Positions 1 through 64,000 of a stretch of DNA of 64,000 nt are shown here, piece by piece. A model generated the notes under the pieces. The model saw only the letters and a list, made by a program, of their open reading frames with translations. It was not told the DNA's origin and made no database searches. Both the position numbers and the translations under genes were made by a program. The stretch's first letter is position 1. The number at the start of each line of letters is the position of its first letter. The stretch is from Octopus sinensis (lineage: Eukaryota): positions 40,300,001 to 40,364,000 of the forward strand of contig NC_043003.1 in NCBI RefSeq assembly GCF_006345805.1, written 5' to 3'.

Positions 1-59
1 TTAAAGAAAGTGAACCTTCAGCTAATATTTTTTTTACGTACATACATAACTATATATAA

Positions 60-206
60 AAAGAAATATTAATATGTATATGTATATATGTATACATATA
101 TGTATGAATGAATGTATGTTTGCATATGTATATATATATATATACATACAAACATATATCATGCATACATATATGTATACATATATACATATACATATTA
201 ATATTT

Positions 207-267
<61 letters not shown>

Positions 268-285
268 TATATGCATATATAAGAA
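60..285. repeat. (TA)n / TA-rich compound microsatellite
   Basis: Direct reading; explains the YI-repeat ORFs at 34-346. Confidence 0.95.
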
Positions 286-1699
286 CAGTTCTACTTCTTT
301 CTTCTTGGTGCATATCCTGTGGTTACAATTAACTGTAATCAACTAGTAGAAATTGTGCTGTTTGTAATGAACGGTACATGTTCTTAAGTATACTTTTTCT
401 GTGTGCATTGCTGCCACTTATGTAAGGGTGAATGTGTTTGTGTGTGTGTGTGTGTGTGTACACGCGCACGTGTGTATGTGTGTTCGCGTGCGCATTGTCT
501 GTTTGTATGTTATGTGTACTATGTAGTATATATTTGTTATACATTTGGTATTGCTCGCCTTGCATGTGTGTCCTGTATATGTATGTATTATGCGAAGCCA
601 TTACACTATTTTGTTTGCCTGCTTGCCTGTATGTATGTATGTATGTATATATGGATGTGTACGTACGCTTGCATGTATGTTTGTTTACATTTGTCGTAGT
701 AAATCAGTCAACTATAGACAAGAATGTCCCTTAATTAACAATGTTGTTTTATAACATACACTATGGTGTATATCGATTATCACATAAAAGATACGACTGC
801 ATTCACTATCAACCTCTAAGCCTTTTGTTCTTTGCTATCTTTTTTACTGCTCACTGTAAGTTCTTAATCTCTCCATGTTCAAGCTAACGATTGAACCATT
901 AAATTTATCTGCTAACAATTAAAAAGCTCGCTAACCATCAAAACTAACCAACCACAAAACGACTAATTACTGATTTGTTTTCTAAGAGTCTAAAACATGA
1001 GTAGAATTGTTAATAAGAATATAATTTCAGACTGATATCGTCATTTTTAATGTATATGTGTAATGTATTTATATATCGATATTGTGTTCCTGTATCCGAT
1101 CGAAATCAGATTTGATATTCTTGGATAGGGACATGGTCCTAGACGACCGGATATGAACTGGAAACCAGTTCACGTAACAATGATTTAATGGGATAAAGTC
1201 ATTGCTATCCTCAGTATATAAATATAAATCTTCATAGTTTGAATCCACTGTGGCACTTTATATAATTATACAGAAAAAGACACCTGATAACATTCGGAGA
1301 TCGAAATAAATGAAACGATGAAAATATAGACACTAAAAATAAGGCTCTTCAGCAAATACTTCTAATATGAAAATTTTCATTTCTCGTTTGTAGTTCATCC
1401 CACAGTATGAAGACGTAGCGTTAACAAGTAAGTAAATCTGTTTGTCTTCAAATGTCCATTTTACATACACATGCGTGCAGTTTCGGTGCTTTCACTGCGT
1501 TCAAGTTGATTCCGGCTTTTCTTTTCAGCTGGAGCATGTGTTGGAGATAAACGGTCAGAATAGGTTTTCCGATGGGTAGAAATGTTAATTTTTTAGTGGA
1601 GATTATTAAACTATTTATTTAGTAATTTAATTTCATGTTATAAATTATTAAGGATGTTTGAGTTGTGTTTATATGTATATGTGTGTGCGCGCGCGTGTG

Positions 1700-1868
1700 T
1701 ATGACGGGCTTCCATACAGTTTCCGTCTATCACATTTACTCACAAGGTTTTTTGGTCGCCCTGGGGCTATAGTAGAAGACACTTACCCAGGGTATCATGC
1801 TGTAGGACTGAAACTGGAACCATGTGGTTAGGAAGCAAATTCCTTAACACGCAACCACGCCTGCACCT
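1700..1868 (-). mobile_element. SINE family A (tRNA-derived, CORE-like centre), 5' half
   Basis: Matches the reverse complement of the copies at 53331 and 55033 (ggctatagtagaagacact...gaaccatgtggtt). Confidence 0.85.
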
Positions 1869-2459
1869 TTATATATGCCTGTAAGTGTGTAAGTGTGTGT
1901 AGAGAAGTGTGTGTGTGTGTGTGTGTGTGTGTATCTGTATAAGTATGCATAACTCTGACCAAATTGGCCCATGTATATAAATGGAGACACGTGTGCGCAA
2001 CATGTGGTTGATCCTCAAGTTTTGCATCTGGAAAATTCCTCTTCAGGGCGCAAACCTGGGCTAAATTATTTATTTGCAGAACATTGGCAGTTGCCCATGC
2101 ATGCACACTCTCTTTTTCCATACCACCGTTGTTTGCTAAAGGAATGGTCAGACGATATAACTCAGCTGCAGTGTCATCACAAGTGTTGCTGTCGGAATAC
2201 AAGGAACCGGAACCAATACCGCAATGCGTTCTGTGGAATAATAAATTTTTATGAACCTCGAAAAGAGGAATGGTAAAGTTAGCCTCTGTGGGATTTGAAC
2301 CCAGAGCACAGAGACTTGAAAGAAATACTGCTGAGCATCCTAGTTGATGCTCTAACGACTGTGCCAGTAAGTTAACCTGTTAACTGAATTATCTACGTTT
2401 CTGAAAAAGGACTCAAGTTATTAAATGAAAGCACTTAATTTAGTAGTCTGTTGTAATTC

Positions 2460-2740
2460 ATAGAAGAGGGAGATAGAGAGAGGGAGAGAGAGAAAGAGAG
2501 AGAGAGAAGGGAAAGAAAAAGTGAAAGAGAGTGTGTGCATGCGTGAGAGAGAAAGAGGGTGTGTGTGTTTGTGTATATGAGAGAGAGTGTGAGAGAGAGT
2601 GTGTAAGAGAGAGAGAGAGAGAGGAAAATAAATAGATAGAGGGTGAGAGAGAGAGAGAGTGTCTGTGTGAAAGAGAGTGTGTGTATGTAAGAGAGAGAGT
2701 GAGAGAGAGTGAAAGAGAGAGAGAGAGGTAGAGAGAGATG
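2460..2740. repeat. (GA)n/(GT)n compound microsatellite
   Basis: Direct reading. Confidence 0.9.
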
Positions 2741-3454
2741 TCGTTGTTGTAGAAGGAAGGCTTGACATGTGAGGGAGGCGAGAGGGATGAATGATATGAA
2801 GAGGGAGGGAGGGAGCGATGCATATTATAGCAAGTGGGAGGGAGGGAGCGATGCATATTATAGCAAGAGGGAGGGTAGAAACAGATCAATTGATTACATT
2901 GTATAGAATAAACTATTGTTATCCGTTCGGAATGAAAAAATAATTTTGAAATTTGAATAACAAATTCAGAGAGCGGTAAAGGTTGTTTTTAATATGTCAA
3001 AGCAATGTTAGACATTAGTACAATAAAATCTATTTTGATTATAATAGAAAATAAAAAAAAAATCATAAACATTCGTTAGCTCTGTCTCATTGGTGAGGTA
3101 TGGTTATGTCCACTGTTTTAATAAAGTTAATTATGTAGGGTCACCCATTTTAAGTTATAAAGAAAACGAATAAATAAATAAATAAATATTTTGAAAATTA
3201 CTTGGTATGAATCGAATTTACATATTCATGGAGGTTGATTATCGATACATTCCGATTACCAATAACTTTCTACTTTCCCTAATAAGGATTCAGTTAGTAT
3301 GTAATTTATAATTTAACATTTAAATTTTGAAAATTACTCGTGATAGCATTTAAAATTCTGTGGTTTACGATCAATCTTAGGTCAGATTAGTTAAGTATGA
3401 ACCCGATATAGTTTAATGAGGGAAAAATGATGAAATTTTAGTGTGTTATAATTA

Positions 3455-3618
3455 GTGGCAGCGTGGTAAGAATTTTGCTTTTTAAACACTTGTTTCCGGG
3501 TTCAGTTCCACTGCGTGAAATCTTGGATGATCTTTTGTTGTAGATCCTGGCCGACCAAAGTCCTGTAAGTGGATTTGATAGATGGAAACTGAAATAATTC
3601 CATCACACACACACACAC

Positions 3619-3687
<69 letters not shown>

Positions 3688-3895
3688 GTGTGTGTCTTTG
3701 TGTTTACTCTCCACCTCCGGTTCACAATTGGTGTTGGTTTATTTACGTCCCGTTAACATAGCGGTTCAGTAAAAGAAACGGATAGAATAAGTACTAGACT
3801 TTAAGCACTAGGATCGCTTTGTTCAATTAAACCCTTCAGGGTGGTGCCCTAGCATGACATCAGTCCAATGAATCAAACAAGTTAAAGATAAAAGC
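3455..3895 (+). mobile_element. SINE family A, diverged full-length copy with internal (CA)n(TA)n
   Basis: Head gtggtaag...ccgggttcagttccactgcgtg, gtggatttgatagatggaaactgaaa, internal microsatellite, tail gatagaataagtact...aaacaagttaaagataaaag. Confidence 0.85.
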
Positions 3896-6468
3896 AAGAA
3901 TACGGACGGGGTTGTTTGAGAATATTAAATATCCAGAAAAGGATAGAAAGAAAATTTCAGAGCAGAAATGAACGACATAACGGTGATATTTCAAGAAAGA
4001 CAGAACGGTTAAGGTCAAGATTAGTGAACCATGTCTATGCGATCATATTAGTATACAATCAGTTGAGCTCGAACACAAACCGTGTTAGATATCTAATTCA
4101 AAATCAATATAATCATAAATAATCGAAATCAATAACGAATATGATATAATGGGGAAGAAATTGACTATATTTTGTTTGATGAAGTTAAAATGAGGTTGTT
4201 AAAATTGAAATAATTGATAAAAATGAGTAATAATATAGATAAAATTGAATAATGAATTAGATAGTATTTGAAAAATATATGAATAATCAAAACGTGATTA
4301 AACATACAGGCAATGTGAGCATGAACATGTCCAGTCCATGTGCAGAACCGAATTATTGTAAAATATTCCTTTAGTGAGGCTGCTGGAATTGGTTAAAAGG
4401 AGCGAGAAAATAAGACATCATAAGTGAGATTCTTATATAAGATCAGAAATAATATTCATATGTCAGAGTAAATATGAATAATTTTAAACAATGTTGAAGG
4501 AAATAGAGATAAAGTTTCCTTCTGAATCATATAAACTCGTGGGACCGGTTTCCCGGTTTCTCTGGCGCGTATATATTCCCCACCTGGACGGGACGCCTGC
4601 CCATCGTAGGTTTACTCATTTTTGCCAATTGAGCGGAATGAAGCAATATGAAATGAAGTATTTACAGCCTTTACCTCTGTTACTGTTGCCTACAATTTCA
4701 CACCAGCAAAAACGAAGTCGGTCTATTCTGTACACCTTGAGAGCTACAAATTAACTATATTCAACCATTAAAAAAACTGTTCTATTTCGAATGAATATCT
4801 CACTATAAAATATGGCTAACTTCTGAAACCGGTTGAATATTTTCTGCTTCTTATGGTTTTCTGTTCAATATTTCTTATTTCTTATTTCTTATTTCAATTT
4901 CTTTAAACTAATTAACAATGACTTGATTCACTCACATTATCCTTTTTGCCTATTTCTGGGACTAGTATAATATTTTCTGCTTCTTACAGTTTTTCAGTCC
5001 AACATTTTCTTATTGCAATGATGCTAATGATAATTCGATCCACTCACATTATAATTTTTATCTATCCTGTTATTGTCAGATAAGTTTGGCGTGGGATTAG
5101 CATATTTAATGTATGAAGCATAGAAAACTAATTAGGAGAAAATATAATTTGAGAGAAAAATACTAGTGGATAATTAACATATTTACTGTTGTATTTCTAC
5201 AAGTGATAGTTTTATACAGGAAAGTATGGTATCTGAATAATTTGTGAAAGCGTTATAGCTTGAATCACTTTGGAAATACAGAAGCAGTGTATTTAGTCCT
5301 GTGAAAAAGTAGAGCTGCTTAATTTATATTTTCAGATACCGGCTACATTTATACAATAGGTATGTGAGTACCAATGCATAAACATAGTGGAATACATAGA
5401 CACATAAACACACACATACACACACACGAATGTTGCAGTTTGTAAACAAAAAAAGAGAGTCCTCATTATAAGCTGCTGAGTATATCCATAAATTAACTGA
5501 ATTCTTTCTTCTCGCCTCAAATTTCACGCCAATGCGATCTTCCAGTCCTAGTTTTTTTTCGATATTTGAAGCTGGTTGGTTTTATATACATGAAATCAAT
5601 GTATTCTCCTATGTACAGCTATCATTTTGACTGTATAAATTCTAAATATTATTTTAACAAGATGCTGTGTTTCTGTTTTTGCTCTGTTGTTGCAATTTAT
5701 TAGCTAATCTAGAGTGCTTTCGATATAATTTCCATTTCCTCTTGATTGCCATTTGTGATCATTGCTTAATTTGTGCCTTCTTGATAATTGGCGTGTTGTC
5801 ACTTTTCATTGACCAATTCAACGGTTGGTTTGTCCCTGTCGACTTCATTATTACATCCGGTTTCACCAAAATTGTTAGTCTTTATTGCATTAGATGTCGT
5901 CAAATTGTTATTCTGTATTAACTCTATAAGACGTTTGATGTTAGAATTAATTATGTTACTCTTTTGTGCTATGTCCGTTATTTTCTAAATTGACTATGTA
6001 GAGGTTCTGCCAGTGATTATAGTATCTGGTATCTCTTATTTGATATTCTTATCAGTTCGTGAATTTGTTAGTCACTTTGTTCCGTTATAGTCAGCATTAG
6101 CCCCCCTTCACTGCAGTTTCCAAATAATCGGATATTTTGCAAACGGACCAGTTTTTAAAAATGAATTTTTTCCGCTGACTTGCAAAGTTATCATCTAATT
6201 TATTCGGCTGAAGAAGCATATTTGAAACAAAATGATGTTACACTTTTCTGAAGTGCACAGGTGGCATGTTTGGAATCATTTATATAATATATGCACTTGC
6301 TATACTTACTTATTCTATATTTATATACCTCTTCTTCAGGTTCTAAGTATGCTTCAAGAAAGATGCTCTGTATCTTCCGTATTTATAGCAGAATACATAC
6401 ATGCATGCATGCATACATACATACATACATACATACATACATACATACATACATACATACATACATAC

Positions 6469-6890
6469 CTCGTTGTGTGGGACTACAAAGAAAAGATATG
6501 TTCTTTTGTGGAAGTCAGCTGTTCCCAAGACATGAATGTGATTAGAAAAATACAAGAGAAAGAGGACATCTAAGAACAATTGATAGAGTTTGCAGATCCA
6601 GTATAGTACTCAAGATACACATTCAGCATCATACCCATTATTACTGGAGCACCAGGATACATACCAAGCCGTCTGGAGCAAAGTATGGTTGAACTTGAGA
6701 TCTTGGAGAGGGAATGCAAATCCTTAATTCATATCGTGCAAATGATCACGATATCTGGGACTGTAAAAATCTGCAAGACTTTCTCAAGATTTAAAGATAA
6801 CGGTTAGAACAGGATACTTTCCATCACAACCTTGATACCAAGTCGATGGCCGGTCAGAATTTAGCCTAAATTAAAAAGAATGAGAGAAGA
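6469..6890 (+). mobile_element. Non-LTR retrotransposon 3' fragment, restriction-like endonuclease (RLE) domain, R4/R2-group, pseudogenised
   Basis: Translates LVVWDYKEKICSFVEVSCSQDMNVIRKIQEKEDI*...FSIIPIITGAPGYIPSRL...ITISGTVKICKTF, an RLE C-terminus pattern; 5'-truncated against (TACA)n. Confidence 0.75.
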
Positions 6891-6919
6891 CATACGTAAT
6901 ACATAAATGTGTATGTGTG

Positions 6920-7100
6920 AAGGCGCATAATCTAGTGGTTAGGGTGATGCGCTTACGATCCCAAGATCATGGTATCGATTCCTAGATTAGCGGTGTGTTG
7001 TGTTTTTGAGCAAAACACTTCATTTCACATTGTTCCAGTTCACTCAACTATAAACAGGTGACCCTGCGATGGACTGGAAATTTGTCCGGGGGGAACGTTG
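6920..7100 (+). mobile_element. tRNA-derived SINE (family D)
   Basis: A/B-box-like head (tctagtggttag...ggtatcgattcc), gagcaaaacacttcatttcac core, ccctgcgatggactgg tail; related pieces at ~4530-4670 (-) and ~39000-39190 (-). Confidence 0.7.
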
Positions 7101-7138
7101 GCTTGCTCATTTGGAACCTGCAAGCCTTTGGAAATATT

Positions 7139-7329
7139 AGTACGCCGGGCGAAAAGCTTAGCGCTATTTCGTCTGTCTTTATGTTCTGAGTTCAAATTCC
7201 ACCGAGTTCGACTTTTCCTTTCATCCTTTCGGGGTCGATAAATTACGTACCAGTTGCGTACAGGAGTCGACCGAATGGACTGGCCTCCTCCCCCAAAATT
7301 GCCGGCCTTTTGCCTAGAGTAGAAAAAAA
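7139..7329 (+). mobile_element. SINE family B (Nin/Deu-like core tttcatcctttcggggtcgataaa)
   Basis: ttctgagttcaaattccaccgag...ggggtcgataaattacgtaccagtt...gcctagagtagaaaaaa, followed by (TTC)n. Confidence 0.9.
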
Positions 7330-7330
7330 T

Positions 7331-7459
7331 CTTCTTCTTCTTCTTCTTCTTCTTCTTCTTCTTCTTCTTCTTCTTCTTCTTCTTCTTCTTCTTCTTCTTC
7401 TTCTTCTTCTTCTTCTTCTTCTTCTTCTTCTTCTTCTTCTTCTTCTTCTTCTTCTTCTT
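7331..7459. repeat. (TTC)n microsatellite
   Basis: Direct reading; source of the poly-R ORF. Confidence 0.98.
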
Positions 7460-7756
7460 GAACTTTGACTTTCATTGTTATCTGGTATCAACTTTCATGT
7501 GTACACTCTCCATTATTTTTCTTTATAGATTCTCTTCTGATCTACTCTGAATAACCTATTCTGGTGGTAACCCTTCATTCTTTGGTCGTATCTTACCATC
7601 TTTGCTTTCTTTGCAACAAGGCGCTGTTTCAGTTCCTCCATTACTACTTCAGGCCTTTTCTTTCAATATTATACTTCTTTTTCAGCGCCCTGTATTTTGT
7701 TTCACTTTGAAACTCCCCTTTCTCTTTTCGGTCTAACACAGAGATTTCCTTCGAGA
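7460..7756 (-). mobile_element. R4/Dong-type retrotransposon fragment, region upstream of the RT domain
   Basis: Minus strand, with frameshifts: ...[39 protein letters not shown]..., matching the EELKQR/QNRLF-DQK motif of R4/Dong ORFs. Confidence 0.7.
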
Positions 7757-8110
7757 GCTTTCACTTCATTACCGAGCGCAGCTCTGTGTGCTTTGGGTAT
7801 GTGCTGTGGTTTGTTGTGATGCTCTAATGGTTACTGTATTGAAAGTGTTTTGCGTAGGATGTGTGCAGTGCCCAGTAGTGCAATTTTCTGTATGTTATAT
7901 ATATTTGTAAGTCCTGGTGTTTTTGTTATGTATTTGTCTGAAATTTTTTTTTATCATACTTAATGCGCCTACTATGATAGGAATTGTTTCTGTTTTTAGA
8001 TTCCACATTCGAGTTACCTCTATTTCCAGGTTTTTGTATTTTGAAAGTTTCTCCATTTCTTTTAGAGACACGTTGTCATCTGCTGGTATTGATACATCAA
8101 TTAGAAAGCA
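7757..8110 (-). mobile_element. R4/Dong-type retrotransposon 3' fragment (RLE C-terminus + 3'UTR)
   Basis: CFLIDVSIPADDNVSLKEMEKLSKYKNLEIEVTRMWNLKTETIPIIVGAL...(frameshift) KYITKTPGLTNIYNIQKIALLGTAHILRKTLSIQ*. Confidence 0.9.
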
Positions 8111-8143
8111 TCATCATCATCATCATCATTATTATTATTATTA

Positions 8144-8178
<35 letters not shown>

Positions 8179-8186
8179 TATTATTA

Positions 8187-8218
<32 letters not shown>

Positions 8219-8239
8219 TTATCATTATATTATTATCAT

Positions 8240-8995
8240 TATTATCATTCATATACACACAACAGGTTAGACTGTTGGAAAAGAAAAATTCCTAACATCG
8301 GGCAACAAGTAACCTTAGATGCCAAGAACCATCTTAAGTATCCTAGCTGTCCCTAATAACACTGTTTTCTGGAGCTATACTAAACTGGGTTTCCTCTATT
8401 CATCTGTTCAGATCTTTAGGGATAGTTCCCAATGCACCTATAACTACTGAGATACATTTTACCCGTACTTTCCATAGTTTCTGTAATTCAATGGCTAGAA
8501 CCTAGTCCTTTGCTATTTTTTCTATACCTCTCACATTGATTTCCTTTCTGCAGCCATGATACTGCCCATGTATTTACAGCCTCCACTAGATTCGAACCAT
8601 TTACCTTTCACTTCATTAGTTTTCTCACTCTACTCATGTACTCCTTCTCAATTTTCGTTTACATTTCTATAGTTAGTACGCTGTCAGATTTTAATATTCC
8701 TAAATACCTAAAACTCTCTCCTCGTTTCAATGATTTAAATGTCTGACCATCTGGTAATTGGATGCCTTCGCTGTTGACTACCTGTCCCTTTCTCATGACT
8801 AACATTGCATACTTATCTATGCCAAATTCCATGCCTATATCTATGCTAAAGAGTCTTATAGTCTACATTAAGGAATCTGTCTCTTTTTCATCCTGACTAA
8901 AAAACATCAGATCATCCATGTAGAGCAAATGGTTACTATTTCTGAACTGATACCTTGCCTTTGACTTCCTTAATACCAAACTGAGGGGGAATCAA
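8240..8995 (-). mobile_element. Internally deleted R4/Dong-type element (RT core joined directly to RLE end), with (AAT)n tail
   Basis: NHLLYMDDLMFFSQ...FSIDIGMEFGIDKYAMLVMRKG...FRYLGIL...AVNTWAVS, then near 8550 jumps to IEKIAKD*VLAIELQKLWKVRVKCISVVIGALGTIPKDL; several stops. Confidence 0.85.
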
Positions 8996-9005
8996 ACATA
9001 AGACC

Positions 9006-9215
9006 AATATTCTTTTCTACTCTAGGCACAAGGCCCGAAATCTTTAGGGAGGAGGCCAGTCGACCCTAGTACGCAACTGGTACTTAATTTATCGACACCG
9101 AAAGGATGAAAGGCAGAGTCGACCTCGGTGGAATTTGAGCTCAGAACGTAAAGACAGACGAAATACTACTAAGCATTTCGTCTGGCGTGCTAACTTATCT
9201 GCCAGCATCTCGCCT
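9006..9215 (-). mobile_element. SINE family B
   Basis: Reverse complement of the family B consensus including the ctactctaggcacaaggcccg tail. Confidence 0.9.
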
Positions 9216-9430
9216 GCAAAGACAAAAATTAAAGGTGACTACGAGTCCACCTGGAAAATTCCTCTTTTGATATCAACTTTTCCTAAGAGTGTGTTACCTG
9301 AGTAGAGATCGATTTTCCATTTCTTCAAGTTAAAGTTATGTTGTCTGTTATACCGAATATACTCAGGCATTCATTTATCCATGAGTGTGAGATCATGTCA
9401 TGAGTGTGGTATTAATATTATTATTATTAT

Positions 9431-10636
9431 GATGTTTTTTCCTTCTTTCTTCAAATTTTCTTCCGTTTCTCGCTGAGTGTTTTCCATACACCTAGGGCAG
9501 AGAAGGGCATTGCATACATTCCCAGATTACACGCGCAAATTCACAGATAAAATATGTATTTAAAAATTAATAAATAAATAAATTCATGGATGGATGTTAT
9601 TTTCACAGCGATAGTGCTCTTCTCAGTACATGAGCCGTTCCAGTTAATACGATTTTTTGCACTTCCTGTAGGGATGGTAAGCCTGGAATAATTTTCAAAT
9701 AGGTTTCAGTACCTTTTTTTATCATTCCTAGAGATCCTACAATCACTGGTACTGTAGTCGCCTTGAGATCCCACATTTTTTCAATTTCTATTAGCAGGTC
9801 TTTATATTTACCAATCTTGTCAAATTCTTTCGCCGCTATATTGTGATCACAGGGAATACTCATGTCAATTAATAAACACATCCTTTTTGTCTGATCTTTT
9901 ATAATAATATCCGGTATATTAGCTTTTATAGTCCTGTCGGTCTGCACGGGGAAGTCCCATAGAATCGACACATTTTCTCCCTCAGTCACAGCTTCAGGAT
10001 GATGTTTATGCCATTTGTCGGCGGTTTTGATTTTATAATGCCGACATATTGTCCAATGTAAATACTGGCTGACTCTGTCATGTCTTGCTTTATATTCTGC
10101 AGGTGCTAAGACTCTATACCCTGAGATTAGGTGGTCTATTGTTTCAATCTCATCGTTACAGAATAGGCATTTTGGGTCAGCTCCATTTTTCATCACATAG
10201 GCTTGGTAGTTCCGGGTTAATAAGCTTTGGTCTTGAGCAGCTAATATGAAACCTTCACTCTCTGCTTTTAGCCCTGAGCTTCGTAACCAGTGGTGCGTGT
10301 GTTTCTGGTCGACATCAGCTTGTTTGCTACGGGCCACATACTTGCTATGGAGAGGTTTCTGTTCCCATCTTCTAGCTAAATTTTCATGTGCTTTTGTCTT
10401 TGCAATTAATTTTCTTTTCTTTGCAGCTGCAGTTGGCGCATTTCTTTCAGCCTGCTCAATCTGGTGGGTATCTAAGAGATCAGCAGCGAGTGTTTTTGCT
10501 CTCTTTGAGAATAGAGTGAAGTTTTTTAGGTCTTTCATGTTTTTCAACAAGTTTTAGCATCCAATCGTTGGTTGCTTCAAGGTATTTGGCCAGTCCGATT
10601 GTGGTGGTTTTGTATGTAAGTTCAAGCTGGATCAAT
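9431..10636 (-). mobile_element. 5'-truncated R4/Dong-type non-LTR retrotransposon (post-RT region, zinc knuckle, RLE, 3'UTR)
   Basis: Contains ORF 9603-10550; upstream frame LIQLELTYKTTTIGLAKYLEATNDWMLKLVEKHE joins by a frameshift near 10490; 3'UTR ends at cat/aat repeats near 9430. Confidence 0.92.
9603..10550 (-). pseudogene. Retrotransposon ORF remnant: C-x2-C-x8-H-x4-(C>Y) knuckle, RHD motif, PD..D..E..K restriction-like endonuclease
   Basis: KPLHSKY, LKAESEGFILAAQDQSLLTRNY, CLFCNDEIETIDHLISGY, RHDRVSQYLHW, PDIIIKD...LIDMSIP...KEFDKIGKY, VPVIVGSLG, GTAHVLRRAL. RT absent; start is an artefact of a frameshift. Confidence 0.9.
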
Positions 10637-10797
10637 CATCATCATCATCATCATCATCACCATCACATCACCATCACCATCACTATCACCACCAGCATCA
10701 GCATCACCACCACCACTACCACCACCATCACCATCACCATCACCATCATCATCACCACCACCATCACCACCACCACCACCATCACCATCACCACCAC

Positions 10798-10835
<38 letters not shown>

Positions 10836-10845
10836 CCATCATCAC

Positions 10846-10881
<36 letters not shown>

Positions 10882-10891
10882 TATTATTATT
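10637..10891. repeat. (CAT)n/(CAC)n/(TAT)n compound microsatellite
   Basis: Direct reading. Confidence 0.95.
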
Positions 10892-10902
10892 AATTATTAT
10901 AC

Positions 10903-11120
10903 TGGTAACGAGCTGGTAGAATTGTTAGTATGCTGGATAAGATGTGTAGCGGCATTTCGTTCATCTATACGCTCTGACTTCAAATTCCGCCGAGGCCGAC
11001 TTCGCCTTTTATCCTTCAGGAGTTGATAAAATAGGGACCAGTTGAACACTGGGATATGCCTAATCAACTAACCCCTTCCTCCGAAACTACTGGCCTTGTG
11101 CCAAAATGTGAAATCTTTTA
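10903..11120 (+). mobile_element. SINE family B
   Basis: gagctggtagaattgttag...caaattccgccgaggccgact...ggccttgtgccaaaatgtgaaa. Confidence 0.85.
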
Positions 11121-11164
11121 TTATCATTCTTCTTCTTCTTCTTCTTCTTCTTCTTCTTCTTCTT

Positions 11165-11195
<31 letters not shown>

Positions 11196-11813
11196 TTGTT
11201 GTTGTTGTTGTCGTCGTTGTTGTTGTTGATGTTGTTACTTGCTATTATTTTATTGTCATTGTTATTTCTTTTGTTTGTCATTGTTATTATGTTTGTTATT
11301 GTCAATGTTGTTTGGAGTTTGTATTTCTTTACTAAGATTTAGACTTCCTTCTTGAAAAACTCTCGCCCCCTCCCCACACACACTATACAACTCACCCTTA
11401 ATTCATAAAGAAGAAAATATGAATAGAGAATTATTTATATTACAATAACAACAACAACAACAACAACAACAATACTAATAATAAAAACAACAACAGTTAC
11501 ATCTATAGAAATACCGTGTCTCGTACAATAAAACATATGCAGTGCAATAATAGAATATGAACATAGAACAATAAAAAATATAGCATGAATACAAAAAAAC
11601 ATTGTGTAAAAAAAACCACACAAACAAATTGAACGGACACATTCATTATACTAAATTATAATAATTCACGCCATTTGTGTCTCGGTCATATCAGCTCGAG
11701 TCTACTGCCGCCTGGTGGTCGTTTGTTTAATCTCAAGCCATTTTGAAGCTGGTTTCTAGACACGGACTCATGAACGCGTGCGTATACAAGCACATACAGG
11801 TACACACACACAC

Positions 11814-11847
<34 letters not shown>

Positions 11848-11949
11848 GAGGCAGACACATACATACACGCTAGTGCGGACATGCACATAGTTACAGACAC
11901 AAGCAAACACACACGTTACGCGTGTATTCGTATGTGAGCGTTCGTATGT

Positions 11950-12176
11950 GTTTCTCCTTGTGTATTATATACATATATCTCTGTACGTATGGATGTATAT
12001 ATCCATACACGTATAACTGTGTATATATATATATATATATATGTGTGTATGTGTTGGTGAGGGTATGTGCACAGATATACATACATACAAACATTCATAC
12101 ATATAGACACACACACATACACACACACATATATATATATATATACATACACATATATACATATAAATATATACAC

Positions 12177-12213
<37 letters not shown>

Positions 12214-12279
12214 CACGCATACATACACATATACACACACATATATATATAAAAATGTATATATACATATACAGATATA

Positions 12280-12323
<44 letters not shown>

Positions 12324-12333
12324 TTATATATGT

Positions 12334-12384
<51 letters not shown>

Positions 12385-12407
12385 CACACATATTTATATA
12401 TGTATAT

Positions 12408-12460
<53 letters not shown>

Positions 12461-12605
12461 CATACCCTCCCACACATATGTTTACTACAATAAATGAATA
12501 CGTAATAACCATTATTTATGCCTTGTCATTTCTCTCTCTCTCTCTATCTATGTATAATATATATATATATATGTATATATATGTATATATACATATATAA
12601 ATATA

Positions 12606-12640
<35 letters not shown>

Positions 12641-12905
12641 GTATATATATATGTATATATATATGTGTGTGGGTATATATAAATATATCTATATAAATAT
12701 ATGTATATTTATATGAATATGTTAGTGTGTATATATATATGTGTGTGTATTTGTATATATATATATGTATATACGCACACACGTACACACACACACGTAC
12801 ACACACACACACACGTTTCTCTAAGTGCAAGAGCGACACATACGTTATATCTGTGTGACTACAGTACTTAATTTCCCTCTAACGACACTCTATGGAATAT
12901 ACAAT

Positions 12906-12937
<32 letters not shown>

Positions 12938-13238
12938 AAATGTGATTATTTGTTGATGACGTTGTTGTTTATGATGCCAGTGTTATTGTAGTTATCATTG
13001 TTGTTGTTGTTGCTGTTTTTGCTGTTAATCTTTGTTATTGAGGCTGTAACATTTGATTGTAACGTTGTTGTTGTTGTTGTTGTCAAGGCAATAAAATTGT
13101 TGTTGTTGGTGATGTTGATGATTATGATAACATTAATGATGATAACAGTGAAGATAGTGATGAGAATGTACATACATATATATACATACATACACACATA
13201 CACATGTGTATATACGTATTCATATATGTATACTTACA

Positions 13239-13306
<68 letters not shown>

Positions 13307-13772
13307 TATATATATATATATATATGCATATATATATATATGTATATATGTAAGTATGCTTATATATAAATATATGTATGTGTATATATGTAAATGTGTG
13401 CTTATGTGTCATTGTATGTATGTATATATATATGTATATATAGACGCACATATATGAGTGTGAGTTTGTGTATGTATATGTATGTATACATATATTTATG
13501 TGTATATATATATATGTTCTGTGTGTGTGTATGTATATACTTATATATATATATATATGAATATACATGAATATATATATATATATATATATATGCATAT
13601 ATATATATATGTGTGTGCATATATATATGTATATATATATGGATTTACATACAATATATATATATATATATACATACATATATGTGCATACATATATGAA
13701 TATATATATGTGTATATGTGTATATCTGTGCATATATATATGTGTATATATATATATATATATGTTTGTGTA

Positions 13773-13803
<31 letters not shown>

Positions 13804-13895
13804 ATATATATATATATTAATATATATATATATATATAATATATATATATATATAGTGTATATATGCATATATGTATATGTATGTATGTATATAT
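11950..13895. repeat. Long TA/CA/TG-rich and (GTT)n low-complexity field
   Basis: Direct reading; all ORFs here are Y/I/H/T dipeptide repeats. Confidence 0.95.
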
Positions 13896-14894
13896 AGAAC
13901 CATCAAAACTGCCTGAAAGTGTCTAAAAAGTTTCGCAATGAGTAATTATTTTATAAAAAAAAGATAGAATCTTTTCTAGATTGCTCTACGTTTCTCTTTA
14001 GGACAAAAATTGGTCAATCGAATTTCTCAGACGGCCAATTTATAGTATTATGGAAATTACGTTTCAGACATGAAATTCCTGTTTATCTGCCTTCTGTTTC
14101 AGTTTGATGGTTGTCGTGTTGTGCGGCGGTAATGGTGATGGCGATGACGGATAGTGTTACAGTGGGAGTGTGCGTTGATAGTGGTTTCTGTGCTAGTGGA
14201 GATAGTATATATTTATGTTTGTGGTAGTAGTGTTGGTGCTTGCATGTTGATGGTGATGCAGTTATGGTAATAGTATGTTACTGATGATGGTCTCAATGAT
14301 GGTAGAGATAACACAATGATGATGGTGTGTAGTGTTAGTGTTGTTGTTTATTAAGATATTATAGAAGTGGGGTGGGTTGATTGGCATACATTAAAGAAAA
14401 CCATAAGATGCTCAACCACGTTTAGAACAATAGCAGGCACCACGTTTGGCCAACAGAAAAATAAACATGAAATAAGGGTGTATAATCATAAATGCATTAG
14501 AGCTATTATATATTGTCATCCCTGCCTTAACCCTCAATTCCTCTACAACAATCAGCAATAAAATAACAAAAACAAACCACACGTCTTTGTACAACTAACG
14601 ATGACTTGTGGAGCTTGTTTTGCATTCTTTGTAGTTTATTGTGGCTAAGTGTGACGAAGTTGGGGATAACTTAGGGATGACATAGTCTATGATACTTCTA
14701 ATAAACTTATTGCTAATATGCTCTGGCTAAAAATTTTCTTCAATTGGCCAAGTATAGTAACTGTGACTGCTCTTAACGTGTCCTTGTGGTTTCTTTACAA
14801 TATCCTTCGTATGTGTTGTAAAAGTTAAGGAAGTGTTTACAAATAACTCTTCTTTAAAATCTATACATCGTATATATATATATATATATACATA

Positions 14895-15458
14895 CAGTAA
14901 TACCCCATTTTACGAGGACCCGTTTTACGACACCGTGGGTTTACAAGTTTTACTTTTCAAGCACAAACTCCAAATTTTTAACGAAGTGCAAAAGTTTCTC
15001 CTCCCATAACAAATGCTTCTGTGTGTTACCGAGAAATTTATTGAGAGCGAAAAAATGCTTCTTCTATGCAACTAGCTCTAGACTTGTGTTTTAAAAGAGA
15101 AATATACAAGTCCGTCTACGAGTGCTTGTGAATCGGCGATCGCGTCTACAAGTGATGGTGTGCACGAGTCTAGTGTGAGTGAAAGTGATTCAGAAAACGA
15201 TTATAATAATAAGATATTTTTTAATAAATAATCTTGACATTTTTTTTTTTACCTTACATAAAATATTCTTTACATTCTACTGTTGTTTTATTGCCATTTA
15301 TTTACGAGTATTATAAATTTTATAGGTAAAATATTTTTCTGGGAACGTATTATAATTTATAACATTGCTACCATGGAAAATTATTGCTCTGCTTTAAGAG
15401 TTTACGTTTTACGCGCGGTCTCCGGGAACAAGTTAATTCACCTATCGTGGCATTTCTG
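14895..15458. mobile_element. Tigger/pogo-like non-autonomous DNA element (MITE)
   Basis: TA|cagtaatacccc...ttacg at left and cgtggcatttctg|TA at right: imperfect CAG...CTG termini with TA flanks. Confidence 0.55.
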
Positions 15459-15645
15459 TATATATGCTGTTGTTTATAATTATAATAGTTAAGGAAGTGG
15501 CCAAGTTGTGTGGTGGTGTTTGTAGTGTTGGTGTTTGTAGTGGTGGTGATGTGTTGTAGTCTTGGTGAGGTTTGTAGTATTGCCGATATTTGTAGTTGGT
15601 GGCGTTTGCAGAAGCGTGATGTTTGTGTTGGTGGTAGTATTTGTA

Positions 15646-15708
<63 letters not shown>

Positions 15709-16185
15709 GACTTTTGCAGTGGGCTGGTGTTTGTAAATGGTGGAGTTGCTTCCGGTGATAAATGTGGTGGTGGTCTTTTGTTGTATTTTTCTGAAGTGGG
15801 AGTTTTTAGTGGTTGTGATTGCTTAGGGAGCTGATAATTACAAGTGCGGTAATCATGGTGGTAGCTTTTTATACAATGATGTGATGGCGTTAGTTGGTCA
15901 CGTAGAGTACTAATAGTGCCGTGGTAAGAGTGGTCTTGATATAGATGCGGGTTTGTGATGTTGCTTGTATTGATAATATCGTGATGGTGTTGCTGATAGT
16001 GATAATGTCGTGCAAGGTGGTGTTCGTAATGAAAATGTCGAGATGGCGTCGTTGGTAGTGATAATATAGTGGTAGTGATGTTGATGGTTAATAGCTAGTG
16101 ATTAAAATCAAACTTTTTTTTTTACTTTCGTCTAAACTGACATATATACAGGTACGCATGTGCGTACACACGCAATAAAGGGATG

Positions 16186-16276
<91 letters not shown>

Positions 16277-16378
16277 GTCTATCTATCTATTCACACATAT
16301 ATAAAAATATTTTGCTTTCGGTGTTCTGCAAGCATAAGTACGTACGTATGTACATACATACATATACTACATATACAT

Positions 16379-16453
<75 letters not shown>

Positions 16454-17274
16454 TATATATACATATTGTTTGAATATATATATGTGTGTGCGCGTGCGTG
16501 CGTGTGTGCGCGCGTGTGTGTGTGTGTCTGTGTTTCTATCTCTGTCTGTGAAATAGTGTATCTGTACGTGAGTAACGTTTCGTTTTCATTCCCTTTTTCT
16601 AAGAATTAAACAACAAATCTGCTGACGTGAAAGAAAGGAAAAACAAACCGTGGAAAAAAGAAAATATAACAGAAAAAAAAATTAAGGAAAATAAATTACT
16701 ACGCCATTTCATTCTGTGTTACTTCCGGTTACAATTATGCACAGTCATTTCAAGAAGAAGAGGAGGTGGAGGGAAGCAATAAAGAAGAATCATTTCTTTA
16801 AAACGATCTATCATTAATAATTCTCCTGGGGGTTATCATCTCCACATTTTCTGTCTGTCTGTCATGAAATTTCAGCTGCTCTAACCGACGTTTTTATTTC
16901 TTCATGTTTGTTCAAAGAATTGGGCAAAAAAGAAAAAAAAACAAAACAAACCAAAAGTACAACAGCAAGCAATAAAGAATACAAAACTTAACTACGAGGC
17001 TGTAGACAAATTCTCAGTAAGCTGCATTTTAAATATTTGAAGTACACAACGACTTTAGGTTTCGAATCTCGAATTTGTTTATCACAAGAACGATAAGTCT
17101 ATGAGGATTATTGTTTGGAACAGTCGTTTGTTGGAGCCGTTGTAAAAGTTCAGTTATTGTATCGTTGGTGTACATTTGGCTGTGGTTTCCCCACATCCAA
17201 CAATGACATCGATGTTTCAGTAACATGTATATGTAGATATCTAGCTGTTACAGTCATTAATATATTTCATATAG

Positions 17275-17480
17275 TAAAGGCAGTGAGCTGGTAAAATCGT
17301 TAGCACGCCAGGCAAAATGTTTAGCGGCATTTCGTCTGTCTTTACGTGCTGAGGGTCGATTTTGCTTTTCATCCTTTTTCAGGGTCGATAAAATAAGTAC
17401 CAGGAGAGCACTGAAGTCAACGTAATCGACTTAAACCCCTCCCACGAAATTGCTGGTGTTGTGCCAAAAATTGAAACCAA
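17275..17480 (+). mobile_element. SINE family B
   Basis: aaggcagtgagctggtaaaatcgttagcacgcc...gggtcgataaaataagtacc...gtgccaaaaattgaaacc. Confidence 0.85.
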
Positions 17481-17859
17481 TATATTGCATATATTGGCGA
17501 AATATTTTAGTTTTTGTCTATCAATGGATACTCTCCATCTATTGATGCGGGTCGATTTTGGTGCAGTTCAGATATTAGTGTGGTTTAGATAACGCATGTA
17601 ACATAAATTTGAGTTGTCCCTTCTTCTTCCTTTACTATACTATACACCGTGTAATATGTACAGCGTTTCGTTGGTGCCTAAACAGATTTACAGGTTTAAT
17701 ATCGTTACGCAGCTGACCGCTATATTGACTGCTTGATTGATTGGGAGTCCTTAGTATCATATTGGCTGGGTATACATTTAAGTGCTACCGAATTAATTGA
17801 CGGGATCATTTAGACACCCACTACTTAATACACACACACAAACACACAAACACACACAT

Positions 17860-18190
17860 CGCTGTATCGATCAGACTATCAAATGTTCTTACAAATCGCT
17901 AATCACAAACTGCTTCCATTCTTCTCGTGATTGCGTCATTCTCTGTTATTTGAGCCCGACTGTTTTTGACTGTGATCTTCCAGTTGTTTTAGAGGCCTTG
18001 TGTGTGTTCTCCTTGTCAACTGCACAGGCTCGCCTGGTGTCCGTAAGCCTTGTGACATGTCCGGCACACCGCAACTTGCGCTTTCGAATATTCGATCAAT
18101 CGCTTTTTCCACTCTCGAATTACCACATTTTAGATATGCCCTGGCAATGATATTCCTCGCATGGATCTTTACACGGTCATCTATGTCATA
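17860..18190 (-). mobile_element. RTE-clade LINE 3' fragment, degenerate
   Basis: Minus-strand RKLRCAGHVTRLTDTRRA resembles the RWAGHVAR..D.RW motif; downstream MTQSREEWK resembles A.DR..W. Confidence 0.6.
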
Positions 18191-18273
18191 GCCAATCTTC
18201 CTCTCCCTGTTTCTGTCTGTGTAGCTCTCTATCTATATGTCTGTTTATCTGTTTATTTCTCTCCCACATCCAG

Positions 18274-18372
<99 letters not shown>

Positions 18373-18470
18373 CGTTTGATTTTTCGGCCCATCTCTTTTC
18401 AGTCATCTGTTTAGATTAGTCGCTTTAATTGGAGCCTGGGGATATACATAATGGTTGCATACACACACAT

Positions 18471-18556
<86 letters not shown>

Positions 18557-19298
18557 CTATATCTCCAGAACTTTATCGGCAGGAGGGACCTAAGCCCAGC
18601 TTTTAGGTTTGACAAGCCATAAGCTCGTTATAGGCTATGTTAATGTGATTCTGTTTTACATCGTTCTCTCAAACAGAAAACAGCAGGAAAAATCCAAAGC
18701 AATAAAACACCATTTTGCGTGTGCATTTAGATATAACGTAAGCTTGTTAAGGGACAAAAAAAAAAAAAAGATAATAAAAAATAAAAAAAAGATAATAGAA
18801 AAAGAAAAGAGGAAAACAATAAAGAAACAAACCGATATAGCAGATTAATAGATATCGGTTGGAGAAGAAACATCAGATTTCATGGGGATTATTACAAAAT
18901 GAAAAATTTTGGATTTAACTTTCTAAGAAATTCTTGTTATCGGTTTTAGAACTATGTTGTATTAGGCATTATGTTGGGTTTTAGTTACATACAAGCGACG
19001 AAATAAGATATAGGCAGTGTTTGTTGGTAAAAACCTTACAAAAAATTCTAACCAAATATCGGATTATTTGTTGGGGTTTGTTTGTTTGCTTGCTTGGCTT
19101 AATTTTTGAAGGACTGGCGGCAGTGCACATAATCATCATAGATCTTCCGTGTTTGGTTGAAATCGATAACCGTAAGTGTTTTGTTTCGACATCTGTAGTT
19201 TGGCAATCTACAGTTTGGGAAGAGGAAGTGGGTAAAAAAGTTCGTGGGCGGGAATAGGAATTTTACTGGGTAAAACGTTCAAGGAGGAAAGAATTGAA

Positions 19299-19717
19299 TA
19301 CCCTTTTACCCTTTTACTTGTTTCAGTCATGTGACTGCGGCCATGCTGGAGCACCGCCTTTAGTCGAGCAAATCGACCCCCAGGACTTATTCTTTGTAAG
19401 CCCAGTACTTATTCTATCGGTCCCTTTTACCGAACCGCTAAGTGACGGGGACGTAAACACACCAGCATCGGTTGTCAAGAGAGGTTGCTAGGGGGACAGA
19501 CACAGACACACAAACACATACACACACATACATATATATATATACATATATACGACAGGCTTCTTTTCAGTTTCCGTCTACCAAATCCACTCACAAGGCA
19601 TTGGTCGGCCCGGGGCTATAGCAGAAGACACTTGCCCAAGATGCCACGCAGTGGGAATGAACCCGGAACCATGTGGTTGGTTAGCAAGCTACTTACCACA
19701 CAGCCACTCCTGCGCCT
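19299..19717 (-). mobile_element. SINE family A, full length
   Basis: Complete reverse-complement copy from the cttttacttgtttcagtc tail to the gccactcctgcgcct head. Confidence 0.95.
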
Positions 19718-19898
19718 ATGTCAGTTATTTGTGTGAGACTGTGTGAGATGTGGTACAACGAGATGAGGGGTGTATGTTAGATTGGAATGGGTAGAGAAGG
19801 TATGAAGCTAAGTAGCTCAGATGAGCACAGTCGATCTTCCTTCCTTGAACCTTCAAATCATATAGAGTGGTAGGAGCACAGTCGTGTCATCATTTTTC

Positions 19899-20272
19899 TT
19901 TATTCTTTTACTTGTTTCAGTTCTTGGAGTACCCACGTTGGGGTGCTTTCTTGCAAGGTTTAATCGATCAAATCGACCCCAGTGCTTTTTTTTTAAAGTC
20001 AGGTACATATTTTGTCCGGCTCTTTTACGGATGATGTAAGCAAACTAACAACACTTGTCAAGTGGTGTAGGTAGGAAGATAAACACAAAGACTCGTACAT
20101 ACATACATAAGACGGCTTTCCACGCAGTTTCTGTCTACCATATTCACTCACAAGGCATTGATCGGCCCGGGTTCATAATAGAAGACGCTTACCTAAAATG
20201 CGGTGTAGTGGGACTGAACTCGAAACTACGCTATTGCAAAGCGAATTCCTTAACCACATAGCCATGTCTGTA
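19899..20272 (-). mobile_element. SINE family A, diverged
   Basis: Colinear with 19299-19717. Confidence 0.8.
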
Positions 20273-21030
20273 CCCATATAGATAATTTAAACCTAGAGAG
20301 AACCAGTTTCTTTCCGAGAAAAATAGGGAGACAGAAAGTGTGTGTGTATGAAAGAGAGTAAGAAAGGGTGCGTTTTGAGTTCATTTTCAACCTTGGGACT
20401 CATTGAGACAGGAAAGAGTTCCTTCAGAACCTAGCTAAGAGTGATTGGCCTTCATTGTTAGGTAGTGCAAGGAGTAGATTGGACCAACATCTCAAGTAGG
20501 TCAGTAAAATGAACAGGCTCTTGTAAAAATAGGTGAAATGCTAGGATAGAACAAATAATGTATGAGACGTAATCAAAGATTTGTGAGGCCAAACATTGCT
20601 GAACGCTTTGAGGGTTTTAATTACGCACTGGTTTAGAAACCACCTCACTGTAATTTATTTTCCATTTACGGACTTTCATAGATTAACTTTTGTCGATGCA
20701 GGCCACGAGGCAGCTATTTGAGTTGCTACTGTGTTTTATAGGATGTCCTCTTCTGACCTTCTGCGCTCTGAGTTCATATCTCACCGAGGTCGACTTTGCC
20801 TTTCATTCTTTCGGGGTCAATAGAAATGTGCCAATATAAGGAAGTGGATTGACGGTTCTTTCAGAAGGTTAGGCAAGATGTCTTGTGGTATTTGTTCCGT
20901 CTCCCTGCGTTCTGACACTGACGACGCCTACAACACTGGTACCATACTGCATCGATTTAAGTCGGTGGCCTTACCTGCACATAAACATCGGGGTCATGGA
21001 AAGAAGAGAGAACTGACCTCCTCCTCACCG

Positions 21031-21173
21031 TTCTTCTTCTTCTTCTTCTTCTTCTTCTTCTTCTTCTTCTTCTTCTCTTCTTCTTCTTCTTCTTCTTCTT
21101 CTTCTTCTTCTTCTTCTTTCTTCTTCTTCTTCTCTTCTTCTTCTTCTTCTTCTTCTTCTTCTTCTTCTTCTTC
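21031..21173. repeat. (TTC)n microsatellite
   Basis: Direct reading. Confidence 0.97.
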
Positions 21174-21964
21174 TAAAATATATATCGTACGGTTATTCAT
21201 ACATGTGCAGATGCATGGTCAACTTCCACCGACGGAAGCCCTAAAATGCAGTTTATTTGAAATCTTGATTTTTACCTTATAATAAAAGCAGGTGACATCC
21301 AATATTGTTTTCTTACTATATTTTTTCTTTACATTTATTTGCTTTGTCATTTTCCTCTTTATTTTCTTTATTTTTCTTTCAGAGCCGTAAGCTAGTTCTT
21401 ACGGTTTTTATATTGTTTAACCGGAAAAAAAAGGGGGGAAAAAGCTCTCATTTCCATATCCTGTCGAAATTGACTTAGATTTTCATCCCTTCGAGGTCGA
21501 TAAAATAAATACCTAGGATTGATTTAATGGACTGAGGAGCTCTTTATGAAATTTTGTGTTAAGGTGAGAAAGTTAGAAATCATTATGGCAAACAGATGAA
21601 CTGAACTATAAAAACGAAACAACTGTAGCAATAACAACAACATCAACATAACCTGAGAGGAAATAAGAAAATTTCTGCTTTGGATATAAGACATAAAAAA
21701 TACAATAAATATTACTAAACGAATTACAGAAACAATAATTTCGAATTAAAAGAAGGAAAAACAATATAGGTTATTGAAAAGATACCTTATGAATTGACAT
21801 TCAGAAGCACATTTAGTTTAATATAATACAATAAAATGTATCGTACGATATAATGCAATATCAACTGTTATAATATGATAAAAGAAATATATGTATAAAT
21901 ATGTATACGTACATAATACAATATTAACTATAGTGTAATATATAGTACAATCTATATACAATAT

Positions 21965-22180
21965 GATATTGACTTCAAATTTTGGCACAAGGACAGCAAT
22001 TTTGGGAAGAGAGTAAGTCGATTATGTCGACTCGACTGGTACTTATTTTATCGACCCCTAAACGATGAAAGGCAAAGTCGACCTCGACGGAATTTGAACC
22101 ACGACGGAATTTGAACCACGACGGAATTTGAAATGCCGGTAAGCATTGTCGGTCAGTGTACTAACGATTCTGTCAATATA
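21965..22180 (-). mobile_element. SINE family B with internal 19-bp triplication
   Basis: ttcaaattttggcacaagg...ggcaaagtcgacctcg followed by (acggaatttgaaccacg-type unit) x3. Confidence 0.8.
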
Positions 22181-22316
22181 ATACAAGCTAGATATATTAC
22201 ATTAGTAACTATAGTATTAATAAAATATAATACAGTCTACATGATGTAACTATAGTATAACAGATTACAATCTCTATGTAAAACAATAAATACAATATCA
22301 ACTATGATATAACTAA

Positions 22317-22870
22317 TATACTTTCTAAACTTTTTTGTACTTTCTGCTTTTTTTCTGTGTTCCTTTCCGTGGAAGAGCGTAGGCTCGAAACGTTAAAGGC
22401 TTTTTTCACTTTCCGAGCGCTATACTAATACATCTGTTTGTTGTCTACACCACCTGTCTTCGTCTTTTGTTTTTTTTTGTGAATTCTTCCCATATATTAC
22501 ACGCTCACGTGGTCGTACCAGTTAATCTTGTCTCCTCTCATCACCCACGAACTTCTACGGATTCTCTACTGGACTTTCTACACTTCAGCTGCACCTCTCC
22601 TGCCTATGGATTATACTGGACTCCTCTGTTGATATAAAATCGCCGCTCCAATGGACCACGACGTCTGAAGCTTTTGAACCTTTTGAACTTCGTAACTTTT
22701 TATACTTTCTAAACTTCTTTTTGTATTTTCTGCTTTTTTTTCTGTGTTCCTTTCTGTGGCTCGAAATGTTAAAGACTTTTTCACTTCCCGAGCGTTATAC
22801 TAATACATATGTTTGTTATCTACACCACCTGTCTCCGTCTTATATTTTTTTTGTGAATTCTTCCCCTATA
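22317..22870 (+). mobile_element. Penelope-like element 3' end / pseudo-LTR, partial tandem
   Basis: ctttctaaac...gaagagcgtaggctcgaaacgtt...acaccacctgtcttcgtc...gaattcttccc occurs twice (22317-22495 and 22701-22870); a reverse copy sits at 29063-29283. Class assigned from the gctcgaaacgt end motif. Confidence 0.65.
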
Positions 22871-23070
22871 ACTAATATATGATATCAGCAATGGTATAAT
22901 ACAATTCAACTATGATTTTCTGTCATGTAACGTTACTAATGATAATTATTTTGTATATCAGTAAGATAATAAAAGAGCAATATAAAGCTTCACTAGTAAC
23001 GATATGTACATTTTAATATCGACAAGCACAAGCACAATATCAGCTATAGCATGATATGATTTCAATAATG

Positions 23071-23441
23071 AACATGAGCACCCAAAGAGTGCAAACCTCC
23101 GCCAAGGCAACACCAATGTCCTCTCAACGATTAGCTAGAGATGATTTTTAAAATGAAAATATCTGAAATAAACCCGACTGCTCTCACAAACGAAAATACT
23201 AAAAATGAACCCGACCGCTCTCAAAGATTAAGTAAAAGAAACCCCAAAATAATTCAAAATCCTTGTCCGGTACCAGATCGATCCCAAAATCTAGTCAGTT
23301 CGTATCAGGTACAAAGGCAAACATCCCTGGAAGTTTCATCCGAATCCATCCAGTGGTTCTTGAGATATCTTGTGCACGGACAAACGAACGAACAAATACG
23401 ACTGAAAATAGTACCTATGCCTTCGCTAAGGTGGAGGTAAT
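23071..23441 (+). mobile_element. Helentron-associated non-autonomous element (HINE/DINE-1-like)
   Basis: Subterminal inverted repeat acctccgccaagg ... ctaaggtggaggt, (GAAC/GGAC) micro-repeat and short hairpin near the 3' end, core aagtttcatccgaatccatccagtggttcttgagatat. Confidence 0.65.
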
Positions 23442-23544
23442 TATGATATTGTCCAATTTTAACTACGAAATAATACAATATCAATTATAATATAGCAATT
23501 GTAATGTAATATTGTATAACATCAGCTGTAATATAATACAATAT

Positions 23545-24560
23545 TAGTTTCAAATTTTGGCATAAGGCCAGCAATTTTTAGGGAGGTCGTCCTAACGATT
23601 CTCAGCTTGCCGTCTTGGGATTATATATAATAATAATATTGATTTCACATTTTTGGCACACAGTCAGCAATTTTGGCGGAGGGAATAAGTCGATTATATC
23701 GACCCCCAGTATTCAACTGGTACTTATTTTATCGACCCCGGAAAGATGAGAGGCAAAGTTGTCCTCGCAACATTGGATTATGTGTAACATTAACTGTGAT
23801 ATAACCCTTTCTGCTATAAGCCAGATGGCTTTAAATCTTATGGGGAGGGTATTAGTCAATTATACCCGAGTTTTCCAATAGACTTCAGACTTCACAATGC
23901 TGCTTAAGTATTATAGGAGGAGGGAGGAAATTCTCATAGCCATAGTACTAGTCGATTGATTCATATGCTTTTAACCACCGTTTCATTCCAAAAACCTTCA
24001 TGCTGCATATGTGCAGCCAGGTGCGAGCGGTACTCATAATTTTTGTTCGAAGTGAACTTCCCTTAGATTCGTCTTTATTCTTGCCCTTGAGTTGTTATAC
24101 AGTGAAATGTCCAGAGATGCAAAATGGCGGCGAGATGGCAGAATAGTTAGCACGCTGGACAAAATGCTTAGCGGCATTTCATCCATCTTCACGTTCTGAG
24201 TTCAAATTCCGCCGAGGTCGACATTGCTTTTCATCCTTCTGTGGTCGATAAAATAAATACCAGTTGAACACTGGAGTCAATGTAAACAACTTGCCTGCTT
24301 TCTCGAAATTGCTGGCCTTGTGCCAAAATTTGAAACAAATATGATGAAGTGTAATATCAGCTATAATTGTTTTCACTAGAGGTACAATACCAAGCAGTTT
24401 TGAGGGGAAAGAGTTAGTCGATATCATCGATTTCTGTACTTAACTGGAACTTTGTATTATCGATCTTGGAAGGATGAAAGGCAAAGGTGACCTCGGTGGG
24501 ATTTGAACTCAGAACAAATACCGCTAATAATTTCTTTCCCAACGAGTTTGCCAACCTACT
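23545..24560. mobile_element. Three SINE family B copies (23545-23765 -, 24125-24340 +, 24370-24560 -)
   Basis: Each carries the gtcgacc/ggatgaaaggcaaag core. Confidence 0.8.
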
Positions 24561-25538
24561 ACCCTCCAACTATAATATAATGCAGTACAATATCATTATA
24601 ATATCGTTCAACATCAACTACAATATAATAATATATATAATGAAATATAATATAATAACAGCTACACACTAGTACAGTATGAAGTATAGTACAATACAAC
24701 ATCAATTATAAAACTGTACAATATCAGCTATATTCTTGTACAATATCAACCATAAAATAAAATACAATGTCGATTATGATATAATACAAACAACATAACG
24801 ATAAAACGACTTACACAGTCACTGACACAAAAATTTCAGTAATTTTAAGAAAAGAATGAATATAGAAATAAATGTAAGTAAAAAATAAACAAGGAACCAG
24901 ACAAACAAAATCTATACAAAACAAGCTTTGTCTATTTTTACAAGTATTTTTAATTTACAAAAAAAAAAAATCCGTCTGACAACTGACATAAAGAGCAAAG
25001 AAGTAATAAATGTTGTTGAAACTCGAGAAACAAAGATTTTCAATGAAGATTTGCGAAAAGACGAAATATATTAACATGTAAGCTCCAACAATACTGTAAC
25101 AAAGAAATGAAAAGGAAAATAAAATAGGAAAAGAGCGAAAAATGAAATAAGCCTTTCCGCCCACCTAACATTTCCAGAGAGCAATATCAGGAAAATATAT
25201 TAACACATATTTACTATGAAATGGTGACTGGAAAATACAAGCTGAGTGATAAACCTGAAACCTTGTTGCAAATATTGTGTGACATACGAATGCGTAACTA
25301 AACGTTATATAATTATAAAAGACGACAAACACGTACACACGAACACAACACACATATATATATACAAATGCACAACAATAATAATAACAACAACAACAGT
25401 GACTGACATAAATACACAATGAGCTGTTGCTTAAAACAGAGGAAATGACTTGAAACGGCATCTCAATCATAATGTCTCCTCTCAAGCTGCTATGCGACCA
25501 TGGCCATTTAAAAGCATTCTAAACAAACACTTCTAAAT

Positions 25539-26050
25539 ATCTTTTACTTGTTTCAGTCATTAGACTGCAGCCATGCTGTGGAATCACCTTCAAGAATTCT
25601 TTGTTGAACGAATCGACACCAGTAGTTATTTTTCATTCAGCCTGCTACCTATTCTATCGGTGTCTTTTGACGAACCACTAAGTTACGGGGACGTAAACAC
25701 TAACACCGGTTGTTACAAACACGCGCACACGCACACGCATACGCACACGCGCACGCGCACGCGCACACGCACACGCGCACGCACACGCACACGCGCACGC
25801 ACACGCACACGCGCACGCACACGCACACGCACATGCGCACGCACACGCGCACGCACACGCACACACACGCACACACACACATACACACGATAGGCTTCTG
25901 TCAGCTCCCGTCTACCAAATCCATCCACAAAGCTTTGATCTGTCCGAGTCTTTTGCAGAAAACACATGTCCAAGGTGTCACGCAGTGGGACTGAACCCAG
26001 AAGCTTGTGATTGGGAAGCCATTTTCTTACTACACAGCCACCCTTGCACC
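25539..26050 (-). mobile_element. SINE family A with expanded internal (CACG/CGCA)n repeat
   Basis: Both flanks colinear with family A; middle 25720-25885 is a CA/CG repeat. Confidence 0.85.
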
Positions 26051-26630
26051 TGAATAGTAGTGTACGTGAAAATTTGTTGTTTTGATGACTGGTCGTTTTA
26101 AAATAGTAAAGGCCAAGCATGGCCATGTGGTTTAGCGGTTCGCTTCTTAATCCTGTTGTCCGACGCGGCAAATTAGGCAAGTGTCTTCTGGAATGACTTT
26201 CGAGCGATCAAATTCTTGTGAATGAAACTGACTTTGCAGAAATTGTGCGGAGCTTGTCGGATGGATTGTATTTGTTCTTGAGAGGTAGACTTAGTTCTTT
26301 GATCGGTTTAATAGTACCAACAAGGTTTTGGATTGCCTTAAAGGAGTGCATTCTTTTGCAAGTATACAGGAACAGATTACCCGTTTGAGGATAGCTGTCT
26401 CCAAACTGGAAGACCATATGTAGGGTCATGAGCGTTACTCTTTCCCGTCTTGACTGAGACATAAAAAAGGTCCGAAGAGTCAGTCACAATTGATGACAGG
26501 CATTTAATACGAATTCGGGTTCCGGAGTGAACTCTACTTTAGATACCGAAGAGGCTGGTAGGAATGTTAAACTGGATGATAAGTTAAGTTATTACTATAC
26601 ATATATTTGTGTGTCCAGAAACGTACTCAT

Positions 26631-26953
26631 TTTTAAATTTATTTATGCGCCCTTTTCAAGCCTAGCCAGGCTCATGGGCCTGGTTTTCCCGGTTTCTATG
26701 GCGTATGTGTTCCCTCCAGCTGGACGAGACGCCAGTCCATCGCAGGGTTACTCAAGAAACAGGAAAAAAGAGTAAGAGAAAGTTGGGGTGAAAGAGTATA
26801 ACAGAGGTTGCCACCACATCCTGCCGGAGCCACGTGGAGCTTTTTGAGGTGTTTTCGCTCAATAGACACACACGACGCCCGGTCTGGGAATCGAAACCGC
26901 GATCATCCGACTGCGAGTCCGCTGCCCTAACCACTGGACCATTGCGCCTCCAC
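26631..26953 (-). mobile_element. tRNA(Arg)-like SINE (family C head, alternative tail) with 12-bp TSD
   Basis: Head gtggaggcgcaatggtccagtggttagggcagcggactcgc; flanked by aaacgtactcat at 26619-26630 and 26954-26965. Confidence 0.9.
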
Positions 26954-27214
26954 AAACGTACTCATAGCTTACACACAAACTCATACATATATTTGAAAGG
27001 CTAGTTATGAATTAGAAGCTACTCTTACATAAAAGAACTTGAGATGGAGTGAGTAATCGAAAACAGTATGTATTGTATTAGAGTAAAGTAATTCGTTATA
27101 AACGGCCATATGTTTCGCTCTAAGCAAGCTCAGTCGACATACATACATACATAAATACATTAATACATACATACATACATACATACATACATACATACAT
27201 ACATACATACATAA

Positions 27215-27480
27215 GAGACCCTAAGTATTTTAGGTTCCTTGCCCGCTCTGCTATGGAAAGCTTGCATCGTCTGCTCCTGTTTATATAGGACCCCGGCTGT
27301 TCCAGGACCCACCATTTAATTGCGTAGACTCGCTTGACCCAGAGCCCTTTATAATTTCTATAGAAGAGGTCTTCAGTTCTTGTCCGCAATTTGAACGATA
27401 CCTACGGTAAGCGTGGGATCCCCCGTTCGTTGGTTAGGGCCGTAAAAAAATTGCCAACTGGAACTGATCTAAGCACGATA
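27215..27480 (-). mobile_element. Possible Penelope GIY-YIG endonuclease C-terminal remnant
   Basis: YAIKWWVLEQPGSYINRSRRCKLSIAER resembles Y.IKW.IL.....Y...S.RC.LC..EK. Confidence 0.5.
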
Positions 27481-27989
27481 ACCCGTCCTACCTAATACTT
27501 GGAAATATATATTTTTGTTTACAAATTTAACTGGTTGTACCGCCTTTCTATCTCCATTTTGAAAAGAGGTTATATTAGAAATCGACGAACCGTCTATAAG
27601 GCGAAGTGCTTTATGAATGCGAAACCTATGTCTCACAGCTATTTAAAATTTTCTTTGGACGTAAATATATGAAAAATATACAAAATAAACCCTCTAAAGC
27701 AGAACAAATATTCCGCAACATAACAGACGAAACCCGGGAGCCTCAGCAAAATGATTCAACCTATTAAGAATAACATCCATCTCTTTTCCCTAATTCTATT
27801 CTATTATTTGAAGAATAGAAAAGAGACACAATTCTAACTACACCTTACTTGAAAACACAAAGCATGATGGGATGGTCACGGATGAAAAGGTTTTAACGTT
27901 AGTAAGCATTCCACAAACAGGTGTTCTGGTAAAATCAGCTTGAGATAGTGTTTGAAAATGCTGACCTCTTGAAATCCAGATCTACCTAA

Positions 27990-28935
27990 TCGAAGTGGCT
28001 TCAACACTGGCTGCCAGTATCAATTCTGTTCGAATTGATTTCATATTCAGTGTAATGGTACACTTTTATTGGCTAATGAACGACGTGAAAATCATTTTCG
28101 TTATAAATCAATAAATAAAGAGTTATTAGCAATTCAAGTTGGAAAATTTTGGTAATTTTAGCCAATCGTAAGCAACAGACATTCATGCCTGTTTCCATAA
28201 CAAGCAGAACATGAGAATCATTTTGCCTGCGAGAAGGCACATGTTGTCAAATATATTGAAACCGCTTGTTTTACATATCTGTTGAAAATTGTACATATGA
28301 ATTTATGCTGCGCAGGAGATATGAAAATTATGATTTGTTCGAGAAATTGATTGAATGCATTTAAAACTTTCGTTTTCAATGAACTGGTCAACAAAATGTT
28401 TTATTTTAAAAAAATATTTAATTTGGAATGTGCTATTTTGTATTTAGATAAATTTTTTAAGTTCGTGCTATCGCATTGAATGTATATTGAATGCTTAAAA
28501 CTACAAAAGACATGTAGTTTACTCTTCTTTTTGTTGTTTACCCGAAAGATGGTATCCACACTCAATAAGTGGACCTCTGAGAAGCGAAATAACGTTTTTT
28601 TTTTATTTTTAGATAATTCTTTGAAGTTCGTGCTATCGCATTAAATGCATATTGAATGCTTCAAACTACAAAACACGTGTTGTTTACAAATATTGACAAC
28701 ACATGCTATTTTCAGGATGTTGACGACAAAATGTGCAGTCACGCACATAATGACAGCTTCCAAATCCTGTTTTCTGGCTGGGTGGAAATGATCGAACTTT
28801 AAGCCTCTATAACATTTTAAAAATATGTTTTCTGGAAAAAGTGAAATAACTCCTGTAATTCAGCTTGGAAAAGTATATTATTGTGCCAAAATTAAAAATT
28901 TTCTATAAACTTGAATTTTTGAAATGCTTGCAGCC
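27990..28935. mobile_element. Unclassified non-autonomous DNA-element family, copy 1
   Basis: Colinear with 32470-33172 (ttctgttcga.ttgatttcatattc...cttccaaatcctgttttctg.ctgggtg...gcagccaa); internal ~167-bp direct duplication at 28440-28690. Confidence 0.6.
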
Positions 28936-29013
28936 AATCCAACTAGATATTCGTGTTTTCACTCATATGGCTGGGTCGACTCGAGGACCCATTTTAACCA
29001 CTTGGCTATATGC

Positions 29014-29062
<49 letters not shown>

Positions 29063-29067
<5 letters not shown>

Positions 29068-29283
29068 AGAGTTTACGAAAAAACAAAAACAAAAACAAAA
29101 GACAGAGACAGGTGGTGTACAAAACAAACAGATGTATTAGTATAACGCTCAGGAAGGAATAGAAAAAGTATTTTACGTTTCGAGCCTACGCTTTTCTACA
29201 GAAAGGGACACAGTAAAAACAAGGAGAGAAACAAGGAGAGAAAAAAATGTGTGTAGTGGCTAACGATCTACCGTGGCGACTAT
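29063..29283 (-). mobile_element. Penelope-like 3' end
   Basis: Reverse complement of the 22317 unit, flanked by (TA)n. Confidence 0.65.
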
Positions 29284-29291
29284 ATATATAT

Positions 29292-29505
29292 ATAGGCGCT
29301 GGAGTGGCTGTGTGGTAAACAACTTGCTTACGAACCACATGGTTCCGGGTTCAGTCCCACAGCGTGCTACCTTGGGCAAGTGTCTTCTACTATAGCCTTC
29401 TACTATAGAATAAGTACTAGGCTTACAAAGAATAAGTCCTGGGCTCGATTTGCTCGACTAAAGGCCGCAGTCAAATAACTGAAACAAGTAAAAGAGTAAA
29501 AAGAG
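29292..29505 (+). mobile_element. SINE family A, internally deleted
   Basis: Head to ctactatagc joined to tagaataagtactagg and tail. Confidence 0.85.
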
Positions 29506-29964
29506 AACACACACACACACACACACACACAAATAGCAAATAGAGGTCTTTACTGATTTTGTTGATAGGTTTTCTGCTGTTCGATGAACTTAACTATTTT
29601 CGTATTCAATTAACGCGTGATGAGTATTTCGCGGACAGTTGCGCCCTTAATTCGATCTTTAGATAGTATCGGCATAAATAGTGTGTGTGACGAGGTTGAT
29701 CGCTGTAATTACGGATACATTCTATACAGCTGTTTTTTTTTTACATGATTTTTGTGTAATATCTCGATCATGGTTTACGTCGACCCTGGCAAAGAACATT
29801 TTCCCGAGCTGTTAGGCGGTGTGATTGAATACGAGACCTCTTGATTGTGAAGAGCAAACTTCTTAACTACTCGGCCATGTTTACGTCCACATAAACACAC
29901 GCACACACACACACGCATGCACACACACACACGCATGCACACACACACTCTATCTCTCTCATAT

Positions 29965-30000
29965 ACACCATGTATGTATGTATGTATGTATGTATGTATG

Positions 30001-30045
<45 letters not shown>

Positions 30046-30068
30046 GCCTGTCTGCCTGCCTCCACACG

Positions 30069-30143
<75 letters not shown>

Positions 30144-30188
30144 ATCTATCTATCTGTCTGTCTATCTGTCTGTCTGTCTATCTGTCTA

Positions 30189-30225
<37 letters not shown>

Positions 30226-30261
30226 ATACCTATAAACTATCTGTCTGTCTGCCTATCTGTC

Positions 30262-30307
<46 letters not shown>

Positions 30308-30321
30308 CTATCTATCTATCT

Positions 30322-30354
<33 letters not shown>

Positions 30355-30475
30355 ATCTATCTATCTGTCTGTCTATCTGTCTGTCTGTCTATCTGTCTAT
30401 CTGTTTGTCTGTCTGTCTGTCTGTCGTCTGTCTGTCTATATACCTATAAACTATCTGTCTGTCTGCCTATCTGTC

Positions 30476-30540
<65 letters not shown>

Positions 30541-30545
30541 GATCT
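29965..30545. repeat. (TATG)/(TATC)/(TGTC)n compound microsatellite with ~213-bp higher-order duplication
   Basis: ctatatacctataaactatctgtctgtctgcctatctgtcttatc occurs at ~30221 and ~30435. Confidence 0.9.
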
Positions 30546-30808
30546 ATGTATCGCACACATATACAGGCACAAACGTACAAACACGCACACATAAGCACAA
30601 ACATCAATAATATGCACACAGAATATAGAGAACTCTTTAAAAAATATCCAAAATAAACCCTACAAAAAACTACAGTTGTATATCGATTTTCTGTAAGAAT
30701 ATATAGATTTCGATTTTGCTATAAACAATCCGGTATGGCGTGTAAAACCCCCTACCCCGCCGCCCCCTTCAAAACGATCTTAAAAAAAGCCCCTGAAGTA
30801 GCAAAAGA

Positions 30809-30869
<61 letters not shown>

Positions 30870-31776
30870 GTTGCATGAATGACATGTCATTGACAACAGT
30901 GTGACACCAGCGGGTCAAATCTTGGTTAAGAAAGCGCTGCCAATGTCGACATATACTTGGTTGTGAGCCAAGGGCAGTTGAGAGAAACAACAATTGGTTT
31001 ATGGCCAACATAGACTCGGTGGAGAGAAGGTTGTGGTGTTGATGTTGATGTTGACGATAGTGGTGGTGGTTGTGGTGGTGGGTGCTGGTGCTGGTATTGG
31101 CGGCGGTAATGTTGGTAGTGGTGGTGGTGGTGGTGAAGGTAGTAAGCGTCATAACGGTTGGTGATTATCGTAGTGAGTGTGGTGTTGGCAATAATGATGT
31201 CGGCGGTTGAGGAGTTGGTGATTGTGATGATGGTGGTAGCGGTGGTGGTATAAGGGGTGGTTGTAGGAGGAGTGATAGTAGTGATTGCAGTGTTAGCGGT
31301 GGTAGTGATGATATTGATGGTGTTGATGATTATAACAGTGTTAGTGGTGCACAGCGATAGTTACTTTTGTTTGGCCCAAGACCATCCCTGATCGGAGAGT
31401 TCTATACCTCACGCATTCCGGCCGTGACCAACATGTTTTTTTTTTGTACGTCAAGCAATTATTACATTGGCTAAAGTTTCCTCTCTTTTTAAAGACGGTA
31501 GGGTACGATCCGAAGGATTATGATTGCTATTTCTAGCAAATCGATTGACCGCATAGAGCCTCCATCGTTAGGGTGTTGATAGGGGAAATACTTGTCAAGA
31601 TGGTAGGGGTGCTAGCGGAAATGAGGGTGTTGGTGAGATAGCGGTGGTAGTGTTGATGCGGTAGAGAAGTGGTGGTGTTGGCGGTACAACAATTTCTTCA
31701 TCTACAGAGATAATCAACAAAAGCATTTAGGATGATAGCGCCATCTCTTTATATGTCTGCGCGGGTGTTTGTACGC

Positions 31777-31814
<38 letters not shown>

Positions 31815-32469
31815 TGTGTGTGTGTGTGTATGTGTGTTTGTATGTGCGATTCCAGTCTGTGGGCGTCTTGTGTTGTTGGCGACAAAAAATATACACATTT
31901 AAATACACAGACACACACATATCTGCATATTGCATACGTACATATGTGAGCGTGTGTGTATGTGTGTGTAAATGCACACACACACACACACACATATATA
32001 CTTACATATAAGAGAACAAAATGTACGTACGCCGCTATATATATATTATATATATATATATATATATAAACATATCAAAGGGAAATGGAATTTAATTAAA
32101 ATTAAAAACATTCAATTAAAATTTACATTTCCAGTGGTCTAACGCGTAAAAAAATTTTAGTCAAAAAGACTATATATTAGTCATACGATATAGTGTATAT
32201 TTAAATACATAGAGAATTCACTTACAGGGATTCTACGCATTACAAAGAACAGCTAAGTTCTATGACCACAAAAAATTCGGGATAAAATTCGACAGGAATA
32301 AATTTGGAAATGAAAAACATTTACCATCTCTTTCTGTTGAAACTTGGTACTTATTCTATCGGTCTCTTCTTCCAGACCGTTAATTGATAGAGACATAAAA
32401 AAACCCATAATGGTTGTTAAGCAGTGAGAGGACAAACACAAGATCTTTTCTGTTTGGGTTCCAATTTTA

Positions 32470-33172
32470 AATCTCTTCAATTTCTGTTCGAGTTGATTTC
32501 ATATTCGGTGTAATGATGTAGTTTTATATGCTAATCAATGCCATGAAATTCATTTTCACCATAAACCAATAAATAAAGTTATTAGCTTTTAAAGTTTTCA
32601 AATTTTGAGTAATTTTAGGCAATCGTAAGCCACATTCATGCCTGTTTCCATAGTAGCAAAAACCAAACATGAACATTCTTTTGTCTGCGTGATAGCACGT
32701 GTTGACAAATATATTCTACGCGAAAGCATGTGCATCGACGTTGTGTTCTGTTGCTTGTGCCCATCTGCTGTTTGCACTCAGGTCAAGAGATGTGCTAAAA
32801 ATTACAGCCAAATAGGACAATTAGGAATATTTTTAGAGGTTTTTGCATAATGGTACGAATTCCCGACTGTAGAATACAAATTTTCTGAAAATTCCCCCCC
32901 AAAATGAAAAAGTTACGAGACGTCATATGCCGTGCATAAAGCAGAAGCTGATTTATTTTCTGTTTCACACACAAAATGATAGCTTCCAAATCCTGTTTTC
33001 TGACTGGGTGAAAATTATCAAATTTTAAACCTCCATAACGTTAAAAAAATTTTTTCTGGCAAAAGTGAAATATCTCCTTGATATTCAGCTTGGAAAACAA
33101 CATTAATACATTAAAGAAATTTAAAATTTTCAATAAACTTCGAAATTTTCACAGCTGCAGCCAAACAGAAAA
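32470..33172. mobile_element. Unclassified non-autonomous DNA-element family, copy 2
   Basis: See 27990-28935; a related left part also occurs at ~38190-38450. Confidence 0.6.
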
Positions 33173-33500
33173 GATCCCAAGCAAACACACACACACACAC
33201 ACACACGACCGGCTTCTTGCAGTGTCTGTCTGCGAAATCCACTGACAAGTCTTTTGTTCACCTAGGGCTATAGCAGAAGACACTTGACCACATGGAAAAT
33301 AACAGATTTCAGTTTTGTTCTGTATTGTAAAACAAAGCTGGAGCAAGGCCCTGGAGGGGTAATTAATAGATGTTATTGCCAAGAATTTCTGTCAGACGAA
33401 TCCAAGAATCTAAAGACAAAATCTTCAATGATGCTTTGAGCTAATTATAAATTTGTGTATTTTCTGTGCTTCTATATAATTAATTACGAGTGAATATCTA

Positions 33501-33790
33501 TTGGGTTGACCGGAAAGTTCGTGCCGATTTTTAAAGGAAAGAAAAAGGTCAATAAATACTTGCCATTACATTTTTAATCAACCAAATATGAACCATTTTG
33601 TTACACAATGCGTCCCCATCTTTCCTTTAACTTGAAAATACCCTCTTCCCAGAAGTGAGGTGGTTTCATGGCAAAGATTTCATCAAGGTATCTTTTTACG
33701 TCATCCAAGGAATTGAAATTTTTACCATTAAAACTATTCTGCAGAGACCTGAATAAGTGGAAATCCGAAGGAGCAATATCTGGTGAATAA
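33501..33790 (-). mobile_element. mariner transposon 3' end (transposase C-terminus + TIR)
   Basis: YSPDIAPSDFHLFRSLQN...NGKNFNSLDDVKRYLDEIFAMKPPHFWEEGIFKLKERWGRIV*QNGSYLVD; TIR ttgggttgaccggaaagttcgtgccgattt after TA at 33499-33500. Confidence 0.9.
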
Positions 33791-34464
33791 GTATCTTTAA
33801 GTATTGGAAATAGTTTTAAAAAAGATTTTTTAGCTGCTATTTCTAATGAGTTCAGTATGCGGCAAAGTAATTTATTTTACTAAGCCCTTTTATATAATGT
33901 AATAATTTGAATTCGCCTTAAATGGTCCCTTTGCATACTGAATACTTGGTGAAATTGATTAATTAATTAATTTTACCCTCAATTGTTGAAATTATAATTC
34001 ATCTCTCTCTATTTAAATGCCTCGGATTTTACCGAAAAAAGCATAGTGTTTGCTGATTTTAACCCACGCTGGTGGAAAGGGGAGAGCAGAAATTCTTCGC
34101 TTGCATATTTGAGTTTGTTGGCACTGTTAGTTTCGAGCAGATCTTAAGAAGCGATAACAAGCCGAAAGGGTATGCTCCCACTTTCAGTGTTTTCAAATCC
34201 AAACCAGGGAGTTCTGAGCTGATGATAGAAGTGTCGATTTTGACTAATCTTGAAACGTACGTTCTCAAATAAACTTTGCATTTGATTTTTTAATGTCTCT
34301 ACCCCCATACTTTCGTGAGTTGAATTGAGCAAACAATATATGAGAGAGGTTTTCTTTAAGTATTGAAATAGTTTTAAAAAAGATTTTTTAGCTGCTATTT
34401 CTAATGAGTTCAGTATGCGGCAAAGTAATTTATTTTACTAAGCCCTTTTATATAATGTAATAAT

Positions 34465-34465
<1 letters not shown>
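33791..34465. repeat. Non-coding interspersed repeat in partial head-to-tail dimer (~560-bp period)
   Basis: ~33793-33905 is repeated almost exactly at ~34352-34465; motifs shared with the 44513-45691 unit. Confidence 0.7.
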
Positions 34466-34554
<89 letters not shown>

Positions 34555-34571
34555 GATTATATATATATATA

Positions 34572-34965
34572 ATCTTTTCTACTCTAGGCACAAGGACCGG
34601 AACTTTTGGGGAGTGTGGCCAGTCAATTAGATCGGCCCCGGTACACAACTAGTTCTTAATTTATCGACTCCGAAAGGATAAAAGGCAAAGTCGACCTCGG
34701 CGGAATTTCAACTCAGAACGTAAAAGCAGACGAAATACCTATTTCTTTAATACCCACAAGGAGCTAAACACAGAGAGGACAAAAAAGGACAGACAAACGG
34801 ATTAAGTCGACTATATCGACCCCAGTGCGTAACTGGTACTTATTTAATCGACCCCGAAAGAATGAAAGGCAAAGTCGACACCGGCGGAACTCGAACTCAG
34901 AACGCAGCGGCAGACGAAACACTGCAAAGCATTTCGCCCGGCGTGCTGACGTTCCTGCCATCTCA
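34572..34965 (-). mobile_element. SINE family B dimer
   Basis: Two cores joined at gacgaaatac|ctatttcttt. Confidence 0.9.
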
Positions 34966-35031
34966 CTGCCTTACGTAGGAATACATATTAACCGATATAT
35001 ATTATCCGTCCATTCTTTATAAAACAGGATG

Positions 35032-35416
35032 TGGAGGCGCAATGGCCCAGTGGTTAGGGCAGCGGACTCGCGGTCGTAGGATCGCGGTTTCGATTCTCAG
35101 ACTGGGCGTTGTGAGTGTTTATTGAGCGAAAACACCTAAAGTTCCACGAGCCTCCAGCAGGGATAGTGGTGATCCCTGCTGTACTCTTTCACCACAACTT
35201 TCTCTCACTCTTACTTCCTGTTTCTGTTGTACCTGTACTTCAAAGGGCCGGCCTTGTCACTCTCTGTGTCACGCTGAATATCCCTGAGAACTACGTTAAT
35301 GGTACACGTGTCTGTGGAGTGCTCAGCCACTTATACGTTAATTTCACGAGCAGGCTGTTCCGTTGATCGGATCAACCGGAACCCTCATCGTCGTAACCGA
35401 CGGAGTGCTTCTATCC
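35032..35416 (+). mobile_element. tRNA(Arg)-like SINE family C, full length, 13-bp TSD
   Basis: A box tggcccagtgg, B-box-like ggtttcgattc; ataaaacaggatg at 35019-35031 and 35417-35429. Confidence 0.92.
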
Positions 35417-35929
35417 ATAAAACAGGATGGTGTACAAGGGGAATTTGGTTGCAATTTCTAGCCAATCATACCACCTAGTAGAGACTCCCAAACACCGCAA
35501 TACTGTAGCAGTAGAAGTTGTAGTAGATATTTTTAACAACGACCACCTGTTCAACTACCCATTGCTACTCTTTCCCCTCTCTGTAAAACACTTCCTAAAT
35601 TCTTCAAACTGACATCCGACATGTTTTTACAATTGTTATTTTTTGTACTTCTAAAAATTTTATTTTATTTTATGTAGTCATTTAGCAAAAATAATAAAAA
35701 AGCCTATTTTATCAACTCCTCCTTCACCTCCTCTTTCTTTAAATGCTGTTTAAAATGTTTGTTATTATGTTCAATGCTTTTCTATGTTTTTTTTTTGTTA
35801 AAAACTGGTTTCTTTATTTCTTTATTTCTTTATTTCTTTATTTCTTTATTTCTTTATTCCCTTTTTTTATAACTGTATCCATGTCTTTTTTTAATCTTTT
35901 TTACATTAGAGCAGTTTTAGACAACCTTG

Positions 35930-36320
35930 CCACACCACCATCACCACCACCACCTACACCACCACCATAGGCCACCACCACCACCACCACCACCGTCCAC
36001 AGCCATCACCACTAACAACAACAATAATAACAGCAATGACAGCAATGGCAACAACAAAAACAACAACAGCAACAACAACAACAACAACATCGACATTGAC
36101 AACAATAACAAGACCAATATTAACAACATGAACATCATCAACAGAAAAACACTTAGAACAATGACGAGGACAACAACAACAGCATGAACGACAATAACAA
36201 CAACAATAACAATTATAGTTTTTAACAGTTACTGCTATATATATTAAAAAAATGATATATAAAAAAAACCTCAATTATGACGGCGACTGGAAACAAGATG
36301 AGTACGACGACAACGGTCGC

Positions 36321-36354
<34 letters not shown>

Positions 36355-36494
36355 GTGGTGATGATGATGATGATGATGATGATGACGATGATGATGATGA
36401 TCATGATGGTGGTGGTGGTGGTGGTGACGGTGGCAGCGGAGACTGTGATATGTTGCTTCTTCAGATACTGTTGTTGTTGCTGCTGCTACTGATA

Positions 36495-36542
<48 letters not shown>

Positions 36543-37010
36543 GTGGTGGTGATGGTTATGATGATGATGATGATGATGATGATTATGGTGGTGATAGTGG
36601 CGGCGGCGGTGGTTGATGAGGATTATGAGGATGATGAGGATGACGACTAAGATGAGGATGATAGCGGTCACGGTGTTAATAATGATGATGCTGATGTTGG
36701 ACGCAATGGTGGTAGTAGTGGTAGTGATAATGATAATGATGGTGATGATGATGATGATGCTTTTGTTATTGTGAGTGGTGGTAGTGGTGGTGGTGCTAGT
36801 GTTGTAGATGTTTCTTTTTTTTACATTATTGACTTTATTGCTGCCACTGTTTTTGTTACACGCTGTCATCCTCCACATCCTCCTCATCATCATTATCATC
36901 AGCATAATCGTTATCGTCATCTTCCTCTTCCTCCTCCTCCTCCTCCTTCTCCTCCTCATCATCATCAACAATAACAACCACAGCAACAACAACATCAGCA
37001 CTGCGACATA
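35930..37010. repeat. (CAC)/(CAA)/(GAT)/(GGT)/(CAT) trinucleotide field
   Basis: Direct reading. Confidence 0.9.
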
Positions 37011-37529
37011 TGTCGAAGCATAGTTGATGGAATGTGACAAATGTATTGTCTTCTAAACCGTTAAAGGAAACAACGTCCACAGCGAAGACACACATCTAAA
37101 TGGGCGCCATGTTTATTTAATGATGTGTAGCTTCATTCGTCAGAATAGAACAAAGGAGATAGAAAAAAAGAAAGAGAAGGAGCAAAGGAGAGAGAGAGAA
37201 AGAAAGAAAGAAAGAGACAGAGCGAGAGAGAATGAGAGTAATATTCCGTCTCAATTTGCCTTTGGTTTGCAGTGGCAAAGAGAGTTTGAGGCTATTTCAA
37301 TTCATTTCATTAACTGTTCTTATTGTATAAAATGTTTAAAATGCAAAACAAGAAACAAAGAAACAAAAAAGACGACAGCAAACAAAAAGTCTCTGATGAA
37401 CAGCTTCCGTCTGAAACGCAAGACCCTACTCCATCTCAAAAACGTACAAACACACATAATCACACATACACACACAATCATATGCATACACAAATAACTC
37501 TCTTGGTTTTGTTTCCAATTTGTACTAAC

Positions 37530-37627
37530 CTTGAGGGTGAGGAACTTGTTCTCAGATCTGGTGACCTCGTCCACTTTTAGTAGAAGTGTGTGAGAATAGA
37601 GCCGAGTTTAACACTTGGAACGATATT
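37530..37627 (-). other. Candidate spliced exon (98 nt), coding status unresolved
   Basis: Unique sequence with acceptor ttcttcttcacgttacag| and donor aag|gttagt, but all three frames contain a stop. Confidence 0.3.
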
Positions 37628-39866
37628 CTGTAACGTGAAGAAGAATCTGTACTGTTGAAGTTAATACAACCAACATCTGTCACGAGCTTGTCTTAACATA
37701 GTTAATAAAAACTGGTTTCGTCTGATTGTGATCCATAACTTATTGAGATAACTAGGGAACGGCGAGGAAGCACATGGCTCTTTGAAAAATCATTGTCACC
37801 GTACAAAACAATGGTGCCAGCGTCCTTTTTAGGCTCAACTAATATGTTTTTCAAGCGCACGTCCCTGTTTTCTTTTTTCTTACTAATATATAATCAGAGT
37901 GGATTCTTTGCGTTATTCGTTCTGGCCCTTTGTCTTCTGAGCTCAAATCGCGCTGTAGCCTATTTAGCGGGTAGACTTAATCCGTCACTCAGTTTAACAC
38001 TATCACCTGAGAACTTGGGTGCTTTTAGCAAAGTCCACCGAATTGCAAGGATTCTGGCTAGATCTTCGGTTTGAGGACACCTTTCTGTCTTCCTCGCATT
38101 AGTAAAAAGTGAAGGGAACTTTCTTGCTGAACAACCTACACAAATAATTTGTCGGAATTTTGTGGTTTTCGTCACTGTTTACAATTTTATTCCAATTGTT
38201 TTCAAATTTGGTATATGGATTAGGTTTTGTATACTAATTATGAAAATGAAATTAATTTTTCCTATAAATCCATTATTAAAAAGTTATTAGCCTTTAAAAT
38301 TTACAAAATTTGGGTATTTTAGTCAATCAGAAGCGAGTATGTTACACATCACCATGGCGAAGAACTCTGTTTCCATAGTAACCAAAGCAAAGAGGTACCA
38401 CGGGTTCCATAGCTGATTGCGAAGAACTCTGTTTTCATAGTAACCAAAGATGCTGCGCATACGCACAAGGAGTGCAGGAAACAAACGCCGGTGTGGAACA
38501 CATAGTTCCATGGTTGATTCTAATCTTTGTGAATTTATGTGGAGAAGGAGATACGAGAAAGACAATTTATTTTATAAAATCCTAGAGTGTATTGCAAACT
38601 TTCGTTCTTGAATTTTTTAAACTAATAAATGTCTGCTTTAAACTATGTTTTGACTGTTATTTCTAGTAACTCGTGTTGGATTGTTCGTAGCTTTTAATTA
38701 TTTAATTTACTCGCATATGTTTTCATGTTTTTCACTCTTTACTGTAACATGCCGATGTCACCTGCCCCTGATGATGGAAGAGGCAGCGAACGCGCTGTTT
38801 TCTGATTGGCTGAAAATTCTGAAAATTATTCAATTTTGAACACATGTAAAACTTTTGCAAAATTTTTCTGGAATAAAAAACAAATTCGAATTCAGCATCA
38901 AAAATTACATCTATATGATACATTAAAGAATTCTTTTAAAGAATTTTTAAGCAGTGACGAAAACCACAAAGATCCAATTTGTATATAGTGATCAAATGTA
39001 TGTGCTGTATTAAGTCACATGCTCCATCAAATCGAAAAGGTGCACAGAGTACCACATGTCAGGTGTTGAAGTGATGGTAGAGCAACGTGAGATGAAGTGT
39101 TTTGCTCAAGAACACAATGTACTACCCAGACCAGGAATTGAAAACCCGATCTCACATGCAACGCCTAAACCACTAAGCTATGCACCGTCGCACCAACAGC
39201 ATATAATACATACAGGAATAATCCAAATAACATAAAGCATTACCGTATTTGATGGTAAAATGTCTCAGAATGTCTCAAAAAATCTCTCTAGTGATTTATG
39301 CGAAGTTACTTTAAATATTACATAATTCCACCTCCTACTCCAAATATGTGATGATGAAATTGTGGTTCGTCTTTTATGCCCGCATGTCTTCTGCTCCACC
39401 CAATGCAGTGTTTTATTTAGACTTAGCCAAAATTATCTTTAAAGAAAGAATGTTTCATTATCCTTGATATTTCATTAAGCACTCACTATTACCGAGTTCT
39501 TTAAAAGTTAATATAATTTAAGTCACAAGTTGAAAGACGAAAATAAATTTAACGCATGAATAATCGGCTTACATCACATTCTATTTCCTTGTTAGGAATT
39601 ATCGTTGGGTTTAATAAAATTATATTTCATTGTTACACACATACACAGCCATAAATATACATAACCTGTGACAAATATATGCGTACATCGCGCGCAATTT
39701 TGTCTGTTTTCACGCATCTTTGTTAACAGCAAACCAGCCGTATTTTCGCATTTCCCTAATATATTTATTGTGTATAAGTTTAGCATTAGTATGACATTTT
39801 TTTGTAAAGATTGTTATCTTGTCAATGGATAAATCCATTTAGTTTCTCGATTGGTTTCCCAACTGC

Positions 39867-40240
39867 ATGGTTTAGTCGCACTACGTGACACCTAGAGCAA
39901 GTGTTTTCTACTATAGTCTCGGGCCTACTAAAAGAAGCCTTGAGAGAGGAGTTGGTAGACGGAAACTGAAAGAAGCCTGTCGCATATATATTTATATCTA
40001 TATATGTGCATGTGAGTATGTGCTTGTGTTTGTCACCCACCACCGCTTGATAACCGGTGTTGGGGTGTTTACGTCCCCGTAACTTAGCCAGTGGGCAAAA
40101 TAGACCTACAGAATAAGTGTCAGGCTTAAAAAAATAAATCAGTATAGGGGTTGATTCGTTTGACTAAAATTCTTCGAGGTAGTGCCCCTGCATGACCACA
40201 GTCCAATTACTGAAACAAGCAAAGGACAGAAGATAAAAGA
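39867..40240 (+). mobile_element. SINE family A, diverged
   Basis: gcaagtgttttctactatagtctcggg...ggtagacggaaactgaaagaagcc...gactgaaacaag-type tail. Confidence 0.8.
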
Positions 40241-40664
40241 TGAACTCCTCCTTCAAAAGAAAAACAAAGCAAACTGGCGGTGCCCCAGCATGGCCACAGC
40301 TCATTAGCTGAAACTGGAAAAATCAAAATCAAAATCAAACTGAAAGAAACACCAGTTGGACCGTGTCTCCCACTCTTTCCTTTCTTCTCTAATCTGTATA
40401 AAATCACTACAGTTTGTTATATAATGCAATTATTGACCATTATCAGGACTACATTGCTAAGATTCTCTTAGCTGCTAGCTAGAGTCGCTATATGTATGTG
40501 TGTGTGTAAGTCATGTGCGGGACATCTTTTCGCCAAAATGCTACCGAGAAAAAGGGGAATACAAACCAATGTTGGAACTTTTATGTGCTCATCGACCTGC
40601 AAGAAATAGCAGCCAAATTATTCACAAATTGCATTAAATTGAATTCAATAAGGAAGAAAAATAA

Positions 40665-41055
40665 TGGTTTCAAATTTTGCCACAAGGGTAGCAACATTTT
40701 TTTTGGTAGGGATGAGTCGATTACATCGACCCTGTGTTCAACAGGTACTTATTTCATCGACCCTCGAAAGGATGAAAAGTAAAGTTGACCTCGGCGGAAA
40801 TTGAACTCAGAACGTTGCGACGGGCGAAATAGCTATTTCTTTACTACTCACAAGGGGCTAAACACAGAGAGGACAAACAAGGACAGACAAACGGATTAAG
40901 TCGATTATATCGACCCCAGTGCATAATTGGTACTTATTTAATCGACCCCGAAAGGATGAAAGGCAAAGTCGACCTCAGTGGAATTTGAACTCAAGCGAAA
41001 TACCGCTAAGCATTTCGCCCGGCGTGCTAACGTTTCTGCCAGCTCGCCGCCTTAG
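40665..41055 (-). mobile_element. SINE family B dimer
   Basis: Same junction as 34572-34965 (gcgaaatag|ctatttctttactac). Confidence 0.88.
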
Positions 41056-42102
41056 GGAACAAAAAAAATAATATTAGATAATGAACTTTAAGACATACTC
41101 CATAAAACGGTTGAATGGTCACAACTAGAATGTCTTTGTTCATAGATGATAGATTATAGATAACGCATGATCAGGGTTGACCTGGGGTCAAACAATAACA
41201 CCAACAACATCCACCAAAAATGCAAATCTTTCTCTGTTTCTATGTCCCTGTCTTGACAAACTCTTCTATACGTATACCGCGATATGTAACTCTCTCAGTT
41301 CATCCGCTTCTCCACCCATGTCTCTCTCTCTCTCACATGGTTCTCTGTCACTGCCTCTGTGTCTGTCTATTTGTCAGTCCATCTTTCTGTTTCTCTCTTT
41401 CTCTCACTCGCTCTCTTACTACTACTACTACTACTACTACTCCTCTCTCTATCACTTTGGTCTTCTTAAATATGTAGTCCTTCCTTCCAATAAATATGGC
41501 TCTTTTTTGTCTTCGTGGCTAATATACTTATTATTGTCCATTATGGATTCTATTTTTCTATCATATGCAGACGATCGTTTAGAAATCTTGTTCACATCAG
41601 TATATAATGTGGTGTTTAATGTTCGCATTTAAATAATTAAGTTCTAAGAGAGTATTTGCAGATTTCAAGATATATATATATATAATATATATGTATGTAT
41701 GCATATTATATATATATGTATATATGTAAATGTACACGTGTATGCGTGCGCGCGCGGGCGTGTGTGATAGAAACAAACACATATACCAACATATATGCAC
41801 ATATATACTTACCAGCATACATACACCCATCAAATATATATTTATATAGATCACTTTTTCACAAATATTTTCTGGTGATTAAACACGCAAGTCATTGGAA
41901 AGAGAGAAAGTATTATTTATGCTGTTATGCATATATATATATATGTATATATATCTACAAACATAGATAGATATAGATACATTTGTGTATATATATATGT
42001 ATGTATATATACACACATATGTATATGTACGTATATATGTAGGCTTATGCATAGATATACATATATAGTTATACATATGTTGTGCATACATACAAGCATG
42101 CA

Positions 42103-42166
<64 letters not shown>

Positions 42167-42333
42167 ATGTATATATATATATATACGCATATGTACGTAA
42201 ATATATGCTTAGACACACATATACATACGAGCGTTGTAACGAAAGTTATACAAAAGTGGCAATTGCTTTTATATTAACTGACATAGACCGTCGTTCAAAT
42301 TGCATATTTGTTAGAGTAACTCTTCATCTAAAG

Positions 42334-42627
42334 CAGTGGTTCCCAAACTTTTTCGGGCTACCACCCCCTTGACACCCAGGCCACATTCCTAGCGCCCTAC
42401 TCGAACTAACCATCACAAACATAGACGTCTTCTGAAGCATATTCAAAGCAACTGTATTTCACAAATAAAACCCATTATTTTGTTGTTTTTTCATGAATAT
42501 CTACCCCATTACCGCCCCGCTTTTTACATGAATCTCTACCCCATTATCACCTCACTTTTCTTTAATGCCGTCTTGGAACTTACCATTGCCCGCAGAGGGG
42601 CAATACCGCCTACTTTGGTAACCACCG
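42334..42627. mobile_element. hAT (Charlie-like) MITE
   Basis: cagtggttcccaaact ... actttggtaaccaccg termini; degenerate 8-bp TSD atctaaag / atctctag. Confidence 0.8.
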
Positions 42628-42699
42628 ATCTCTAGTAACATTAATTTCTGTTCTTCGTTGCAGGAAAATAATGGGTTCTAAACACTGAGTTCTTGACGA

Positions 42700-42985
42700 A
42701 AGAAGAGTGTGGGCTGTTTACTAAGACAGCACAATTGACAAGAGCGATGGACACAGATGAGTGAAATTTAATGGAGGTGAAGCTAATATTGAAGGCAAAC
42801 CGCACAGTGGGAAAACGCCAACTGCAACCACTGACATGAATCAGTAACTAGTGGATAAACTGATTCCTCAAGACACACGATTCCATATTCATGGATTTGC
42901 TGCACAGCAGAACTGTGGTCACAATGCCTTGCGGAAGGCTTTGTGTATAGAAAATTGTTGTGCTAAGTGGGAACTATGGCAACTG
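42700..42985 (+). mobile_element. Decayed mariner transposase N-terminal remnant
   Basis: GGEANIEGKPHSG..PTATTDMNQ*LVDKLIPQDTR resembles LEDEPRSGRP.TA....VD.LI..DRR; later YRK.CAKW. Confidence 0.55.
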
Positions 42986-43120
42986 AAATCCGATTTAGAT
43001 GAGAGAATGATGGAAGCCTGGTGTGATCTGCTGTAAACTTCTAAAACCAAAGAAGCTTTTAAAGTCAATTCTTTTTTGAAACGATGGATCTCGAAGCAGA
43101 TAATGGTACAAGTAATGGTT

Positions 43121-43915
43121 TCAAATTTTGGCACAAGGCCAGCAGTTTCGGGGGAATGGAGTGAGTCGATTACAGCGAACCCCAGTGCTCAACTGGTATT
43201 TAATTAACTGACCACAAAAGGATGAAAGGCAAAGTTAACCTCGGCGGAATTTGAACTCAGAACGTAAAGACGAACGAAATGTCGCTAAGCATTTTGCCCG
43301 GATTGCTAACGATTCTGCCAGCTCGCCGCCTTGGATAAATTTATAAATAATAGCGAGCGCGCATGTTTATATGTAATGTGTGTGTGTGTGTGTGCGTATC
43401 TGTGTGCAACGTTTGACTTTTCCTATCCAAAGTATTTTTAAACCCAATGTTTACATATAGTTTCGCCTTAAAGCGGCGAGCTGGCAGAATCGTTAGCACG
43501 CCTGGCGAAATGCATAACGGCATTTCGTCCGTCTTTACGTTCTGAGTTCAAATTCCGCCGAGCTCGACTTTGTCTTTCGTCCTTCAGGAGTGAAACTCTG
43601 AGGTCGATGTAATTGACTTGTCCCCTATCACCAAATTTCAGCCCTTGTGCTTTTAGTAGAAAGGACTATTCATAGTTTCGTCTTAAAGCGGCGAGCAGGC
43701 AGAATCGTTAGCACGTCAGGTGAAATATTTAGATGCATTTCGTCCGTCTTTAGAGGCATTTCGTACGTTCTGAGTTCAAATTCCGTCGAGGTCGGCTTTG
43801 CCTTTCATCGTTTCGGGCTCGATAAAATAAGTGCCAGTTAAGTACTGGGGTCGATGTAATCGACTTCCCTCTCCCCCGAAATTGCTGGCCTTATGCCAAA
43901 ATTTGAAATCATTAT
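43121..43915. mobile_element. Three SINE family B copies: 43121-43333 (-), 43447-43640 (+), 43683-43915 (+)
   Basis: Head-to-head pair about 115 bp apart, followed by a further + copy. Confidence 0.88.
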
Positions 43916-44205
43916 TTATAGTTTGGTCCACTTCCAGATCCACCATTCCTCAAAAATAATTTATTTTTCGATTTAATAGATTGGGAAAACTAGTATTTAC
44001 TTTAATAAAAAAAACAAAAAAACAGTCATTGTTTAGTGCAGGTGTAAAAAAAACGGTGATCAACCATATTTCGTCTATACTGTATATTTACAGCTATGAA
44101 TTCTTTAAATATTCTCATTTTCGTTGTTATCTACAGATCTTTATGGATTTTAATTAGTCATAGATCTTAATTAGATTTTAATTAATGTCTCACGTGACTG
44201 GGCTG

Positions 44206-44306
44206 ACAGCTTAAAGTCCAGAAGCGACGTTAATTAAGTACATATATGTACTTATGTATATACACATATGTATATACACATGCACGCACATGTATATGCG
44301 TGTATA

Positions 44307-44344
<38 letters not shown>

Positions 44345-44513
44345 GTGTGTGCGTATATATATATATATATTATATATACGCACACACACGGATATATATA
44401 TATATATATATATATACACGCATATACATGTGCGTGCATGTGTATATACATATGTGTATATACATAAGTACATATATGTACTTAATTAACGTCGCTTCTG
44501 GACTTTAAGCTGT
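44206..44513. repeat. ~308-bp palindrome centred on a (TA)n tract
   Basis: acagcttaaagtccagaagcgacgttaattaagtacat... is mirrored by ...atgtacttaattaacgtcgcttctggactttaagctgt; arms differ only within the (TA)n tracts. Confidence 0.95.
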
Positions 44514-45691
44514 TTTATCTCAGTAGATGACCACAGCATCTTGTTTTGGCTACACGCGGGTGGGAAGGGGCTGGTGACACAATCTTTTCATTCACGCATT
44601 GAATTTAGTGATACTAGTTGCGGATTCTAGCTCGCTCTGATTACTGAGTTGAGTTGGTGCTTCTAGTATCTCCAAATTCAATATATAATCATTTATGATT
44701 ATAGTATTCTACGCTGAAGAGAAAAGAAGTTTTGGTAAGATAGAATTATTAATATTTAATTCTTATCCTTTCCTAAAAACTTGATTTCGAAACGTACGTC
44801 CGTAGATAACTTAAAATTGTATGATAGATTGCCGTCAATTCATTCTCTCTTACCTGTTTGTTGTCTGCCTTCCAATTGCTGTTTTTACTGAGATCTCCCT
44901 TTTTAGTAGAAGAAATAGCTATAACTCTTTGACTGCTATTTCTAAATTCGGTATATGGTAAGGCAATTCGTTGCTAAACCCTTTATTGCTTAGTATTACT
45001 TAAATTCTCCTCGAATGAGGCTTTTACATGCCGAAGACTACTTGGTGTAATTGATAATTATTCCAAATTAATTAATTTCACCCTTCATTATTACGGATAA
45101 CCATATTTTATCTCAGTAGATGACCACAGCATCTTGTTTTGGCTACACGCGGGTGGGAAGGGGCTGGTGACACAATCTTTTCATTCACGCATTGAATTTA
45201 GTGATACTAGTTGCGGATTCTAGCTCGCTCTGATACTGAGTTGAGTTGGTGCCTTCTAGTATCTCAAAATTCAATATTAATCATTTATGATTATAGTATT
45301 CTACGCTGAAGAGAAAAGAGTTTTGGTAAGATAGAATTATTTAATATTTAATTCTTATCCTTTCCTAAAAACTTGATTTCGAAACGTACGTCCGTAGATA
45401 ACTTAAAATTGTATGATAGATTGCCGTCAATTCATTCTCTCTTACCTGTTTGTTGTCTGCCTTCCAATTGCTTGTTTTTACTGAGATCTCCCTTTTTAGT
45501 AGAAGAAATAGCTATAACTCTTTGACTGCTATTTCTAAATTCGGTATATGGTAAGGCAATTCGTTGCTAAACCCTTTATTGCTTAGTATTACTTAAATTC
45601 TCCTCGAATGAGGCTTTTACATGCCGAAGACTACTTGGTGTAAATGATAATTATTCAAAATTAATTAATTCACCCTTCATTATTACGGATA
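44513..45691. repeat. Direct tandem duplication, 593-bp period
   Basis: ttttatctcagtagatgaccacagc starts at 44513 and 45106; both copies end cacccttcattattacggata. Confidence 0.95.
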
Positions 45692-45702
45692 TATATATAT
45701 AT

Positions 45703-45769
<67 letters not shown>

Positions 45770-46339
45770 TACATATATATATGTATGTGTGTGTGTGTGC
45801 GGGCTGTGTGTGTATGTATGTATGGTGTGTTGTGTCTGTGTGTTAGCACGCGTGTCTAGTGCTGCACTTTGTTTAAATAATGTAATATAAGCGAAAATGA
45901 AAATGCAACCAACACCCATCTATATCGCCTTCAAATTTTGACTTAAGGCCAACAATTTCGGAGGAGGGGATTAGTCGATTAGTGTTCAACTGTCGACTAA
46001 TGTTTCAACTGATATTTAATTAATCGACCCCGAGAGGGATGAAAGACAAGGCTAACCCCGGCAGAATTGGAAATAAGGACGTAAAGACGGACGGAATGCC
46101 GCTGAGCATTTTGCCCGAAGTACTAACGATTCTGCAAGCACACCGCCTTAAAGTTGGAACAAATTTTGCGAAATAAATTGTCCGACGCTGTAACAACCCT
46201 TAAGGTGTTTCCAACGCCGTTGTTGTTCTTTTGCGGACTATTTCATTTTTGTAGTCTGGTTTACAAAGCTTAATTTTGTTAGTGAAGCTTTTGACATTAA
46301 GTTTTGTGTGCTGAGCCTGAGACGTAGAGAAGGGAAATA

Positions 46340-46905
46340 ATCTTTTGTACTCTAGGCACAAAGCCCGAAAATTTGGGGGATGAAGCCAGTGGATTATATC
46401 GACCCTAGTGCGTAACTGGTACTTATTTAATCGACCCCTAAAGGATGAAAGGCAAAGTCGACCTCGGCTGAATTTGAACTCAGAATGTAAAGACAGACGA
46501 AATACCTATTTCTTTACTACCCACAAGGGGCTAAACACAGAGAGGACAAAGAAGGACAAACAAACGGATTAAGTCGATTACATCGACCTCAGTGCGTAAC
46601 TGGTACTTAATTTATCGATCCCGAAATGATGAAAAGTAAAGTCGACCTCGGCGGAATTTGAACTCAGAACTTAGCGGTAGACGAAATACCTATTTCTTTA
46701 CTACCCACAAGGGGCTAAACACAGAGGGGACCAAACGAGGACAGATTATATCGACCCCAGTGCGTAACTGATACTTATTTAATCGACCCCGAAAGGATGA
46801 AAAAGCAAAGTCGACCTCGGCGGAATTTGAACTCAGAACGTAGCTACAGACGAAATACTGCTGAGCATTTCGCCCGGCGTGCTAACGTTTCTGCCAACTC
46901 GTCGT
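46340..46905 (-). mobile_element. SINE family B trimer
   Basis: Three cores; junction gacgaaatacctatttctttactacccacaagggg at ~46497 and ~46681. Confidence 0.92.
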
Positions 46906-47277
46906 CTTTGAGAAGGGAAATACTGACTCTTTCCTGTTTAGTATTATTGGTAGCATTGCCAAAGCAGCGAGCTGGCAGAATTATTAGCACGCCGAACAAA
47001 ATGCTTAGTGGTATTAAATCCGTCTTCATGTTCTGAGCTTAGATTCCTCGTTTCGGAGTTGATGAAATAAATACCAGATCACTGGATCGCTGTAATTGAT
47101 TAGCCCCCTCCCTCCCTCCAAATTTCAAGTCTCCAAAATTCAAGAAAGAATTATTGATAGCATTGTTAATAGTGTAGGAAGGCATGTAGACGATAGTATA
47201 GGTGATGACGTACGTGGTGGTACAGTTGACTAATAGTGCAGGCCATGGAAGAAGTAGTTGTTTGGAGAGATGATAAT

Positions 47278-47643
47278 ATTTTTACTCTTTTACTTGTTGC
47301 AGTCATGTGACTGTGGCCATGCTGGAGCACCACCTTTAGTTGAGCAAATCGACCCCAGGACTTATTCTTTGTAAGCCTAGTTACGGGGACGTAAACACAC
47401 CAGCATCGGTTGTCAAGCGATGTTGGGGGGACAAACACAGACACACAAACATACACACACACACACATATATATACATACATATACGACGGGCTTCTTTC
47501 AGTTTCCGTCTACCAAATCCACTTACAAGGCTTTGGTCGGCCCGAAGCTATAGTAGTTGGCCATGGTGCCACGCAGGGGGACTGAACCCGGAACCATGTG
47601 GTTGGTAAGCAAGCTACTTACTACACAGCCACTCCTACGCCTA
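47278..47643 (-). mobile_element. SINE family A with internal deletions
   Basis: Colinear with 19299-19717. Confidence 0.88.
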
Positions 47644-47699
47644 AATGTTCATTGCGTACGTAATAGTGTAAGTCAGGGATGAGCAAACGGCAGCCCGTG

Positions 47700-49100
47700 G
47701 GATCTCTGAGAATGACTACCTTGAATAATTGTGTTTTTGTAGTGTGACCCGCTTGATGATGAGTCATACCTCGTGCGCCCCGCTTCTCGACAAACTATGC
47801 GCTTGCCTGATACAGGTGATGGTGAAAGTGACGATGTATGCGTTGGTGTGGTGTAGTTGCAGGTAGAAGTAGTGGGTGTACGTGTTGATGAAGATAGAGG
47901 TGTAGATGGTATGTAAGTGGATGTATAGTTGGTAGTAGGAGTGCAGGTGATAGAGTGGCGTAGATGATTTCGCATGTGGTGGTTTAGCGCTGATGTAAAT
48001 AATGACATTATTGATAGTGTAGGCGGTATAGGTGTTGTAGGCAGTATTAGGCGATGAAGGCGGTATAGACGGTGTAGGCGGTGGTATGGATGCCCTGGCT
48101 GTTAACAGAGTGTTTGAGATGGTGTAGTGGTGGTCTAGGTAATGATGTGGATGGTGTCGGAGACGGCTTTCTTTTTGGTGACGGTGGTAGCTGAGAGTGT
48201 GATATAAGTGTTGATTAAGTGCGATTGGAAGTGGTGTAGGTGATGGTGTAGTTCGTAGATTAGGCGGTAGTGCCAGTGGTGATATAGATGATGGTACATA
48301 CGATGTAGCTGATGGCATAGCTGTGGTTGTAAGAGGGGGTGTGGTAATGGTATAGTTTATAGTAAAGGGCGGGGTGGGGGCGTATGGTGGTGGTGTAAGT
48401 GATGGTATAGTGGTATGGTGGTGATACTGGTTGTGTAGGCAGTGATAAGCCTGACTTAACTGCTGATGGTGATGATGGTGATTGAGGTGGTGATGGTGGT
48501 GGTAGTCTCATGCTAACGAGTTTTGTCAACAACAAAATGGTTGGTGGGAGGCTGCTAGAACTGGTGTTAATAACCATGTTGTTGTTGTTGTTGTGGTGGT
48601 GGTGGTGGTGATGGTGATGTTGCTAATGGTGAAGGTGGTAGTGGTGGTGAGGGTGATAGCGATGTTGTTAATGGTGGCGGTGGTGATAGTGATGTTGGTA
48701 ATAGTGGTAGTGGTAATGATGATAGTGATAGTAATGGTGGTGGTGGTGATGTTGTTGCTGTTGGTGGTGTTGGTGATGGTGTTGGTGGTGGTGATGGTGG
48801 TGATGTTGGTAATGGCGAAGGTGGTAGTGGTGGTGATGGTGATAGTGACGTTGGTAATGGTGGCGGTGTTGATAGTGATGTTGGTAATGGTGGTAGTGGT
48901 AATGATGATAGTGATAGTAATGGTGGTGGTGATGATGATGATGATGGCGATGTAGGTAACGGTGGTGGTGGTGATGGTGTTGGTAATGGTGGTGGTGGTG
49001 GTGGTGGATTTAATGATGATCTTGGTGCTGCGGACGCTAGCGCTCGTTGTGACGGAGTGATGGTAGTAATGGTGATGGTGGTGGTGGTGGTGGTGATGGT
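47700..49100. repeat. Degenerate G/T-rich (GGT/GAT) low-complexity field with ~170-bp internal duplication near 48610-48950
   Basis: Direct reading. Confidence 0.8.
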
Positions 49101-49142
49101 GGAATAAATATTATACGGTGAAGACAGACAGACAGATGTTAC

Positions 49143-49244
49143 TTGACTGTGTAAATCGGTTTGAGAAACAACCGGAAGTTGTTAACAAACGGCAGATCTC
49201 GTTCATTATCAATTGAAATAGAATCTGTAAATCCTCCTCCATTG
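49143..49244 (-). CDS. Candidate internal coding exon (102 nt, phase 2-2); peptide NGGGFTDSISIDNERDLPFVNNFRLFLKPIYTV, possibly GH16 beta-1,3-glucanase/glucan-binding-like
   Basis: Acceptor ccccctcctttcctctacttctccag|, donor caa|gtaaca with in-frame stop just past it, length divisible by 3, open frame, unique sequence. Spacing GGG-x8-N-x-R-x3-[YF]V-x4-LF[IL]KP-x2-T matches my recollection of invertebrate GH16 (GGGNWEFQYYTNNRxNSYVRDGKLFIKPTLT). Exon status is more secure than the product call. Confidence 0.55.
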
Positions 49245-49420
49245 CTGGAGAAGTAGAGGAAAGGAGGGGGTTGTGTGGGAGACAAACAATGCAAGAGTGT
49301 TGGAAGACAGTGTTAATTGATGAAGAGAATAGGGAGAAAGAGAGGGAGGGAAAAGGAGGTGGTAGCTTCTTGGGGAAAAAAGAGATAAAGTATGGCAGAA
49401 ATAGTAATGAAGGCATTTAC

Positions 49421-49479
<59 letters not shown>

Positions 49480-49755
49480 CTTTTAGTCTTTTTACTTTGC
49501 GGCCATGATGGAGCGCCGCCTTAAAGGGTGTTTTAGTCGAAGAAATCGCCCCCAGTACATATTCTTTGTAAGCCTAGAACTTATTCTATCGGTTTCTATT
49601 GCCGAACCGCTATGCTACGGGGACATAAACACACCAACATAATTCGCAAGCGATGGTGGGGGGGGGACAATCACAAACGCAAAGACACATACACATAAAT
49701 ATATGTACACACACACATATATACACACATGTGTGTATATATCTATCTATCTATC

Positions 49756-49787
<32 letters not shown>

Positions 49788-49997
49788 TGTATGTATGTAT
49801 GTATGTATGTATGTATGTATGTATGTATGTATGTATGTATACAACGGGCTTTTTTCAGTTTCCGTTAATCAACTTCACACACAAGACTTTGGTCGGCTCG
49901 AGGCTATAGTAGAAGACACTTGCCCAAGGTATCACACAATGGGACTGAACTCGGAACTATGTGGTTGGCAAGCAAGCTCCTTACCACACAGCCATGC
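49480..49997 (-). mobile_element. SINE family A with internal (TATG)n expansion
   Basis: Family A flanks around 49700-49840 microsatellite. Confidence 0.85.
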
Positions 49998-50179
49998 TCG
50001 CGTCATAATGCGTGCACACACACAGACACACACGCGCACGCCCGCACACACACATGCACACACACACACACACATATGTGCTTACATACATGCATGCATA
50101 TATATATATACATTAATAATAATAATAAAATGACAACAAAAGAATGAGACCTCGATATTAGGTAAATAGAGGACTTTAT

Positions 50180-50717
50180 AAATGTATAGTATAGGACAAT
50201 CAGTAAGTTGTCATAATAGGACTCAGAGTTTCAAATGCCGGAGATAAGAGCTACGATGCATTTTCGTCGGCTATTTTGGCAGCAGACGCTATGAAAAAAC
50301 CGTTGAATAAAAGGAAAGTTACTCTAATGGACAAGAAAAATTATAAAAGATAAAAAATAAAATATAAAAATTATAAAAATACATGCAACCATATTCTCAC
50401 AATACATATAAAACCGTCTGCATTCGTAAAGTCTACATATATACACACTCACACAAGGATGTATATATATATATATATATATATGCGCCCATACACACAC
50501 AAAACATATAGGTGCATTTACCTGCCCATATACACATCTCTATACGCACACACGTATATACATATACATGTTATATTAACTCCCCTGTTATTCAACGGAT
50601 TTTCATAGCGTCTCTTGTCAAAATAGCCGACGAAAATGTATCGTATCTCTTAGATCTGACATTTGAAACTCTGAGTCCTATTATGACAACTCACTGATTG
50701 TCCTATACTATATATAT
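50180..50717. repeat. Inverted repeat, ~140-bp arms (50180-50321 / 50576-50717), about 90% identical by eye
   Basis: tatagtataggacaatcagtaagttgtcataataggactcagagtttcaaatg vs catttgaaactctgagtcctattatgacaactcactgattgtcctatactata. Confidence 0.85.
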
Positions 50718-50776
50718 TTATATAAATAAGAGACCAAAGTGTACGTTCGCCGCTATGTTTTTATATATAAAATATA

Positions 50777-50986
50777 CAAAAATGCGACAAAAACGCAAAA
50801 CATCCAGACAGACGATAAAAGAAAACAAGGACGAGTCATTCGGAGTTTTCTTTCCTCAGTCGAGAACCAGCGGAAATTGTAAAGATAATCTGGAACTCGA
50901 CTGAGGAAAGAAAACTCCGAATGACCTGTTCTTGTTTTCTTTCTATCATCCGTCTGGATCTTTTGCGTTCTTCTCCCATTTTTTTG
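50777..50986. mobile_element. Hairpin MITE candidate, ~90-bp TIRs, 31-nt loop, TA flanks
   Basis: tcattcggagttttctttcctcagtcgag / ctcgactgaggaaagaaaactccgaatga is perfect; outer arms imperfect; TA|caaaaa...tttttg|TA. Confidence 0.75.
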
Positions 50987-51326
50987 TATATATATATATA
51001 TTTACATATACATACATACAAACACACACACACACATATGTATATACACACACACACATATATATATACACACACACATATATATATATACACATACACG
51101 CATACATACATATGTATGTATATGTGTGTCTGTGCTTGTCTCCCACCATCACTTGACAACCGATATTGGTGTGTTTACGTCCCGGTAACTTAGCAGTTGG
51201 GCTAAAGAGGACGATAAACGAAGTACTAGGCTTACAAAGGGTAAGTCCTGGTGGGGCACCAGTATGGTCGTAGTCAAATGACTGAAAAATTATAAGGAAT
51301 AAAAGATAAAAATATATACATACATA

Positions 51327-51366
<40 letters not shown>

Positions 51367-51660
51367 TGTATACATAAATGTATATACACATATAAATCCA
51401 TCCATACATACATACATACATACTATATTTTCATTGATATTTACCAGAAGCAACAGAATGACTCAAGGCCCAAGAGTGTTGTAAGTTAGAACTTCACCAA
51501 TCCTGTAAATAATTTATAAACGCACACAATATGTATATATGTATGCATACGTATATGTTATGTATGTTTACACGTATGCATATGTATATAATATAACATA
51601 ATGTAATATAATATAATATGCATACGTATATATGTATGTTATGTGTATATGCATATATAT

Positions 51661-51920
51661 AATTTACAAGATAAGGGCAAAAGAAAAATTCAAATGCCAA
51701 ATATGCCGAAACAAAAAATTATATCTCGCGTGTTTGCCGCTGAAGAGGGGAAAATTTCTTATGAATTAACCCCGAAATTGGACCAATACGGTAATAACGA
51801 ATTTTTTTTGAGATTTCTATCGGTTTGTTTCGAGACGCATAAATTATAATGGTTATCGACAATTTTTTGTTTCGGCATATTTGGCATTAGAATTTTTCTT
51901 TTGCCCTTATCTTGTAAATT
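51661..51920. mobile_element. MITE candidate, 60-bp TIRs (59/60 identical), 140-bp spacer
   Basis: aatttacaagataagggcaaaagaaaaattc...ccgaaacaaaaaatt mirrored at 51861-51920. Confidence 0.8.
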
Positions 51921-52205
51921 ATTTATAAATTTAACCTTTAAAGGTATTTTTCCCGAAAAAAATTTTATCCTACATTAGTCATATATATATATATATGACA
52001 CATTACAATCACACACGCATGTGTGTTTGTACGCGCGTGCGTGCATGTGTATATATGTGTGTGTGCGCGTGTGTGTGTATACACACACGCACACACACAT
52101 ACACACAACCACACATATATATATATATATACATAGAGGGAAAATGCAACATCTATTCTTGAAACAGCTGTAAGAGACTATCAGCACGTCTCCTACCTTC
52201 CTTTT

Positions 52206-52566
52206 TTCGGTTAAGCATTTTGCCCGGCGTATTAATGATTTTACAAGCTAACCTGAAAATATTAACACAGCCACACAAACACACACACATATATACATAT
52301 ATACGATGGGCTTCTTTCAGTTTCCGTCTACCAAATCCACTCACAAGGCTTTGGTCGGCCCGAGGTTATAGTAGAAGATACTTGCCCAAGGTGCCACGCA
52401 GTGGGACTGAACCAGGAACTATGTTGTTGGTAAGCAAGCTACTTACCACACAGCCACTCCTATGCGTATATATATTATATATTAATATATACGTGTGTGT
52501 GTGTATATGTATAGTTATATATTATATACACTATACATATTTATACTGACACAACACACACATTAC

Positions 52567-52618
<52 letters not shown>

Positions 52619-53016
52619 ATATTATATATATGCAAACACACACAACAACAAACATACAGTATGCGTTCCATATGTTCAAATACGAGATAGGAAGAAAACA
52701 TATTTATTGAGATACAGCATATTAAGACAATTTAATAGAGAGAAGAGGCGGAAAGAGGTAACTATGTGTTTGTGGGTTTCGTGCGTTTATATGTTTATGT
52801 ATTTCTGTATATGTAAGCACACACACGCATATCACCACACATGCATATATATATATATATATCTATATATATATTATATATATATATAATATATATATAA
52901 TTACATTCATGCATAAATAGCATTTGTGACGACGAGAGAACAAAGAGAAAAATACCGAAGGGAAGTTTACAGCTAACCTAAAAAGAGTGAGATGTATAAA
53001 CAGAGAGAGAAGATGA

Positions 53017-53086
<70 letters not shown>

Positions 53087-53590
53087 GAGTGTGATTTAAT
53101 TACCTGATTTAATTTGTATATTTATTAGTTTATAACATAACCAGAATCTAGTCAGATATGTAGGTGTCAGCCATGGTTGTTGTTGCTGTGGCTGTGGCTG
53201 TTGTTGTTGTTGCTGTTTACGATGTTGTTTATGATATTGCTGCAGTTGTTGTTGGTGTTGTTTACGATACTGTTGCTGATGCTGTTGTTTGTCTCAGATT
53301 AACTCGTAACAGCCAGAACCATAATCAGAGGCGTAGGAGTGGCTGTGTGGTAAGTAGCTTGCTTACCAACCACATGGTTCCGGGTTCAGTCTCACTGCGT
53401 GGCACCTTGGGCAAGTGTCTTCTACTATAGCCTCGGGCCGACCAAAGCCTTGTGAGTGGATTTGGTAGACGGAAACTGAAAGAAGCCCATCGTATATATG
53501 TATATTTGTGTGTGTGTTTGTGTGGCTGGGTTAATATTTTCAGGTTAGGTTGTAGAATCGTTAATACGCCGGGCAAAATGCTTAACCGAA
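52206..53590. repeat. Inverted duplication of a SINE A / SINE B junction (52206-52465 and 53331-53590)
   Basis: Both arms share the locus-specific join gtgtggctg.gttaatattttcaggttag.ttgta.aatc.ttaatacgccgggcaaaatgcttaaccgaa. Confidence 0.9.
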
Positions 53591-53760
53591 TTTCGTCCGT
53601 CTTTACGTTCTGAGTTCAAATTCTGTCGCGGTCGACTTTACCTTTCATTCTTTTGAGGTCGGCTAAATAAGTACCAGTGGAGCACTGGGCTCAATGTAAT
53701 CGACTTTCCCCCTCCCACGAAATTGCTAGCATTGTGCGAAAATTTGAAATCATTATTTTC

Positions 53761-53972
53761 AGGTGAAAAATGTTAATTTGTGCTATGTTATATACGTCAC
53801 GCTTTTTGGACCTTCTTCAAAAATTCAACATAAATTTTTGGTAAAAAATTTTTGCTTGAAACATGGGCTAGTCCAACAGAAATTTTTTTTACCTTGAATT
53901 TATGTTGAATCTTTATGAAGATCCAAAAAGTGTGACGTGTGTGACATTGCACAAATATAACTTTTTGCACCT
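53761..53972. mobile_element. MITE candidate, ~75-bp imperfect TIRs
   Basis: aggtgaaaaatgttaatttgtgc...ttcaacataaatt vs aatttatgttgaa...gcacaaatataactttttgcacct. Confidence 0.65.
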
Positions 53973-54319
53973 AAAAATATTAACTTCTAATTCTTCTGAA
54001 TTTCTCAAGAGCAGCAAAAAATGCCCCATAATGTTTTCTTACATTGATGGACTGAAAAAAAGTGTAAGAGTATTGGATCGGAAGTATTGCGAAATTTGTT
54101 CCAGCTCTTTGCCTTCTGAGTTCAAATCCCACCAGGGTCTACTCGGGTGGTAAACTTAAGCCGTCAGCCGGTTAAATAAGATTACTTGATATCATGAATG
54201 CTTTTAACGGAGCCCACTCTGTTTTCGGGTCAGGTCTCCAGTTTGGGGATAACTTCCTCCCTCGCTACTTCGCTCCCTCCCACTGGTTTCAGAGTTCTTG
54301 TAAAGAGTCATGCGTACTA

Positions 54320-54710
54320 TTTTCTCTCTTGACTACATTTTACTTGCTTCAGTCATTGGACCGCAGCCATGTTAGGGCACTGCCTTGAAATATTTTAGAC
54401 GAATGAATCGTCTCCTCTAGTTATTGATATCTTACAAGCTTGCCACTTAATCTATTGGTCTCTTTTACCCGAACTGCTAAGATACGTGGACGTAAACAAA
54501 CCAACACCGACTGTCAAGAGGTGGTGACACACAGACAGACACACACACATATATACATATATATATACGAAGGTTTTCTTTCAGTTTCCGTCTATCAAAT
54601 CCACTCACAAAACTTTAGTCGGTTCGCGGTGTCATGCAGTGTCCCTCGCAGTGTGACTGAACCCAGGACCATGCGGTTGGGAAATGAACATCTTACCACA
54701 CAGTCGCAGA
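54320..54710 (-). mobile_element. SINE family A, diverged
   Basis: Colinear with family A. Confidence 0.8.
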
Positions 54711-55032
54711 AAAAAAAATCCCAATAAATCAAAGAAATATCCTGTAACACTATTCAGAAAATATTTTTAATTCTTCTGAATTCCACCTTAAGAAACAACA
54801 TTTAACTCTGAGTTCAAATTTGCTTTTTTGACCGATAAACCTGTGTAGAGTACAAACCTCAGTAGAGTACGAGAGTAATCAGTAATTTCCTGAATGGCGT
54901 ACCACATAGATTCTCCCATTTTACCCACACTTTTCGACTTATGTCAACAAGGCGTTCCCATGCTTCTTCAAAACATACAGGCAGCGTCACATGCCGATAA
55001 TATCAAACTTTGATTTGCTCACCATTCTCTAG

Positions 55033-55193
55033 AAACAGGAGTGGCTGTGTTGTAAGTAGCTTGTCTACCAACCATATGATTCCGGGTTCAGTCCCACTGC
55101 GTGGCACCTTGGGCAAGTGTCTTCTACTATAGCCTCGGGCCGACCAAAGCCTTGTGAGTGGATTTGATAGACGGAAACTGAAAGAAGTCCGTC

Positions 55194-55271
<78 letters not shown>

Positions 55272-55476
55272 TGTGTCTGTTTGTCCCCTAGCATTGCTTG
55301 ACAACCGATGCTGGTGTGTTTATGTCCCCGTTACTTAGCGGTTCGGCAAAAGAGACCGATAGAATAAGTACTGGGCTTACAAAAGAATAAGTCCCGGGGT
55401 CGAGTTGCTCGATTAAAGGCGGTGCTCCAGCATGGCCACAGTCAAATGACTGAAACAAGTAAAAGAGTAAAGAGTA
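55033..55476 (+). mobile_element. SINE family A, full length, low divergence
   Basis: aggagtggctgtgttgtaagtagc...ccttgggcaagtgtcttctactatagcctcgggcc...gactgaaacaagtaaaagagtaaagag. Confidence 0.95.
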
Positions 55477-55624
55477 TTTAGCCTTATGTAAACCTCACTA
55501 AAAGGATGGCTCTACAACAATAAACTTCTCTCTTCATATCAACAAGACCAGAGAGCACCAGGTACATCCAATCATCACACTGAATAACATAAACGTATTA
55601 CTGAGAGACAGATCGATCGCTATA

Positions 55625-55871
55625 TCTCTTTTACTCTTTTACTTCTTTCAGTTATTTTGACTGTGGCCATGCTGGAGCACCGCCTTTTAGTCGAAGATAT
55701 CTACTCCTGGACTTATTCTTTGTAAACCTGGTACTTATTCTATCGGTCTCTTTTGCCGAACCGTTAAGTTATGGGAACGTAAACACACCAGCATCGATTG
55801 TCAAGCGATGGTGGACACACACACACACACACACGCGCACACACACGCGCACACACACACAAACACACACA

Positions 55872-55905
<34 letters not shown>

Positions 55906-56064
55906 ACAACCTTCTTTCAGTTTCCGTCTACCAAATCCACTCACAAGGCTTTGGTCGAGTCAAGGCTATAGTAGAAGACACTTGCCCAAGGTACCACGCA
56001 GTAGAACTGAACCCGGAACCATGTGGTTGGGAAGCAAGCTTCGTAACACACACCCACTCCTGCG

Positions 56065-56068
<4 letters not shown>
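55625..56068 (-). mobile_element. SINE family A, full length (tail-to-tail with 55033-55476)
   Basis: Reverse-complement copy about 150 bp downstream of the previous one. Confidence 0.93.
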
Positions 56069-56110
<42 letters not shown>

Positions 56111-56118
56111 ATATATAT

Positions 56119-56354
56119 ACGAGAAAGAAGCAACAAGAATGGATTAGTTTTTAGTACAATTGTTTCATACAAAGACAGGCTTTATTACAAGTTGCAAAAA
56201 TTGCAGCAGATAAAAGTGTCCCGTACTCATCAGCTAAAATACATGAGTACGGGACACTTTTATCTGCTGCAATTTTTGCAACTTGTAATAAAGCCTGTCT
56301 TTGTATGAAACAATTGTACTAAAAACTAATCCATTCTTGTTGCTTCTTTCTCGT
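56119..56354. repeat. Perfect 112-bp inverted repeat with 12-nt loop
   Basis: 56119-56230 is the exact reverse complement of 56243-56354; loop cagctaaaatac. Confidence 0.97.
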
Positions 56355-56503
56355 TTATAATCACCCCACATTACTGTATGGTTAACACCATATAGTTTTT
56401 CTGGTGCATCTAAGTTAAGTACCACATTCAAGTAAATTCATTGGAATTTACTTGAATCTTAATTGCTTTGATTATATATATATATATATATAAATATATA
56501 CAT

Positions 56504-56534
<31 letters not shown>

Positions 56535-56699
56535 GAGAGAGAAAAGACAAAAATACTTGAAGTTACTACAATTCTCTCACAACATTTGCAACAAGCATAG
56601 GAGACCACAGCGTACAACCATACGTAGAAACAATCGTGAGTTCCAACTGGCTGCCAGATCGATAAGTCAGTGTAATGAAGAGTACAAGCTTAAGTAGAG

Positions 56700-56930
56700 T
56701 ACAAGAATAGCATTTTTCAGAACCTGCAAGTCGCAGGTGCTACATTTTGACATGAGGAAAAAAGGAGAAGCAACAACACTGGTGTACAGAAAACACATGT
56801 GTGTTCGTAATAAATTATACAAGTACTGCTGCAATCGATTCACAGCAAACCACAGTAAACTACAAAGACTGCGAAACTGCGCTCCACGTATTATAACACG
56901 TTGTGCATAGAGCTCAACCACAGACCACCA
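56700..56930 (+). mobile_element. Decayed L2/CR1-group LINE RT C-terminal remnant
   Basis: YKYCC...SKLQRLRNCAPRIIT resembles LDYC...KLQ.VQNRAARII. Confidence 0.45.
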
Positions 56931-56944
56931 ACACAACAGAACAA

Positions 56945-57325
56945 AATATTGACTTCCTATTTTGGCACAAGGCCAACAAGTTCGGGAGAGGGGTAAGCCA
57001 TCTACATCGACCCCTGTACGCAACTTGGTTCTTATTTTATCCACCCTGAAAGAATGAAAGGCAAAGTCAATTTCTGCGGAATTCGAACTCAGAACATAAA
57101 GACGGGCGAAATGTTGCTAAGCATTTTACCTGGCGTGCTAGCGATTCTTCTAGCACGCCGCCCTATACCGAAATAGTATTGATTTCAAATTTTGGCACGA
57201 GGCCAGTAAATTCGGAGGAGGGAATAAGTCGCTTACATCGACTCCAGTACTCAACTGGTACTTATGTTATAGACCCCGAGGGGATGAAAGGTAAAGTCGA
57301 CTTCGGCGGAATTTGAACTCAGAAA
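56945..57325 (-). mobile_element. Two tandem SINE family B copies
   Basis: ttttggcacaaggcc...aaggcaaagtc...gaactcagaa occurs twice. Confidence 0.85.
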
Positions 57326-57995
57326 GTAAAAACCACATCGTAAGTGGTGATATTGGAAATAATGTAATTTAAACAGTCGTATAAAAAGAGCTGTTATAGT
57401 ATAGGTGCTAGCATTAATAGTCAATAGTGCTGTTGTTTAAGTGGTAGTATTTATACTGCCCTTCTTTAGGCGGTAGCATCAGTTACACAAAAGATGTTAC
57501 TATCATTAAAGTTGTAGTTTAGGTGGTGGTATTCGCAGTTTTGCAGTTTAGGAGGTAGTATTAGTAGTGGTTTTAGTTTAGGTGGTACTTTTATTTGATT
57601 AGATTAGGAAGAGTTAATCTCGTTATCAATTCTAAAGCAATTTTCCTTTCATCTTATCTGATCAAATTATCGATCTTAACCAATCATGACGATGGTTGTG
57701 GTAGTGGTGGTGGGGATTGTAGTAGTGGTGGTAGTGTTAGTAACAAGTAGAAGGGGCGTTAATAGGCAGACTGGTAGTGGTAGTGCCGTTGTTGATGGTG
57801 AGTTGGTGATGGTGCTGCTAGTTGCATTTGTGGTGGTGGGAGTTGTGATATTGTTAATATTAGAGTAGGTGACGGTGGCGTTGGAGTTCGTTACGGTGGT
57901 GTGGTGATAGATGTCATGCTGGTGTGTGAGTGTGTGTATGTATGTGTGTTGTATGTATGTGTGTGTATGTATGTGTGTGTATGTATATATATATA

Positions 57996-58063
<68 letters not shown>

Positions 58064-59033
58064 CTGTGTGGTAAGAAGCTTGCTTCCCATCACATGGTTC
58101 CGGGTTCAGTTCCATTGCGTGGCACATTAGGCATTATAGAAAAAGTACCAGGCTTGAAAAATAAGAACTGGGGTCGATTTTTCAAGGCGGTACCCAAGCA
58201 TGACCTCCGTCAGCAGTCAAATGACCAAAAGAAGTAAAAGGTATAAAGATACGTGCAACATCATTAAGAGAGGTTTGAAAGTTTTGTCGTTCATCAAGAA
58301 AAAGAAAATGTTTAATCAGTCGGGTGTAATTTTCAAGCGCCTGTCCGGTTAGTTTCAAAAAGTTTCAACAATGTGGCCAGTTTCAACAAGGTAGGGAAAA
58401 TGCTTAAAGATTTGTTTTTTGCCTTTTCTCTCGACACATGTGGTTGAGTGTGGCTTCATTTATATTGTTTCCTAGAACAAATCCAGGAACGCAATTGGTA
58501 TGAAGTGACATCCAAATGCCATTATCAAATTTAGATTTGGATATCATGAAATTTGCAGAGATGCACCAATTACAAGGATCGCTTGTGTCTGATAAATGTT
58601 TAAAGTTGAAAATTTCATGCAGCGTTTTATTAAACTTTTTTTTCCAGAATGTTCGAATGTTAAAGTTTTGTTGGCTTTAAATAATAAATGATGTTCTATC
58701 CATTATTGTTCACATTGTGTCTTTGTTTTACAAACGGCCCTGCAACATGAAAAGACCTTCTGAAAGGTTTGTGATCCAAAAAAAAGGTTAAAAATGGCTG
58801 CTGTAAACAGGAAGTTGCAGTCTCATCAACCTTCTGTACTTTATGTTAGTTCACAATTTTCTCATTATTTATCGTTATGTCAATTTCGGGAATGTTTTAC
58901 AAGACAGCTTAAGCTAGAAGATTGCTTTTCGAGTCTTATGTATTCCGATTTTATGTTTTCGTGTTTTATATTTTACGCGTACATAAAGCTGTTTATAGAA
59001 TTTTGCTTTATTTTCTCCCAATTACCATTACTC

Positions 59034-59077
<44 letters not shown>

Positions 59078-59200
59078 ATGTGTGTGTGTGGTGTGTGTGT
59101 GTGTGTGTGCGTGCGCATGTACATATGTATGTATGTACACACACACATATATATAAACATATATACATATACACACGGTTTTATGCTAACTTATTCTAAG

Positions 59201-59238
<38 letters not shown>

Positions 59239-59290
59239 CACACACACGCACATTTTGTATTAGTCAAGATAAAGTGCATATTTCTATCTA

Positions 59291-59365
<75 letters not shown>

Positions 59366-59994
59366 TCTATTCTATTCTATTCTATTTTGTCTATATTTTT
59401 CAGCAAATCCGGTTACAGACTGCTATTTTGCAAGAGACAAAACATGTTACATTATGGAAATACATCAACGCACTGGAAAATTGAATAACTGCAGTTCAAA
59501 TCTGAGACTTTCGTTGTGTAGAATAGAGATAAGTTACCGGCGTCCACTGTACGTTTTCGACCCTTAACCAATACTTTTTCTGTTAGTTCTCTTCACCTGC
59601 ATCGCAAATACTTTTAGGAAAGAAACGAACATCACAAAATTACATTTACCCACCACAAGAAAAACGGGTACATGCAAGTCACAGTGTTTCTTTCTATTTT
59701 GAAACCCAAGTTCCCAGAAACTGTGCTGGGTTTAGGGTGTCTTCAGTGAGAGTGACGCCATGCCAACACGTATCTTTGAATACCTTAGACTCAATTTAAA
59801 CGGCTGCTGGAGATTCTGACAAATCGACTTTTGTCAGGGATCCTCAACCAACGCAATGCCGCCTAATCGAAGAATTAGCCAGCCTTAACAGACGCTAGTA
59901 GATCCCTCAAAGATATGAAGAAAAATATCCAAATATACAAAAGATCAAGAAATGGAAAAATAGCCAGAATACGGCGGCTGAAGGTAAACAATTC

Positions 59995-61925
59995 GGTTAA
60001 TATAGGGCGTAACAAATATCAGAAAATCAAAAAAAAAATGTGTGTAATAGGTGTAAAACAACTTCCTATGAACGAATATGAAAAAAAAAATTCGCGCACG
60101 CGAAAGGGGGGTGGGGGAGAGGCCTCGGAAAATTCACATCGGGAAGTTCCGAAAGCGTCTGAGAGGCTGACCCGGGCACCAAAACAAAAAAAAAATAGTG
60201 TAATATGTGTAAAACAACTTGCTCTAAACGAATATGACAAAAAAAAAATGCGCTCTCGCGAAAGAGGAGTGGGGGAGAGGCCTCGGAATATTTATATCGG
60301 GAATTTCCGAAAGCGTCTGAACCGGGCACAAAAACAAAAACAAAAACAGCGTAATAGGTGTAAAACAACTTGCTAAAACGACTATCATGAAAAAATGCGC
60401 GCTCGCGAAAGGGGGGTGGGGGAGAGGCTTCGGAAATTTCCCATCTTCAGTCCACGGCCTTTAAACTAAGAAAAAATAGTGTAATTGGTGTAAAACTACT
60501 TGTTCTAAACGAGTATCAAGAACACACACTCACACATGAATCATAAACTCCGTATTCGCAAAAAAAAAAAAAATAATAAAGAGAAGAAATTCTGGAAAAA
60601 GTGAAGAAATGTTGGATCTCATTCCTTGGTTAAAGCTATTTTAACATTAAATTATGCTTTTCTTTGAAATAGTTCAGATATATGCAATTCTTCTCACTTA
60701 TTAAGATGCATTTATCAGAAAAAAAGAGACAGAAAAAATTATTATTTTGTGTCAATCCTTCCCTAATTATCCTTTATTAATTAGTTTTGGCGTGTATTTT
60801 TTTCCCAAATTTATTTTTTCACCTTTACAACACTATTTAGTAAAGCAATTAATTATCTTTATAATTTGCATATTTGACTTATTAATCAAAATTCTCTAGA
60901 TGTAATATATACTAAGTAATGCATCCTTCATTTATGTGTTCCGTTCTGTATTATGCATGCGTGACTGTTTGTATGTAAGTGTGTTTAACTGTGCACATGA
61001 ATGTGAATATTAAAGAACGTATTTATTTACTATGATTGTTATTTTCAGAACAAATAAATCTTTTGGCTGTTATGTTATTGATGTTATTATTATTGCTAGT
61101 TAAAGGGTGGTGACTTGGCTGAATATTTTGAGTCTTGTAGTATGTAGTTGTGTTAGTCAATATTCTGAGTTCAAATCCAACTCATTTCTTTATCATCATT
61201 ATCGATGGACCACTCAAAGAGGTATGTATACATTATCATTTTCGTAACATAATTTCTGTAGTATTTCAAGATGTTTCTGACACGTATTTTGATTCACATG
61301 GCGGAGATCCAACATTTCTTCACTTTTTCCAGAATTTCTTCTCTTTATTTATTTTTTTTGCGAAATACGAAGTTTATGATTCATGTGTGAGTGTGTGTTC
61401 TTGATACTCGTTTAGAACAAGTAGTTTTACACCAATTACACTATTTTTTCTTAGTTTAAAGGCCGTGGACTGAAGATGGGAAATTTCCGAAGCCTCTCCC
61501 CCACCCCCCTTTCGCGAGCGCGCATTTTTTTCATGATAGTCGTTTAGAGCAAGTTGTTTTACACCTATTACGCTGTTTTTGTTTTTGTTTTTGTGCCCGG
61601 TTCAGACGCTTTCGGAAATTCCCGATATAAAATATCCGAGGCCTCTCCCCCACCCCTCTTTCTCGAGAGCGCATTTTTCTTTTCATATTCGTTTAGAGCA
61701 AGTGTTTTACACATATTACACTATTTTTTTTTTTGTTTTGGTGCCCGGGTCAGCCCCTCAGACGCTTTCGGAACTTCCCGATGTGAATTTTCCGAGGCCT
61801 CTCCCCCACCCCCCTTTCGCGTGCGCGAATTTTTTTTTTCATATTCGTTCATAGGAAGTTGTTTTACACCTATTACACACATTTTTTTTTTGATTTTCTG
61901 ATATTTGTTACGCCCTATATTAACC
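59995..61925. mobile_element. Foldback-like non-autonomous DNA transposon, 1,931 bp, ~625-bp TIRs, 8-bp TSD (Merlin- or MULE/FB-like)
   Basis: TIR ggttaatatagggcgtaac (59995-60620 / 61304-61925); TSD aacaattc at 59987-59994 and 61926-61933; arms built of ~150-bp subrepeats; no transposase seen. Confidence 0.9.
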
Positions 61926-61933
61926 AACAATTC

Positions 61934-62170
61934 TTATTTCTTTATTGCCCACAAGGGGCTAAACACTGAGAGGACAAACAAGGACAGACAAAGGGATTAA
62001 GTCGATTACATCGACCCCAGTGCATAACTGGTACTTAATTTATCGACCCCGAAAGGATGAAAGGTAAAGTCGACCTCGGCGGAATTTGAACTCAGAACGT
62101 AACGGCAGACGAAATACCGCAAAGCATTTCGTCCGTCGTGCTAACGTTTCTGCCAGCTCGCCGCCTTTGA
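61934..62170 (-). mobile_element. SINE family B, low divergence
   Basis: ttatttctttattgcccacaaggggctaaac...ctgccagctcgccgcctt. Confidence 0.92.
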
Positions 62171-62359
62171 AGGAAAGCAATTCTTGTAATAAGAAAGCCG
62201 GAGGGAATAATTAAAAAAAGACAAGCAGATAAAAACGTAACAAAAATCACAGGCCTAATACACACCATACATAAAATAGTTTGAACACAAGAAGGTACTG
62301 CATTTCATCAACTGTTGGTTATGTATTAAAATCACATATTGAAAATAGGACAACTGAAA

Positions 62360-62655
62360 TACTACTACTACTACTACAACTTTTTCATTGGCCCCCTTCG
62401 GTCGGAACTGACCAAGAGTAGTATCCTTGCAGTTTTCAGCTCGGCTGGAACTGCGTCTCCGATGGCTAAACAGACCTGTATGTGAGTAACAGTCTCTGTT
62501 ACATATCACACATTTGAATAAGGTGTTGTGAGTTTGTCGAAGTAACTGCGCTCCTTTTGCCGGTCTCACTTGTCTGCTGCTGTGCTCATTAACCATCCCC
62601 CCCCCCGACTTGAGGTGTTCATTCAGGCTGCTCTTCCATGTTGGCCAGTCAGCTG
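62360..62655 (-). mobile_element. RTE (BovB-like) LINE 3' fragment with (TAG)n tail
   Basis: ADWPTWKSSLNEHLKSG...FKCVICNRDCYSHTGLFSHRRR, then ggtcagttccgaccgaagggggcc and (gta)n. Confidence 0.8.
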
Positions 62656-62679
62656 CGATTAACTAATACTATTAATAAT

Positions 62680-62890
62680 CCTTTCTATTATAGGCACAAG
62701 GCCTGAAATTGTGGGGAAGGGGTCTAGTCGACAACATCAACTCCAGTGCTCAACTGGTACTTATTTCATCGACCTCGAAATGATGAAAGGAAAAGTCTAT
62801 CTCAGAGAGATTTGAACTCAAAATATAGAAAGTTGGGACAAACATCCTAAAGCAGTTTGTTCCAATACTCTAGTAATTCTGTCAAATCCA
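62680..62890 (-). mobile_element. SINE family B, diverged
   Basis: tataggcacaaggcctgaaatt...caactggtacttatttcatcgacc...tttgaactca. Confidence 0.75.
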
Positions 62891-63655
62891 CTAATTATTT
62901 CTAATATAAGTGCTAGGTCAGAATTTTCTGGTAGAAGAAGGGTGAGGATTAGAAGATTACCTCAGCCCTAGTATATGACAGGTACTTTATTTTTACCGAC
63001 CGTGTAGAAATGAGAGATAAAGTCGATTCATGGTAGGTGGTGAAAAATTGTGTCGACAACAACTATGATGATGAGAATGCTGATGGTGAGGAAGATAGTG
63101 ATGATGACGATGATGATGATGATGATGACAGATATGTCGACGACGATTGGGGTGATTTTGGTTTTGATAATTTTGCTGCTATAGCTGATGTGGATGAATG
63201 ATGATGATAATGATGACGACAACAACGATGATGATGGTGATGATGATAATCATGGTGGGATTACTGCAGTTGATGATGATGATGAGGGTGCTGTTGGCAC
63301 TGCTGCCGCCGCTGCTGCTGCTAAGAATGGTTATGACGGTAGCAGTAATGAAGATAGTGATGATGGCAGTCGTGACACAATGAAAGCGAAGAGGACAAGC
63401 GAAATTCGTCCATCCTTCTGTTAAATCCTCACCTCCATTACCCATCACCACACCACCACCACCGCCACCACTATAACAACCACATCACCGCAACCATCAC
63501 AATCGCCGCCGCCGCCGCCACTGTGTTCACCGCCACCTCCTCCGCCGTCATAACTAAATTTATTCATCCCAGAATACCTCAACACACAACACGAAGTCGC
63601 ACGCAACACCACACCTATCTACTCCAAAGCAGCTGCCCACCGTACTCTTCTTTCT

Positions 63656-63693
<38 letters not shown>

Positions 63694-63858
63694 ACTGTCT
63701 GTCTGTCTCTGTCTGTCTCTCTCATATCTCCCACTTCTACTCTCAAGTACTCTATACCGCTTTTATGAATGGAAGAACAAAAGAACATTTTCAAAATACT
63801 CACCATATTGGAATTATTCTACACACAGGTGCCATCCCGCGTACGCATACACACACAC

Positions 63859-63910
<52 letters not shown>

Positions 63911-63919
63911 CATACACAC

Positions 63920-63967
<48 letters not shown>

Positions 63968-64000
63968 TATATGTATATACACATGTGCGTGTGTGTTTGC

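What the first reader, a model, noticed from the sequence alone, without database searches (positions are those of the whole stretch)
59995..61925. Foldback-like transposon: 625-bp modular TIRs, GG termini, exact 8-bp TSD
Seen: the arms are roughly 96-97% identical by eye and cover about 65% of the element. Each is built from ~3.3 diverged ~150-bp subrepeats (tgtaa.a.gtgtaaaacaactt...gcgaaaggggggtgggggagaggcctcggaa), and subrepeat-specific variants match between arms, so these are true TIRs. The TSD aacaattc is exact and there is no transposase. Established: 5'-GG termini with 8-9 bp TSDs fit Merlin; long TIRs with internal tandem repeats fit Foldback/MULE-type elements. Inference: a recently mobile non-autonomous family that I do not recognise from cephalopods, with iterated transposase-binding sites.
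Basis: partly seen in the sequence, partly recalled or inferred. Interest (0 to 1): 0.75.

Follow-up and report, generated by a model that had tools for sequence, protein, structure and literature searches.

The report
Octopus foldback-type non-autonomous DNA transposon
This is an ordinary, gene-less "cut-and-paste" jumping-gene relic in an octopus genome, with unusually long mirrored ends built from repeated 150-bp blocks; the enzyme family that moved it could not be identified.

Summary
Window 59995-61925 is a 1931-bp element with terminal inverted repeats of 626 and 622 nt. The arms match in 610 of 631 aligned columns, and the outer 169 nt are perfect. Each arm holds four ~130-157-bp subrepeats. 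The element starts 5'-GG and is flanked by an exact 8-bp duplication, AACAATTC (chance about 3e-5). It has no transposase: no Pfam domain in any ORF and no Merlin-HMM signal.

The window is Octopus DNA, because its SINE matches O. sinensis copies at 89-91%.

I call it a non-autonomous, foldback-type TIR DNA transposon (class-level confidence about 0.95). The superfamily is unresolved:
- **Merlin (~0.45).** GG ends plus an 8-bp duplication fit. Octopus Merlins fetched here show the same signature, with 350-bp TIRs and one 710-bp foldback-like derivative.
- **Mutator/Foldback (~0.3).** This is the main rival.

Its first 11 nt match none of the four Merlin terminus types I could sample.

I found no second copy in about 156 kb of Octopus DNA, which is too small a sample to judge. 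"Recently mobile family" is therefore untested, and Dfam and Repbase could not be queried. It is a new member of a known kind and of low interest.

The parts
59987..59994 (.). Left copy of the 8-bp target-site duplication, AACAATTC
   Evidence: Read directly. It is an exact match to 61926-61933. Chance is 2.7e-5.
59995..60620 (+). Left terminal inverted repeat (626 nt), starting 5'-GGTTAATATAGGGCG
   Evidence: It is 96.7% identical to the reverse complement of the right arm, and the first 169 nt are perfect.
59995..60029 (+). Unique terminal domain (~35 nt) outside the subrepeat array. This is the presumed primary transposase recognition and cleavage end (inferred).
   Evidence: Its similarity to the subrepeats is not significant.
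60030..60185 (+). Subrepeat L1 (156 nt)
   Evidence: 99% identical to R1, and 82% and 71% to L2 and L3.
60186..60336 (+). Subrepeat L2 (151 nt)
   Evidence: 95% identical to R2.
60337..60466 (+). Subrepeat L3 (130 nt, truncated at its 3' end)
   Evidence: 98% identical to R3.
60467..60620 (+). Subrepeat L4, in which only the head motif is conserved, plus the inner TIR domain
   Evidence: (family D4) and 51: 92% identical to R4, and 51-57% to L1-L3.
60621..61303 (.). Non-repeated, AT-rich middle domain (683 nt, GC 0.28) with no coding capacity
   Evidence: There is no ORF longer than 84 aa, no Pfam hit, a Merlin HMM score of at most 5.8 bits and no other copy in the window.
61304..61925 (-). 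Right terminal inverted repeat (622 nt) with subrepeats R4 to R1, ending ...CGCCCTATATTAACC
61926..61933 (.). Right copy of the 8-bp target-site duplication, AACAATTC
61929..62180 (+). Octopus SINE copy at whose 5' edge the element sits. It is the host of the insertion, not part of the element.
   Evidence: Searches show many copies in the window at 75-92% identity. One search shows copies in O. sinensis and O. bimaculoides loci.

Best explanation
This is a non-autonomous, foldback-type class II (cut-and-paste) DNA transposon of Octopus, most likely mobilised in trans by a Merlin (IS1595-like DDE) transposase.

Proposed mechanism:
1. The transposase binds the GG-ended termini, and probably also motifs repeated once per ~150-bp subrepeat in each arm.
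2. It excises the 1.9-kb unit.
3. It inserts the unit at a target cut with an 8-bp stagger.
4. Repair of the stagger produced the AACAATTC duplication.

Shown here: the TIRs, the subrepeat architecture, the GG termini, the 8-bp TSD and the lack of any coding capacity.

Inferred: transposition as the origin, the identity of the transposase, and the subrepeats as extra binding sites.

The 1.1% substitution divergence between the arms would put the insertion at no more than about 1-2 My. This assumes that the arms were identical at insertion, that no gene conversion followed, and that JC 0.09 equals 25 My (the calibration in PMC13282606).

The confidence of 0.45 is for the Merlin assignment. The class-level call, a TSD-flanked non-autonomous TIR DNA transposon, stands at about 0.95.
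For: Structure. The exact 8-bp TSD has a chance probability of 2.7e-5.

Merlin signature in the literature: conserved 5'-GG, 8-9-bp TSDs and TIRs up to 462 bp. O. bimaculoides carries the most Merlin transposase hits among Bilateria, 191 (PMC8101967).

Merlin copies inspected here:
- An 8.7-kb Merlin in O. sinensis and O. vulgaris (L001-L003) has GGCGATG.../GGCATAG... termini, ~350-bp TIRs and three different 8-bp TSDs. The copies are 98-99.6% identical.
- In O. bimaculoides (L004) a 710-bp foldback-like element at 5575-6284 has GGATCTTTGGG termini and the 8-bp TSD TAACGTTG. One of its arms is homologous to the 3' end of an adjacent Merlin copy. Octopus Merlins therefore do give rise to long-armed non-autonomous derivatives.
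- Two non-octopus Merlin families also show GG termini. One of them (L007-L009) also shows 8-bp TSDs.
- A Merlin transposase relic lies in the window itself, at 38477-38605.
Against: - There is no transposase remnant in the element. The Merlin HMM scores at most 5.8 bits, and Pfam finds nothing.
- The first 11 nt, GGTTAATATAG, match none of the four Merlin terminus types sampled: GGCGATGTTTC, GGATCTTTGGG, GGTACTTCTTC and GGTACTTCTAC. The Repbase rule for placing non-autonomous elements (PMC4455052) is therefore not met.
- The 626-nt arms exceed the reported Merlin maximum of 462 bp. None of the Merlin TIRs I saw carries ~150-bp subrepeats.
- In O. vulgaris, Mutator is richer than Merlin: 55 families against 18 overall, and 21 against 2 among recently active families (PMC13282606).
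- No second copy of the element was found.
Confidence: 0.45

Rival explanations
1. The same kind of element (a non-autonomous foldback-type TIR transposon), but mobilised by a Mutator-like (MULE/Foldback) transposase.
For: - Long TIRs built of tandem subrepeats are the hallmark of foldback elements, most of which have been assigned to Mutator.
- Drosophila Tetris has ~220-bp repeats inside its TIRs, no ORF and 8-10-bp TSDs, and was placed in Mutator on that basis (PMC4079207).
- O. vulgaris has 55 Mutator families (13.9 Mb), of which 21 are recently active. Merlin has 18 families, of which 2 are recently active (PMC13282606).
Against: - The TSD here is 8 bp, whereas 9-10 bp is usual for Mutator and Foldback (my knowledge; Tetris spans 8-10).
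- A conserved 5'-GG is the diagnostic end of Merlin.
- The foldback shape is known to arise independently in several superfamilies (PMC4079207), so it does not point to MULE specifically.
Confidence: 0.3
2. The same kind of element, but belonging to another superfamily that makes 8-bp duplications (hAT, P/Galileo-like, Zisupton, Novosib) or to a still unclassified one.
For: - hAT makes 8-bp TSDs and is family-rich in O. vulgaris (134 families). A further 123 TIR families there are unclassified.
- Galileo (P superfamily) shows that very long TIRs with tandem repeats carrying extra transposase-binding sites also arise outside Mutator (PMC4079207).
Against: - hAT termini (YARNG), short hAT TIRs and the hAT target consensus (nTnnnnAn or nnnTAnnn) do not fit GGTTA... 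with AACAATTC. These hAT features are from my knowledge and were not tested here.
- Galileo makes 7-bp TSDs (my knowledge).
- P, Zisupton and Novosib do not appear in the parts of the O. vulgaris superfamily table returned. I did not read the whole table.
Confidence: 0.2
3. It is not a transposon. It is a local palindromic (inverted) duplication produced by replication or repair, with a fortuitous 8-bp flank match.
For: Only one copy is known. None was found in the rest of the window or in about 92 kb of other Octopus DNA.
Against: - The inverted repeat stops exactly at the GG/CC ends.
- It is bracketed by an exact 8-bp direct repeat, with chance 2.7e-5.
- The same end-plus-duplication signature is seen in bona fide Octopus Merlin insertions.
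- About 156 kb is far too small a sample of a ~2.8-Gb genome to call the element single-copy.
Confidence: 0.03

Closest known systems
Merlin superfamily elements and their non-autonomous derivatives. Examples here are the Octopus Merlin in L001-L003 and the 710-bp derivative at L004 5575-6284.
   Same: 5'-GG termini, an 8-bp TSD and long TIRs (350 bp in the Octopus autonomous copy). A foldback-like non-autonomous derivative exists in the same genus (PMC8101967).
   Different: - There is no sequence similarity to any sampled Merlin terminus or TIR.
- The arms are 626 nt, longer than the reported Merlin maximum of 462.
- ~150-bp subrepeats were not seen in the sampled Merlin TIRs.
Tetris (Drosophila virilis foldback element; PMC4079207)
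   Same: It is non-autonomous and has a middle domain without an ORF. Its long TIRs contain internal tandem repeats of a few hundred bp (220 bp there, about 150 bp here). Its TSDs are 8-9 bp in complete copies.
   Different: - The host phylum is different and no sequence is shared.
- Tetris has a long non-repeated flanking domain (up to 866 bp) outside the repeats, where this element has only about 35 nt.
- Tetris is tentatively placed in Mutator.
Galileo (Drosophila buzzatii; P superfamily) and the classical Drosophila FB elements
   Same: Both have a foldback architecture. In Galileo the tandem repeats inside the TIRs carry extra transposase (THAP) binding sites, as cited in PMC4079207. That is the model for the proposed role of the subrepeats here.
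   Different: Galileo makes 7-bp TSDs and FB makes 9-bp TSDs (my knowledge), against 8 bp here. The termini differ, and the transposase link is unknown for this element.
Sea-urchin TU elements (modular foldback transposons)
   Same: From my knowledge only: long, modular inverted terminal repeats with tandem subrepeats in a marine invertebrate, reportedly with 8-bp duplications.
   Different: This was not checked here because the paper was not retrievable. TU subrepeats are much shorter (about 15 bp).

Membership tests
TIR (class II, cut-and-paste) DNA transposon, non-autonomous | Terminal inverted repeats ending at sharp boundaries | tested here: met
   arms of 626 and 622 nt, 96.7% identical, with the outer 169 nt perfect.
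TIR (class II, cut-and-paste) DNA transposon, non-autonomous | Target-site duplication of fixed length directly abutting the TIRs | tested here: met
   AACAATTC lies on both sides, and chance is 2.7e-5.
TIR (class II, cut-and-paste) DNA transposon, non-autonomous | Several copies at unrelated sites with different TSDs, or an empty site | tested here: inconclusive
   There is no further copy in the window, in about 92 kb of Octopus loci or in JGI metagenomes, and no hit for a translated TIR ORF. The octopus assemblies could not be searched by DNA. The paralogous SINE comparison gave no clean empty site.
Merlin | 8- or 9-bp TSD | tested here: met
   The TSD here is 8 bp. The definition comes from PMC8101967.
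Merlin | Conserved 5'-GG termini | tested here: met
   The ends are GGTTAAT... and ...ATTAACC.
Merlin | DDE_Tnp_IS1595 transposase, or a remnant of it, inside the element | tested here: not met
   A Merlin HMM built from 120 proteins scores at most 5.8 bits on the six-frame translation. Pfam finds nothing. This is expected for a non-autonomous element, so it does not exclude mobilisation by Merlin.
Merlin | Terminal positions 1-11 align (at most 1 mismatch) with a classified Merlin of the same TSD length. This is the Repbase rule (PMC4455052). | tested here: inconclusive
   The rule is not met against the four Merlin terminus types I could sample. O. vulgaris alone has 18 Merlin families, most of them unsampled.
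Merlin | TIR length within the reported range of 24-462 bp | tested here: not met
   The arms are 626 and 622 nt. The range comes from PMC8101967.
Foldback / Mutator-like (MULE) | Very long TIRs composed largely of tandem subrepeats, with a short non-coding middle domain | tested here: met
   The arms are 65% of the element, and each has four subrepeats.
Foldback / Mutator-like (MULE) | TSD of 9-10 bp (8-10 in Tetris) | tested here: inconclusive
   A single insertion with 8 bp sits at the lower edge of the range (PMC4079207).
Foldback / Mutator-like (MULE) | A MULE transposase in autonomous relatives | not testable with these tools
hAT | 8-bp TSD | tested here: met
hAT | Short TIRs with YARNG termini (my knowledge) | tested here: not met
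   The termini are GGTTA and the TIRs are 626 nt.

The most novel reading that the evidence does not exclude
The element is a Merlin derivative and therefore the first foldback-type Merlin. Its arms (626 nt, four ~150-bp subrepeats) are longer than any reported for the superfamily. That would show that the foldback architecture, already known from the Mutator and P superfamilies, also evolved in Merlin, in the animal lineage with the largest known Merlin load.
Probability: 0.35. Interest if true: 0.35.

Novelty: new member of a known kind. Interest (0 to 1): 0.2.

Why it matters
Little beyond repeat annotation.
- It adds one well-delimited long-TIR family seed to the poorly curated TIR fraction of Octopus genomes. 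O. vulgaris has 123 unclassified TIR families (PMC13282606).
- If it proves to be a multi-copy Merlin derivative, it would extend the known structural range of that superfamily.
- Long perfect palindromes like this one are also potential sites of assembly error, hairpin formation and ectopic recombination. Galileo and the Tetris relative DAIBAM are linked to inversions (PMC4079207).

Tried and rejected
1. Other copies in the window. BLASTN of the whole element and a search for the terminal 30-mer with up to 3 mismatches found only the two arms.
2. Other copies in JGI metagenome contigs. Two subrepeat patterns gave 0 hits.
3. Pulling copies out of the protein collection. A search with one of the ORFs that read through the TIR found nothing.
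4. Locating the window, or orthologous loci, through window ORFs 62255-62596(-) and 9603-10550(-). Neither is on record.
5. Sampling more Octopus DNA through relatives of the window's retroelement ORF. No hit named as Octopus appeared among the 120 listed, so that search was unproductive.
6. Looking for the autonomous partner among Merlin loci. None of L001-L005 (Octopus) or L006-L014 (other organisms) shares sequence with the element.
7. A paralogous empty site from other SINE copies. The element sits at the SINE's 5' edge and the left flank aligns only ambiguously, so I did not use this as evidence.
8. A Merlin remnant in the middle domain. Weak tblastn hits recurred at element positions 761-811, but the HMM scores were at noise level, so I rejected this.
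9. The terminus as a diverged subrepeat. The alignment score is no better than shuffles (p = 0.48).
10. tRNA or Rfam content of the region. There is none.
11. A published description. No open-access paper holds 'octopus', 'foldback' and 'transposon' together. The one held supplement of the O. vulgaris repeat paper does not contain the element's sequence motifs.

Full report
**Observation**

Window 59995-61925 is a 1931-bp unit whose two ends are inverted copies of each other.
- A global alignment of 59995-60620 with the reverse complement of 61304-61925 gives 610 identical columns of 631 (96.7%). There are 7 substitutions and 9 gap events, nearly all in homopolymer A runs. The outer 169 nt are identical.
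- Beyond position 626 the identity falls to background.
- The arms make up 64.6% of the unit.
- Tandem Repeats Finder reports a 156-158-bp period with 2.7-2.8 copies in each arm.
- The head motif GTAATnnGTGTAAAAC occurs four times per arm, at matching positions.
- Cognate subrepeats on the two arms are 99, 95, 98 and 92% identical. Non-cognate pairs are 51-83% identical.
- The unit begins GGTTAATATAG and ends CTATATTAACC.
- It is bracketed by AACAATTC at 59987-59994 and 61926-61933. The repeat cannot be extended to 9 bp. Its chance probability at these fixed positions is 2.7e-5 given the window's composition.

**Coding capacity**

- The 683-bp middle domain is AT-rich (GC 0.28, against 0.39 in the arms) and has no ORF above 84 aa.
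- The longer ORFs (up to 153 aa) lie mostly inside the arms and are read-through of the subrepeats.
- None of the element's ORFs reaches a Pfam threshold.
- The 115-aa ORF that reads through the right arm has no relative among 5.8 billion proteins.
- The element is therefore non-autonomous.

**Host and surroundings**

- The window is microsatellite-rich eukaryotic DNA with no Rfam hit.
- The element's right flank is a SINE with many copies in the window. The same SINE occurs at 89-91% identity in an O. sinensis locus, and more distantly in O. bimaculoides and O. vulgaris loci. The window is therefore Octopus or a very close relative.
- The element sits at the 5' edge of that SINE. I could not build a clean paralogous empty site from other SINE copies, because these are in tandem arrays and the left flank aligns only ambiguously.

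**Search for further copies**

- There are none in the rest of the window.
- There are none in JGI metagenome contigs, searched with two subrepeat patterns.
- There are none in about 92 kb of Octopus DNA fetched around Merlin genes.
- The octopus assemblies are in the protein-indexed collection but cannot be searched by DNA.
- About 156 kb of a ~2.8-Gb genome says nothing about copy number. 'Family' and 'recently mobile' remain untested.

**Which transposase?**

TSD length and terminal nucleotides are the accepted clues for non-autonomous elements (PMC4455052).

*The case for Merlin from the literature.* Merlin is defined by conserved 5'-GG ends, 8-9-bp TSDs and TIRs of 24-462 bp. O. bimaculoides has the largest Merlin transposase count among Bilateria, 191 (PMC8101967).

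*Octopus Merlin copies fetched here.* I took one O. bimaculoides Merlin protein from that paper's supplement, found relatives and fetched their loci.
- In O. sinensis and O. vulgaris, one 8.7-kb Merlin occurs at three sites at 98-99.6% identity.
  - Its ends are GGCGATGTTTCG... and GGCATAGTTTCG....
  - Its TIRs are about 350 bp.
  - Its three 8-bp TSDs differ: GCAAATCT, CAAGGCTT and GAAACTTT.
- In O. bimaculoides, a 710-bp foldback-like element (L004 5575-6284) lies next to a second Merlin copy.
  - It has GGATCTTTGGG ends and the 8-bp TSD TAACGTTG.
  - One of its arms is homologous to the 3' end of that Merlin copy.
- Two non-octopus Merlin families also start with GG (GGTACTTCTTC and GGTACTTCTAC). 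One of them also shows 8-bp TSDs.
- The signature of the element under study is therefore exactly that of Merlin in this genus. Octopus Merlins also demonstrably produce long-armed non-autonomous derivatives.

*The case against committing to Merlin.*
- The element shares no sequence with any of these Merlins.
- Its first 11 nt fail the Repbase terminal rule against all four terminus types sampled.
- A Merlin HMM finds nothing in its six-frame translation (at most 5.8 bits).
- Its arms exceed the reported Merlin maximum.
- The curated O. vulgaris repeat annotation lists more Mutator than Merlin: 55 families against 18 overall, and 21 against 2 among recently active families. It also lists 134 hAT and 123 unclassified TIR families (PMC13282606).
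- The closest structural analogue in the literature is Drosophila Tetris. It has TIRs with ~220-bp internal repeats, no ORF and 8-10-bp TSDs, and was provisionally placed in Mutator. The same paper stresses that the foldback shape arises independently in different superfamilies, with Galileo in P as an example (PMC4079207).
- hAT fits only the TSD length.

*Weighing.* I put Merlin at about 0.45, Mutator/Foldback at about 0.3, other or unclassified superfamilies at about 0.2, and a non-transposon palindrome at about 0.03.

**Mechanism**

Shown: sharp GG/CC ends, long inverted arms and an 8-bp duplication.

Inferred:
- A DDE transposase supplied in trans bound the ends, excised the unit and integrated it at an 8-bp staggered cut.
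- The subrepeats act as additional transposase-binding modules, as shown for the tandem repeats in Galileo's TIRs (cited in PMC4079207).
- The blocks conserved in all four subrepeats of both arms are GTAAT, GTGTAAAAC, ACTT and AACGA. A G-rich block, GCGAAAGGGGGGTGGGGGAGAGGC, is conserved with two or three substitutions in subrepeats 1-3 but not in subrepeat 4. These are the natural candidates for binding sites.
- A test of whether the 35-nt terminus is itself a diverged subrepeat was negative (p = 0.48).

Age: the 1.1% substitution divergence between the arms would correspond to roughly 1-2 My. This uses the octopus calibration of JC 0.09 for 25 My (PMC13282606). It assumes that the arms were identical at insertion and were not homogenised afterwards, which is an assumption and not a result.

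**Novelty and verdict**

- No open-access paper combines 'octopus', 'foldback' and 'transposon'.
- The held supplement of the O. vulgaris repeat paper does not contain the element's motifs.
- Dfam, Repbase and that paper's library itself could not be queried.
- Structurally this is a new member of a well-known kind: a non-autonomous foldback-type TIR element.
- Interest is low. The only mildly novel reading is that it is the first foldback-type Merlin.

Noticed in passing
window 38477-38605 (+), with a possible element end at 38975: There is a C-terminal relic of a Merlin (DDE_Tnp_IS1595-type) transposase here, scoring 20 bits at HMM positions 253-297 of 314. About 370 bp downstream the sequence ...CACAAAGATCC matches 10 of the 11 terminal nt of the O. 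bimaculoides Merlin-derived element in L004. No left end was found, so the copy is 5'-truncated. It has no similarity to the element under study.
   Followed up: partly
L001 4266-12985 (O. sinensis), also in L002 (O. vulgaris) and L003 (O. sinensis): This is an 8.7-kb Merlin element with ~350-bp TIRs ending in a TGTA microsatellite. It has a second, inner inverted repeat of 344 bp (4638-4981 and 9412-9755), 99% complementary, that does not enclose the transposase gene. The three insertions are 98-99.6% identical, with different 8-bp TSDs, which suggests very recent activity.
   Followed up: partly
L004 5575-6284 (O. bimaculoides): This is a 710-bp foldback-like non-autonomous element with GGATCTTTGGG termini, arms of about 250 nt and the TSD TAACGTTG. 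One arm is homologous to the 3' end (to 4602) of the neighbouring Merlin copy.
   Followed up: partly
L005 10779-11248 (O. sinensis): A ~470-bp insertion, relative to the homologous O. bimaculoides copy, interrupts a Merlin copy. It is about 90% identical to the TIR of the L001-type Merlin. It may be a solo TIR or a small derivative.
   Followed up: no
window 6000-11000, ORF 9603-10550 (-): A retroelement fragment with a weak zf-RVT match. Its best protein relatives, at 62-70% identity, are from shrimp, cnidarians and unlabelled assemblies. None of the 120 listed hits is named as Octopus.
   Followed up: partly
window 34621-34972, 40708-41053, 46388-46911: The SINE that flanks the element occurs here as head-to-tail dimers and trimers rather than as dispersed single copies.
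   Followed up: no
window 61163-61178: The middle domain carries TTCTGAGTTCAAATCC, a near-exact match to the tRNA-like B-box region of the flanking SINE. ARAGORN finds no tRNA here, and BLAST finds no wider SINE homology.
   Followed up: partly
L006 5936-9196 (ENA ERZ26222911, not Octopus): Three identical-length 104-aa Merlin-domain ORFs lie at a 1473-bp spacing. A fragment of a Merlin element has been amplified as a tandem array.
   Followed up: no
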